NCBI RefSeq assembly: GCF_009914755.1
Contig: NC_060926.1
Source: the human T2T-CHM13v2.0 reference genome, Homo sapiens
DNA length: 64,000 nt
Strand: one strand, 5' to 3'
A program made the translations under genes and the position numbers. Every line of letters begins with the position of its first letter. Position 1 is the stretch's first letter. The notes beneath the pieces are model-generated. The model did no database searches and was not told where the DNA came from. It saw only the letters and a program-made list of their open reading frames with translations. Shown here in pieces: positions 1-64,000 of the stretch.

Positions 1-328
1 CACAGATAGTTCTAATGGACAGCATTGGGTCAAATTACTTATGTCTATGCATCTCAACTATTTCCAGTGACAGCAGATCAGTACCAGCTATCACAAGTTA
101 CTGAAGTTACAGACCTTTCAGGGGTAGCAATTATCCATTCCCTTAACCTCAGCCTTCCTCTTCAGAGGCTGGAAATGCTCAAGAGGCTTGGTAAGCTTGC
201 TACAGAACTCTGGCAAGCCCACCATCAAACAGGTGCAGATAGAATTCTACTGGGACCTCCTAGAGAAAGTTTTATTTCCCTCATAAGGGTACTGCACCTT
301 GCTCTTTCTTCATCCCTAAACATAAATA

Positions 329-662
329 TAGTTGGCCCTCTGTACCTGTGGGTTCTGCATCAGTGGATTCAAGCAACCAGAGATCAAAAGTACTGGGGAA
401 AAAATTGCACGTGTACTGAACAGGTATGGACTTTTTTCTTGTCATTATCTCCCAACCAACACAGGGTAACAACGATTTATATAGCATTTACACTATATTA
501 GGTATTGTAAGTAATCTAGAGATGATGGAAAATATACAGGAGGGTGTGCATCAGTTGTATGCAAATACCATGCCATTTCATACCACGGTCTTGACTATCT
601 GTAGATTTTGGTATTCACAAGAGGTCCTGAATCGATTCCCCAGGGATACTGAGGGACAAGTG
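329..662. mobile_element. MER2 (TcMar-Tigger MITE)
   Basis: Colinear with the recalled MER2 consensus (gttggccctctgtacc...gatactgagggacaagtg). Degenerate TIRs and TA on both sides. Confidence 0.85.
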
Positions 663-2047
663 TATTGTGACTGGAGTTGCAGCAGCCATCCTGCAACCAA
701 AAGGCAAATGCGTGAGAATAAAGGTCAACACACCAAATCCAAGAGAATCGAGATAAAGAACCTGCAATTTTGATGGGATCTTTGTGGAGCAAATAAAACT
801 GATACAAGCAATTATTCATCTCTACTTTTCATTAAATGAGAACTTGTGTCCCTACTTGTTTATATGACTATGAAAAGGATTTCTATTAGGAGCAGTCATT
901 TTCTGTTACAATTATTAATTCACAAAAGGGACATTCTGTAAACTAAGTATCCTAAAATCAAAGATAATCATTACATCTAGAACAATCCAACTGGTAATAA
1001 CAATTTATATTTATATTTACTTTCATGTCAAGCCTCACATATATTTAAGCAGATAACATAATCACAAAAAGAATTTGATTGATTTTACCATTATGTAATA
1101 TACGTGTGTGGAAATATATATCCTGCAAATATATAAATTTACATTTTTTAAAAGCATGGTGAGAAATTATAGGTTGAATGGCAATATACTGAAGAGTTTT
1201 AACAAATAGCTTTGGATGTGAGTGTATGGATAAATTTTCTGCTTTAAATGTGTCTTTTAATGGACACATCCTCCTTTTGTGTGTATATATGTGTAGTTTA
1301 TAAACATCCAGAAACATATGTGGATAGATAATTTAACACTCTTTCAGATTTAAACAAAAAGGTATCTGCTAAAACCATGTCGGTAGTTGTTTTCCTGAAA
1401 AGATATTAGAGGTTAATGAAAATATCCTTTTATCCACAAAAATACCATTTGTTCCTAAAATCCCACCATAAGAGATACTTCTAGCTTAAGCAACACAGGA
1501 GTTTTGAAGCCTGTGAAAAATACAGTTCTCTCTGAGGAGAGAACATATTCCTTGTTGGTTCTCTACATGACCTGGTGTGAGAAATATACCTTATCTCAAA
1601 GAAATGCCTTTGAGATATGGAAGGCTGTGGCTTGGAGTCTCATCAAATTAGATAATGGAGACACGGTCTGCTGACTTCCCTTTCCAACCCAGTCCCAATG
1701 TCATCTAGGACAGCTTGGAGCTATCACTAAGTCTATGTGTGCAGTAAAGACTGTGACTTTTAGTGGGAGCTGAGTAACAATTTGTGAGTAAGTGAATGAA
1801 GGAATAAATGACCGGCAATAAAGTCCACCCTTGGCTCTAGAGCACACACTTTCTCCAGCAGTACCACCTTCTCTCAGAATGTTGCCAGCAACCTCACCTT
1901 GAAGCTACTGTGGCCTCCCAAACTCCACATTGCAATGCATTTTTTTGATGCCATACATCATGTTTATTTTCACTCCAACTTGTAACTGGATTGCAATTGG
2001 ATGTTCTTGCATTGCCCCCCAAAAATAAAATGTTTAAAAGCAATGTT

Positions 2048-2280
2048 CTAGGAGTTCAAGATAAGCCTGGGCAACAAGACGAAACCGCATCTCTACAAAA
2101 AAATATATGAAAAATTAGCCAGGTATGGTGGTGCATGCCTGTAGTTCCAGCTACCTGGAATGCTGAGTGGAAGGATCGCCTGAGCCCAGGAAGTTGAGGC
2201 TGCAGTGAGCTGTGATTGTGCTACTGCACTCCAGCCTGAACAACAGAATGAGACCCTGTCTCAGAAAAATAAAAATAAAG
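2048..2280 (+). mobile_element. 5'-truncated AluJ
   Basis: End of left arm, full right arm and A-rich tail. Flanked by TSD aaagcaatgtt (2037-2047 and 2277-2287). Confidence 0.88.
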
Positions 2281-4119
2281 CAATGTTAATAGTGATTTTA
2301 AACACTGTTATATAACTTTCCTTATATCAAAATGTTCTACCATACAGACAACTCAAATGTCAGAAATCCACAGGCTTTCAGATGGTTCTGTCTCTCATCT
2401 CCCACCCGTCTTCTCCCTTTCCTGGTGGAGCTGGGTTTCACCTACAAAATTTCAAAAGTAAGAAGTCCTCTTTGCTTCATGTACCCTACATCATCACATG
2501 TTGATTCTACAAAGAGGACATTTGAACTTGGCTTTAGAGCAGATGTTTTATTCAATAACTTGACTCAGGTGATCTATTAAGTTTTATTTAGTTCTTCTAT
2601 TTGCACATATGGTCCATATTAAGACTATTACAAAGACACAAGGCATGCTGGGAGAGAGCTCTGCTAAGACTTTATGAAGTAAAACAACTGTCCCAGTTTG
2701 ATATTTTTCCTGACATTTTAATCCATTGCTTATACACTTCTCTAATTGTAATGTTTAACCTTGGCCTGGGAAAGGGGGCCAATCTAAAAGAGAGTAATTG
2801 TTTCTAATATGTTGTCAAGAAGTTTTTAGCTGTATTCATGGGTAAATAAAGGTGTTCAGAACTGTAATTTGGTGCCAAAAGCAGATACCATATTGCACTT
2901 CACCATTAGAAAGAAAGAAGCGAGAGAGAAAGAAAGAGAGGGAGAGACAGAGACTGACTGAATAGAATAATAAACTTTGGTCAGTGAAGCCAGGACCACT
3001 AAGGTTTTAAAGTGCTGAGATTCTTTGGTAAGTTTTGCAATATGAGCCCTTCTTGGCCCTTATGCACACTCAGATTAAACACCACTCAGATCCAAAGCTT
3101 GTTTATCTCTTTTACAACTGGAAGTTCTTCTGTGAATAACTCCTATAAGCCTCTTTGGTATAAAGCCCCCTTAAGTCATCTGCTTTGTCAGCTATAGGAT
3201 TTTCAACATTTGTTTCATAAGTGTGGACCCTAATGGGATTTAAATCAAAAGAGGAATTTACTGCCGCCTTTGGGTCTTTGTAGTACCAGCTTGTGAAGCT
3301 TTGTCTGAGTTACTGGGAATGAAAAAGAAGTTAGTTTTTTAATTTTACATATCAAATCACAGTCTACTTTTCAAAATACAGCACACTATAATTTCCAAAG
3401 GGACATATTTTATACACACACACACATATGTATATAATGTTTATAGAGTATATATACTTGTTTGTGTATATATAAACACAATATAAAATATAGAATATAA
3501 GTATAGAAAATATATTACTCATTTCTCTTGATTTGTTTCTTTATTTAACACTAAACAGTATTTATTAAATGTAAAAGTTTCCACAATACCTCCTAAGAAG
3601 ACAATTACAGAAATCAGTCAACTCCTCTTACTTTTTTAATGGCAAGGCATGTCCAGCCATGAAGCAACCACAGCCACATGAGCTGCTAAGTTCTCGCCCC
3701 AGCCAGTGTCCCAGCTGAAGCCTAACCGCCCAGGGCCAGGAACAGTGGCCAACACATCTGTGCTTCAGCCCGCCTCTGTCCACCTGGAGATGGGATTAGA
3801 GGCCACCAAGATCTCAGAAAACACTCACAGCTCACTAGCAGCCAATGCAATCCATGAGGTCAACTCAGGTGCAGATTAGGTCTAGTCAAGTAAAGCACAC
3901 AGCCCCTCATCCAGTGAACTCAAACCCAAGCTGTCCCTTTAGTCTATGGGGGATTCATCCAAGCACCACAATTGGGCTTCTATAGTAATTTTCACAGTCA
4001 ATTTCCCCATCCCCTTTGAAGCAGATCCCTTTGCACATAAAGTTATTCTGGGAATCTACCATCACATGACTATGTCACAGAAACAATGTCTCCCACTTAC
4101 TTAATATCAAGCAGTAACA

Positions 4120-4285
4120 GGCATTTAACGTGTGCTCTCTCTAATCCTTCAAGGCAAGTACTATCAGCCCCATTTTACAAGTGACGACGATAGAGCCCAG
4201 GCACTCTGAGACATCTGTCCAAGATCACTCCACTGATACAGTAGCAGACTCAAGGCTAAAACCAAATGTGTGTGGCTTTGGAGTC
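4120..4285 (-). mobile_element. MIR
   Basis: MIR core-like ccccattttacaagtga...gtccaagatcac; diverged. Confidence 0.6.
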
Positions 4286-4552
4286 ACTTGGAGCTACTTC
4301 AGAAGAACAGAAGAACACTCTCTCAGCTATGCTGGAGTTCCCAAACTTTGGTCAGTTCTCTCCCATAATCAGGTTTCTGTCATTCATGTTGCCATGGATG
4401 TGTCTCAATAGTCCAGATGTGTGATGGCATTTTACCAAACCTACTTCCCACTCCTCTTCTTTTACCTCCTTGTCTTAATCTGTTTGTGCTGCTATAATGA
4501 AATACCACAGAGTAGATAATTTATAAAAAAAAACAGAAATTGATTTTCTCAC

Positions 4553-4681
4553 CGTTCCGGAGGCTAGGAAGATCATGATCAAGGTGCGGGCTTGTTTGAT
4601 TGTCTTGTGAGAGCTGCAGCACTTGGAAGGAAGGAATGCTGTGTCCTCACACAGTGGAAGGCTAAGGGGCAGGCTGAACAT
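4553..4681 (-). CDS. PID1: PID1 alternative N-terminal coding segment (MFSLPLSLPLCEDTAFLPSKCCSSHKTIKQARTLIMIFLASGT, 43 aa) within an MST/MLT1A-like LTR
   Basis: ATG at 4681, open frame to ACG|GTGAGA donor (GT at 4552-4551), phase 0. Matches the recalled N-terminus of the long PID1/NYGGF4 isoform. The 5' boundary is not determined. Confidence 0.78.
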
Positions 4682-4768
4682 GGCACGAAGCCTCTTGTAC
4701 AAGGCTTTTCATTCCATTCAAGAGGGGAGGAGCCCTGATGACTTAACCACCTCTTAAAGGTCCCTCTT

Positions 4769-5120
<352 letters not shown>

Positions 5121-5275
5121 TCAACATCTGAATTTTGGAGGGGACACATTTAAACTATAGCACTCCTCAACCACGTATGCAGAGAAGGAAATCAGAGATA
5201 GGAAGATAATGTCACCTAACGTTCCTCTCCCTTTTCCAACCTCACCCATCTCCACTCAACAAAATCACATCAATT

Positions 5276-5465
5276 TGTGTGTGTGTGTATGCATGTGTGT
5301 GCTATGTATGTATACATACATATATATATATACACACATTCCAATATGATGCATTGTTGTTAATAATGTTTGTTGACTGACCAAAAATGGATATATATAC
5401 ACACACACACATAAATATATATATATATATATATATATTTACATGCATGTGTATGTGTGTGTGTA
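5276..5465. repeat. Compound (TG)n/(TA)n/(CA)n microsatellite with a unique 50-bp core
   Basis: Directly visible dinucleotide runs flanking 5340-5390. Confidence 0.85.
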
Positions 5466-5996
5466 TTCACACTTATAGGAAAGAAACTGCCGAAGAAAGT
5501 ATATGAGATATGAAATGCAAACTAAAGCAACAGAAAGTCACTCCGAGTTGAGACTGGAGGATGTGTTTCTCAAGTCTGCTTTTCCATATCATAGTATGGC
5601 CACTAAAACAAGTGAACAAGTGTGTGTTCCATTTCTCAATAAAGCAGAGCTGTAAACTGTTCAATGGGAAGTGCCAAGAGACTCTTATTAGCAGAAAGCG
5701 CAAGAGGAGAAGGCAGCGGATGTTTTCATAAATCACATAAATTCCTTAGTTTAATTTTTTTAAATAAGATCTTTGTTAGAAAATAAAAAATCAGAATGGT
5801 TAAAATTGCCTTACGTCTTTCATAATATAATATGAATTATTCAAATTGGATTACTTGTTCAAAGCTGGAGAGGTTTTAGATGTGCAAAGAGAACAACAGG
5901 ATAGGAATAATATATTTTGTAATATGAGAACATTTAGAAGCTAAAGGCCAGCTGGCATGTCATCATAAGGTCTTTTGAACTACTTAATAGTTCTAG

Positions 5997-6486
<490 letters not shown>

Positions 6487-6489
6487 TAG

Positions 6490-6780
6490 CCAGTCAATCA
6501 ACAAACATTTATTATTTACAACAATGCATCATGTTAGGATAGGCACAAAAATATCCTTAGTCTCAAGAAGCATATGACTTGGAAGGCTAAGACGTACAGA
6601 AAATACCCAGAAAATAATGTATAATCCCTGACAAATGTGTTGAACACCATATGCCAAAGATGATCAAAGCTGTGGGGAAAGGCCAGCATGTTGACCAGAG
6701 TAGCCAGCGCTTCATGAAAGGTTATGTCTTGAACTTAACTTTGAAAAATGAAGAGGAATTAGAGACATTGAGCCAAAACA
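6490..6780 (-). mobile_element. L2 3' fragment
   Basis: cagtcaatcaacaaacatttatt resembles the L2 3' terminus, followed by L2-like sequence. Confidence 0.55.
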
Positions 6781-6844
6781 GAGAAGACAAATAAAACCTA
6801 AAACCATGGAGGGCCCTGAAAGAAATACAAAAAGAAGATCAGCT

Positions 6845-7268
6845 AGACTTCAGGTATAGGATTTAAAGCTGGTCAATTAAAGTTGTTAATTCCTTAAAGT
6901 ATGGGCATTATAGTGGGTTAGCCAGGTGGGTCCAGTGTAATTCAAGGGTCTTTTAAATGTAGAAGAGGGAAAAGACAAGTCAGTCTCATAGTGATGCCAT
7001 GTGAGACAGATGCAAGTGCCTTTGAATACAGAAAGGGGCCACAAGCCTAGGAATGTGAGCAGGGAAACTTCTGGTAGCTTAAAAAGGCAAGAAAACAGCA
7101 TCTTCCCTAGGCCTCCAGAAGTAACTCAGCCCTAACAACACCTTGATTTCAGCCCAGTAAGATCCATTTGGGGCTTCTGACTTCAAAATCAGTAAAATCA
7201 TAAATCTGTATCATTTTAAGCCAATAAATGTGTGATAATTTATTAGAGCAGTAAGGGAAACTAATGTA
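6845..7268 (+). mobile_element. MLT1D-like MaLR LTR
   Basis: ggggccacaagcctaggaatg, aaaggcaagaaaacag, ccttgatttcagcccagt, and the 3' end gcagtaagggaaactaatgta. Confidence 0.8.
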
Positions 7269-9411
7269 TGGAATGTTCTCAAATTTCAGGTATTAGGGTG
7301 AGAATGGGGGGCCATTTGCCTACTAGAAATATACCCATCTCTTTAACTGAAGAGAAAGCTAACAGGAGGTTAGGTAAGTAAGTAGTAGGTAAGTCTGGAG
7401 TTTCTGATAGCCACTGACCATCAAACAAGGACCTATTTTGAAAGACCATGGCGTTTTCAGAGCACCTAGCATGGTGCCTGATGCTAAATATTAAATATAA
7501 AAACTCCCTTCATAAATATTAATAGCAATTCTTACATCATTAGTGACTACAAGTCCAGTTTTCTAAATCCTGGTAATCAAATGCATCATGCTTTATTTTG
7601 AGTACTGAAATAACAGTTGTGATACTATTATCTCAGCCTCTGATCAACAGCTTTTTGTCCCCTTTCTTGTCCCTCTCCAGTGTTTCCTCCTCTCTCCCAC
7701 CCTCTCTCTAGGCTTCTCTGCTCCTCTTCACCACTCAGTTCCTACAAGTACAGCTCTCTCCCTCCAGCCCCTCAAAAGCCATCAAAAGTTTGACCCCTGT
7801 GGCGGGAGGAGCTCTCAGAAGCAGTGAGTCTCTCCACTGGAGAAAAGGAAAAGTAAGGCAGATTCAGGAGGAGAAATCAATCAAAACCACAGCTACTCTA
7901 CTCAGAGCCTGAGGCAGAGCAGAGGAGCTGCCCACAGGCTGTGGTCCTGAAAGTTTGCACTCAAGGGAGCAAAACAGCAGGAAGAGTCTGAAGTCTGTTG
8001 ACTAAGACCTCAGAAGGTGGTGACTTCCAAGGAGACACGAGAAAGGGAAAGGACACAAGAGAGCGAATGGTAACTAGATGGGTGATTTGCAATATGTTTA
8101 TGTGTTTTTTTTTTCTATTAGAAATCTGTTTAAGATTTATTTTCATTTATTTTTCCTGACTTTTGAACTACTTCTTTCTAGAAACACTAAAATTAATCCT
8201 TGAAATAGTCACTGGAACGCTGGCACCAACACTGTCCTCCACTGTTGCAATCACTGACAAGTATTATCGTTGTTCTTGAGCAAGGAAAGGGTGAGCTCAT
8301 GCAGTGACATTGTGGTCCTATTAGTTACTTCAAATGGATGGGCTGGAGAGATGAGAGATTAAAATCATTCCAAGAAACTGGCTAATCGGCATTCCAGTCT
8401 GAAGCAAGAAGAAACGCCAGCCAAACAGACCTCCATGGAAAGAGATTCAACATGATGGCTTCCAGGCATCTCAGGACGGGGGGCCAGGCAGGAGGGAATA
8501 AAAAAGACCTATGGCCAGCTGGACGCAAAAAGCAGCTTGTGGCAAAGTTGGCAAAACATATGAAGACATTTATTCTTCAGTAGTTCTTCAATGGAGTGGA
8601 AAACCAAAGCCTGTATTTTGAAGAAAGGGGTATGAATATTATCTTGGAACAAGATTCCCTGAGATGTGAGGCAGCACATCACCTGAAGATGATCTGTTGA
8701 GGCTCGATGAGCATACAAGTCTACCAACGACTTACTCTATGACCATATTAGCAATGGTTTTTGGCTTTTGAAAAAAACATGTTACCTTTAGACAGTCACC
8801 CATGGGGTCAATTCAGGTACAAACTTTTAAGAAAGAGGCCCTCTTTTAAGCACAGAAGTCTCCTTAACATAAACTCACCCCCAAAGAAAAGTGAGGAACA
8901 GAAGGAAGAAGAGGGAGGAACAGGGGCCACCTCACGATGGCAGGTCAAAAAACTTGCAAGAGATTTGGAGAGTTAGGCATCCCTTTCCAGATAGAGTGGT
9001 CAGTCGCAGCTTCACAAAGACGGTTCTCCCACTTTAAAGGAGCAAAGCCACCTTCTTCTGAGAAGGTCACCGTTTTCTGCTGGGAATGAAATTTCAGGAG
9101 GGACTTTCCTGAAATGGTAAAGGAGAAAGGAGCAGCCCAGTCTGGACAGTCAGAACAACTGAATAAACCCTGGTTATCAGTGGGGAAAGAGGCTGTCACC
9201 AGGTCATTTTCACATCTTACAAAGGAATCTTCAAGGAAGAGCAGAGAGATAGCAGATAAGAAAGCATGCAAAGGTGGAGAGCATAACTTGAGGAAAAATG
9301 AAGAAGAAGAAAGCAGGCGACTATCACCAGGTAGAAGGAAGAGGCCAGGAGGGTGATGTGGAAGATGATGGGTTACAGAAGACAGATAAAGCCACAGTAA
9401 TTATCACAGAG

Positions 9412-9582
9412 CAGGGTAGGCAAACTATACCCAGTTCCAAACCAGCACAATACCTCTTTATATATTAAAGGTTTATGTAAATGCAGCCACACTCACTTGC
9501 TCATGTGTTGTTTATAGATAGCTATTTCATACTACAACATCAGGGTAGTGTGTCCCGCAAAGCCTAGCATGCGGCCTTCTCC

Positions 9583-9633
<51 letters not shown>

Positions 9634-9640
9634 ACTTCTA
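9412..9640. mobile_element. MER58A-like hAT-Charlie MITE
   Basis: cagggtaggcaaacta...gcagccacactcacttg...cccgcaaagccta; a CA repeat has expanded near its end. Confidence 0.65.
9586..9631. repeat. (CA)n microsatellite, about 22 units
   Basis: Perfect CA run. Confidence 0.97.
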
Positions 9641-11714
9641 ATATAGATGAGGATCTAAGTATTTTGGAAATCTTGTAAAATATTACTCCATATTAAGAAA
9701 TTAAAACAAACAGAGGAACTACATGATAGATCATGAGTAATCAAGAAAATTACCCATTTTGGGAGCTAGGAATTCTTTTTGCATCCAGAGAATAACAATA
9801 GAAACCCAAACTAAACTTTATTCTTTCTGTGAATATGTTCAAGGAATTAGGAAAAAATATGCAGTCACCAACACCTGTCAGTGTTGTAGAATGAGGCAGT
9901 CAACACATAAAAAGATATCTACAGTTATGAATTACTTTGGTGGACAAGAGAAGCAAACAAATGTTATGTGAACATCTCCACTTACAATTTTCAGTCATTC
10001 AAGCGTATCCCCTATAAATATTGCCACACCAAACTGACCTAACAAGCATTATTCTCTAGAGAGAACACTGTTTTGATGGAAGAGATAGCAATTGTTTGCA
10101 CAAAAATCACCTTGTACAACAGAAAAAAAAAGGTTTTTTAATCTCTGCCAAGTGCAAAGCTGTTCACTTGCTTCTAATTATAAGTGGTGTGAGAAAAGGG
10201 AAAGGGACCTAGGTAGAGAAGGAGATGAAGGAGAAACATTCTAAATAGGTGTTTTGCTTAAAATTGAAGGCTATCCTAACATAAATAAGAAATTGGAGTA
10301 AAAGTGACATTTCTTAAATATCTATACATTTTCATGTCCTTTACCCGCCCCATACACACAAGCACGTATAAATACTTATTTGAATTCTGATATCAGAATG
10401 ACTGATAAATTCTCAATTATTGAAGCAAACCATGGAAAGGAAGTCTATGGAATTACTAACACTGGAGTTAATTTATACTGACACTGGAATTAATTTACAC
10501 AGACACATAACAAAATTAATCATTCCAATTTTAATTAATGTTCTTCTTTTACTCTCCTCTACTAAATGAAATCTACATGGTAGAAAAAGTGGAGCTAGTA
10601 TCAAACTAATTAGTAACTCTGAAGGTTACTTTAAGTTTTCACTTTTATGTTAAAATATGACCCCATTAAGTTTCAATTTAGATAGTTCCTTTCCATTTAA
10701 TATGAATTGCCTTACTTCTTTAAAACATTATATTTCCTTGGTGGTCAAGAAAATAAATATATCTTGGAGTGCAAATGAATCCCTCAATTGTCATGAGTGG
10801 AATTGGAAAGCCTGCCTCTAATCATCCAACAAAGTTTTTTAAAGGGGTTGGGTTGGAGACCATAACTCAGTGGGATAAAGACTTCATTCGAGCATGAATT
10901 GCTCTCAAAATCATCCAACTTTATACTATATTCGCAGTTTAAAATGCCAAACCATATCATCGCTCAGTTGATCTTGGAAAGTTTCAAAAACCGCAGGCCA
11001 GAGCCCAAAGATAAATTGGTCAGTGAATTCACTACTTCCAGAAAGAGAGAAACTTTTGAAAGAAAAGAGGCCATAGTGGCTCTAGCAGCGCAATCGATTA
11101 GCGTACAGTACTTATAAGAAAAGAGGCCATAAACATTTGTTTGCCTTACGAATAAAGTACAGCATTCCCTCTCCTTGATCAAGGTAGCTTTGGCTACTAG
11201 TTTGGGAGGTGGGATAGTCTACAAATGAGTAAGAAAGGCCAGAGTTAATCTACAAAGACATGAACTTTCACTCCACCTCTTGCATTTTTAAAAAGAAACG
11301 AGTAAGTCTCTGGCCTCACAGGGAAGACATGGGCAGGGATAAGAGGAGACAGGCATTACCAGGCATCTCAGAGAGCATTACCAAGTGGGCTGCAGCATGG
11401 GTGCTAGTATTGGTCAAACCAGCATCATCATCAAGGCTCCACTACTAAACACCTTGACTTTGGCTACCTTCTTTCCTAAACCTGTTTCCTCACAGTAACA
11501 CAGCAATAGCATTAGTAATGACCTCAAGAATATTGTAAAGATATTACCACTAATTATTGTTACTATTTAAAATACATCACTTAATTTGAAAAGTGGTTTA
11601 TTCAACACCCCGCTACTATCACCACCAAGAACTCTTAGATTCTGCTTTACCTTTGTTGTCAAATAACCAAAAGGATGAGAAAAAAATGATTTAAGTTTTT
11701 TCTTACTATAGAGA

Positions 11715-11899
11715 ACAAGTTCTCAAACTTCATAGAGCCTCAGAATCTCTGGGAAAGCTTGTTAAAGCACAGATTGCTGGGCTGCACTCCCAGAGTTTCA
11801 GATTTAGTAAGCTAGCGGGAGGGGCCAAGAATTTGCATTTATTACAAGTTTCCAAGTGACAGATGCTGAAGAACTGAGGACCAATTAGAGAACCACTGC
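11715..11899. mobile_element. MER5A (hAT-Charlie)
   Basis: gttctcaaactt...cttgttaaagcacagattgctgggc...aagaatttgcattt...gagaaccactg. Confidence 0.85.
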
Positions 11900-13064
11900 T
11901 GTAGAAGAAGTTTATAGTCATTGGTTGGAAGCCTTTGGTTGAGAGGGAAAAGAGACTGAGACTCACAAATTCCTGGAGGAAACGAGTAAGGGAAAAACAC
12001 AGAGAGAGGAATGCCCACCTTGCCCTTTACAGCCACAGACAAGAAGACAAAGCCGAACCCCCCGTGTCAATCAACACTAATGCGGTGGGAGCCTGAGAGC
12101 CTCAATGTTGGCTATGTAGAGATTTCAAACTCTGCTGTGGAAAGGAAATATGTTAGACATCTAGGGGGTTATGACTAGATTTAGGAATAGGGGATGGAAA
12201 GAAAAAAATTTCACAATAAACCTTTTAAATGATGATCTCTTAAGCTCCATTTTCTAATATATTCAAAGAGAAGGTCATGTTCAGAGCAGCGATGAAATTT
12301 AAGTCACTAATCCTTCACTGAATTATTTCAAGACATTGAAATTTTATTTTAATTAGATGGCTTAAGTCATTTACAATGTAATTCTGGACTACTTTTACAA
12401 CTTGCTTTTGGTAGCATTAATTTGTAACACTCATGTATAAACTACATGTAAGAGTACACATAAATACTCACAAGACAGAGGCGTAAAAGATAATGATTTT
12501 ATTGTAATCCAATTCAACCTATATTCCTGGCACTATTATACTCATAAAATATGCATTGAAAACTCTAGGTGGGAGTTCTATTTTCATCTATATCTAAATA
12601 GTCCAACAAGGCAAGACTGAACCATTAGGCCTGCTGGAAAGTATGTCACCTGGCAACAGCCCAAAGCCATTCAACTCTGAAAGTGTTATTAGAAGAAAGA
12701 AAAGTCAATGTAGGTAAAACGTCACATTTTCATTATTACAGATGCAAACAGATACATTGCTAATTATTTTCCAAAATCACTTCATCCTGGCAATATCATG
12801 AAAATAAAAATGAAGAATAAATATCAAATTCCATTCCCGAAGCTTAGTATTTCCAGACGTGTTTTACAAATAAAATGAATCCCCTGAGACATTCTGTGAA
12901 TAAAGGATTTATGGTCAAAAAAAAAACTTGGATATCAGTGAATGTGACATCCTCTTCTTAGAACTTCTCTATTACTGAGAAGTCATACAGTACAGAAATC
13001 TACTTAGCTTTGTGTAACTCAGAGGTTCCCAAACCAAGTAAGCAAAACATCTTGTTTTCATGTC

Positions 13065-14040
13065 CATGGTGTATCTCTCCTGGATATAGAGTTCTGGGTT
13101 GACAGATTGCTCTTTTCTTTCACCACTTAAAACAAGTCATTCCCATTGCCTCCTCCTTTCCATTATTTCTGATAAGTTAGTGAATATTCATCATTGCTGT
13201 GTATATAATGGACTGTTTTTCTCACTGTTGTCATGATTACCTCATTGCTTTGACTTTCAGCATTTTGACTATGATTTGCCTAAAAAACAAAAGTGTAGTT
13301 TTCTTTAGATGTCTCCCACTTATGGTTTGCAAAGGTTCTTGAATCAAGTTAATATTTTTCACCAAATTTGGGAAATTTTTATCCATTATTTGTTAAAATA
13401 TTGTTTCATGTGCCAGTCTTTTTCTTGTCTCTTTCTGGGACTGCAATCACATGTATCTTATATTGCTTGATGTGTCCCATATGGGGCTCTGTTAATTCTT
13501 TTTATTTCTTCTACATTGTTCAACTGGAGTAATATCTATTGATCCATTTTCACATTCACTGGCCTTTTCTTCTTTCTTCTTCAATTTGCTGTCAGGCCCA
13601 TATTGCAAAATTTTCTATTTTAGATATTTTACTTTTCAATTCCAGAGTTTCTATCTGGCCCTTTTGTAAACTTTTCATTACTCATTTGAGATTTTCCATT
13701 TGTTCACTCCTTATGACAAAATCCTTAGTTCCTCTAACAAATTAATAGTAGCTGTTTTAAAGCATTTGCTATTCCCACAGCTGTGTCTTCTTAGGGTCTA
13801 TTTTTATTGACTCCTTTTTCTCTTGTTTATGTTTCATTTTCCTGCCAGAATTTTTTTAGTTTACACTGACCATAGTGGATGACACATTTTAGGACTCTGT
13901 ATTCTGTTCTCATTCTGCAATAACAGGACTATTGATTTGTGTTTTAAAAAGCAGTTAAATTACTGGCTAATCACCTTTAACATGTGGAGGCTTGACTTTT
14001 ACAGTTTGGTAGGCTAGGTCTGTTTCCATTTTGCCCTCAG
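13065..14040 (-). mobile_element. Old L1M fragment (5'/ORF1 region)
   Basis: T-rich antisense L1M-like motifs (ggatatagagttctgggttgacag, caccaaatttgggaaattttt); no intact ORF. Confidence 0.7.
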
Positions 14041-14614
14041 TCCAACAGAAAAATTTATTTTACCCAGAAAAGCCTATAAAACACTATTAACCTAGCCACA
14101 GAAATCTGATTGTTGCACAAATAAAACAGAATGAAAAAGTATTCTTTATGAGAGCACAGGTTTTTAAGAGGTCCAATTCTTTCTTTATAATTCTGAAAGC
14201 TACTCAAACTATATCCTTTCCTGAAAAGTTAGTGAGTTATTAGGTAGTACAAATTCTCAGCATTGTAAATCAAGCTTTATTTTCCCCCATATGGTCAGAA
14301 AAGTTATAATAATCAACCTAGATCACCAAATAAGAAGCAAAGCACCTAACCACTTCTCTGCTGAAGTTAAAATAGAATCTTTTCATTTTTTCACCTGCTT
14401 TCTTACAAAAGTTACCTTTTTTCAAAACTCACATATAACAAAATGCTTACATATAATACAGAACTGTCTTGCTCCCATCTTCACCACTTTTGACAAATTC
14501 ATAAACCTCTATAAGTACCCTTTTTCTCCCTTGTAAAATACTAGTAACTAGTAACTAGTAACACAGTACCTCTTAAGCACAGCATCAGGTACAGAGCTAT
14601 CACTCAGTAAATCA

Positions 14615-14777
14615 GTGTTTTTGTTTTTGTTTTTGTTTTTGTTTTTGTTTTTGAGATGGGATCTCACTACATCATTATTTCACCCAGGCTTTTCTCAAGC
14701 TCCTGAAACTCAAATGATCCTCTGGCCTTGGCCTTCCAAGTAGCTGAGATTACAGGTGGGAGCCACCATGCCTGGCT
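14615..14777 (-). mobile_element. FLAM / Alu monomer with (GTTTTT)n tail
   Basis: Single Alu arm ending gagccaccatgcctggct; agtaaat present on both sides. Confidence 0.8.
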
Positions 14778-15089
14778 AGTAAATAGCTATTTTTAAAGTC
14801 AGAGACCTCTACCTCTAGATCATGAGGTGGAAAAATATTTAATCCAACAACTAAAATAGAGTTTTCCTGTTCTGCCTAATTAGAGGCCAGCTAAAATCAA
14901 AACTCACAGCACTTGCTATGACTCAGCTCACTCCATATAATAAGAACTGCATGTCCACAAGCTAAAATATAGCTTAGTTATAGGTCCAAAAGAAAAACCC
15001 GTGATTCTACACCCACCCTATCCCACTGCCACCTGAAATATGCTGCTTCGACTGGTAAAACTGGCTGACTCCATATCTGGCCTCATGCT

Positions 15090-16200
15090 CCACTCAGCTG
15101 CCTACACTAGGAACCTCAGGACTCTCCTCTATATTTCCCGTCCTCTCTAATCAGCTGTCAACCCATTCTGCCTCTTCACCCTCACTCAAAACCTCTGCCA
15201 CCTCCTCAACCCCAAAGTCACTGCTTTAGATGACATCTTCATCCCCTTTTGCCTGTACCATTTCCAACAGCCTCCTTAAAACATTTCCCTGCTTGCAATA
15301 CATTTTCTATACCACCAACAGAATCATCTTAAAACCAATCTGAGTCATTTGTTACCTATAAGCTCCCAATAGTTTCCCAGTGCCTAGAAAATGAAGTCCA
15401 TGCTCAGTAACATCCTATAAAATGTTGTGCTATAGCCCAGTTGTGCTTCCATACTCTTTCACTCCAGTCCTTCTCCAACCCTTCAGCCTCATGTGATGTG
15501 CTCACTCTTGTCTGGAACAGCCTGAGTTCACAGCTCTGTGAAGATTCTTCCCTATGCCTAGGGTAATCTTCTCTACCTACCAAATGCCTATTCATCCTTA
15601 TATTAGTCCATTCTCACGTTGCTGATAAAGATATACCTAAGACTGGGCAATGTACAAAAGAAAGAGGTTTAATGGACTAACAGTTCCACATGGCTGGGGA
15701 GGCCTCACAATCATGGTGGAAGGCAAGGAGAAGCAAGTCACATCTTACATGGATGGCAGCAGGCAGAGAGAGCTTATGCAGGGAAAGTACCATTTTTAAA
15801 GCCATCAGATCTCGTGAGATTTATTCACTATCATGAGAACAGCATGGGAAAGACTCACTCCCATGATTCAATTACTTCCCACTAGGTTCCTCCTACCACA
15901 CATGGGAATTGTGGGAGTTACAATTCAAGATGAGATTTGGGTGGGGACAGAGCCAAACCATATCAATCCTTAAACAGGTTACATCGTCTTCTTTGTGAAG
16001 GGTTCCTTTCTAGGGCAAGGTTTATAATTCCCCACTCTGCTTTTATTATAGCACTGATTCTGCTGTACTGTAATTACTTATCCATAGGTCTATTGCGTCC
16101 TCAAGACTGCGCACTCCCAGAAGACAATGACAATGCCTGGTATAGTACCTGGCTCAGAGTAGGTGCTCAAGAAACATTTGTTGAATTAATAAATGAATAT
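15090..16200 (+). mobile_element. L2, interrupted by a THE1 LTR
   Basis: L2 3' end gtaggtgctcaagaaacatttgttgaattaataaatgaat at about 16160-16198, with upstream L2-like pyrimidine-rich body. Confidence 0.75.
15599..15965 (-). mobile_element. THE1 (B/C-like) solo LTR
   Basis: Close to the recalled THE1 consensus. Perfect 5-bp TSD ATCCT (15594-15598 and 15966-15970). Sense to PID1. Confidence 0.93.
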
Positions 16201-18254
16201 CACCTTTAAAAAAATTTTCTGTAGCTAACATTCTACAGGTACGTGGCATTTGAATATGAAGCCCAAAGATGAAAAACAAGAATGAAACAAAGTATCTGCC
16301 TCACAGTAAATCCCACCACCCAAGGGAACTAATCAAATAAAACAATAAATAAGGAGGCTTAGTATTAATCTCAATCATCTTTATCTGTATTCCTCCAATA
16401 CCAAGAGAAATGAAACTCATGTATTTTTACACAAAGTTACATCTACACCATTCAAAGCCCAATTTAGTAACTCTCAGCTTTTCCTAGCTCATACATTTTT
16501 GTTATAATGCTTTCTTTTCAGATCATCTAAGTTTTTTTAAAAAATCATCTTATCTTGGTTTTTGTCAAGCAAAGGTTAATATTGGATACTTTAATCACAA
16601 AACTCATGTTTGGCACTGGGTCTTGGCAGAAAGCCCCACGTGTAATTTCTCTGGGACTAAATTACTCATTTCTAATATAAACATAAGAATAAAGCAAAAA
16701 CTAGCATTATGTAAACAAAATATGTTATTTTTTAGTTCTCAACTGAAAACTCATGCAACCTCATTTAACCACTATTTCAATGAGACATGGGATTTTAATG
16801 TGACACAAGACAAACCAGGATCCCTTGTTAAGCAGTCAGCATAGTCCAAAAGAACCCCATACCCAGTAGCCTTTTTCCAGTCAAATTTTTAAGCAGTCTG
16901 GTTTCATTTTTTCCAAATACAGAACCAAGTATCCCTGATTCTTATCGTCATCCAAACAACTGCAACCAGCTGTGAAAACTAGAACTAGGAATCAAGTCTG
17001 TCTATAGGGAGTCCCCTCAAAGCTACTAAGCATGACTGTTTTCATCAACAAATATTCATGACCCTATTTTCCAAAATTCCAACTCTGCCAACCATTTCAT
17101 TTTAAAAAGAGAGAAAGCAAATGAGACAGAAAGAGAGATTCAATCCTTTAAAATCCTTTAATTTTTCTTCCTTTCAACTCAGTCAAAATTAGGTAACCTC
17201 TCATAAGAAAGTTAATTATCTTCTCCTCTTTTGGGATTTTATTTTGTAACCCCCCAAATAATGCATTTATTACAAACACAAGATACCTCTTCTATTGCCA
17301 CAATCCTCACATATTATCTAATCTGCAAAAGCAATTCCCTACTTTGTTAAAAGTAAAACCATGGACTCTTCCTTTCCCATTTCCTTATTGAGAGCTTCAT
17401 GTCCCAGGCTTTGCTCTCTGGATTCCCATCAGAAGGTTCCTACAAAATCCTCCCTACCTTATGCTCTGCCTCTGCAGCATTAGGTATGACATCTGCCATG
17501 GCATTAGCCACTTCAGTGCTCAGAGAAATAGAAAAACCATCCTGGAGAACTTCAAAACTCCATAAGCAGAAGCTTCAGGTAATAGAAAGGGAGCGTTACT
17601 TGCTTTTCAGTTGCCTAAGATCAAAATCGCACACACAGGTCTGTTGTGTTGCAAAGCCCATCTCCACCAGTAGACATGTTTTTCTTTACACTTAAAAGAG
17701 CTGTCCAAACTAATTAAGGCATTTGCATCTTCTCCTTGACAACACTCTTAAAAGCCCACCTGTTGTGTGAAACTCTTCTGCATGACTAAGTCTCTTGCAC
17801 TCCCTTTTTCCTGTGTTCCCTTTGGAGCACATGACTTCATAAAGCTTGTCTCTTGGCCATGTGCCTCCCTACTCCCAAACAAGGCCAAGATGAAAATGAT
17901 GCTTCTTGTAACACTCCAAGCCTCCTGGTAAAAGATGCAGTGGTGGATATAAGCTCAAGTGCTTCTTACTCCTCATTCCCAAGTTCAAGTGAAAAAGGCA
18001 ACTTGTATTGCCTTGCCTACTTTCCTTCCCTCTCATCAGCCTTTACTAACAACAATTATAATCCTGAAGGTATGAAGATGCTACTTGTTTTAATCAGAAT
18101 AGATTTGTGCACATTACATTAAAAATTCTTACAAATTCTTAACACTTACTATTACTTAGAGTGCAAATTACAGTGCTGCTTACCAAGACAATTAGCACTG
18201 GGGGTCTGGGGCAGCTATGCCACACCTTTTATCAGCAGACTGATAAAAAATACT

Positions 18255-18480
18255 TGAACGTATTTTATAGTTTATGAAACATTTTTACATATATTATCTC
18301 ATTTCACACTCAGAAGAAGCTAATGAGGTAGATTTTATTAGACTCATTTTGCTGAATGGGGAAATTGAGGCTCAGAAGTTTGTGTAACTTGCCCAAAGTT
18401 ATAAAGACAGTACTTAGTAGGGCTAAAACTTCCCTGAAAATTTCCCAATTCCTAGTTCTACCCTGTTCCCATTATACCAC
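18255..18480 (-). mobile_element. MIR
   Basis: ctcattttgctgaatggggaaattgaggctcagaag...aacttgcccaaagt MIR core. Confidence 0.75.
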
Positions 18481-19758
18481 GTTCACTTAGGCCAAGGGAA
18501 TGTTTAAGTCATGTTTTATCCTGCATCCTTCATTTTGGCTGTAGTTTCGTTGGTTGTTGGGCTGTTTTTCGTGCTCTGTTTGTTTCATTTTGCAGACCAA
18601 ATTGTGACAGGTACTTCTTTGGTAAACCTGAACAAATAAGAGTTATTTCTTCTCTTTTCTGTAGAAATAAAAACAGAATTTGCATATAATAGCAATCGCT
18701 GATTCCTGTCTAGGCTAGTTAGAGTTTAAAAAGTTGGAAGACCTCACCCACAGCAGTTCCAAATGCAATGCTTTACATTTAGGTAATTATCAATTATCTT
18801 TCAAATTCATATTAGCCAGGGAGCCAATACAGCCAGCCTACCAGAAGGAAATGATGCTTCAAACTGCGGAGCTGCTGGCATTCAGGTCATGAAATAACAT
18901 AACTATGAAATTATGCAAGTAAATACCATCCTCATTCACGTAACATTTGAAAAATAATTGCTGTAAAGGAAATAATGGAATATCATGCAATATCCCTGCA
19001 AGGTCCATTTTCAGGCCCATATTTCACTACACAGAAACACACATACACATAATTGAAGAGTTAGGCTTCCTTGGTTACATACCCGTCTAACAATAAACAA
19101 GCTGGAAGTCAGTCACTCTATTCATGTTGAGCTGTGGGCACACACACCCATTTATTATCTGTGGGACTGACTGTGCCGCAAACTTTAGTGGCAATAAATA
19201 GTTGCAGAGGAAGAACCATCCACGGAACAAATAAAAACATGAGTGGATTCCAAAAAGTACAAAGATTTGCTCAACAAAACTCACTAGGCAAGGCCAGCAT
19301 TATAAAAACCTGCCTCCAATCCTTCAACTGAAGCAAAATGTCTCTGGCAACTGGGAATAGTTAAAATTTCCTATTTTCTGATTATTCCAAGTGCTTACCT
19401 CTGCACATCCGGTCTCCAGCTGGGTTGGTCAGCACAAGAAGTCGCCTAAGAAAGCCAGTTCTCACAATCTTTTCAGACCAATTTAGCAATTTGCAAAATG
19501 GAGAAGGTTTATCATGATGGAAAAAAAGTAAGGTAGCCTCAGCAGTAAAAATAACCAAAGCCACAGACAATGACCCACCAACTCAAGTACAGAAACAGAA
19601 TCCACATCACAATAAGAAAAATTCTACTCAGGGAAAACAGAAAGGGAATATAAATAAAACCAGAAAACTTCTATCATTAATGTGCATATGGGGCAAACTG
19701 AATACAAAGCTCCATAGAGGAGCAAAAATTTAACAATGATGATTTCTAGAAAGCACGG

Positions 19759-20125
19759 TGTATCATTGAGGATTAGCTTCAGCTGCAAATGAAAGATAAA
19801 GCAAAAGAACATTGGTTTAAAGGACATAGACATTTCCATCTCTCACACAGAAACAAAGCCTGGAGTGAGAGGCCCAAGGCTAGTATGAAAGCTCCAGAAC
19901 TCACACATCTTTATGTTCTACAGTTCTTAGCACATGGCTCCTCTCACATGGCTTAAAAGGGCCTCTCAAATGACCATCACATTTATATTCCTGCCAGATT
20001 ACAGGAAGAAGAGTGCAGAGATGCATGCATCCTGCCTGTAAGATATCCCTGCTTATGTCCCACCAACTACAACTAAATTGCTGTAGGACTAGCGCAAGTG
20101 AACTTGGAAATAGCAAAACATCTCA
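19759..20125 (-). mobile_element. Old MLT1 (J-O class)-like LTR
   Basis: Diverged MaLR-like 3' terminus pattern; subfamily uncertain. Confidence 0.45.
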
Positions 20126-20167
20126 TAACTAGTGCAAGCGAACTTGGAAATAGCAAAATATTTCTTT
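20088..20167. repeat. 40-bp tandem duplication
   Basis: actagcgcaagtgaacttggaaatagcaaaacat... followed by actagtgcaagcgaacttggaaatagcaaaatat... Confidence 0.9.
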
Positions 20168-20479
20168 ACAATTGGCATTTGCAATGGTTGGAAGATAAAT
20201 ATTTTACAGCTCGAGGGAATTCAGGGCCTTGGGGTCCATGCAAACATCCAAAAGATATTTAGAAACTACCTACTTTTGCCAGATACTAGGCTCTGCACTG
20301 GAGAACAGCCCCTGCCTTTAGGCACAGACAGTTCAGTGACCACCACTCCCTAAAACAACTAGAAGTGACATTTATGAACACGCATGCATAATGTCTTCTT
20401 CTTTAACAGTTTACTTGGAAATAACCTCCAACATACCAAAACACAGCAAGAATAAGACAGCTTTATCAGATCTACCAAC

Positions 20480-21505
20480 CACCAACACTTTATCACATTT
20501 GCTTTATTATATATTGTCATTCTCACTTATTCACTTTCTCCCACCTCCTTCTCTTACTACTCCTCTTCCTTCTCATCCTCCTCATCCTTCCTTCTCTCTC
20601 TTCCCTTTCCTTACCTTTTTCCTCCCTTTACCCACATGCATTTGAGAGTAAGATACAGACGCTATTTCCCCTTCATCCCTAAATATATCAGTATATATTT
20701 CCTAAGAACAAGAACATTCTCTTGCCTAACCATAGTAAAATTATGTCACCAACTAACTCAGTGAAGTCATTTATACTAATGTTTTTCCTGGTCCAGGATC
20801 AAATTCAAGATCATGTACTGCACTGGGTTGTCATGTCTACTCAATCTGGACCAGTTTCTTAGCCTTTTTTTCTCTTTCATGGTACTGATATTTTTGAAGA
20901 GCCTGAGACAGTTGTTTTAGAGAATACATGCTCCTGGAACAGGAATATGATGCGAGTGAGCCTTCTCAGTGCGTTGTATCAGGAGGCAGACGATCATGGT
21001 TTGCCTCATTATGGGTGATGCTAACTTTGATTCTTTGTCTAAGTTAATTTCTTCCATTGGACTTTTCCAGTGGAAAGTTAGCATTTTCCTGTAGTCAACT
21101 GATAGTGTCTGGTGAGATACTTTGAGATTCTATAAATAACCTGTCCCACATAAAACATTCACACACTAGTTTTATAATCACTAATGATTCTTGCCTGGAT
21201 TAAGTATTATTATGATGATTGAAAATGGTGATTTTCTAACTCCATCATCCCTGCTTTATTTATTAGGTAACATTTTATTGTAAGGAAGAGCTTACCTTTC
21301 TTATCTATTTATTTGTTTGCTTATTCCTTTGTTTAAATCAGTTTATATTAGTATGAACTCATAGACTTATTTTTTTTTAAAGTGCTAAAATCCTCAAAAG
21401 CTGTTATTTATTTTGAGGTGTACTAAATTTGTCCAATGAAAGCCAAGGGGCCTTCTGTGTCATGTTGAAATAACTTTTTTTTTCTGAGCACTTCCTTGCT
21501 TTCTA
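20480..21505 (-). mobile_element. L1MC4/5-like 3' region
   Basis: tttgagagtaag...ccctaaatatatcagtatatatttcctaagaacaagaacattctctt and ctgagcacttccttgcttt motifs. Confidence 0.7.
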
Positions 21506-22069
21506 CAACAACAGATAATGTGTTTAGGAATCTTAGAGACCTCTGGCTTTCTTGATGATGCTCAAATGGAGCTCACTTTGTTTTACACAAGGAAAAGCAA
21601 CCTAAAACTTTCTCCCCCATCTGAAAGCCCACCAGAAAACAGATGCAACTCTGAACAAGACAGATTCTATGTTTTATATTTTTAATTAATTGCCATTTAT
21701 GAATAGCTCCAACTATTGCCATCTCTTGCATTCCTGAAATTAAATATAACAAAGGGAATGTCCCTAATAGTAAGTAGAAATAACTTGGGTACAAGCTATC
21801 TGCAATGTATAATATCTTTATTTAAATGTCAAGAAAATCCAGAACACATTTCAAAAAAGTTTAATATAAACACATAGAATTGTGCATTTTCCCCCATTAA
21901 CATGTGGCTCTAAAGATAAATGTAAGAAAAATACCTCTCTCAACACAAAAGTAAAATTCTTCTCTTAGCATGCTCATTATGCCACTCTATCTCTTACCTT
22001 TCCATCCACAGAAATTAAGAGAGATGACAAAAAATAAATTATAAAATATCATTAGTTTATTGAAGCATG

Positions 22070-22350
22070 ACATAAATATATTCACTGAGCTTGTATGGTG
22101 TTGCCGGCCTTGTATTCCAAGTATTATTCCATGTGCAATGGGGCACACAAAGATGAACAAAGACCCAGCCCTCAGCTTCTAGGCTTTTGGAAGATAGAAG
22201 TCCACACATAATTCCAATAAAAAGAAAAACAAGAATGAGCTGAATGGTATAACTGAAGCAGAAGAACAAACTGTGGACACCCAGAAGAAAGGGATGACTC
22301 ATTGCAACTGGATACCAGGAAAGACTTTGGCAGAAGAGGGGCAACTTCAA
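22070..22350 (-). mobile_element. L2 fragment
   Basis: aaatatattcactgagc...aagatgaacaaagacccagccctc, antisense L2 3' end. Confidence 0.6.
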
Positions 22351-22356
22351 CTGCTA

Positions 22357-22470
22357 TGACAGGAGTATGATCCCCCAGGCAGGGCAGGTGGCTGACAGGA
22401 GTATGATCCCCTGGGCAGGGCAGGCGGCTGACAGGAGTATGATCCCCCAGGCAGAGCAGGCGGCTGACAG
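22357..22470. repeat. 36-bp minisatellite, 3 copies plus 6 bp
   Basis: Unit TGACAGGAGTATGATCCCCCAGGCAGGGCAGGYGGC starting at 22357, 22393 and 22429; partial unit at 22465. Confidence 0.95.
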
Positions 22471-25400
22471 AAAAGGATATTTCAAAGTTACGAAACAACA
22501 TTAGCAAAAGCATCAAACATCAAAACACACAACTGTGGAAGATGGTCTGGAATGTATGGAAGGATGTAGAGAGAGATGAAGAAGATGGTTTAAGAGCTTG
22601 AACCAAAGCATCAAAGCAACTCCTTAGCATCCGATAAAGGCACTTTTTTATAAACACTAACTACAGAAAGTGAAGGGAAATTGTTTCACCTAATCACTGA
22701 TATTTGAGTTAATTTGGCTTTGTTCCCTACAATCTGCTCACATCCAATGTGAAAAAGACTGCAGAAAAATGAAATAAAAGGAAAAGAAGGTATAAACCAA
22801 ATGATATTTTCCCAAATAGAAAATTATCCAAACAGTATCTGTCCAAACAAACATAAAAATTCCCAACTTCTGAGTACTCAGATGCAATTTTTTTAATCAC
22901 AAAAAAGAGTCTTTCTTTCTTAGGACTCTTGGCAGTTTTCAACACATGCCATTGGACAAAATGCTTTTATTTAAAGATGGGCTAGAAAACCATCTGATAC
23001 CATATCAGACCCAGTATCAACTGACTGTTCAAATCAGAGGACTGTGTTGCTTTCAGCATTATTGCACCAAACCACAGGAAAAAAGCACAAAGGTTCTACG
23101 GCAAATAAAAAAGTTCACAGCATCTGGGGATATCGCATCTTCCACATCTGCCATTATTTTAAACTCAGCACCTGTGGTAGAGGTGGCTGGTATGATGCTG
23201 CCAATTTTCTCGTTTTCCTTATTGACAGAACTCCGATTTGGTTGGGGGCAAAAAAGTGCTCAGTTAAAATATTTTCTTTCCCAAGCAAATATTTGGGCAC
23301 ATGTCACAGTTCTCATCCCTGAGGTGTTAGTATCCTTCTGGGTAGGACTCGAGGGGAAGCTTTTGTTTACCTAATAAAAACCCAATGATGATGAAGACCC
23401 TCATCTTTGCCCTTTACAGCGTCTTAGGATGGAAGTTTCCCCTGTAGTAACATGGATCTACCCGGCATTTAACTGATTGAAACCTTCTTGAGCACAGGGA
23501 CCTCTTCTTTATACCCACCTTAAAACTCAGTTTGGCTCCTCACTCAAAAACAAAAGATCAGTCAACATTTGCTGAAAGTAAAGACTATGGGAAATTAACA
23601 CGAGGAGAAGCACTGTGACAAATCCAAATCACAGTCAGTGCACTTTTACCCTACAGTAATCTCCATCAATCAATTCAAGAGTGCCCAAATCTTTCAAGTA
23701 TCACCATCCTTTTTACATCCAAAATGTTGCCGACCCACACATAGTACTTTGATGCTCAAGGACTGAAAATGCACTTAAAGTCCAAAAGCCACTGTGAATC
23801 AATAATGATTTCAAATAAGTATTTCTTTTAATAAAGCACACAAGATTTGAAAAGTAATTGAAATATTTGCAAGGTACTGTATTTTTTTTTTTCAGTGTAT
23901 AGGAAATGTAGAATGCACAGAAAGTTAACAGTGGCCTGGAAGTAATTCCATGGCCCTCTTGAGTTCCAAGATCCGTTGGTCAAGAATTACTAATCAATAC
24001 TAAAAGCACTGTATCTGAGTCTATTCCACTGTCAGTATACCACCCAGAACTCCCCAAGATGTGAGTTTTAACATAGCCATGACTTTGCCTTTCATTTTGG
24101 CCAAACTTGGTTTCCAATTTCTAAAGCAGGCTTCTGCTCATATTTATAATGTGAAAATTTTCTTAAATGTTAACACTTATGAAATCGTTATGCTACATAA
24201 AAATTCCCCTGAGTGTGAGATACACGAAGAAATGCAAGAGATGAAAAATAATTTGCTCTATCACACATTTTCATATTTACCATTAGGCATTAAAAGCTTC
24301 AAATCAAAATTAAATTTCCTATGTAAAATTAAAAAGACAAATAGCATCAGTTCCTTAAATTAGCAGAAGCAGGCATCTGCTAAAGTTCTGAGGTAGACAT
24401 TCAGTGCATTTTACAAGAAATCAACAATATGTCCATTTCTTCCAGTCCTTGGATCGAAATAAGTCCATTCGTTCTCTTCATCTATAACCCAATAAATAAG
24501 TTTTGATGGCCATCTAATGCAAAGATAATGCCCTCTTAACCATAAGCTAAAAAAAAAAAAAAAAAAGAAAAGCTTAAAAAAAAGAAAGAAAAAAAAACAC
24601 ACAAAGAATGCAATGGCTTTGAAGCAACAGCCAAATTTGTTTTTGTCCAATTCATTTGTGTCTTCCAGCCCACCAAGAGCTTACAGCCACTGAAAAAGGA
24701 AGATGGAAGAAAGGAGAGGTGGTGATGGCCCCTTGGGAAAGCCATAAAAAAGTGTCTAAAAGGCTCAGCAGTTAGCAAGAGAGTTCAAAGAAATCAGGAA
24801 TGGAAAGAACTTCACTCCCATTAATTATAGGGAAAGGAGGAAGAGAGAAGCAAGAAAGGAAGAAAGTTGTTTTTGTTTTTGTGTTTTTAATTTGGGGGCA
24901 GAAAACACAGATGTGGTCACAAATAACAGAGCAATTCCACCTTACTTGCAAAGTTGGGATCCCTGTAAATGCAAATTAATTTTGATTTCCAAAAGACTCC
25001 CTCTAAGTTTCATCAACTGCTTGCCTACTCCTAGGACGTGCCAGCACACATCCTTTCCAGTGCAGAGCAAATACATATCTCATGGGCCAGCTCCTGTTCA
25101 GCAAGGGCATTGAATTACATTATGAAGAAAAATGCCAATTGTCTGGGTCAAGGAGTAAAGAGATCAGCATTGAGCTTGAGCTATTTACCATTAACAGAGT
25201 AGAGAGGAGACATAAATTAGTAGGTTTTTTAAACTCTGTATTCTTCTTTCCCTAGCCTGCCTTACTTCCAGAAAACCCCTGAGCTGTATCACTCAGTCTG
25301 TCAACTTCCTAAAACAGATATTGGCTGTACTCTATACCTGAATATTTTAATATAATTTCTCCAAGAAGATTCCCACAAGGGGAATACTAATTTGAATTTC

Positions 25401-26433
25401 TTTGGTTGCACAACACTTCCCCAAATTTGCACTTTTGCAAAGCCATTCATTTCCTACAAAGCATCAAGTTCCTAGAGAAAAGACAAGGAGGTGGGTGGGG
25501 AAGGGGGTAGGGGGTGCCAAGCTAACTAATGCCAGATGAACTTTCCTGGATCCAGAGGGCTTTGTTTTGAAGATTTCTGCCTTGTGTTAAATCAAAGTAG
25601 CAAAGCAGGTCTTGAAAACTGGGGAACTATATTCTCTACCCAGAAGGTCAGGACTGCCAAAGTTGGAGGTATTTAACTTTCTGGGCTAAAGAATCCACAT
25701 TGTCCTAGAGTGAACTTACAGAGCCATTCACATTTTTAACCAACAACTACAAATGTTTCTTAAGAAATGAAGCTCAGACAGACTAAGGCCATGTCTTCTT
25801 TGACTATTTTGGCCAAAGCAGCTATTTGCATCCCTGACACTATTTCCACTCTAGGCTCAGAGATAAGAGGGATTTGTTTCATAATGTGTACCAAAATTAC
25901 TTTATTTGTTTTGGATGCAGTAAAAGCATCATTACTTAAAATGACACTCTGCTTTTTCAGTGCAGCAATTTGGCAGGAAGGTGAGAGTGACATCCAAGTT
26001 ATAAAAATCTTAAGATTTATAGGAGATGCCAATAGCAGGACTACACCCTTATAAACAACAAGGACCAAAAAACCTTTCTCCAAAGATGGGCCAGAACCTG
26101 GAAGCTGTGGGCCAGTACTACGGTAAAATGAGGATTATCTTCATTCAAAGTCACTTAATAAAGTAAGGGTATGTGCTTAAAAGAAATTCCAAGCAAAAAA
26201 AAAAAAAAAAAATTGCACCCTTTCTCCATCTCCCAGTTAAGCATGCACAGTTTTTACACGGAAGGGTACCCATATACAAGGACACTGTGCGTCCATAGGT
26301 TTCTGGTATTTTACAGAGCTTTCAAGCATGGCTCCTTCACTTTTCCCCAGACATATGCTCTGCCCCACATATCACCTTTTGTGAAACAGAATTTGAAGAC
26401 TGAACATCAATTGGTTCAAGGGAAATGTTACCT

Positions 26434-26915
26434 GTATATCATTCAGTTCTATGGTTGCAAGCAACAGACACCAACTCTGGCTGACTTAAGCAGAAAGAAA
26501 AAATATTGGAGTAACACTGAATTGAAAGGAGAGGGAGAGGATACAGCTCAGAAAGGAGAGGGATAGAGCCACTACCAGGGTCTGGGCAGCAGGACGACAG
26601 ACCTTCTTCGGAAATGGTTGCCAGCATTGTCAGCTATGACTACTTTGTCTTTTTGTCACCCTGCTGAGGATTCCAACTCCCGGGAGAAAGTGTCTAATCA
26701 ATCTAGTTTGGGTCACACATAGTCCCCGTGGCTAAAGAATGGCACATTCATTACGAACAACAACAACAAAAAAACCTCCAAAATTGAATGGAGTCTCCCT
26801 ACTGAAGAGGGATAGAATAGTTCCCCAAAGCAAAATCAGGGTATTGTTACCAGAAGATGGGAAATGAAGCTGAACAAAAAAACAAAAACAAAAACAAAAC
26901 ACAGATGTCCACTTC
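26434..26915 (-). mobile_element. Old MLT1-like LTR
   Basis: ggttgcaagcaacagacaccaactctggctgacttaagcagaaag start and cagatgtccact end, typical of old MLT1. Confidence 0.6.
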
Positions 26916-28704
26916 TGCTTCTACATAAACAGTCTTAGCATTCCTATTGAACTGTTTATTTTTTCAACTTCTAGGGACAACTTTGGCAAAAACTACAACT
27001 AATGCTATTACCCAAGTCTGCGTTACAATGTCCCATATAAAGAACCACATGATAAATTCCAGGGCCTTCAAGTTAGAAAAACGTCAGGGCTCCAGATGAG
27101 CCAATATACATTCTTCTATTAGGCCATGAAGGTTAAGTAACTAATCATGTTTCTCTTTTTCCTTGGGCTGCTAGGAAGCTCAGACCTAAAAGTTTTAGGC
27201 CGAGTTATGACCTTGGTTATAATTCTAGTCTAGGTTTTCAGGCACAACTAAATTCCTCCTTTCATTATATGACTGGTGTTCAAGGGGTTTTATGTTTAAA
27301 TGGTATGTTTTAATGTTTAAATGATATGTTTCTCTTTTATTGACAAGTACTTCAAAAGCATGTGAATTGTTTTCCCTTACTAACCAAAAGCCAACCTTTT
27401 CAGAACTATATAGGGGTCTAATGTATATTTGTATTTTCTGAGTTTGTAGTTTGGCCAGGACTTTTATATTCTGTGGGCAGCACCATCCCTTTCATTTTCT
27501 GCTACTGCAGAAATAATAAGCTTCTGCAGCAGAAACTATTTCAGATGAATTTCTGGGTTTAAAAGGTGCTACAGGAAAAACAGATTCGAGGAGAGAGAGT
27601 ATGCACACTAAATCTCAATGTGATTAGAGTGTGCAATATTTTTTCAAATAGTTATCAATAGAGTTCACTTTTTACGGGAAGGGGGTCAAATGGAGAGCAA
27701 TAGACAACTGTCTCAAGTCTATAATAGCCTCATCCAACTCAGATGGATGATGGATATCTCAGGGACTGGAATGCACACAGCATCCGTGCTTTCATGAATC
27801 AAGTAGATGGGTTGAGGGTGGGAGATCTAATTCATTGTTCTATAGCTCAAGCCACTGTGTGAGTCGATTCCAAGTATGTTTATGCTAAAAATCATCAGAA
27901 TCCTGTAACTGCAGGAAATGGGTAGCGTTAAGCAGATGGGTTCCACACTCAGCAAAGTAAATGAAAGCAGCAGTAAGTTTGCTCCCAAGATGACCAGTAA
28001 AATGTCTGCAAAGTGCTTTTGAGTGTTTTTTGGTGGGAACGGAGATTCTCTAAATAGAGAGGTATTACCACCATTATGGATGTTTTTCAGTTTGGGTTTT
28101 CTGAAATGGCATTTGAATGGGTCTTCCATTGGCTGATAATCTGTGAGGAATATGTTGAAATCCATTAAATTAAAAAATTATTCTCCACCCTCTACATGTC
28201 CTCCATTTTTGGAAGTAATCTCTTCCAATGTTTGGCAGTAAAATTCCCCAAAATAATCCAATATCATAACAATGAGAAGTTTTAGTTGCCTGGCGTGGGA
28301 TATGTAGGAAACAGGGATCTGCATTTAGTTAAAAGTAGAAGAAGCCTCCCACTTGTGCCTGGAACCCCTCCCAGATGCTCTGGATTAGAAAATAGGATAA
28401 GCCCCAACACTTCTAGTTTCTATGCCTTGGTTTACCCAGGAGACAAGCAATGACCATGGCTCCCCACTCCAATCATGAAAACTCCATCGCACAGCTCTCA
28501 AAATAGAGGGGACAGAAGTTGGCCTCCATGCACCTGCAGGTGGGCTGCGAGAGCTGTACTTGGAGAGCAATGAATGGTGCTAAACAAGTAAAATCAGTTA
28601 CCACCTTGGCCTTTAAGAGTCAGAAGACCAAGGACCTGGTTCTGTTTCCAACACAAGGTGAACTTGAGAGGCAGCTTTTACATTGGCCAAATGAAGGAGC
28701 TGAA

Positions 28705-29030
28705 CTACATTGGTGTCCCCAATTCAAGTATCCACAGGGCTCAGCAAGCTGGGTGACTCAGTGAGATGCACCAAGGAAAGCTCAGAACCAGCTGGAGGCC
28801 ACATTCCATCCAGATGGAACAGCAGCTGCTCAGTGGTCGCTATTTGAAAATTCAAGCCCTCCGTGATCTGACGTTTTTCAAAAGAATTAAGAAGTCCAGA
28901 TTTTCTTATAAATTCCTCTAATTTTCGAACCCTGGAAATGAATTTGTAAAGATTTTATATATTGAAGGAGCCGAAGGAAATATTTCTGCAAGCTAAAGCC
29001 AAACCTCAGGCCCACAGTTTGTCAACCTAA
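28705..29030. mobile_element. MER102-like hAT-Charlie relic
   Basis: aattcaagtatccacagggctcagc...agaagtccagatttt...cccacagtttgtcaacct. Confidence 0.5.
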
Positions 29031-29359
29031 AGGAGTTCAAGTATTGAAGCACCCTGGACAATGGAATGCTTCTTTACAAAGGAGCTAAAGCTGTCTTCTT
29101 CCTTCACTTGGAAACTCCCAGGGCACTGGCATCTTAAATGCTACAAGAAGTCTTGCACTAAGTAATCAGCCTGACTTTGTTTCATCTAAGGCTTCCCCAA
29201 ATTATTTAAAGACTGAAACTTCTGTGGCAAGACTTATGAGCAACACACTGAATTCATGGGACACACTTTGGGAAACAGCAAACCTCTATTATTCACATGG
29301 CTGTAAAGTTCTATGCTTTTATTCCTAGGGTACCCTTGGATCTGAAATAGGGGAAGATA

Positions 29360-29600
29360 TTAGTATTTATCTGACTCCCAAAGATGTGCCGGATACTAAG
29401 CTACGCTCTTTGTAGTCCATATCTCAATTAACATTCACGGCAACCAGGAGCTAAGTGTTATAATATTATCCTTATTTTTAAGTTGAGAAAATACAAACAC
29501 AAAATACATATCAGAGGCTCTGAAATAACTCCTAATAAGTGAAGCAGCCAAGATTTGTAACTATGGGTGCCTAATTTAAAAACCCATGGTCTTTCCACTG
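29360..29600 (-). mobile_element. MIR
   Basis: ttattttaagttgagaaaatac...aagatttgtaact; diverged core. Confidence 0.55.
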
Positions 29601-31149
29601 TTTAACAGTCTGAATGGGTTACAAGTGGTCTGACTTGTAATCTAAAGAAATATTCTCATTATCCCCATTTCCCCCAAACTGCTCACCCCTGTGGCTTTAG
29701 ATCTGCTTTTATGATCCCTCAAAGTGTCCAAGCTCTTCCTCTAAAGGGCATTGTTTTTCCAACTGAGTCAGATAATCCACCAAAGCATTCAACACCTGAG
29801 CAGGGTGAGCATGTGATGTCTTGGCTCCAAGTAATAATGTATTAGTATCCAACCACTGCATTCCATATCTTATAGATAATTATGGTGGAGCATTCATGTG
29901 CCAGGGACAGTGCTAACTGCTCGTGTGACTTCCTCTAGCCTACCATTTCTCTCTCTTTCTTTGTGTGCACATCCTTTGCCCCTCCGACTCTCCTGTCCCC
30001 TCTTCCTGGCTTTCCTGTCCACGTGATGTCCCTCACTTCAATGTATTTCATTTCTTTCCTTCACCCTCAAAATAGAGTTAGAAGCAGAAGTACAGTAGTT
30101 TACTTGCTGTCTCAGGATAACCACACGTACAGATTGACAGGGGATTCTCGGTTTATGCCTGCTGTTCCAGTTTAATTTACAATGCATTCATCACCTCGAC
30201 AGAGCCCCAGACTGGACAATATGCCACATCGTTTCCTTACCTATTTATTGAACAAAGTCTTATATTCCTTACCCTTGACCTTAAAGGAGGTTGAGTTGAA
30301 TGTCTCAAATTTTCCTCCTTGAGGGGCAAAATGTTTTTAAACTACTAGGTTAAAGTCATTTTGTGAATGTTTCTCATTAGCTTTTTACTGAGGGTCAGTT
30401 GCCACTAGTGAAGTTATTCCATCCTGTCTAGTTTTCAGTTGCCATATTCCTGAGAAAAACAATTGCCTCACAAGGAATCCAGACCCTACGTCTGCTACAC
30501 ACATTACTTTAATCCACAAACTAGAATCAAGACCCACTAATGGTTTTGCATGATGGATTTGCTCTTTGCTTTCTGTCACGGGAGGAAAAATAACAAGAAG
30601 GCAGCCCAGCCAGTCATAGGGGCCACATCCCAGAAATTTACCCTTTCAACAGCAATATCTCCTGAGTCTACTGGCCATGGAGGCTGGAGCCAGGCACTGT
30701 GATACAGGGCTGGAAAAGGTCTCAGAGGACTGAGCCAGATGGGAGAGTCAGCTGGAACACCAACATGCTAGAAACAGGAGAAAAATGCATGAACTAGGAG
30801 CATGAACGAGAAACAGGGCCATCCAGAATGAGGAAGAATCAACAAGGCAACGTGAACTTTCCACCCTTTGGTCTGGATTTGTTCTCTTGCTCAACCACTA
30901 GTTTGACTAAGATCCCTAGGCAAACTGAGATGGATGAAAAATGTCATTTCAAGAACTAAATGAAGAAATGTTTTAAAAGAAGAGAACGCCAAGAAAAATT
31001 ATAGAGTTCATTATTTATATTCTGGGTTAGAATTTTTATTTCCAGTAAAAAGGAAATGAAAAATTCTCAGGAGTGAGAACAGAAACAGTGTATTGTTTAG
31101 TTCTCCCAACATCTAGCACTATGCCTGGCAAATAATGAGGATTTCACAT

Positions 31150-32315
<1,166 letters not shown>

Positions 32316-32318
32316 AGT

Positions 32319-32659
32319 CGCTATGGTCTAGACTCATATGTTAGAATCCTAATGCCCAAGGTAATGGTATGAGGAGATGAAACCTTTGGGGAGGTCATAG
32401 GAGTGTAGCCTTCATGAATGGGATTAGTGCCCTTACAAAATAGGCCTAAGAGAGCTCATCCAGCCCTTACCTTATGTGAGGACACAGCGTGAAGGCACCA
32501 TTTCTATGAATCAGAAACAGGCCTTCCCCAGACACTGAATCTGCTGGCATCTTTATCTTGGACTTACAGCTTTAAGAACCATGAGAAACTAATGTCTGTA
32601 GTTTCTAAGCTACTCAGTCTAAGGAATTTGTTACAGCAGCCCCCAAGCAGACTAAGACA
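32319..32659 (+). mobile_element. MLT1A/A0 solo LTR
   Basis: gctatggtct start, catgaatgggattagtgccctta, gtgaggacacag, gactaagaca end. Confidence 0.85.
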
Positions 32660-32699
32660 CTAGTGAACTATCTTCTCTGCACCTTTGTCAAAATAATAT

Positions 32700-33380
32700 A
32701 TATTTCTGATCAAAAAGCATAACTCTCAATAAAAGCCCTCATTGACAGCTGCTGAAATTTAAAACATGTATACTCTGACTCAGCCATATCAATTTTGGCA
32801 GTTCAGCCTAAAGAAATACAGGCACCAGTAGGTCAGGATATACACAAAAATTTATAGCAGTATTATTTATAGGGAAAAAAAACAGAACATGAACACAACC
32901 TAAATACTCCCTCAAGAGGGAATGGGGGAATGAGTAAATAAATTATAGTCCAGCTTCACCACAAAATTCTACACAGGTGCTAAAAGGAATGAGTTGGGTC
33001 TACATATATTGACCAGAAAAGATACCCACAAAACACAGTAAAGTAGAATTTTTTAAAAAGTTGCATATATATATATATGTATATATGTATATATATGTGC
33101 ATGTGTGTGTGTGTATATATATACATATATATAATTGAAATTCATGAGAAAAATTAAACATGTGTTTACACATATGTATACACTTGCAAAAGCCTGGGGA
33201 AAGTATGTGGAAAAATAACCACTAGATAGAAGGAAACCATGGGTTTCCTTCATGGGTAGAATTGGGAATTGGAAAAGGCACAAAATTACTAACTTCTTTA
33301 CATACTTCTAAACTGACTGATTTGCTACCCTAAGCAGACATTATTTTGTAATTTTTTACAATCAAGAAAGTAGTAGACAT
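32700..33380 (+). mobile_element. L1ME-like 3' fragment with TA/TG repeat
   Basis: ctctgactcagccat...aacaacctaaatactcc-type motifs. Confidence 0.6.
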
Positions 33381-33502
33381 GACATGGAGCAGATGTAGAG
33401 AAAATTCTGATTGCCATTTTTTTTTTTTTTTTTTTTTGGTGGCTGGTCAAGTAGGGATAAATATCTTGGTGACTGGTAGATACCCAAAAGAAAATTCCAC
33501 AC

Positions 33503-33912
33503 TATTATAGATTAAATTGTGTCCCTCTAAAATGTACATGTTGAAATCCTAACCCGTAGTACCTCGACATGTGACTTTATTTGGTCAGTAAGGTGGGCTC
33601 AACCACTAACCCAATATGACTGGTTTTCTTATAAACAGGGGAAATCTTGACATAGAGACACACACACAGGAAGAATATCACATGAATACTGGAGTGATGA
33701 TGCCACAAGCTAAGGAATGCCAAAGGTTGCCAGTAAACTACCAGCAGCTAGGAGAAAGCCAGGAGCTGTGTCTCCCTCACAGCCCTCAGGACAAATTAAC
33801 CCTGCCAGCATCTGATTTCAGACTTCCAGTCTCCAGAACTGCAGGACAACCCACAGTACCAGTACCACCCGGTTTGTGGTACTTTGCTATTGCAGCCCTA
33901 GGAACAAATACA
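33503..33912 (+). mobile_element. MLT1B/C solo LTR
   Basis: aattgtgtccc...gccacaagctaaggaatgcc...ttgcagccctaggaacaaataca. Confidence 0.8.
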
Positions 33913-35201
33913 TTAAGCTACCAAGATTTTATGTCCAAAAGCAAAATAGCTACCACCAGGACCAGGCCCCATAGCCTCCAGCTCACTTACTAGGAAACAA
34001 CCTCAGAAGACTTGGAAAGGAAACAGCAGTTGCCACTGCCCACATTACAGGTGGCTTGTACAGCAGGATTCCGCTCTCACCTGAGGAAAAGTAGGCCCAT
34101 TCCTGACGTGAAACCATCAAAGCATGCAGTGGGTGAATCTGTGAATTTATTCTCAGACCCACAACTATAAAGCAACTCTGAGGAAAGGTTTGTCATGAAA
34201 GGATTAGGATGGATCTAACAATTATGCAGCTCCTTTCCCCTGGTAACTGTCCATTCCCCTCCTGCTCCCATGGACACAGGGGATATTCCTTCTAGAGAAG
34301 AGAATGAAAAGCAAAACAGCATTTTAAGACCAGAATGACTCTTCACTCTCAGAAAGAGACACTGACAGAGCAGTTCTGCAGTTGGACAGGCTCCCTGCCT
34401 TCGTCTCAGAGGGACTGGAAACATTTGTGCCTTCCTGGCTGTATCAAAAAAAGACAAGCTTGCCCAAGAAAATAAGTATTATGACATGGCTGACTTTTTT
34501 TTTTTTGTCTTCAAAGTGAGTTCCAGAATAAGAACAGGCTCTTCACTAAAATAATTTATACAGTTATCAAGTAAAAAACAAAACAAAACACCAAACCAGG
34601 TACAAATAATCAACCTGACATACCATGAGGCTCACCTGGAGGTCAATTTAAATATACTTCTTTGTCAGCTTACAGGTTTTCCTAGTCAGGAAGAGGCAAA
34701 TCACAGAGGCTGCTACCCAGAGAGCCTACAGGGACTCTGACAACCTAGTTTGTTTTGAGGATAAAATCCTTAATACTAGTCTTCCCTTGGTCTCAGCCTG
34801 TCTGGAAAAGTTTCACTGAGGTCCACCTCAAAGTAACTGTGTTTCACATTCCAGCCCATAAGTTTCATCTCCAAAGCGAACCATCTTCAGGCCTGAAGCT
34901 CATGTACCATATTTTCCAGAGGACCTTCCCTGAGCAACACAGCACATGTTACACTCAAGGTTTGCTGCCTTTTCCTAGGATGTTGTCCACCAGAAGGAAA
35001 TAAAGGAGAAAGAAGCAATAGCTTAGTTGTTTGCTGTTTTCATTTTTTTTTTAATCCACAGTAGATAAACTCACACTCGGTATTAAAAAAAGGATTCCTT
35101 ATAGACACATGCATTGTGTCGCAGTATGTGAAAGTTGGGGATACCTACATCACAGAAGTAGAGTGACCAAACATAGTCAAGAGGCTATATGGTTTCACTG
35201 G

Positions 35202-35660
35202 TGTAGTAGCTACCTAGGGCTGTTGTAACAAATAACCATAAACTGGGTAGCTTAAAACAACAGAAATTTAATCTCTCACCATTTCGGAGGCTGGAAGTCC
35301 AAAATGTAAAGGTTGGCAGGGCCACACACCATCCAAAAGCTCTGGAGAAGAACATGTCCTCGACTCTTCTAACATCAGGTGGTTGCCAGCAATCCTTGGC
35401 ATTCCTTGGCTTATGATGCCATAACTCCGGTTTCTGCCTTGATCTTCACAATGGCCTTCTCTGTGCCGCTTCTGTGTCTGCAAATCTCTCCTTATAAGGA
35501 CATTAGTCATTGGCTCTAGGGTTCACCCTAATTCAATATGACCTCATCTTAACTTGCTTACATCTGCACAAACCTTATTTCCAAATAAAGCTACATTCAC
35601 AGGTACCAGGGGTTAAGACTTCAACACATCTTTTAGGGGAACACAATTCAACCTTCAACA
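35202..35660 (-). mobile_element. MLT1C-like solo LTR, exonised
   Basis: gggctgttgtaacaaataaccataaactgggtagcttaaaacaacagaaattta...ggggaacacaattcaaccttcaaca. Sense to PID1. Confidence 0.88.
35280..35402 (-). CDS. PID1: PID1 alternative N-terminal coding segment (MPRIAGNHLMLEESRTCSSPELLDGVWPCQPLHFGLPASEM, 41 aa) within an MLT1 LTR
   Basis: ATG at 35402, open frame to ATG|GTGAGA donor (GT at 35279-35278), phase 0 like exon 1. Matches a recalled alternative PID1 isoform N-terminus. The 5' boundary of the exon is not determined. Confidence 0.75.
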
Positions 35661-35714
35661 ATGAATAACATATGGAGGCTTGGGTTTGAATCTGAATTTT
35701 GGTCCCTTAGTAGC

Positions 35715-36220
35715 TGTGTTGGTTAGGAATGTCAAAGATACATGTAACAGAAGTCCCAATTCACATATGGGCATAAACAAATGAAAGGGGGTCACATTTT
35801 TCTCATATAACTTTTGTTAGGAGGTAGGTTCAGGTGCTGCTTACTGATCCAAGTCCTTCCATCTTATCATGCTAGCCTTCTTAGTGGACTGGTTTTAAGG
35901 CTTGTCATGTATTGCTGCAGAATCACAATATGGCTGCTGCAATGCTAGACATCACATCTATGCTCAGGACAGCAAGAAGACAGAAAAGGAGGAAAAGGCT
36001 ATTTCCCCAAGAAGCTTTATTTGTTATTCATGAAGGTAAAGTATCTTTAGTAGATATCCTCTCATATCCCAATGGTTAAAAACTGGTCTCTGACAATCCT
36101 TGGACCAGTATGAGATTATTATCATGGCTGGGCTAGAACACCCACCCTCAGGCCAAGGTATGACCATCTGCTGCCTGAACAAGCTGGGGCTTCATCTGCA
36201 GAGAAAAAGGTGAGATGGAA
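35715..36220 (-). mobile_element. Old MLT1 (K/L-like) LTR
   Basis: tgtgttggttagga...atggctgctgcaatgctagacatcacatct. Confidence 0.55.
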
Positions 36221-37559
36221 GATGTGTAGTTAATGAACTCAAGCAAAAGTTATCTGTAGTCTCTGGAGAATTGTTACATCATCCAGAAAAATGAGACAAC
36301 AAAATCTCTGTCCCTTAGAATTTTCTCAAGGATTAAATATGCTTTTCATATAAAACAAAATGTCTGCTCCATGACACAAGAGGCACAGTGCTTAGGAGTG
36401 CAGACCCTACAACCAGTCTGCTGGCTATGAACCCCAGCTCTACTGCCAAAGGCTGTTGGGAGGACAGGTCAGTGCTGGGAACACAGTAAATACTAAGAAA
36501 AAGGTGGCTGCTATTGTTATTATTACTGACACTACTACTAAATAAGCCTGCAATGAATGGTAGCTGACATTTCTTGATTTTCTCCATACTTGGAAATGAG
36601 TATGGCTGGAAAAGTAAAAATCACCAATAAAACCCAATTAAATGAGAGTCTGCTAGCAGCACTGCTGGAGTGGAAGGAAATGTTGCTTCTGGGACCCTGA
36701 CCACAGCACCCCTTCTCTGTGCCCTGTTTGAGAATACTTGCCACGCTATATAACCTTCTAGCTGTGGATAGTTGGGAGCAAACATGCATTTGATGGCTTC
36801 TAGAACGGCTTCACTTATCTAAAATTTCTTTTGGAGGAGTGGACTCTCAACTCAGTAGTATACATGAAATTTCCCAATAGTCAACTTCAGCACGACTTCC
36901 CTTACTACATTTATAACATGAGAGAACTAACACTTCATCCTGACCTGGAGACCACCGCCTGGCAGAAACTAAAGGAGATATAAGAGGTATGTCAACTCAG
37001 ACCATTTTCAGGATAGTCACACCCAGGCCTCTCTAAAACAGGGACCCAAGTGATCAAGGGCCACAAGGTATGTGGCCCCCAAGTCCCAGCCCAGCTCACC
37101 CATACCCTAACACCCACTATCATATATGAACCTCCATCATCTTCACCCCCAACTGTAAAGACAATTGCATTCTGTGCGTCGCACTTTCCTATACATTGAG
37201 AATAAAAGGAGCTTCCCCAAGTGAGGAGACAGAGACAAGTGGACAGTGAGCAGGTCATTAACATACTGGTTCTGGCTTATAAAGCTGAGCTAGCTAGGGA
37301 TCTTCTTCATATGAACAGAAACACTGAAAGTTACAATCATACTAGGAAATATATATTAAGTCCAACTTTGAACAATAAGGAATAGGACCGTGAGTCCTCT
37401 AAGTTTACAACTATGCCCTTCTTCTCACCCTTCACCCACACCCAGCATAGTACTTGGGACGTAGTAGATGGACAAGAAAGATGGACAGAAGAGAAGACAG
37501 GAGCTTAGATCTAAACTCAACACTCCATTCCTACAGTGACCAACCATAACAACATTAAG

Positions 37560-37710
37560 AAGTGCTTCTGTTTATTGAGCACCTACTATACGCTACATAC
37601 CAAAATCTCTGCAAAGCACATCTCTCTATTTTACAGATAGGGAAAGCAAAGCTCAGAGAAGTTACAAAACTGAAACATTGCTAGTAAGCGATTGTGTCAA
37701 AATTATTTAT
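37560..37710 (-). mobile_element. MIR
   Basis: ttttacagatagggaaagcaaagctcagagaagttaca. Confidence 0.65.
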
Positions 37711-39199
37711 AAAGAGACAGATATGCTTTTTTTTCGTTATTTTTTTTTTACCCAAATGATTTCTTATTCAGGAAACAACCTGGCTAAGAAGGCCATTACT
37801 GGAGCCTCCCTTATCAAAGTAAGAACTCGGTTGAAACATAAGAGGGCAGAGGAATCCTGGGCCATCAGGCATGGGAAAGAAGACCTCAGCCAGATTATTG
37901 ATCCACGTGGCATCAGCATCAAGTGGAAGAGCATGTCAAGATGCTGGAAGCATTGAAATATGCCAGTCACAAAACAAGTCTGTGTCTTTTCCCTGACACC
38001 TTCCTTTTGCAGTCTTTGGCCTCAAGGGTTGGACCTGGTGAATACACTGATGCTTTATCACTGATTAGCAGCTAAATAGGGATCACAACTTTTTTTTTAA
38101 GTGAACACAAAATGACAGTAGACTAATTCCACTAGACTTTAAGGAGGTCTTTGGACAAACGACTCAACTATTTCTTCTTGCTCTACTTATATAAAGCCTC
38201 TGTTTAAATTTGTGTCCACAGGGCTGAAAGAAGCACACTGCAGTCATTGAGTGTTCTGGACTAGTTTTATTTCCTGACCACTAACAAGTCCCTGAACTGC
38301 TGCTATTCACAGAATAAAATACCTTGTAGAAGGCAGCCTGATCTCCAGTACCCTTGAAGCTGTAAGGCTGATTCTCCCAGAGTCTCCTCCAAGGCTAATT
38401 TTCATGGTAGAATGGGGTCAGTGTGGAGGGGTATTGGTATGGGAGGGACCTAATCTGGAACATCAAACAAAATGCAAAAGTTGCCTAACACTCCAAGATA
38501 ACTCAGTACAGTCAACACGAAACAGCCATTAGGCCATGGTTAAGCAAGGGGCACAGAGTTTGTTCCCAGGCTAGGATTTTGCAAATCGCTTGAAAGAGAT
38601 TTGCTGACAAACTTGGAGAAAGACTCAATGATGTAAGATAGCATTTTATTCCTGAGGGAGACTAAGGCCCCGGATTAATGACAACTCCTAGTTTTCTTTA
38701 TGAACAATAGGGCCCGATGTTTTGTGCTTACTCAACTACAATTGATGAAAACAACAACAAAATCTAGAATGGGTTTAGTGAGAAACCTGTGCCTCTGTAA
38801 TAATAGCTGTTGCTTTTTTCTAAGCAACCGCTCTGAAAATCTCCAACCTCCTCCCTCCTTCTCCCCATTTTTTTTTTTGTCTAAACTTGGAATGAATGTG
38901 TACACAATCCACCCTAATCACCGGCTTTCAAGGTCTCTAGTTTGGATAAATGCTATGTGCTTCAGCTGAAAAGCTCTTCAATGGCACTTGTGAATTTTAA
39001 CTTCAATAGGAGACAGCAGCTTATGTGCCACCAAAGATTTGAGCCACCAAAAACAGAGTAGCCTTTGGTCAACCCACTGCTTCAGCAAGAAATAGGACAG
39101 CAGCCTCTCTGAGCCCACAAAACAGTCATTGCTCTAACTGTATTTATTAATAACAACAGCACCAACATGTACATTGCACTGTGCCTGTCTTATCCTTCT

Positions 39200-39440
39200 G
39201 CACTATGGTGAAGTGCTTAAGAAGTAAGGATTGGAACCAAACTGTCTGGTTCAAACTCCAGCTCAGTTCATTTCTAGCTGCTCAACGCTGGCCAAATCAC
39301 TTCGACTCTCTGGCCTTCAGTTTCTCTCTAAAATGCGGATAAAAGTGGTTACAGGATGCAAATGAGCCAGATAGTTAAAATAAAGCTCCTCGGCACAGTG
39401 CCACACACAGTGCCTGCACCACAAAAGCAGGTTACTAGTA
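39200..39440 (+). mobile_element. MIR
   Basis: ggttcaaactccagctc...ctctggccttcagtttctctctaaaatg...ggcacagtgcc. Confidence 0.75.
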
Positions 39441-42400
39441 TCTTCCCATTCTTAATCCTTGCTCCTTTTGTCAATTTGGTCAGCCTGGAAAAGTATCAGA
39501 TTTGCCGGTTTTCACCCTGCCTGATGGGCCAGGGCTAATGGTCTCCAGTTGACGTTTTAGAGGGTTCTCCAGTCTCACTTCTCAGGGGAAAAGTGAAAGT
39601 GGCATCATCATAGAGAAGAAAAATCTAGAACGATCCACACTCCAAGTCAAGACAACATCTACCAGATAGGACAAGGCAGAGAAAGGGTGAGATAATCCTC
39701 AGAGGAGGACTTTGGCTCCTAAAATCCCCAAATAGTATTTAGCTGGAAACTTCAACCACTTCATCAACCAAAAGTTTCAGAAGAAACCAAAAGAAAGCTT
39801 TTTCAGGATCTGGGGTCCTCCCTACTCTTCACTGTGTTTCTCCCTCTTGTGGAAGTGCTAGTACACAGACATTGGCCACAACGAGGATGAAAAAGGAAGT
39901 AATGGATGGAACAGAAAAAATTGCCCAGGCTGCAAAACTCAAATCCAGCTTTGTGAATAAAAAGCTGTTTTTTCTGAATCTGCCATGGAGAAATGGTAAT
40001 CTCAGTGAAGACAGCTAGATGATTATATTGGAACCTTTATAGAATGCCTCATGAGAAGATGGTTACATGTAAACTTCACAATTAGAATCTGCTAGAACTC
40101 ATACGCCTATCACATTCCACTCTATCCTAGTAATAACTACACCAAAGACCTTTAAGGATGTGTTGACCTCCTTCGTTTCTAAGTCAGTCTTGATTCATCT
40201 TTCTCCTCCTATCAAGGCCTCCAGAAAATGCATCTGGTAGCTCAGTGAAGACATTTGCTCTGAGAAAATACTTGTTCCTATGGATGGGACACAGTCTTGC
40301 ATGGATGGGTTTGTTACTTCTGAGGGATCCACCCAGTACAATCATCAAGTCAATCCAGAAACTCATACAAATTTTAAAATTTCAAGGCCAGAGGTAATCT
40401 CATCTCTATTTCATAAAAACCAGTAGGGTTTTTATTTGTTCAGAAAAGTCTCCTTTACTTTTCTGAAAGGAGTCTGTTTCAAATCTGCTTCTTTAAAAAT
40501 GTATAACACTCCTCAATACCTCCAAGAAAAAAAAAAAGTCTGCTGTGCAGACGGGAAGGTGAAAAGAGAAGAATTCATATTTATTCACTGTAAAAAGTTG
40601 GGGTGGTAAATTAAATCTTCACATCCCTTTTGATCCTATTATATTTTTAATGGCAGAAGCTCCCAGCGAGGGCTCGAGTGGGATGCAATAGAAGTTTTAA
40701 CATTCAAGGGAGCAGATGAACTTGCCTCGGTTTGTGTGACTGAATGAGAAATTACCCAGCGCAGCTCTGCTCAGGGCAATAGGTCCCTTTGCCTGTGCTG
40801 GATTTGGGTCAAACAGCTAAACCTCAAATCAGAAAATATCAGCATCATTTTGTGGGGACACAGAAGTGTGGGTAACAATAATGATAATCAAACCTGATCA
40901 AAGATGCCATTTCCTGAGCAACGGAGCCAGTTGCTACACTCAAAAGTCCATTATTTAGAGGGTGACTGTTCTACGCAAAGATCTATCACACTCCCCTGGG
41001 ACACAGACTTCTCAAACCAGCTTCATCGAATATGAACTATATCATCAAGAAAGGGTCTGGTTATTTTCTTCCATCCCCTCTTTTGATTCTAGGTATTGAT
41101 AAAATAAATTGACTCCTTAGTCCTATTAGGAAGTTCTGGGAATGTTTCCTTGACGAATTTTCTTCACTCTGGCTCATCTAAATTAGAATGTTTGTATTAA
41201 AGATAAATGAGAAAAAAATTAATGAGGTCGAATGAGAAGGTTTATAAAGATTTGTGAAAGGCACATGGAGCTCAGACATCATTAAAGAGCAGAACTCATT
41301 CTCAAGTTTCCTATCCAGCATGATATCCACTGCTATCTCTGTGGCCACAGAGCCTGGGAGTGGCAAAGTGGCTTCTCACTGAGGAATCGGACAGGCATGT
41401 TTCTATATCACGGTGAAAGGAAAAGAAAAGGAAAAAACCCCAGACAGCAAACAGAGATTGTGACAAAGATAACCACAAGGAATGTAAATAAAATATGATA
41501 AGCAGCTCACTCACCATCTCATCCTCAACAGCTCTCTCAGAGGCAAAAGTAAAAACATATAAATTATGTGTTTTCAAGGAGAGTCAAGCAATACTCTTTG
41601 GGAAGAAGCCACGGATATAAAAAAATTTTTCCGCATTTGTCTCACTTCTCTAATCTCAAGGCTTGAGATGTATGTACTTTCAAAAGAGACTCATCGAAAT
41701 TTGGGCAGCATGAAGTTGAGCCCCCTGTTGGTAAGGACCTTCCAACAGTGACTCGGTCTTATTGGTGATAAGCCCTGTTTATATGAGCTTTCAAAAGCCT
41801 AAAAACAGGTTCTTTCAACATGACACCTTGAAATAAAATAAACGCATTGCAAACACCAACTGCAATAAACCAGGCTCACGCCAAAATGCACACGTGCACA
41901 TTTCACAAAATAAGGGGGAGACATTTCTAGTGAGGAGCAATCTCTATGGGAAGGCAAGCGAGAGCGCCCACCTGCCAAGGGTCACATGCTCCAGAGCGCA
42001 CAGGATTCCCTAAGTGAAACAGGCCGGTAGGAAGAACTTGAATAGTCAAAAATCTACAAACTCTTCAGAGGTACAGATCATCAGGCCATAAAAGCCACCT
42101 CAAGGAATTTTGGTCACATCTCTCTAAGGACTTCCAAAAGCTACCCTCTGCACTTGAACAGGAAACCTGCCAGCTCCCCTCAATCATTCTGCTCCTTTGG
42201 AATAGAAGTTACGCCTTTAACCGAAGGAGAACTTCAAATGCGCCACTGGTATCTGGTGCCACTGCCAAAATATATTTACATCACCTTCTATCAGTCATTC
42301 AGAGCCCAGTGCTGATATTCTCTTAGTAAGACAAGGAGGGGGTTAGGAGGTTGGTCATCCACCTCCTCATCTGCAAGGCTAAATGCAGGTTTTCTTGTTT

Positions 42401-43399
42401 ATTCTACTTGAGACCCTGGGGAACTGGTCTGGTGTCTCAGGCTCTGATAAATTGAACACACTCCCCGCAAATCATGGCCCAGGGAGCTTTGGAAAGGAGC
42501 TGTGGGGCATCTGTTTCTGCTAAATGCAATGCCCTCTGCGGGTTGTTCCTCTGTATGAGGACTCCTAGACAAAGGTTAGCCTCTCCCTGCATCTGAGAAA
42601 CTGTGCTTGGGGCTGTAAATGTTCATTGAGAAGCCTCCAACCTAGCCAGGGCCTGGCCTCATTGTCCTAAGTCTTCAGATGCACTCAGCCTCCAATGGTG
42701 CTGTATTTTACCAGTTAAACACGTCTTCAAAGTTTACTACGAAACAATGTGGCTCCTAGCTTGCCAAAAGTTTAACTGCAGGATTCAGTGGATTTTATCT
42801 GGCAGAGTAGCTGCCGTGACTCTTGACAATATTTGCCAGCAAAAGGCAGTCCTCAAACCTTGCAACCAGGGCAATCCCAAGGCCCAACGTGTCACTGAAG
42901 GAGTTCTTCTGGGAAAGGTCCCTCTTTCTCTTCAATCGCCTCCCGCAAATCCCCAGCTTCCAGAATCCAATTCAAGGCAGTCTGGCATTTCAGGAGACAG
43001 CAGTAAAAAACTTTTGATGGGATAACCCAGGACATAAATATTCCTGGCTGAACCTACTTTTGATTCTTAAATATCTGAAGGAGCTTGGGTTTAAGGAAGA
43101 TAAAGGGAGAGAACCAATGAATAGGGAAAAATAAAATAAGTAGCATACCATGACCAAGCCAAACCAAGCTTGATATTTCCACATTATATTGGCAAATGGA
43201 TGCTTTCACATATCACTTGTTCTGTCTTTCCTGGTGACCACAAAAAAAAAAAAAAAAAAAAATCTGGCTTCAAAAATCCTAACCCCAGACCACTGCATTG
43301 TGTCAGTGGAATGCAATCTAAATTGCCAGTCAGAAAGTCCAACCTTATATGTACCAACCAACACGCACACAAGCACCTCCAAGCCAAAAGTTGTAACGC

Positions 43400-44260
43400 C
43401 TGAATCCGTGCGTTTATCAATTTCATCATCCCCATACCCCTGCCGGGTTCCTGGCGCTGGGTAAACCGACAGCATCATGTTGCCATCGATGCGTCTTACA
43501 AGATGGTTTTGGGCAAATCCCCTAAAGTAGGCAGAAGCAAAAACTAGGTTCCTCTGCCCGGGCACCTCCTCCTCCAGGCTGGCCCCCGGCCTCCCGGGTG
43601 CCCCTTACCTGCAGGCGCTCCGTGGCCGGCTGCCACATCTTCCAGCCCTGGGTTTTGGCAGAGGAGACGCTGGCGAGACTGTCGATCGCGCCGGGGGGCG
43701 AGGGGCTGGGGTCCCGCTTTACATCTGGGGTCGGTGTCCGCGGGATGTGCGTCCTGGCGCTGGCCACCGCCGCCGGGTGGGCGTAGGGGGCTGCGAGCAG
43801 GAGGAGGCGCGGCGCTCAGCTGCCGGCAACTTGTGGGCACGGCCGCGCGCCGGCTGTCCTGGCGCAGCTGCGAGAGGACTGCGCAGCTCCGCCCGGGCCC
43901 GGCGAGCGCGCGGCGGCGGCGGGGGCGGCCGCTCCCTCCTCCCCCGCCGCCGCCGCCCGGACCTGCGCGCTCTGAGCATGCCCGGGGCGGGCGCCCAGGG
44001 GCCGCGCGGGGCGGGAGTGCAGCGCGGCCGACTCTAAATCCTAGTGAGGGGTGAATGGGGAGGCTAGAACAGCCGGCCCTTCCCTGCAGGAAGCCCCCAT
44101 TGGGTTGGGGTCTGGGAAAAGGGACAGACTGGCTGAGGGGGGAAGGGCCTGGAGCCGGGGGTGGTGGGGGCAGCGGGGATGTCGGGGGTGGCGGGGGTGG
44201 GGGAAATTCCTAAAATAAGGAAACCGTAGCCCCGGGGGTCCCGGGTTTCCATATAACAGG
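43400..44260. promoter_or_regulatory. PID1: CpG island / PID1 promoter and 5' UTR
   Basis: Abrupt GC- and CpG-rich block in a CpG-poor background. GC boxes (GGGGCGGG at about 43984 and 44007) and EGR/SP-type GCGGGGGCG at 43919-43927. No obvious TATA box. Encloses the first coding exon. Confidence 0.9.
43609..43638 (-). CDS. PID1: PID1 first coding exon (MWQPATERLQ), phase-0 donor
   Basis: Minus strand reads ggaagATGTGGCAGCCGGCCACGGAGCGCCTGCAG|GTAAGG inside a CpG island. The 10-aa peptide matches the recalled PID1 N-terminus. Downstream exons (HFQTMLKSKL...) are not in the window. Confidence 0.92.
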
Positions 44261-44309
44261 CATCTCTGAAGTGCCTGTGCTGTGCCTGGCGCTGTGCTAG
44301 GGAGACACT

Positions 44310-44640
44310 TCCATTCATTCTTCCCACTCCAGTTAACTGAGCATCTATTAGGCTCCAGCCCCTATGCTGGGTTCTGAGGATGCAGCGACGCAGAATAGAA
44401 GACAAGAGAATGTTCCTTCTCTCTGGAGCTTACCTTCTGCTTTGGAGAGAGAGTCGTGACTGAGCAAACACATCAACAAGCCGGTGCTATATCGGGTGGT
44501 GATAAAACAGGGCAGATGTGGGAAGAAGGGGAGAGGAGAGCTTCTTAGACAAGGGCCCTGGGGAATGCCTGGAGTAAGACCTGAGAGATGAGAGGGATTG
44601 GCCACGAAGAGGCCATGCTTCATGATGGGGAGAGGACTCG
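44310..44640 (-). mobile_element. L2 fragment
   Basis: cattcattc...actgagcatctattaggc...ctggagcttaccttct. Confidence 0.65.
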
Positions 44641-45177
44641 ACTCCTAACCTATACAGGGGTGAGGAGGGCCATGCAGACTCCCGAATCACTAACTCATCC
44701 TGAGATCTGCCAGGTGCAGCAGGAGGCTCTCAGAACCCAAGGGAAAGCCGCTCTGGGCTCGCAGGCCTGGAGGCTCCCCGGCTAGTGCCGGCCACCATGA
44801 GATGACTTCCTGTCCTAAACAGGCCAGCCCTTCCCATTCTCTTGACAACTCGGCAAAATAACTATTAATATTTTCACCATGTGGATCAAACAAATGAGGC
44901 TTATAAGGTTTAGGTCACTTGTCCAGGTCACACAGCCAGTGAGTGGCTTAGAGAGTGCACAGTCAGATGACTTCAGGGCAGGAGATGTGGCCCTGCGCCT
45001 CTAACTGACCATGGAAACCCAGTGGAAAGAGCATCCGTCTAGGGCTGGGGGTTAAAGGCACTTGGCAAGTCAGGGATACTAAGCTGATTCTGGAGCTGAT
45101 GAAGAGTGGGAGAGGAGAACATGGTGGGAAGAACTCAGGACATAGAATGACCAAAGAGAGGAGCAGAGAGAACACAA

Positions 45178-45798
45178 TGTTTGTGGGGAGCCCTAGGCTC
45201 CTACAAGGCAGGGTCCTGAGAGCAGAGGGGTGTGAAAGAGAGGCATTTCATACTGAGACAGCTGCACAGCTTGGGCCGTGAGCTACTCATGCAATGTCAA
45301 AATCCACACTCCATGTCTGGAAGGAGGATCTGTCCATTTTCCTTGTTCTGCATGACTACAATGATTTCCAGATATGGAACCACTCCAGAATCTAACCCTC
45401 AGCTCATCGGACCCTCGCAGCAACTCTCCGTGGGACAGAAGCCCCTATCTCCCAAGGCTTGGGGAGCACAGGGTTCACAGAGTCACACTGTGGGGAGTTA
45501 CAATGGCGATTCAGATCCAGGATTCCAGGCAGATCCTTCTGGACCCTGCGGTTGCTATGTTGGTGCCACCAGCCTTGGCAAGCCCAGGACCCTCAGTGCC
45601 TCTAGGAGCCTCTGGCAAAGCCACAGAGCTGCCTCTGAAGAGCTTGTCTCTGTCTCCCTGGATATCCACAGGACCCTCCCACTCCTGCCTGATAACCACC
45701 TGAACCTTCTCAGCTCCTTCTCCAGTTCCTGCTACTTGTTCTGAACTTATTAATAAATCTCTTTTCATGAGGTGTTTGCCTGTCAGCCCGCACAGACA
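45178..45798 (+). mobile_element. Possible old ERV LTR
   Basis: TG...CA bounds, AATAAA at about 45752 followed by a short U5-like end; family not identified. Confidence 0.35.
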
Positions 45799-47139
45799 TG
45801 TGCCTCACATGCTTGGTGATATGGTCTCTGTTTGCTTTTCCGGTAACTCCTCCTGCACACCTCCACACCTACAAAATTCCTTATGACCTTCCCAGCCCCC
45901 AGTTCTCTTTTATCAAATCCCAAAGTAGAAAGAAATGCAATTCATTACAAAAATCTAGAAAATCCAGACATGCATATAAACCCCACCCCCCAACCCCCCC
46001 AGGAAGCTAAAACAGGAATATTCAGTTGCCAGGGATGTCTTCAGACTTAAGCTCTGAAACCATCCTTGCTTGCAGATGCTTCCGTGGAAAAGTGATTTTG
46101 TTTTAAATAGCAGTGGAATGAGTTAACGGCCTAAATTCAAATCGCATTAGAGCGTTAAATCCTGTCTTCTCACCTCCAAACGTAATTAATTGTTATGACT
46201 CAGTAATACAGCTTTTAGTACGGAGTATGGTGCTATTTAAAGAGAAAAAGCTTTGGCTCTGTAAAGATTGCTTTCAGTTACCGTTCCCACTTTGCAAACA
46301 GATTTGGTAAAGTAAAGAATGTATTTAAACTCAAATGGCACTCCTGTTTCAATTACCTTTATGCCACGAATCAGGAAGCTAGGGGAGGGGGTGGAGGAGG
46401 GGCAATTGCAGGCTTGTGGGAGGTGACAAAAGGATGGGACAACCTCCCACTCATAGATTTTGCTCCCAAGTCTTCCCATTCAGGAGGAGCCTGCAATGAA
46501 GGGTGAATGAAATAGAGACATCTGCTGGCTAGAGATGAGACCTGCATGCCAATGTCTCCCAGCTCTGTTCTGTGACATTGGAACCTCATCCTTCCTGGTG
46601 AATCTGAAAATGCTGCCTTACGATGTAAACAGGTTTGTTCTGAGCAAGAAACCACCCTTAAAATGAGCAGAAGGTGTTTTGGTGCAATGAGTAGAAATAT
46701 TAGGCATGTAAATGTGTGCCTAATTTCATGTACTTAGTCTCCTGCAATTACCGAAACAGGTCTAATCTTGTCAATAAATACCATTTGAAGGCAAATGACA
46801 GAAATCAAAAAAGCTTGACAAGGCACAGATGCGTTATTCACACATTTGGTTCAGAAAAATAATTACAGCATCCCTAGAAATTGTGTTAAGCCAGATTTGA
46901 TCTAGTTCATGGTTCTGAGCCCTAGCATAAGCAACCTCAATGTCCAAGTCAGAGTAATGGTGAATGAAAGTATGGTCCAGCATATCAAAGAAATATTAAA
47001 ATATTATGCAGCATTTAAAAGGATAATTATAAAGTTGTGTTGCAGCTGAAAATGATACAATTATGGTTTTTAAAGTAGGATAAAATGTATATAATTTGAA
47101 TATATGTATAAAATATGTATCAATCTCAGTAAATGTTGG

Positions 47140-47350
47140 AAAGGAGCTAGGACAAGCAGAAGACTCAGGTTGAATCCCAGCCTTCGAACTGTCTACCTAG
47201 GTATCAGCTTTTCACAAGTCATTTGCCTTGCTGAACCTCAGATTTCTCTTCTATAAAATGGGTGATAATATTACTTAATACTTAGGATTTTGGGGAGGAG
47301 TGAATGAATTAATATGTGCAGCATGCCTGACACATGGTAGGTGTGTGGGA
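47140..47350 (+). mobile_element. MIR
   Basis: ggttgaatcccagcc...ctgaacctcagatttctcttctataaaatggg. Confidence 0.75.
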
Positions 47351-47535
47351 AACATTCGTTTTCATCCCCATTATGTTTCTTTCTCTTTTTATTATTGGAA
47401 TGATCCAATTCTCACAAAGCGGCCCATGCTTCTTGTGGTTACACTATTTCCATTTGGAATATTTGTGGGTTTCAATTATTTGCTTTAGATTCTCAAATAA
47501 AAATGACAAAGGATATTCAAGCTCACTTACGATTC

Positions 47536-47822
47536 TTTTTTCTTTTTTGAGATGGGATCTCACGCTATCGCCCAGGCTGGAGTGCAGTGGCGCGATCTCG
47601 GCTCACTGCAACCTCAACCTCCCAGACTCAAAGCAATCCTTCCACCTCAGCCTCCTGAATAGCTGGGACTACAGGTTTGTGCCACCACACCCAGCTAATT
47701 AAAAAAAAAATTTATGGAGATAGAGTATTGCTGTGTTTCCCAGGCTCCCTGGGCTAAAGTAATTCACTTGCCTTGGCCTCCCAGAACGCTAGGATTACAG
47801 GCATGAGCCACCATACCTGGCC
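47536..47822 (-). mobile_element. AluJ
   Basis: Antisense dimer with J-type features. TSD cacttac(g/a)attct at 47524-47536 and 47823-47835. Confidence 0.9.
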
Positions 47823-48154
47823 CACTTACAATTCTAACTTAAGCAGATGACAGCAAAATTTATTATGGTTGTGTATTTAGCAGAATTATCATTAAAAAGC
47901 CCTTGTTATGGTATCACTAACCTTATTTCAAAATCACCAAAACAGCTGTATATAAATGAGCAATATAAAAAAGTCTGAAAATTCATTCGACCATTTAAAC
48001 CTCCCAGTAGTGACAGAACCACTGGCTTTCGTCCCTACAGAGTGATAGGAATGTATTGGGATGTTAAGATGACGCTTAACAGGGTAGGACTGGCTCATTC
48101 GTGTGTTGTGACTCTCCTACTCTTGACTCCTCATATCCTCACAAACCTTAGACA

Positions 48155-48694
48155 CCTGATAGATTATTTTCAGAAATGCCCACAAAAATCTCCCCTCCCC
48201 AAGGAAGTCATGCCCATTTGCACTGTAACTTGCCTGCTTCTCTCATCATGAGATGCAATCTGTCCACATTCCTTGAATCTGTGCTGGACTTGTGGCATAC
48301 TTGACCAATAAAATGCAGCAGATGTGACACTGTGGAACTTCTGAGCTTGGGCCACAAAACACTTTGCAGCTTCTGCTCTCACCCTTTTGGAACATAAGTC
48401 ATCCTATGAAGGAGCCTGGACTAGACTCCTCAAGATGAGAACAACACAGAGGGAGGTCAGACCATGAGTTAGCACCCACAGCCAGATATGTGAGTAAGGT
48501 CATCTCATAACACCCAGCTCAAGCCACTACACGACAGCAGCCACATGGGTGATCCCATGTGGGTCCCACCAGTGGAAGAACCACCCAGCTGAGACCTGCC
48601 AACTGCTGACCCACAGAATCATGAGTACATAACAAGGTTGGGTTTTATCCCTTAAGTTTTGGGTGGTTTGTTAGGTAATAATAGAAAACTGATA
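48155..48694 (+). mobile_element. MLT1F/G/H-like LTR
   Basis: ccttgaatctgtgctggacttgtg...ttgaccaataaaatgcagcagatgtgac...cccacagaatcatgag...ttttgggtggtttgtta. Confidence 0.78.
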
Positions 48695-49574
48695 GAGAAA
48701 ACATCACTAATAAGTGTCTGTCTTTCCCGCTAAACACACCCTTCTCAACATTTCCTAACAACCAATTGATCAGGGTTAGCAGTAAAATGAAGCCTAATAG
48801 TCTAACATAAAAACTTATTTCCTCTTTTGGTTTTATTTCTGCTCTCACAATTCCCTCATACACACCTCCATCCTAGTCTCAGATTGTGTGGGCCCTGTAT
48901 CCAAGTCCCATCTGTTAAATTTTCTAGTAAGTCCCTCTGAAAAGAAGATGGGAATTGGGCTGGGCGCCAGCCATATAATGATTAAGATGAATTTATTTTC
49001 TGGCACAATTTGCAATAAACATGAACATATCTGCTCTTTTACAGCCCTTCTCACCCTCTCAGCGACACTGTCTCTAGACAGCTATCTGCCCATCATTTTG
49101 GATGGGTAAATACAGCTCCTCTTTCACTTAGAGCCTGGGGGAATTGAGAGTGAAATGGAGAGTGGTGTTTAGATTTGCCTTCACCACATTTAGCCCAGAA
49201 AGGGGCAACTCTGCACTATTAATGTTCTCTGTGGTTTCTAAGGGTCCTTGTCCTCATCTGTATTCGTGATGAAATGATTAGCTCTATGATCCCAAATACA
49301 TTCTCATGGGGACTTGTGTGAAGCCACACCTTATGCTATCTTCCCACTTCATCCTTTCTCCATCTGAGCTGACTTCACACAAAAACCAATCTTCCTTTGC
49401 TTCTATTTTTTTCTCCCTTTTCTTCCCACTTTCATTATCAAAGCCAAGAATTACTTATCCTAAAACCTATAGGAAATGTTTGGGCATAACTTATAGAAAT
49501 TAGGTTGTCTAGAAAAAAAGTCTCCACAATAAGAAAGATGATTCCTGATCTACCCTGGCCTTTGCTTAACTCAA

Positions 49575-49632
49575 AACCTCCATGTACAATTGTGCAGTGC
49601 ACAACCTGCGCTGCTGAACATGGCAGCCCTGG
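49575..49632 (-). mobile_element. MER91-like hAT-Tip100 fragment
   Basis: ttgtgcagtgcacaacctgcgc...ggcagccctg. Confidence 0.55.
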
Positions 49633-49939
49633 CTAGACTACTTTTTCTCTGCATTTCATTCAGAGATCCACAGGACTACTCCATCATAAAATCATAAGGG
49701 AGTGGTGTAGATAAAGTTGGTGACCCTATGGATAAGAATTGGAGAGAGGTAAGGATAAATGAAATCTTCATCTTTAACAAGCTCTACCTGGATTGCAGGA
49801 AGAGTACTGCAAAAACTGTGGCTATATAGTCTGTCCTCTGTTTTTACTGGTCATATTGTAAGTGGCAGCAAGAAAGCAGGAAATCATCAATGACCTCTTA
49901 AAGTGCTGAAAACATTCAGGATTTATCTGTTGGTAGTGG

Positions 49940-50940
49940 TGTAGTGGATGTTGCAGCATGCCATCCAGATACCCCCTTCAGGAGCACTGAGTTCATTGCC
50001 TCAGCAGCCAGGAACATCAGATGATGCTGGGAGTGTGAGCCAGTGACCCCGTCTGAGTCCCTCTCTTGGCATTGCCTTCGGCCAAAGAGAGCTGACTTGC
50101 TCAAGGTTTTGCTCCCTCCCTTGATGCAACCCACCTCCAAAGGCCGGCTAGTGTGGGGGTGTGAAGGCCTCAATGGGGGACAATCGTGGAGGGCCATCCC
50201 TACTCTAGAGCCTCCTATTGGATCAGCCAAATCTCAGTTGCAGCTGCCTCAAGAGTCCAGCTTCTCTTCTCATTCAAAATTCCTCATTTGCTTCCAGATT
50301 CTTAAGTAGGCATTTGGAAGTTGGACCACCCACTGGATAGTAGCAGGTAGAGTACTGCTCACTGCTGGGAGGTGGTAGGGTAGCAGGGCTATTGTTAAAC
50401 CTTTCACCAGTGGTGAACTGAAATGGAATACAAATGGAAGGAAATGTGCTGATAGGTGCACTGCCCCCAAGCATTAGAGAGACTTAGGGGAAATAGTAAT
50501 TATAAGGATTACAGAGTCAGGTGGTTATTGCTGAGTGCTGTGGATGCATCAGAGAAAGACATGGAAATGCTGCTAGTGATTATGGCTCGTATGAAAGCCA
50601 GGGTGCTCCTTTGCAGCATATACAGAGACCCTCATCTCCTGCAGCTAAATGAGGGAGAAAGCTGAGGATCAGGTCCAGGAATTCATTATACAGACAGTGG
50701 AGCTCCAGAGAAGATTGAATTCACCAGTCCAGTAAGTGTTGTGGCAAGTTCAGAACCTTTAATGGGAAGGAGTGAAACCCTGAGGCTTAGGTTGTGAACA
50801 CAGGTTTCTGCCCTTTGGAAATCTTGAGCTCCCAGGTTCTTCCATCTCTCTGCACCTTGAGAAATGGCCCACTTCTCTATTGAGAGTAGTGCCGCTTTCC
50901 TTGCTCGTGAAAGATGCATCTAACTCTGCTTTGCAAGATA
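49940..50940 (+). mobile_element. LTR16-like ERVL LTR plus HERV16/ERVL internal fragment
   Basis: tgtagtggatgttg...gcattgccttcggccaaagagagc...ggccatccctactctagagc, then decayed gag-like sequence (GNSNYKDYRVRWLLLSAVDA). Confidence 0.65.
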
Positions 50941-50944
50941 ACTA

Positions 50945-52875
50945 TTTTAACATAATTGATTTTTATAAAACACTGCACATGACAAAAGCAGAATACACAC
51001 TCTTTTAAAGTGCAAATGGACATTCACTAATATAGACCATACACTGCTTCATAACACAAGTCTTAGTAACTTTAAGAGAATTGGAATCATACAAAATATG
51101 GTCTCTGACCACAACAGAATTAACTTAGACATGGATAACAGAGAGATGCTTTGGAAAATCTGCAAATATTTAGAAATTAAACAATACACTATTAAATAAT
51201 CTGTGGTTTAAAGAAAAAAATCACAAAGAAAATTTAAAAATATGTTTAGTTAAATAATAATAAACAACCAGCCTATCAGAAATGTTGTATGCAGCAAAAG
51301 CAGTATTCAAGAAGAATTTAGAACTTATATTTAGAAAAGAAAAGATGTCTACGATCAGTTATCTAAGCTTCTGCCTTAAGAATCTGGAAAAAAGAAAGAG
51401 CCATCTCATGGGGACTTTTCAGCATTGCTGCTTGGAACATAAAATGGCACAACCATTTCAGAAAACGGTTTGGTAGTTTCTTATAAAGTTGAGCATATGC
51501 TTATCATATGACCCAGCAATTCCACTTCTAGGTGTTTACCCAAGAAAAATGAGAACATATGTCCACACAAAGATGCAAGTATTTATAGCAGCTTTATTCA
51601 TCATAGGCCAAATTGTAAACAACCTAAGCATTGATCAACAGGTAAATAGCCTAACATATTGTGGTACGTCCTTACGGTAGAATACTTCTCAGCAGTAAAA
51701 GGGAACATGCCACGAGCAAATGCAATGACATGGATGAACCTTAAAAACATTATGTTGATTACTTTAAAAAGCTCAACATCACTGACCATTAGAGAAATGG
51801 AAATCAAAACCACAATAAGATACCATCTCACGCCAGTCAGAATGGCTATTATTAAAAAGTCAAGAAAGAAGAGATGCTGGGAAGGCTGTGGAGAAATAGG
51901 AATGCTTTTACACTGTTGGTGGGAGTGTAAATTAGGTTAACCATCATGGAAGACAATGTGGTGAGTCCTCAAGGATCTAGAACCAGAAATACCGTTTGAC
52001 CCAGCAATCCCATTACTGGGTATATAGCCACAGGAATATAAATCATTCTATTTTAAAGATATAGGCAGGCGTACGGTCATTGCAGCCCTATTCACAATTG
52101 CAAAGACACGGAATCAACCCAAATGCCTAGCAATGATAGACTGGATAAAGAAAATGTGGTACCTCTACACCATGGAATACTAAGCAGCCATAAAAAGGAA
52201 TGAGATCATGTCCTTTGCGGGGACCAGGATGGAGCTCGAAGCCATCATCCTCAGCAAATTAAAGCAGGAACAGAAACCCAAACACCACATGTTCTTACTT
52301 GTAAGTGGGAGATGAACAGTGAGAACACATGGACACAGGGAGAGGAACAACACACACTGGGGCCTGTGGGGGGTGGTGCTGCAGGAGGCTGCAGGAGGGA
52401 GAGCACCAGGATAAATAGCTGATGCATGCGGGGCTTACTACCTAGGTGATGGGTTAATAGGTGGAGCAGAGCACCATGGCACACGTTTACCTATGTAACA
52501 AATCTGCACATCCTGCACATGTATTCTGGAACTTAAAATTATTTTTAAAAACATTATGCTGAGCAAAAGAAACTAGATACAAAAGACTCCATATTATATA
52601 ATTCCATTAATATTAAATTCTAGAACAGGCAAAGCTTATATATAGACACATAGTGATGGAAAGAAGATTAGTAGTTTCTTAGGATTGGAGGTGGGGAATC
52701 CCAGGGGGCGGGTGGTAATTGAATACAAGTGGACATGAGGGAGCTTTCTGAAATAATGGAAATATTCCTGATTTTTATTGTGATGGTGATGAATCAAAAC
52801 TCACCAAACTGTACACTTAATGCACATGCATTTAATTTCATGTAAATTATACCTCAAAAGAATTTATTTTAAAAA
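50945..52875 (+). mobile_element. Old L1M (ORF2 fragment and 3' end), interrupted by L1PA
   Basis: gcagaatacacactc...tctctgaccacaac, atgacccagcaattccacttctagg, aactcaccaaactgtacactta. Confidence 0.8.
51762..52545 (+). mobile_element. 5'-truncated L1PA (older primate subfamily)
   Basis: ORF2 C-terminus ([24 protein letters not shown]...CWWECK) plus 3'UTR. TSD aaaaacattatg(t/c)tga at 51743-51758 and 52547-52562. Confidence 0.9.
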
Positions 52876-52884
52876 TTATTTTTG

Positions 52885-53390
52885 ATTTAAGTGATAGCCA
52901 TGCCCAGTTACTTCTGATTTCACATGCTGAGAGGTCAGCAGTCAAGAAAAATACTGATCCTGCTGCAGGGGTCATTGACCTGCATTATGGAGAGGATGTA
53001 GGGCTGCTCCTATAAACACAGGCAGGGAGGCCTTCATTTTGACATTCATGTGATACACTAGGGTGTCTCTTAGAACTCCCCTGCCCAGTTTTAACAGTAA
53101 ATAAATAAATGCAGCAGTCATGGCCTGAGAAGGACATGGTGACCAGGAGTTGAGGTCCCTTCAGGTATGATGGCCCGGGTCATCTCATCAAGTGAACTGC
53201 TAAGACCAGCTGGGTTGCCAGCCGAGGTTGAATCAAACCTGGAATGGGTAACTAAGGAGGGAGATGATGCGCATCAGTGGGGCCTTGACTCCAGGTCACG
53301 GTGCATTGATGAGGCTGTGCTGACTCCCACTCATCTTTCCTTATAAGCTTCCTCAGGGAAAGAGACCTGTAAGAAACCTGGAGCCTCCAG
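52885..53390 (+). mobile_element. ERVL/HERV16 internal 3' fragment
   Basis: gcaggggtcattgacc...gtagggctgctcc...gcagcagtcatggcctgagaaggacatggtgacc; probably continues the element starting at 49940. Confidence 0.55.
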
Positions 53391-54977
53391 AGTCAGACAG
53401 ACCTGAGTTCAATTATCATTCCAAAAGCTCACCGGAAACTAAAACCACAGAAACAGTCCCACTTAATCTTTACATAAATACAATGTTCTAGAATTTTTAA
53501 ATTTTGAATATTTTAATGGAGGGTCATATTCTGTCCTACTGACAATACATTAAACATTGGGCCCTCCATGTTCCCACTACGATCGCTGCAGTCAGCAGGC
53601 AGTCACCCTTGCTTCCTTGGGCTACCTACAGTGAGTCAATGTTCTCATCTTTCCTTCTCTGATATATAATTCTTCAATGGAATTAAAAATCCAGTTTTAG
53701 AACATTGTGTGGAATCAAGGGATACAGTGGAAATGTTTCCAAGTTTTAGTCTCTGGCGAGTTACTGAGCCTTTCACTATTTAGCTTCAGGGTTGAGATCC
53801 ATCATTTTGCAATTCTGAGATTCCCCTCCACCCACTGAAAGGATCATTAATATTATAAGAGTGGATAAGGAAAGAGTCCTTGCTTTGTTAATCTACGGTA
53901 TGTTTAACATGAATTTATAAACATCATAAACATTCCTCCTTAATCACTGTCCTGTGATGTCCTCATGAAATGTAAGAAAGCTTATGGTCTTCAAACATCA
54001 ATAAGGACAGGCGTGTGTGCAGAGTCCGGGTCTGGATACCAGCCCCATCCCTGCCACTACAGCACCAGGTGACTTTGAGAAAGTCACTTCACCTCTCAGT
54101 CTCATTGTCTTCATCTGTAAAATAAATGATTTGGATTCGTTTACCTCTAAGCTCTGCTCGAGCTTTAAAATTTTATTATTCTATTCTTTGGCTAATGATC
54201 CCATTAAAAGTATATAATGTAGTACATCAATAACACTAATGGGATTCTTTAAGGCCCATGACTGCTTCACATTTCTTCACCATCATTCAAATCTATTTTC
54301 AGAATAGGAGTAGCTGTGTGATTTGCCCTTTGGGGATCTCCAACTCCAAATATGGTGCATAAGGTTAAGGAGCGAGATTAGAAGTTATTTTATATCCTAA
54401 TATGTTGGTAGAAGGCAAAAAGGAAATCTCATCCCATAAAATAATGAATCCTTGGTTGCTAAGAACATCATTGTTATACTGCTAGTGGTGGTAGTATCAG
54501 TCCCGACAAGTTTCCCTAGAACTGGATAATTTCAAACACAAACTACTTCAGTGGGATTCCACCTAATGGGTTCCATTTGTGAGTCCAGTTCCATTTATCC
54601 TGTCGTATTTTCCATAGGATGTTATCATCCTTGACCCTCATTTCTGCCTAACATCCATCTAGCTGTCCTCTAGCCATGGTTTAAATGTATAGCGAGTGAT
54701 TGCTAAGAACAGTAACTTTATTTTCTGAGCCAAAAATAAAAAAAAAACAGTAACCTTATTTTCTGAGTATTGGGATTACTCGGAATTCTGTACCTACCTA
54801 GTAGCAAGAAATTTTCCCGTGAAATAGTACTTGAATTCTCAGCACAGATTATAGTTTATGTGGACAATGGATAGAATATTTGAAATCGGAATGATTGTAT
54901 TTCTAATGTCCCTACCAATGCCCAGAAACCGTGGTAGTGTGATTCTAACCATGTTCAAACCATAATAACAATCACTA

Positions 54978-55097
54978 ATAGGTTGGCGCAAAAGTAATTA
55001 CAGTTTAATGGAAAAACCACAATTCCTTTTGCACCAACCTAACAGCTATTACGTTTACTTTTAATGGCAAAACTACAATTGCTTTTACACCAACCCA
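54978..55097. mobile_element. Tandem MADE1 (Hsmar1 MITE): internally deleted copy plus right-half copy
   Basis: taggttggcgcaaaagtaatt...aattccttttgcaccaacctaa, then ttacttttaatggcaaaactacaattgcttttacaccaaccca. Confidence 0.88.
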
Positions 55098-55119
55098 CCT
55101 TCTGGTAAACCCTTATCTT

Positions 55120-55340
55120 TGCAAGCCACTTGGCTCTGCATCTTACTTCTACCACCGCTTGGATCCTCACAACAACCCTATGATGTAGGCGCTCTTATGA
55201 GTCCCATTTTGCAAATGACAAAACTGAGGCACAGAAGCATTAAATAATATACCTCAACTCACAATGCTAGCAAAAGACATAGCTGGAATTCATATGTAGG
55301 CATGTCTGGCTCCAGTAGTTCAAGTTCTTAGGCACTAGGC
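55120..55340 (-). mobile_element. MIR
   Basis: cctcacaacaaccctatgatgtagg...cccattttgcaaatgacaaaactgaggcacaga. Confidence 0.85.
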
Positions 55341-56029
55341 TAGACAGGACTGTCTCATCAACAAATTTCTAAGTCTAGAAGGACCTGAGAGACCATCTAA
55401 TACAATCCAACTCTCTGAAAGATTAACTGATGTGTAAAAACTCAACTGGCTAGTTAGTGGTAGGCTAGGACCAGACCTCTAGAATCTCTGGCAGATATAT
55501 TGCAACAAATAAGACCCAGGGTTTATCTAGTGGTCAAATTGTGCCAGCCACTGAGCTGTGCATATCTGAAATATATTATCTCATTAGTCCTATCAACAAC
55601 TCCAGGCACTATATTACCTCTACCCTATGAAACAGGTAATTGAAGCACAGTAAGTTTATACAGAGTCACACAGAGCTAATAAGCCAGGATTCAAACATTG
55701 CTAGTCAGTCTCCAAAGCACAGGCTGTTGACTACCATCCACCAGGGCTCAGGTAAGGAAAATGGCCCAATGTGGTGGTTCCAAAGTCTCCTCTACTCCTA
55801 AGACCTGCACTCCACATCCCTGGGTTGAGTCTTGGCACTGGCCTTTCTTTTATCATCGTCTGAGCTCACTCCCTTTCTGTGGTTTGGCACTGACCACAGA
55901 CTGTCTTTTGAGCCAGTTCCTGAGTGACTGTACGGAATCCCTTTTTCACTTAAGCAATTCCTAAAACTACGTTGACGTAAATCCAGCAAAGAGTACGAGA
56001 ATAGTCATCCCCCAATTTCTCAATGTGTT

Positions 56030-57650
56030 TTAATCTTAAAAAATATTCCCCAAGAATTATGCAAACAATATGAATACTTTTATGACTCTTAGTACATGTT
56101 ACCAAATTGTCTCCAAAAAAGATTGTGAAAATATACAGTCAGCAGCAAAATATGAGAATATCATGTCATCATTAGCATTGGATATTTTCATTCAACTCTA
56201 TTAACAACTTTAAAAACAAAATGCTTTATTATTTTAGTGTGCATTTATTCAATTATAACTGAAATTGAACATTTTTCTGATATTAAAATAGTTGTATTTC
56301 TTTTATAAGTTATCTGTTCATATCCCTCTTTTTAATGCAACTGTCTGCTGCATATTTAATTTCAAAATTTATTACCATAGGTAATAAATATTAAATCTCT
56401 ATGTTTAAGTGCTATTTCCTTTCCAACTTCTAATTTTGCTTCAGTTACTTATTGATTACAATGGTCAGAGAATTTTTGGTTTTATTGTTTATGTCCCTTA
56501 TACCATCCTCTAATAATATTTTTTCACTGTAAGTCACAGTTTTATTCTTTTAAGATTCCCATATAAGACAAATAGTTTTAAATATGCTTGCTATTGAATG
56601 CCAAAAAGGCTTTAAGGCAATAATTTTTTTCTGATTATACTTTTTATACATCTCATACATTTTAGTTAAAATGTTCTTCATAATTCTATAAAACATACAC
56701 TTATTTAGACAGCATTTTTGGGCCTGAGTTGTCAAAATATTTCAAGTTTATATTATTTATTTCTATTTTTATTGTATTACAATCAGACAATGTTATACTA
56801 CTGTATATTATAATAAATTATTATTATTACGGTTTTGTATATGTGAATATTTGGCCTATTATGAAAATGCTTCATATGTGCTTCAGGAGAAATATACTCT
56901 TGCTTTTAGCAATACACACTGTAATATGTCTTTTAATCTTACTTTGTAATTATTTAATTTTTCTGTTTCCTTACCTTTTCTTCCAGAATGACTTTTAGAA
57001 TCAAAATGTCCCATTTCTATCATGTTTATGTCATTTTTCTCCACATATGTTAAACATTTTTTGAGACATAAATGTCATTGCAATATTACTTGGATCATAG
57101 TTTCAGTACTACTGTTATTTACTAGTAATTCTAATTTTACAAATATAAGATAATTCTCTATGAAATTTAAGATATCTTGTTTGTTCCTATCTAATTATAT
57201 TTACTTTGATTTCTTGCTCTTTATTGTTTATAGTTCACTGACATATTACTCTTACTGTTAATATTTTAATATCATTTTCCTTCTTTTGCATTTTCAAAAA
57301 ATCTGAAACCTTATTTACCACAGACTTATTAGTAAATAAATAGTATTAAAAGTATTATTATACATATTATATATGTTATATTTGACTTCTGTATAATTTT
57401 TAGCTTGATATTTACTTTTTCATTCAATAATTTCTTATTGATATTTATTTTTACCTTCTTGATTTTTAAAAATATAATTTATACTGCTTTTTAATTCTGC
57501 TTCTAATTTCATGAAAGTTTTTTACATACATTTTCAACCCACATTTATCCTACTTTAAGAACTCATCATTTTTATGCCAATCATGGTGGACAAGAAATTT
57601 AGTGTGTAGGTTTATATTTTTCATCCTGATACTTATTAGATGTTAAATTA
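56030..57650 (-). mobile_element. Highly diverged L1ME fragments
   Basis: Very T-rich, with antisense L1 ORF2-like motifs. Confidence 0.55.
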
Positions 57651-57659
57651 TCATTTGAA

Positions 57660-59420
57660 AAAAAATAGGAAGAAAATTTCTCGGAAAATATAAGGCCGGG
57701 AGAGAAGTCTAGCCTTAGCAGATATTAAAACATATTATAAAGCCTCATAGCATTGACTCTTAAACATACAAAAATACCAACAGAACAAAACAACAAATAC
57801 TGAAACAGACCCAAATGCATATAGAAATTTAGTGTACAATAAGGATAGCATCTCAAATTGGTGGGAAAATAATCAACTTTTTAAAAAGTGGTACTTGAAT
57901 AACTGAGTAGCCAGATGGAAAAAAGATAAAAACTAGATTTATTCTTTTTTGGTACATTAAGATAAATGTAAAATACAAGAGAGATTTAAATAGGTAAAAT
58001 ATAAAATCTATATGAGTATGAAAGAAAATATAAATGAATTTCACTATAGGATAAATTTTCTATGATTCAAAATTTAGAAAATAAAAAAGTTATAAATTTG
58101 ACAAGACACAATATCTTTAGAAAATTTTTTATAGCAAAAAGTTTTGTAAGCAAATTATTTATTGATAAGTGACAAATAAAAGCTGAAAAACATATTTGAA
58201 AATTAACCACAGAAAAGTGCTAATATTCCTAATGTATAAAGAACTTATAAAATAGAGAAAAAGGGCAATAACCCAAAGAACACCAAACAGGATATATGAG
58301 CAAACTGTTCACAGAAAAAAAAATGTAAATGGCTCTTAAAATGTGAAAAGATGGTCAATCTTGCTCATAATGGAAAAAAATGAATTAAAACTACATAAAG
58401 ATATCACTTGTCACTATTAGATTGGCAAAATAGAATATATTTTTATAACATATTGATGAGGTTGTAGAGAAACAAGTATTTTTGTGCTTTGCTGGTGGGA
58501 ATGCAAATAGCACAATCCCTGTGTACAGGAATTTGGCAACATCTGCCAAAATTGTATATCCATATGGCCATTGACCCAAGAATCCTACCTCTGGGATGCA
58601 ATCTCAAAGATATCCTGGCAAAATATGAAAAGATACATACACAGGTTATTTATGACAGTGCTTTTGTAATGCGAAAAGAAAGGAAGCAATTCAAATGCTT
58701 ATTAATATGGAATTGATTAATAAACAATGGTACATCCACACAAGGAAATACTATACATCTGTAAAAGACTATCTCTATAAGCTATGGTGTTCTCCAGGAT
58801 ACATTGCTAAACAAGAAACAAAGAGTAAAGAACAATATACATAGTGTGGTGCCAAGAGACAGGGAATACACACATACACACACATACAAAATGGTAACTA
58901 ATTGTGATGATGGATGTGTCCGTTAATTTATTTATGGTAATAATTTCACAATGTATACATATAACAAGTCTTCTCATTGTATACCTTGAATATGTAGTTA
59001 TATTTGTCAATTATACTTTAATAAAGCTGGAAAGAATAATAACAAAAAATGACAATTGGTAAATAAAGAGAAAGAATCAAGCATTTCTCTTGACTTACCT
59101 ACACAAACTATACTTAAGATAAACAAATTGTTGATGTGGCTAAGGGTTTTTGTTGTTTTTCAAGCATTTCAGCTAATAAATAAGAAATAACATTTTTCAA
59201 TCCTCAATGAAACGATGAATCTAGAAAAAAATTTAGTTTCTGCTAAAAGCATTACGTAAAATACTAATGAAGGATTTATAAGGTATAATTCAGTTTGTTA
59301 GCATCTGCATACACCAAATAAACTAAATACCATAAAAGGAAGAGACCAGAGACTCGTCTATAGAAGCAAACACCAACAATTAAGGATTTTTGTCTTAAAA
59401 AAACAGCAATCAGATAAAGC
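57660..59420 (+). mobile_element. L1M ORF2 3' part and 3'UTR
   Basis: cagatattaaaacatattataaagc, gctggtgggaatgcaaatagcaca, gtcaattatactttaataaagctgg. Confidence 0.75.
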
Positions 59421-59428
59421 ATCTAGAT

Positions 59429-60024
59429 CAGCCCTGTACATTATTTTCTAAGCAATTGAAGTGTGGCTAATTTGAACTGAGATATGTTATAAGGGTAAAA
59501 TACACATGGGATTTTGAATACTTAGTACAAAAAGTAAAATACTTTATTAATATTTTAATATAGTATATATTAAAATGATAATATTGTGGATATACTGAGT
59601 TAAAATACTGCATAATATTAAAATCAATCTGACTTACTGCTTGTGGGAATGTCAAATGGTACACTCACTGTGGAGAAGAGTTTAGCTGTTTTCTAAAATC
59701 TTCAACCTATACCTACCATATGACCCAGTCATTTCACTCCTAGGTACTTACCCAAAAGAAAAGAAAGATTGTGTCCATAAAAGACTTATGAACAAATGTC
59801 ATAAGTAGCATTCATGGGGGTGGTGGATATATTCAATATCTTGATTCTGGTGATGGTTTCAAATTGTACACTTTAAATATGTTCAGTTTATTCTATGTCA
59901 ATTATCTTTAATAAAGCTATTATGAAATTAATTCCATCTGATTCTTAGTACTCTCTTTAGATATCTACTGGAAAATTTGCAATTACATATGTGGCTTGAA
60001 TTACAATTCTGTTGGACAGTGCTG
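59429..60024. mobile_element. MER33 (hAT-Charlie) split by an L1 3' fragment (about 59630-59930)
   Basis: tgtggctaatttgaactgagat...ggatatactgagttaaaata, resuming as aaaatttgcaattacatatgtggct...ttggacagtgctg; tctaga-centred target on both sides. Confidence 0.75.
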
Positions 60025-61275
60025 GTCTAGACCTAACCACCATTTTGTAGAAGATATGGGGGACAAAAAAGCACTTTAAGCAAACCATTGGAATTCAATC
60101 AACAAAACTCAGAATGTGGACACTGTAGAACAAATGACCAGATTTCTTCAACAGTTATATGACAAGGGAATTATGAAAATTAGATTAAAAAGGGAATAAT
60201 GAAAATTAGCAGTGTATGAGCTTTTTTGACTCTGATCTGAACAGTCAACCCAAATAGGAGATTTGACTACTGATTTTTTGAAGCCATTAGGGAGTTAACT
60301 ATTAATTATTTTGGGTATACTGGTTCATACAGACTCTCTCATCTCAGCCCACCAGAGAGGACAGCTCTGCTCTCCATAATGTCCACAAATGACAGACTGA
60401 GTAGCTTTACTTTCAAAATCTTCCTCACAAATTCCTGATTATTTGTCCTCCAGAGATGTGTATAGATTATCCCAGTAAGTGCTGAGGAAAAGAGACAACA
60501 TCACAACATCAACTATGACCATCCTCAGAGAATTAAGGATAAAGTAACACTTAGTAGCCATGGGAAAGTTATCAGTGACTGTGCCAATATGATGACTAGA
60601 TTCAGTAATAACACCCAGTAACTTCCCACTTTATTTTTTCACTTCCTTTTTTTTTTTTCCTGGAGTCCTCAGGCATTAATCTTGTTCTCCTTCACTGTAA
60701 CAACCATTTATTCTTCCTCCCATAACTTTTCCCTCAGTCATTTGTAAATAAAACTTGGGTACTCAGTTGTTTTTCACATCAGAACAAGCGAATAAGCCCA
60801 TACACTATTTCCTAAGCCTTCATTTGTAGTGATATACAGAGGGCTCAGATCTTTTTTAATGAAAAAAAAGTGAGGTTACTAAAAACAAATACAAATCACT
60901 GAGTTCCCTTTCATTTGTGCCTGGGTCTATTCTTTTATTGATGCAAGTCCTTTAGTTTTTCAAGCATATTACTACCACAAATGTGGTCCATAAACAGACA
61001 AGTCCAGAAACTGAGAGTAAGAATTTTGATATACTTGTATAGCAGTTTGGCAGAGTAATTATATGTCTTTTAAATCTAATAAAAATGGGGCTTATATTTT
61101 ATATTTTACGTTTAAATATTTACTTTTCTAGTAATTCATTTTTATTATATTAATTCATGATGGCTTAGAACTTAAAAAAAACTGTTCCAAAAAGAAGCAA
61201 ATATTTTTAACCCTAGTGAATAATGTCTGTCAAAATCTGGTTGATAGACCTTCTGCTTCTGAAACAGGTGCTTGT

Positions 61276-62124
61276 CAAGCTATGATTGCTACGGTTCATT
61301 TAAATCAGAGAAAAGGGGGAGATGCAGGGACACCCCCTGAAACTATTGCTACAGAATAAAAGATGAAATGATCCTGATTATTGAAAATACAAAATTGCAT
61401 GCAGGATCGTGTAAAGACAATGCCAGGTTGGACTGCCAGAATGAGCCAACAGTGTGTGATGTGCTTCCCCCTGCAGAGAGCCTATGAATGGACGTGCAGT
61501 CAAGGAGGTTTCGCATCACCAAGATTCCTATCCCAGAAAAGCAGATGTTCATAGCTCTGGGAATGGAATGCGACCCTTGTGGAGAGCCTATAAACAGACG
61601 CATGAGGGGCGCCTGTCCATATGGATAAGATAGGGCTATAAACGCCCTCATCTTGCCACGGCTCTTCTAGGCCTCTTTAGGGTTAAGGCATACTCCCTTC
61701 TGAGAATTTCTGGTCTAACCAGTTGTCTAGCTTCACATCCTGTTTCTATGGATTGTTTGTAACCAGCTTTTGCTGCAAGTGTTACTGCTGATTAATATCT
61801 TGCTAATCATAGGTTATGGAAAGACTGTGTTTCTGTTTTAAGGCTCTGTTAGAAATTATTGATGCACACACTATATTGTAAATTCTTATCTCTGTATACT
61901 GTACTTCTGCATACAGATGTTATGTTAAAGAATTACTTCATCCCCATGTGACCATCTCACCTCATAATCAAATGACCCTAAATCCCTCACTAACCTACCC
62001 CTGCCCTCACTAAACTTAATAATAAATTCTGGTATATCCAGTGCATTGGCAGCACCACGGGACCAGAAGGTGGTGACCCCCCTGGACCCAGCTTTCACAA
62101 AAAAAAAAAAAAAAAAAAAAAAAA
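61276..62124 (+). mobile_element. Processed (L1-mobilised) HERV-K-type fragment: env tail, PPT, MER11D-like U3-R, poly(A)
   Basis: PPT agagaaaagggggaga at 61307-61322, LTR starting TG at 61323, AATAAA at 62021-62026, A26 at 62099-62124, 12-bp direct repeat ACAGGTGCTTGT at 61264-61275 and 62126-62137. Confidence 0.85.
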
Positions 62125-62125
62125 C

Positions 62126-62200
62126 ACAGGTGCTTGTTACAAATGCAGATTCCTGGGCCCCACCTAGGACCAACTGAGAAAAGATTTGAGAATCTGTTTA
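62126..62200. mobile_element. MER5-like fragment (insertion target)
   Basis: gtgcttgttacaaatgcagattcctgggccccacc...gagaatctg. Confidence 0.65.
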
Positions 62201-62204
62201 TTTT

Positions 62205-63111
62205 TTACTTCAACATTTACTTATTTCTTAATTGACAATTAAAAATGGTATATTTTGATTGTGGGGTGGCTAAATCAAGCAAATTAACATATGCATTATC
62301 TTATTTTTGTCATAGCACACTTAAAATCTACTATCTTAGCAATTTTTTTTTTTTTTGAGATGGAGTCTTGTTCTGTCGCCCAGGCTGGAGTGAAGTGGTG
62401 TGATCTCAGCTCACTGCAACCTCCACCCCCGCTGGGGTTCAAGTCAAGTGATTCTCCTGCCTCAGCCTCCCAAGTAGCTAGGATTACAGGTACCCACCAT
62501 CATGCCTGGAGAATTTTTATACTTTTAGTAGAGACGGGGTTTTGCCATGTTGGCCAGGCTAGTATCGAACTTCTGAACTCAGGTGATCCACCCGCCTCGG
62601 CTGCCCAAAGTGCTGAGATTACAGGCATGAGCCACCGCTCCCGGCAGCAATTTTCAAAAATACATTATATTGTTTAGATATAGTCACTATATTGTAAAAT
62701 AGATCACTTGAACTTCTTCCTCCTTTCTAACTGAAAATTTTGTGTGCTTTGACCAATATGACCTCAACCTCCCTGACTTCAGGTCCTGGTAACCACCATT
62801 CTATTCTCTACTTCTATGAGTTTAACTTTGTTAGCTTCCACATATAAGCGAGATCCTGTGGTATTTGTCTATCTGTGCCTGGTTTATTTCACTTAACATA
62901 ATGCCCTCCAAGGTTATCCATGTTGTCACAAATGGTAAGATTTCTTTCTTTCTATGGCTGAATAATACTCCACTGTGTATATACCACATTTTCTTTATTC
63001 ATTCATGCATTGATGGACACTTAGGCTGTTGGCATATCTTAGCTATTATGAATAATGCAATGAACATGAGAGTACAGACATTGCTTAGATATACCGATTT
63101 CATTTGCTTTA
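62205..63111 (-). mobile_element. L1MA/MB 3' region, host to AluS and HSMAR2
   Basis: ctggtaaccaccattctattctctacttctatgag, tgcctggtttatttcacttaacataatg, gatggacacttagg. Confidence 0.85.
62343..62645 (-). mobile_element. AluS
   Basis: Full antisense dimer. TSD agcaatttt at 62338-62346 and 62646-62654. Confidence 0.92.
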
Positions 63112-63113
63112 TA

Positions 63114-64000
63114 TAAGGGGTCTTCAAAAAGTTCATGGAAAATGTGTGTCATGAAAAACTATGCATGGACTTCAAATTTTTTTGCACCAAAATAAACTCA
63201 AGCTAACTTGTTATAACATGTCTGAACAAGATCTATTCTGAGGCACTACAAAGGATAAAACATCAGTTTGAAAAGAGCCCCTAACACAAAATAACATGAA
63301 TTCTGCTAAAATAGAAGCAAGAACAAACATCAAAGTTATGGTGAAGCTTGGGTGGAAGCATAGTGAAGTCATTGATGTTTTACAAAAAGTTTATGAGAAC
63401 AATGCCCCAAAGAGATCAGCAGTTTATAAATGGAAAACTTATCTTAGGAAGAGATGAGATGATATTGAAGATGAAGACCACAGCAGTAGACCCTTCACAT
63501 CAATTTGTGAGGAAATAATTTTGTTTGTGCCCTAATTGAAGAGGACCAATTATTAACAGCAGAAATAATAGCCAACACCATAGACATCTCAATTAGCTCA
63601 GCTTACACAATTCTGACTGAAAAATTAAAGTTGAGCAAATGTTCCTCTTGATGGATGCCAAAACTGTTGTGCCCAGACCAGCTGCAGACAAGAGCAGAGC
63701 TTTCAATGGAAATTTTAAACAAGTGGGATCAAGATCCTGAAGCATTTCTTCAAAGAACTGGAACATGGCTTTACCAGTACAATCCTGAAGACAAAGCATG
63801 ACCAAAGCAATGGTTACCAATATGGTTACCAAAAGGTGGGAGTGGTCGAATCAAAGCAAAAGTAGACTGGTCAAGAGCAAAGGTCATGGCAACATGTTTT
63901 GGGGTGCTCAAGACATTTTTCTTGTTGACTTTCTAAAGGGCAAAAAAATAATAATAATGTCTGCTTATTATGAGAGTGTTTTGAGAAAGTTAGCCAAAGC
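63114..64000 (+). mobile_element. HSMAR2 mariner transposon, running off the window
   Basis: TA followed by TIR-like aggggtcttcaaaaagttcatggaaaatg, then a transposase remnant. Confidence 0.9.
63296..64000 (+). pseudogene. Disrupted HSMAR2 transposase
   Basis: ATG at 63296 reads MNSAKIEARTNIKVMVKLGWKHSEVIDVLQKVYENNAPKRSAVYKW..., then an early TGA and frameshifts. Confidence 0.85.

What the first reader, a model, noticed from the sequence alone, without database searches (positions are those of the whole stretch)
61264..62137. HERV-K-type (MER11D/HML-7-like) RNA retroposed by L1: a SINE-R-like processed element that looks like a solo LTR
Seen: the insert begins 47 bp before the LTR with an env-tail-like frame QAMIATVHLNQRKGGD overlapping a polypurine tract. 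It continues through the LTR from TG (61323), ends at ...cagctttcac, and is followed by 26 A and a perfect 12-bp direct repeat (ACAGGTGCTTGT), apparently splitting a MER5. Known: integrase-made solo LTRs have TG...CA ends, a U5 region, a 4-6-bp TSD and no PPT or poly(A). 5' truncation, poly(A) and a long TSD are hallmarks of L1 retrotransposition. L1-processed ERV copies are established for HERV-W, the SINE-R part of SVA is a HERV-K env-plus-LTR piece, and HML env ends in a similar RKGG motif. From memory the MER11D consensus continues about 100 bp beyond this point. Inference: a proviral mRNA 3' end mobilised in trans, possibly one of an under-recognised family, placing a full U3 enhancer/promoter 17 kb upstream of PID1.
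Basis: partly seen in the sequence, partly recalled or inferred. Interest (0 to 1): 0.8.

Follow-up and report, generated by a model that had tools for sequence, protein, structure and literature searches.

The report
L1-copied HERV-K HML-7 LTR fragment
The tail end of an ancient retrovirus's RNA (the last bit of its envelope gene plus most of its LTR) was pasted here by the LINE-1 copying machinery instead of by the virus itself, a rare but already known kind of event that seems not to have been described for this virus group.

Summary
Window 61276-62125 is 47 bp of env tail and polypurine tract, then 776 bp of LTR from its TG, then A26. It is bracketed by a perfect 12-bp direct repeat that occurs nowhere else in the window.

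All 29 other fetched copies of this LTR continue about 98 bp past the base where this copy turns into poly(A). The missing U5 is therefore real.

Normal copies carry 6-bp repeats. The family is HERV-K(HML-7)/MER11D, because eight proviral hits fall in the published HML-7 loci.

Three MER5-like paralogues align straight across the modelled empty site. A genome census of the R end found 172 sites, and only two are followed by poly(A): this one and a shorter copy on chr13. These two share no rare substitutions, and the LTR tree is a star.

Verdict: this is a sporadic, 5'-truncated LINE-1-made retrocopy of an HML-7 transcript. It is not a solo LTR and not a SINE-like lineage. It maps the HML-7 poly(A) site.

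The kind is known from HERV-W, HERV-H and one HML-2 locus. It appears unreported for HML-7. Any regulatory effect on PID1 is untested.

The parts
61264..61275 (+). 5' copy of the 12-bp target-site duplication (ACAGGTGCTTGT). Its last two bases (TG) also match the source sequence just upstream of the insert, so the truncation point is ambiguous by about 2 nt.
   Evidence: Four proviral hits start at query 10 instead of 13.
61276..61322 (+). Last 47 bp of HML-7 internal sequence: the end of the env cytoplasmic tail (QAMIATVHLNQRKGG) overlapping the polypurine tract. This is the 5'-truncation point of the retrocopy.
   Evidence: 8 proviral 3' LTR loci carry the same 47 bp and continue upstream in shared env sequence. 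The upstream ORF pieces of L011 hit Pfam GP41 (1.1e-23) and HERV-K_env_2 (1.7e-14).
61323..62098 (+). MER11D-type LTR, U3 plus R only (776 bp, no large indel compared with other copies of 772-778 bp). The env stop codon TAA lies at 61357-61359 inside U3.
   Evidence: 94-96% identity to 39 other copies. Solo copies begin at the same TG.
62021..62026 (+). The only canonical AATAAA in the last 200 bp of the LTR, 72 nt before the poly(A) addition point.
   Evidence: It is kept in 27 of 29 other copies at 70-72 nt.
62099..62124 (+). Poly(A) tail, 26 uninterrupted A. It replaces the roughly 98-bp U5 found in all other copies.
62125..62125 (+). A single C between the tail and the repeat, either a later A-to-C change or an untemplated base.
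62126..62137 (+). 3' copy of the 12-bp target-site duplication.
61206..61263 (.). Left half of the old MER5-like repeat that was split by the insertion.
   Evidence: Paralogues L043, L044 and L045 align from here across the junction.
62138..62200 (.). Right half of the same split repeat.

Best explanation
An RNA transcribed from an HERV-K(HML-7) provirus, ending at the poly(A) site of its 3' LTR, was reverse-transcribed into this site by the LINE-1 machinery (target-primed reverse transcription).

The proposed steps are these. A nick in the bottom strand at the left edge of ACAGGTGCTTGT primed cDNA synthesis on the poly(A) tail. Synthesis stopped early, 47 nt upstream of the LTR. Repair of the staggered break duplicated 12 bp.

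The product is env tail + PPT + U3 + R + A(n). It looks like a solo LTR but lacks U5 and was never handled by retroviral integrase.

Shown: the anatomy, the missing U5, the duplication, the contiguous target, the family identity, and a second copy ending at the same base.

Inferred: that LINE-1 did it, that the RNA was a proviral transcript mobilised in trans, and the age. The age is at most roughly 25 My, from an end branch of 0.025.
For: - The 12-bp perfect repeat is unique in the window.
- An A26 tail starts exactly where 29 of 29 other copies continue into about 98 bp of U5.
- U5 begins with a GT-rich run (TGTGTGTGT) within about 15 nt of that base, and an AATAAA lies upstream in 27 of 29 copies. 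This fits a true cleavage site.
- A second copy, on chr13, starts inside U3 and ends at the same site (CAC+T) with A23.
- Integrase-made copies have 6-bp repeats. I read these by eye in L008, L012, L015, L016, L017, L023 and L027.
- The 47 bp upstream are the env end of proviruses, so the template had internal sequence next to its LTR.
- Three MER5-like paralogues align across the modelled empty site with one copy of the repeat.
- The same mechanism is documented for HERV-W, HERV-H and one HML-2 locus (passages of PMC5016936 and of PMC3590776).
Against: - The inferred nick site resembles the LINE-1 endonuclease consensus only loosely. The consensus TTTT/AA is recalled. The site is CTGT/TT with an exact 12-bp repeat, or GTTT/CA if the C at 62125 was once an A.
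- The AATAAA is 72 nt from the tail, far beyond the usual 10-30 nt. The stretch between them folds no better than shuffles (z -0.18).
- An uninterrupted A26 is long for an insertion that may be 10-25 My old.
- No source provirus was found. The best identity is 96% and the tree is a star.
- The chr13 sibling has no significant target duplication (891 of 2000 shuffles scored as well).
- No outgroup primate genome was available to show the empty site.
Confidence: 0.88

Rival explanations
1. Orphan 3' transduction or read-through. The retroposed RNA was not a proviral transcript. It started at a LINE-1, SVA or host promoter lying inside or upstream of an HML-7 provirus, ran on, and used the 3' LTR poly(A) site. 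Severe 5' truncation then left only the last 823 nt. This is still LINE-1-made, but in cis or from a chimeric RNA.
For: The product would be identical after truncation. Nothing tells the 5' end of the template. LINE-1 prefers its own RNA (established knowledge).
Against: In six of the eight proviral loci inspected (L003-L006, L010, L011), one search aligns about 1.5 kb upstream of the 3' LTR to L011 itself (L011 being the reference row), broken only by a roughly 200-bp gap. The other two are truncated at 390 bp (L002) and 160 bp (L009). No LINE-1 was looked for directly there, and 15 of the 23 published proviruses were not inspected. No non-HML-7 sequence lies between the repeat and the env tail.
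Confidence: 0.08
2. An ordinary integrase-made provirus or solo LTR that later lost its U5 and everything upstream of the last 47 bp of env by deletions. On this view the A-run and the 12-bp repeat are coincidental.
For: Truncated HML-7 elements made of an LTR plus a few hundred bp of env do exist, for example L002/4q32.1 and L009/7q36.2.
Against: Those truncated elements keep U5. Here the break falls at the same base as in the chr13 copy and is followed by A26. The 12-mer flanks the insert exactly and occurs nowhere else in 64 kb. The flanks are contiguous in paralogues. No 6-bp repeat is present.
Confidence: 0.02
3. A member of a self-propagating SINE-R-like lineage: a master U3-R element repeatedly copied by LINE-1, as the SINE-R part of SVA is.
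For: The anatomy (env end + U3-R + poly(A)) is that of SINE-R (recalled). A second copy exists.
Against: Only 2 of 172 R ends carry poly(A). The two copies have different 5' ends and share 0 rare states over 518 columns. They are not supported sisters.
Confidence: 0.02

Closest known systems
HERV-W processed pseudogenes (LINE-1-made; Pavlicek 2002 and Costas 2002 as cited in PMC5016936; review PMC5537654)
   Same: The 3' LTR is cut to U3-R. There is a poly(A) tail, a long target duplication and frequent 5' truncation (passage of PMC5016936).
   Different: HERV-W is a gamma-like group with well over a hundred such copies. Here a beta-like HML-7 group has 2 of 172. This copy is so truncated that only 47 bp of internal sequence remain.
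HERV-K(HML-2) retrotransposed rec-like mRNA at 2q32.1 (Schmitt et al. 2013, PMC3590776)
   Same: A HERV-K-supergroup RNA copied by LINE-1, with a 13-nt target duplication. Its poly(A) stretch is about 90 bp downstream of the LTR poly(A) signal (passage), which compares with the 72 nt found here.
   Different: That copy comes from a different HML group and a spliced mRNA, and is not a near-bare LTR. It was reported as the first for HML-2.
SINE-R module of SVA (HML-2 env end plus LTR; recalled, not checked in a paper here)
   Same: The same kind of piece: env 3' end + U3 + R ending at the LTR poly(A) site, moved by LINE-1.
   Different: There is no VNTR, Alu-like or hexamer part. The group is HML-7, not HML-2. 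There is no amplifying lineage.
MER11D solitary LTRs (about 160 listed by Grandi et al. 2021, PMC8156875)
   Same: The same LTR family, 94-96% identical over U3-R.
   Different: Solitary LTRs are about 874-897 bp with U5 and 6-bp repeats, and they arise by LTR-LTR recombination. This copy has env tail, no U5, poly(A) and a 12-bp repeat. Neither this locus nor the chr13 one appears among the chr2 and chr13 rows of that paper's Supplementary File S1. The coordinate offset of about 0.48 Mb was estimated from a neighbouring listed copy seen.

Membership tests
LINE-1-mediated retrocopy (processed pseudogene type) | Ends in a poly(A) tail placed at the RNA's own polyadenylation site | tested here: met
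   A26 begins where 29 of 29 other copies go on into U5. A second copy ends at the same site. A GT-rich element follows the site in U5.
LINE-1-mediated retrocopy (processed pseudogene type) | Target-site duplication of roughly 7-20 bp flanking insert plus tail | tested here: met
   A 12-bp perfect repeat, unique in 64 kb, with 0 of 100 shuffles giving any match.
LINE-1-mediated retrocopy (processed pseudogene type) | Colinear with the RNA, often 5'-truncated, no promoter-side flank of the source | tested here: met
   The insert starts 47 bp before the LTR, inside env, and is colinear with proviral copies.
LINE-1-mediated retrocopy (processed pseudogene type) | Insertion at a LINE-1 endonuclease motif (TTTT/AA-like; consensus recalled) | tested here: inconclusive
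   The bottom strand reads ...CCTGT/TTCAGA, or ...CTGTTT/CAGA if 62125 was once an A. It is T-rich but a poor match.
LINE-1-mediated retrocopy (processed pseudogene type) | Empty orthologous or ancestral site with one copy of the duplicated bases | tested here: inconclusive
   Only a surrogate was possible. 3 of 3 MER5-like paralogues align across the modelled junction with one copy. No other primate genome is held.
HERV-K(HML-7) / MER11D | LTR and internal sequence match the loci published as HML-7 | tested here: met
   The 8 hits with internal sequence lie on chr 1, 2, 4, 6, 7, 11, 15 and X. They correspond to loci 1q43, 2q11.2, 4q32.1, 6q22.31, 7q36.2, 11p12, 15q24.3 and Xq22.3 of Table 1 in PMC8156875. 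Strands agree for the five rows whose strand was visible: 4q32.1, 6q22.31, 7q36.2, 11p12 and 15q24.3. T2T and hg38 coordinates are close but not identical.
HERV-K(HML-7) / MER11D | Alignment to the Dfam MER11D and HERVK11D consensus | not testable with these tools
   No Dfam or Repbase library is held. The measured LTR length of about 874 bp equals the published 897 bp minus the recurrent 23-bp deletion. This is an arithmetic inference only.
HERV-K(HML-7) / MER11D | Betaretrovirus-type env next to the LTR | tested here: met
   Pfam GP41 at 1.1e-23 and HERV-K_env_2 at 1.7e-14 on L011 upstream ORF pieces.
Integrase-made solitary LTR | Complete U3-R-U5 from the terminal TG to the LTR's 3' end | tested here: not met
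   The last roughly 98 bp (U5) are absent.
Integrase-made solitary LTR | Short (6-bp in this family) target duplication directly at both LTR ends; no internal sequence; no poly(A) | tested here: not met
   Family copies show 6-bp repeats. This copy has 12 bp, 47 bp of env/PPT and A26.
SVA / SINE-R composite retrotransposon | Hexamer, Alu-like and VNTR modules 5' of the SINE-R part; HML-2 origin | tested here: not met
   The whole insert between the repeats is HML-7 sequence. There is no tandem-repeat module.

The most novel reading that the evidence does not exclude
LINE-1 retroposition of LTR-terminated RNAs may be a general, under-counted route by which intact U3 promoter/enhancer modules of class II HERVs were scattered independently of integrase, and possibly after the viruses lost infectivity. 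On this reading such U3-R-poly(A) copies are routinely filed as solitary LTRs. They would also offer a genome-wide way to map the true poly(A) sites (R/U5 borders) of extinct retroviruses.

For HML-7 the two copies place that site 72 nt downstream of the only AAUAAA. That hints at an unusual, HERV-K-wide long-range poly(A) signal arrangement, since about 90 bp was reported for HML-2.
Probability: 0.2. Interest if true: 0.55.

Novelty: new member of a known kind. Interest (0 to 1): 0.3.

Why it matters
- It corrects an annotation. This is not a recombination scar of a provirus that once sat here, so counts and datings of HML-7 integrations that treat every lone LTR as an integration are slightly off.
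- It adds HML-7 to the short list of HERV groups with LINE-1-made copies. One review abstract calls HERV-W the sole such group (PMC5537654). HERV-H and one HML-2 locus were already exceptions (PMC3590776).
- It gives the first sequence-based mapping of the HML-7 polyadenylation site and R/U5 border that I could find.
- Unlike ordinary processed pseudogenes, the copy carries a complete U3. MER11D elements bind GATA3 and bear enhancer-like chromatin in human trophoblast stem cells (PMC10113160, passages). A regulatory effect 17 kb upstream of PID1 is therefore possible, but it is entirely untested.

Tried and rejected
- **Third retrocopy on chr6 (L034).** Rejected. It is only 73-77% identical and belongs to a related LTR family. 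That family shares the R end to the same base but has a different U5.
- **C18 hit (L040).** It has no similarity to the LTR and is a chance match.
- **RNA structure between AAUAAA and the cleavage site.** The MFE is -20.3 against a shuffle mean of -19.75, z -0.18. No support.
- **Target duplication for the chr13 copy.** The best local match is 13 of 18 with a gap. 891 of 2000 shuffles scored as well, and the match is not flush with the junctions. Not shown.
- **Inverted or extra HML-7 segments next to the chr13 copy.** None found.
- **Source provirus.** The ML tree of 31 rows is a star, with 1 starred branch of 27. The window shares at most 2 rare states with any row. No source was identified. 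Only the 30 best-scoring loci out of 241 candidates were used, so 15 of the 23 published proviruses were not compared.
- **Literature not reachable.** Pavlicek et al. 2002 could not be read because it is not held. What it says about groups other than HERV-W is known to me only through citing papers.
- **Claim of no prior report for HML-7.** This rests on searches, and on passages of PMC8156875. In that paper 'processed' occurs only in the reference list, and 'polyadenylation' does not occur.

Full report
**Observation**

A perfect 12-mer, ACAGGTGCTTGT, lies at 61264-61275 and again at 62126-62137 (family D5). These are its only two occurrences in the 64-kb window on either strand, and none of 100 shuffles gave any match.

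Between the two copies lie, in order:
- 47 bp (61276-61322) that end in a purine run
- an LTR that opens with TG at 61323 and runs to ...CAGCTTTCAC at 62098
- 26 uninterrupted A (62099-62124)
- a single C (62125)

**Is U5 really missing?**

A DNA search of the window's own assembly gave 241 candidates, of which 40 were scored. Every one of the 39 other long matches stops at query position 832-835, which is the base before the A-run.

In the 29 other loci that were fetched, the sequence after that base is not flank. It is shared sequence, in 29 of 29. The shared extension is 89-101 bp in 27 of 29 rows. The reference row L013 and L030 ran into flank.

The full LTR is therefore about 874 bp, and the window copy lacks its last roughly 98 bp. 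Solo copies of the family start at the same TG. They carry 6-bp direct repeats at their two ends, which I read by eye in L008, L012, L015, L016, L017, L023 and L027. This differs from the 12 bp seen here.

**What are the first 47 bp?**

Eight hits (L002-L006, L009-L011) include these 47 bp and continue upstream in sequence shared among them. In the frame that gives QAMIATVHLNQRKGGD in the window, seven of the eight read as the end of a long env-like frame. L010 was missed by my string search. The frame runs on into the LTR and stops there. In the window the stop is TAA at 61357-61359.

Two unaltered ORF pieces upstream of the LTR in L011 match Pfam GP41 (1.1e-23) and HERV-K_env_2 (1.7e-14).

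**Family**

No Dfam library is held, so the name rests on position. The eight proviral hits lie on chr 1, 2, 4, 6, 7, 11, 15 and X. They correspond to loci 1q43, 2q11.2, 4q32.1, 6q22.31, 7q36.2, 11p12, 15q24.3 and Xq22.3 in Table 1 of Grandi et al. 2021 (PMC8156875; passages and table text seen). Strands agree for the five rows whose strand was visible (4q32.1, 6q22.31, 7q36.2, 11p12, 15q24.3).

That paper uses MER11D-HERVK11D-MER11D as the reference. It gives 897 bp for the LTR and notes a recurrent 23-bp LTR deletion. 897 minus 23 is the 874 bp measured here, which is an arithmetic inference.

**Target site**

The right flank finds three paralogous copies of an old repeat. I recall it as MER5, but the name was not tested. 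When the window's left flank, one copy of the 12-mer and the right flank are laid together by a script, all three paralogues align across the junction. They extend into the left flank and carry a single copy of the duplicated bases. The aligned spans are L043 33-122, L044 45-110 and L045 4-133 of 133, with the duplication at 59-70.

This is a surrogate for the empty site. No other primate genome was available.

**How many such copies exist?**

- A pattern of the R end plus nine A, allowing up to 3 mismatches, hits the genome twice (reversed-pattern control 0): the window and C13:100509658-683.
- A census of the 24-base R end found 172 sites (control 0).
- A pattern that rejects the normal U5 start left nine sites: the window, the chr13 copy, five ordinary copies with a mutated U5 start, one chance hit with no LTR similarity (L040), and L034 on chr6.
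- L034 is only 73-77% identical. It belongs to a related LTR family that shares the R end up to the very same base and then has a different U5.

So 2 of 172 R ends are polyadenylated.

The chr13 copy begins inside U3 (query 315), ends at CAC+T and carries A23. Its target duplication is not demonstrable.

The two copies share no rare states over 518 columns. They are not supported sisters in a tree that is essentially a star, with 31 rows and 1 of 27 inner branches starred. They are independent events, not a SINE-like lineage.

**The poly(A) site**

Two independent copies ending at the same place map the HML-7 cleavage site. The U5 that normally follows begins with a GT-rich run. The only canonical AATAAA lies 72 nt upstream (62021-62026) and is kept in 27 of 29 copies.

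That distance is unusually long. The intervening RNA folds no better than shuffles, so how the signal works is unexplained. Schmitt et al. 2013 noted about 90 bp between signal and poly(A) stretch in an HML-2 retrocopy (PMC3590776, passage).

**Mechanism**

The combination points to target-primed reverse transcription by LINE-1 acting on a transcript that ended at the 3' LTR of a provirus. The features are a tail at the RNA's own end, loss of U5, 5' truncation, a 12-bp duplication and an intact split target. The template had env next to its LTR, so it was not a solitary LTR.

The inferred nick site is T-rich but a poor match to the recalled TTTT/AA consensus. Two bases of possible microhomology (TG) sit at the 5' junction (hits starting at query 10).

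The end branch is 0.025 substitutions per site, against a median of 0.032 for the other rows. PMC8156875 uses 0.2%/nt/My for LTR-LTR divergence (passage). Half of that rate, applied to one lineage, gives an upper bound near 25 My. This is the epoch in which the paper places most HML-7 activity (abstract).

I cannot exclude that the RNA began at a LINE-1, SVA or host promoter upstream of the LTR (orphan transduction or read-through). After truncation the products are identical.

**Comparison with what is known**

- LINE-1-made copies are well described for HERV-W (PMC5016936, passages). The abstract of PMC5537654 calls W the sole HERV group so mobilised.
- Schmitt et al. cite HERV-H and describe one HML-2 locus as the first for that group.
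- The HML-7 survey treats its roughly 160 solitary LTRs as recombination products. It mentions 'processed' only in its reference list.
- Its Supplementary File S1 has seven chr2 rows and four chr13 rows, and none is at either locus. The offset between assemblies was estimated from a listed neighbour that also appears.
- Four full-text searches turned up no HML-7 case.

The finding is thus a new member of a known kind.

**Function**

The copy keeps a complete U3 without large indels (776 bp against 772-778 in other rows). MER11D elements bind GATA3 and carry enhancer-like chromatin in human trophoblast stem cells (PMC10113160, passages). That paper does not mention PID1. Whether this copy does anything 17.4 kb upstream of PID1 is untested.

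Noticed in passing
L002 (G000:C4:163605100-163608923, minus strand; published locus 4q32.1): This truncated element has about 390 bp of env plus a full LTR with U5. It has ATATGG directly at both of its ends. Further out there is a direct repeat of about 29 bp (CTTAAA(A)GTATTTAATATTGATATT...) on both sides, and the host flank repeats the first 9 bases of the env fragment. This is not a LINE-1 signature, since there is no poly(A). It may be a DNA-level rearrangement.
   Followed up: partly
window 62021-62098, and the same stretch in L002-L030: The only AATAAA lies 70-72 nt before the mapped poly(A) site and is conserved in 27 of 29 copies. No stable fold brings the two together (z -0.18). It may double as a TATA-like element. 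The start of R is not known.
   Followed up: partly
L034 (G000:C6:38534252-38537281), around locus position 1490-1540: A related but distinct LTR family (73-77% identity) keeps the 21 bases before the HML-7 poly(A) site almost unchanged and diverges from the very next base. This suggests the R end is conserved across related HERV-K LTR families.
   Followed up: no
L028 and L029 (G000:C23:148193743-148194519 plus strand and C23:147818370-147819146 minus strand): Two chrX copies are identical over the LTR and over at least 70 bp of flank on each side, in opposite orientation and about 375 kb apart. This points to a recent inverted segmental duplication rather than two integrations.
   Followed up: no
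L007 (G000:C14:64744979-64745957) and G000:C10:52430018-52430901: Each full LTR is directly preceded by a second partial copy of its own first 90-207 bp (query 60-266 and 60-150), which is a tandem partial LTR duplication.
   Followed up: no
window 62345-62650: A T-run followed by GAGATGGAGTCT...GGCTCACTGCAACCTCC reads as an Alu in reverse orientation, about 200 bp downstream of the insert. It was recognised by eye and the name is recalled.
   Followed up: no
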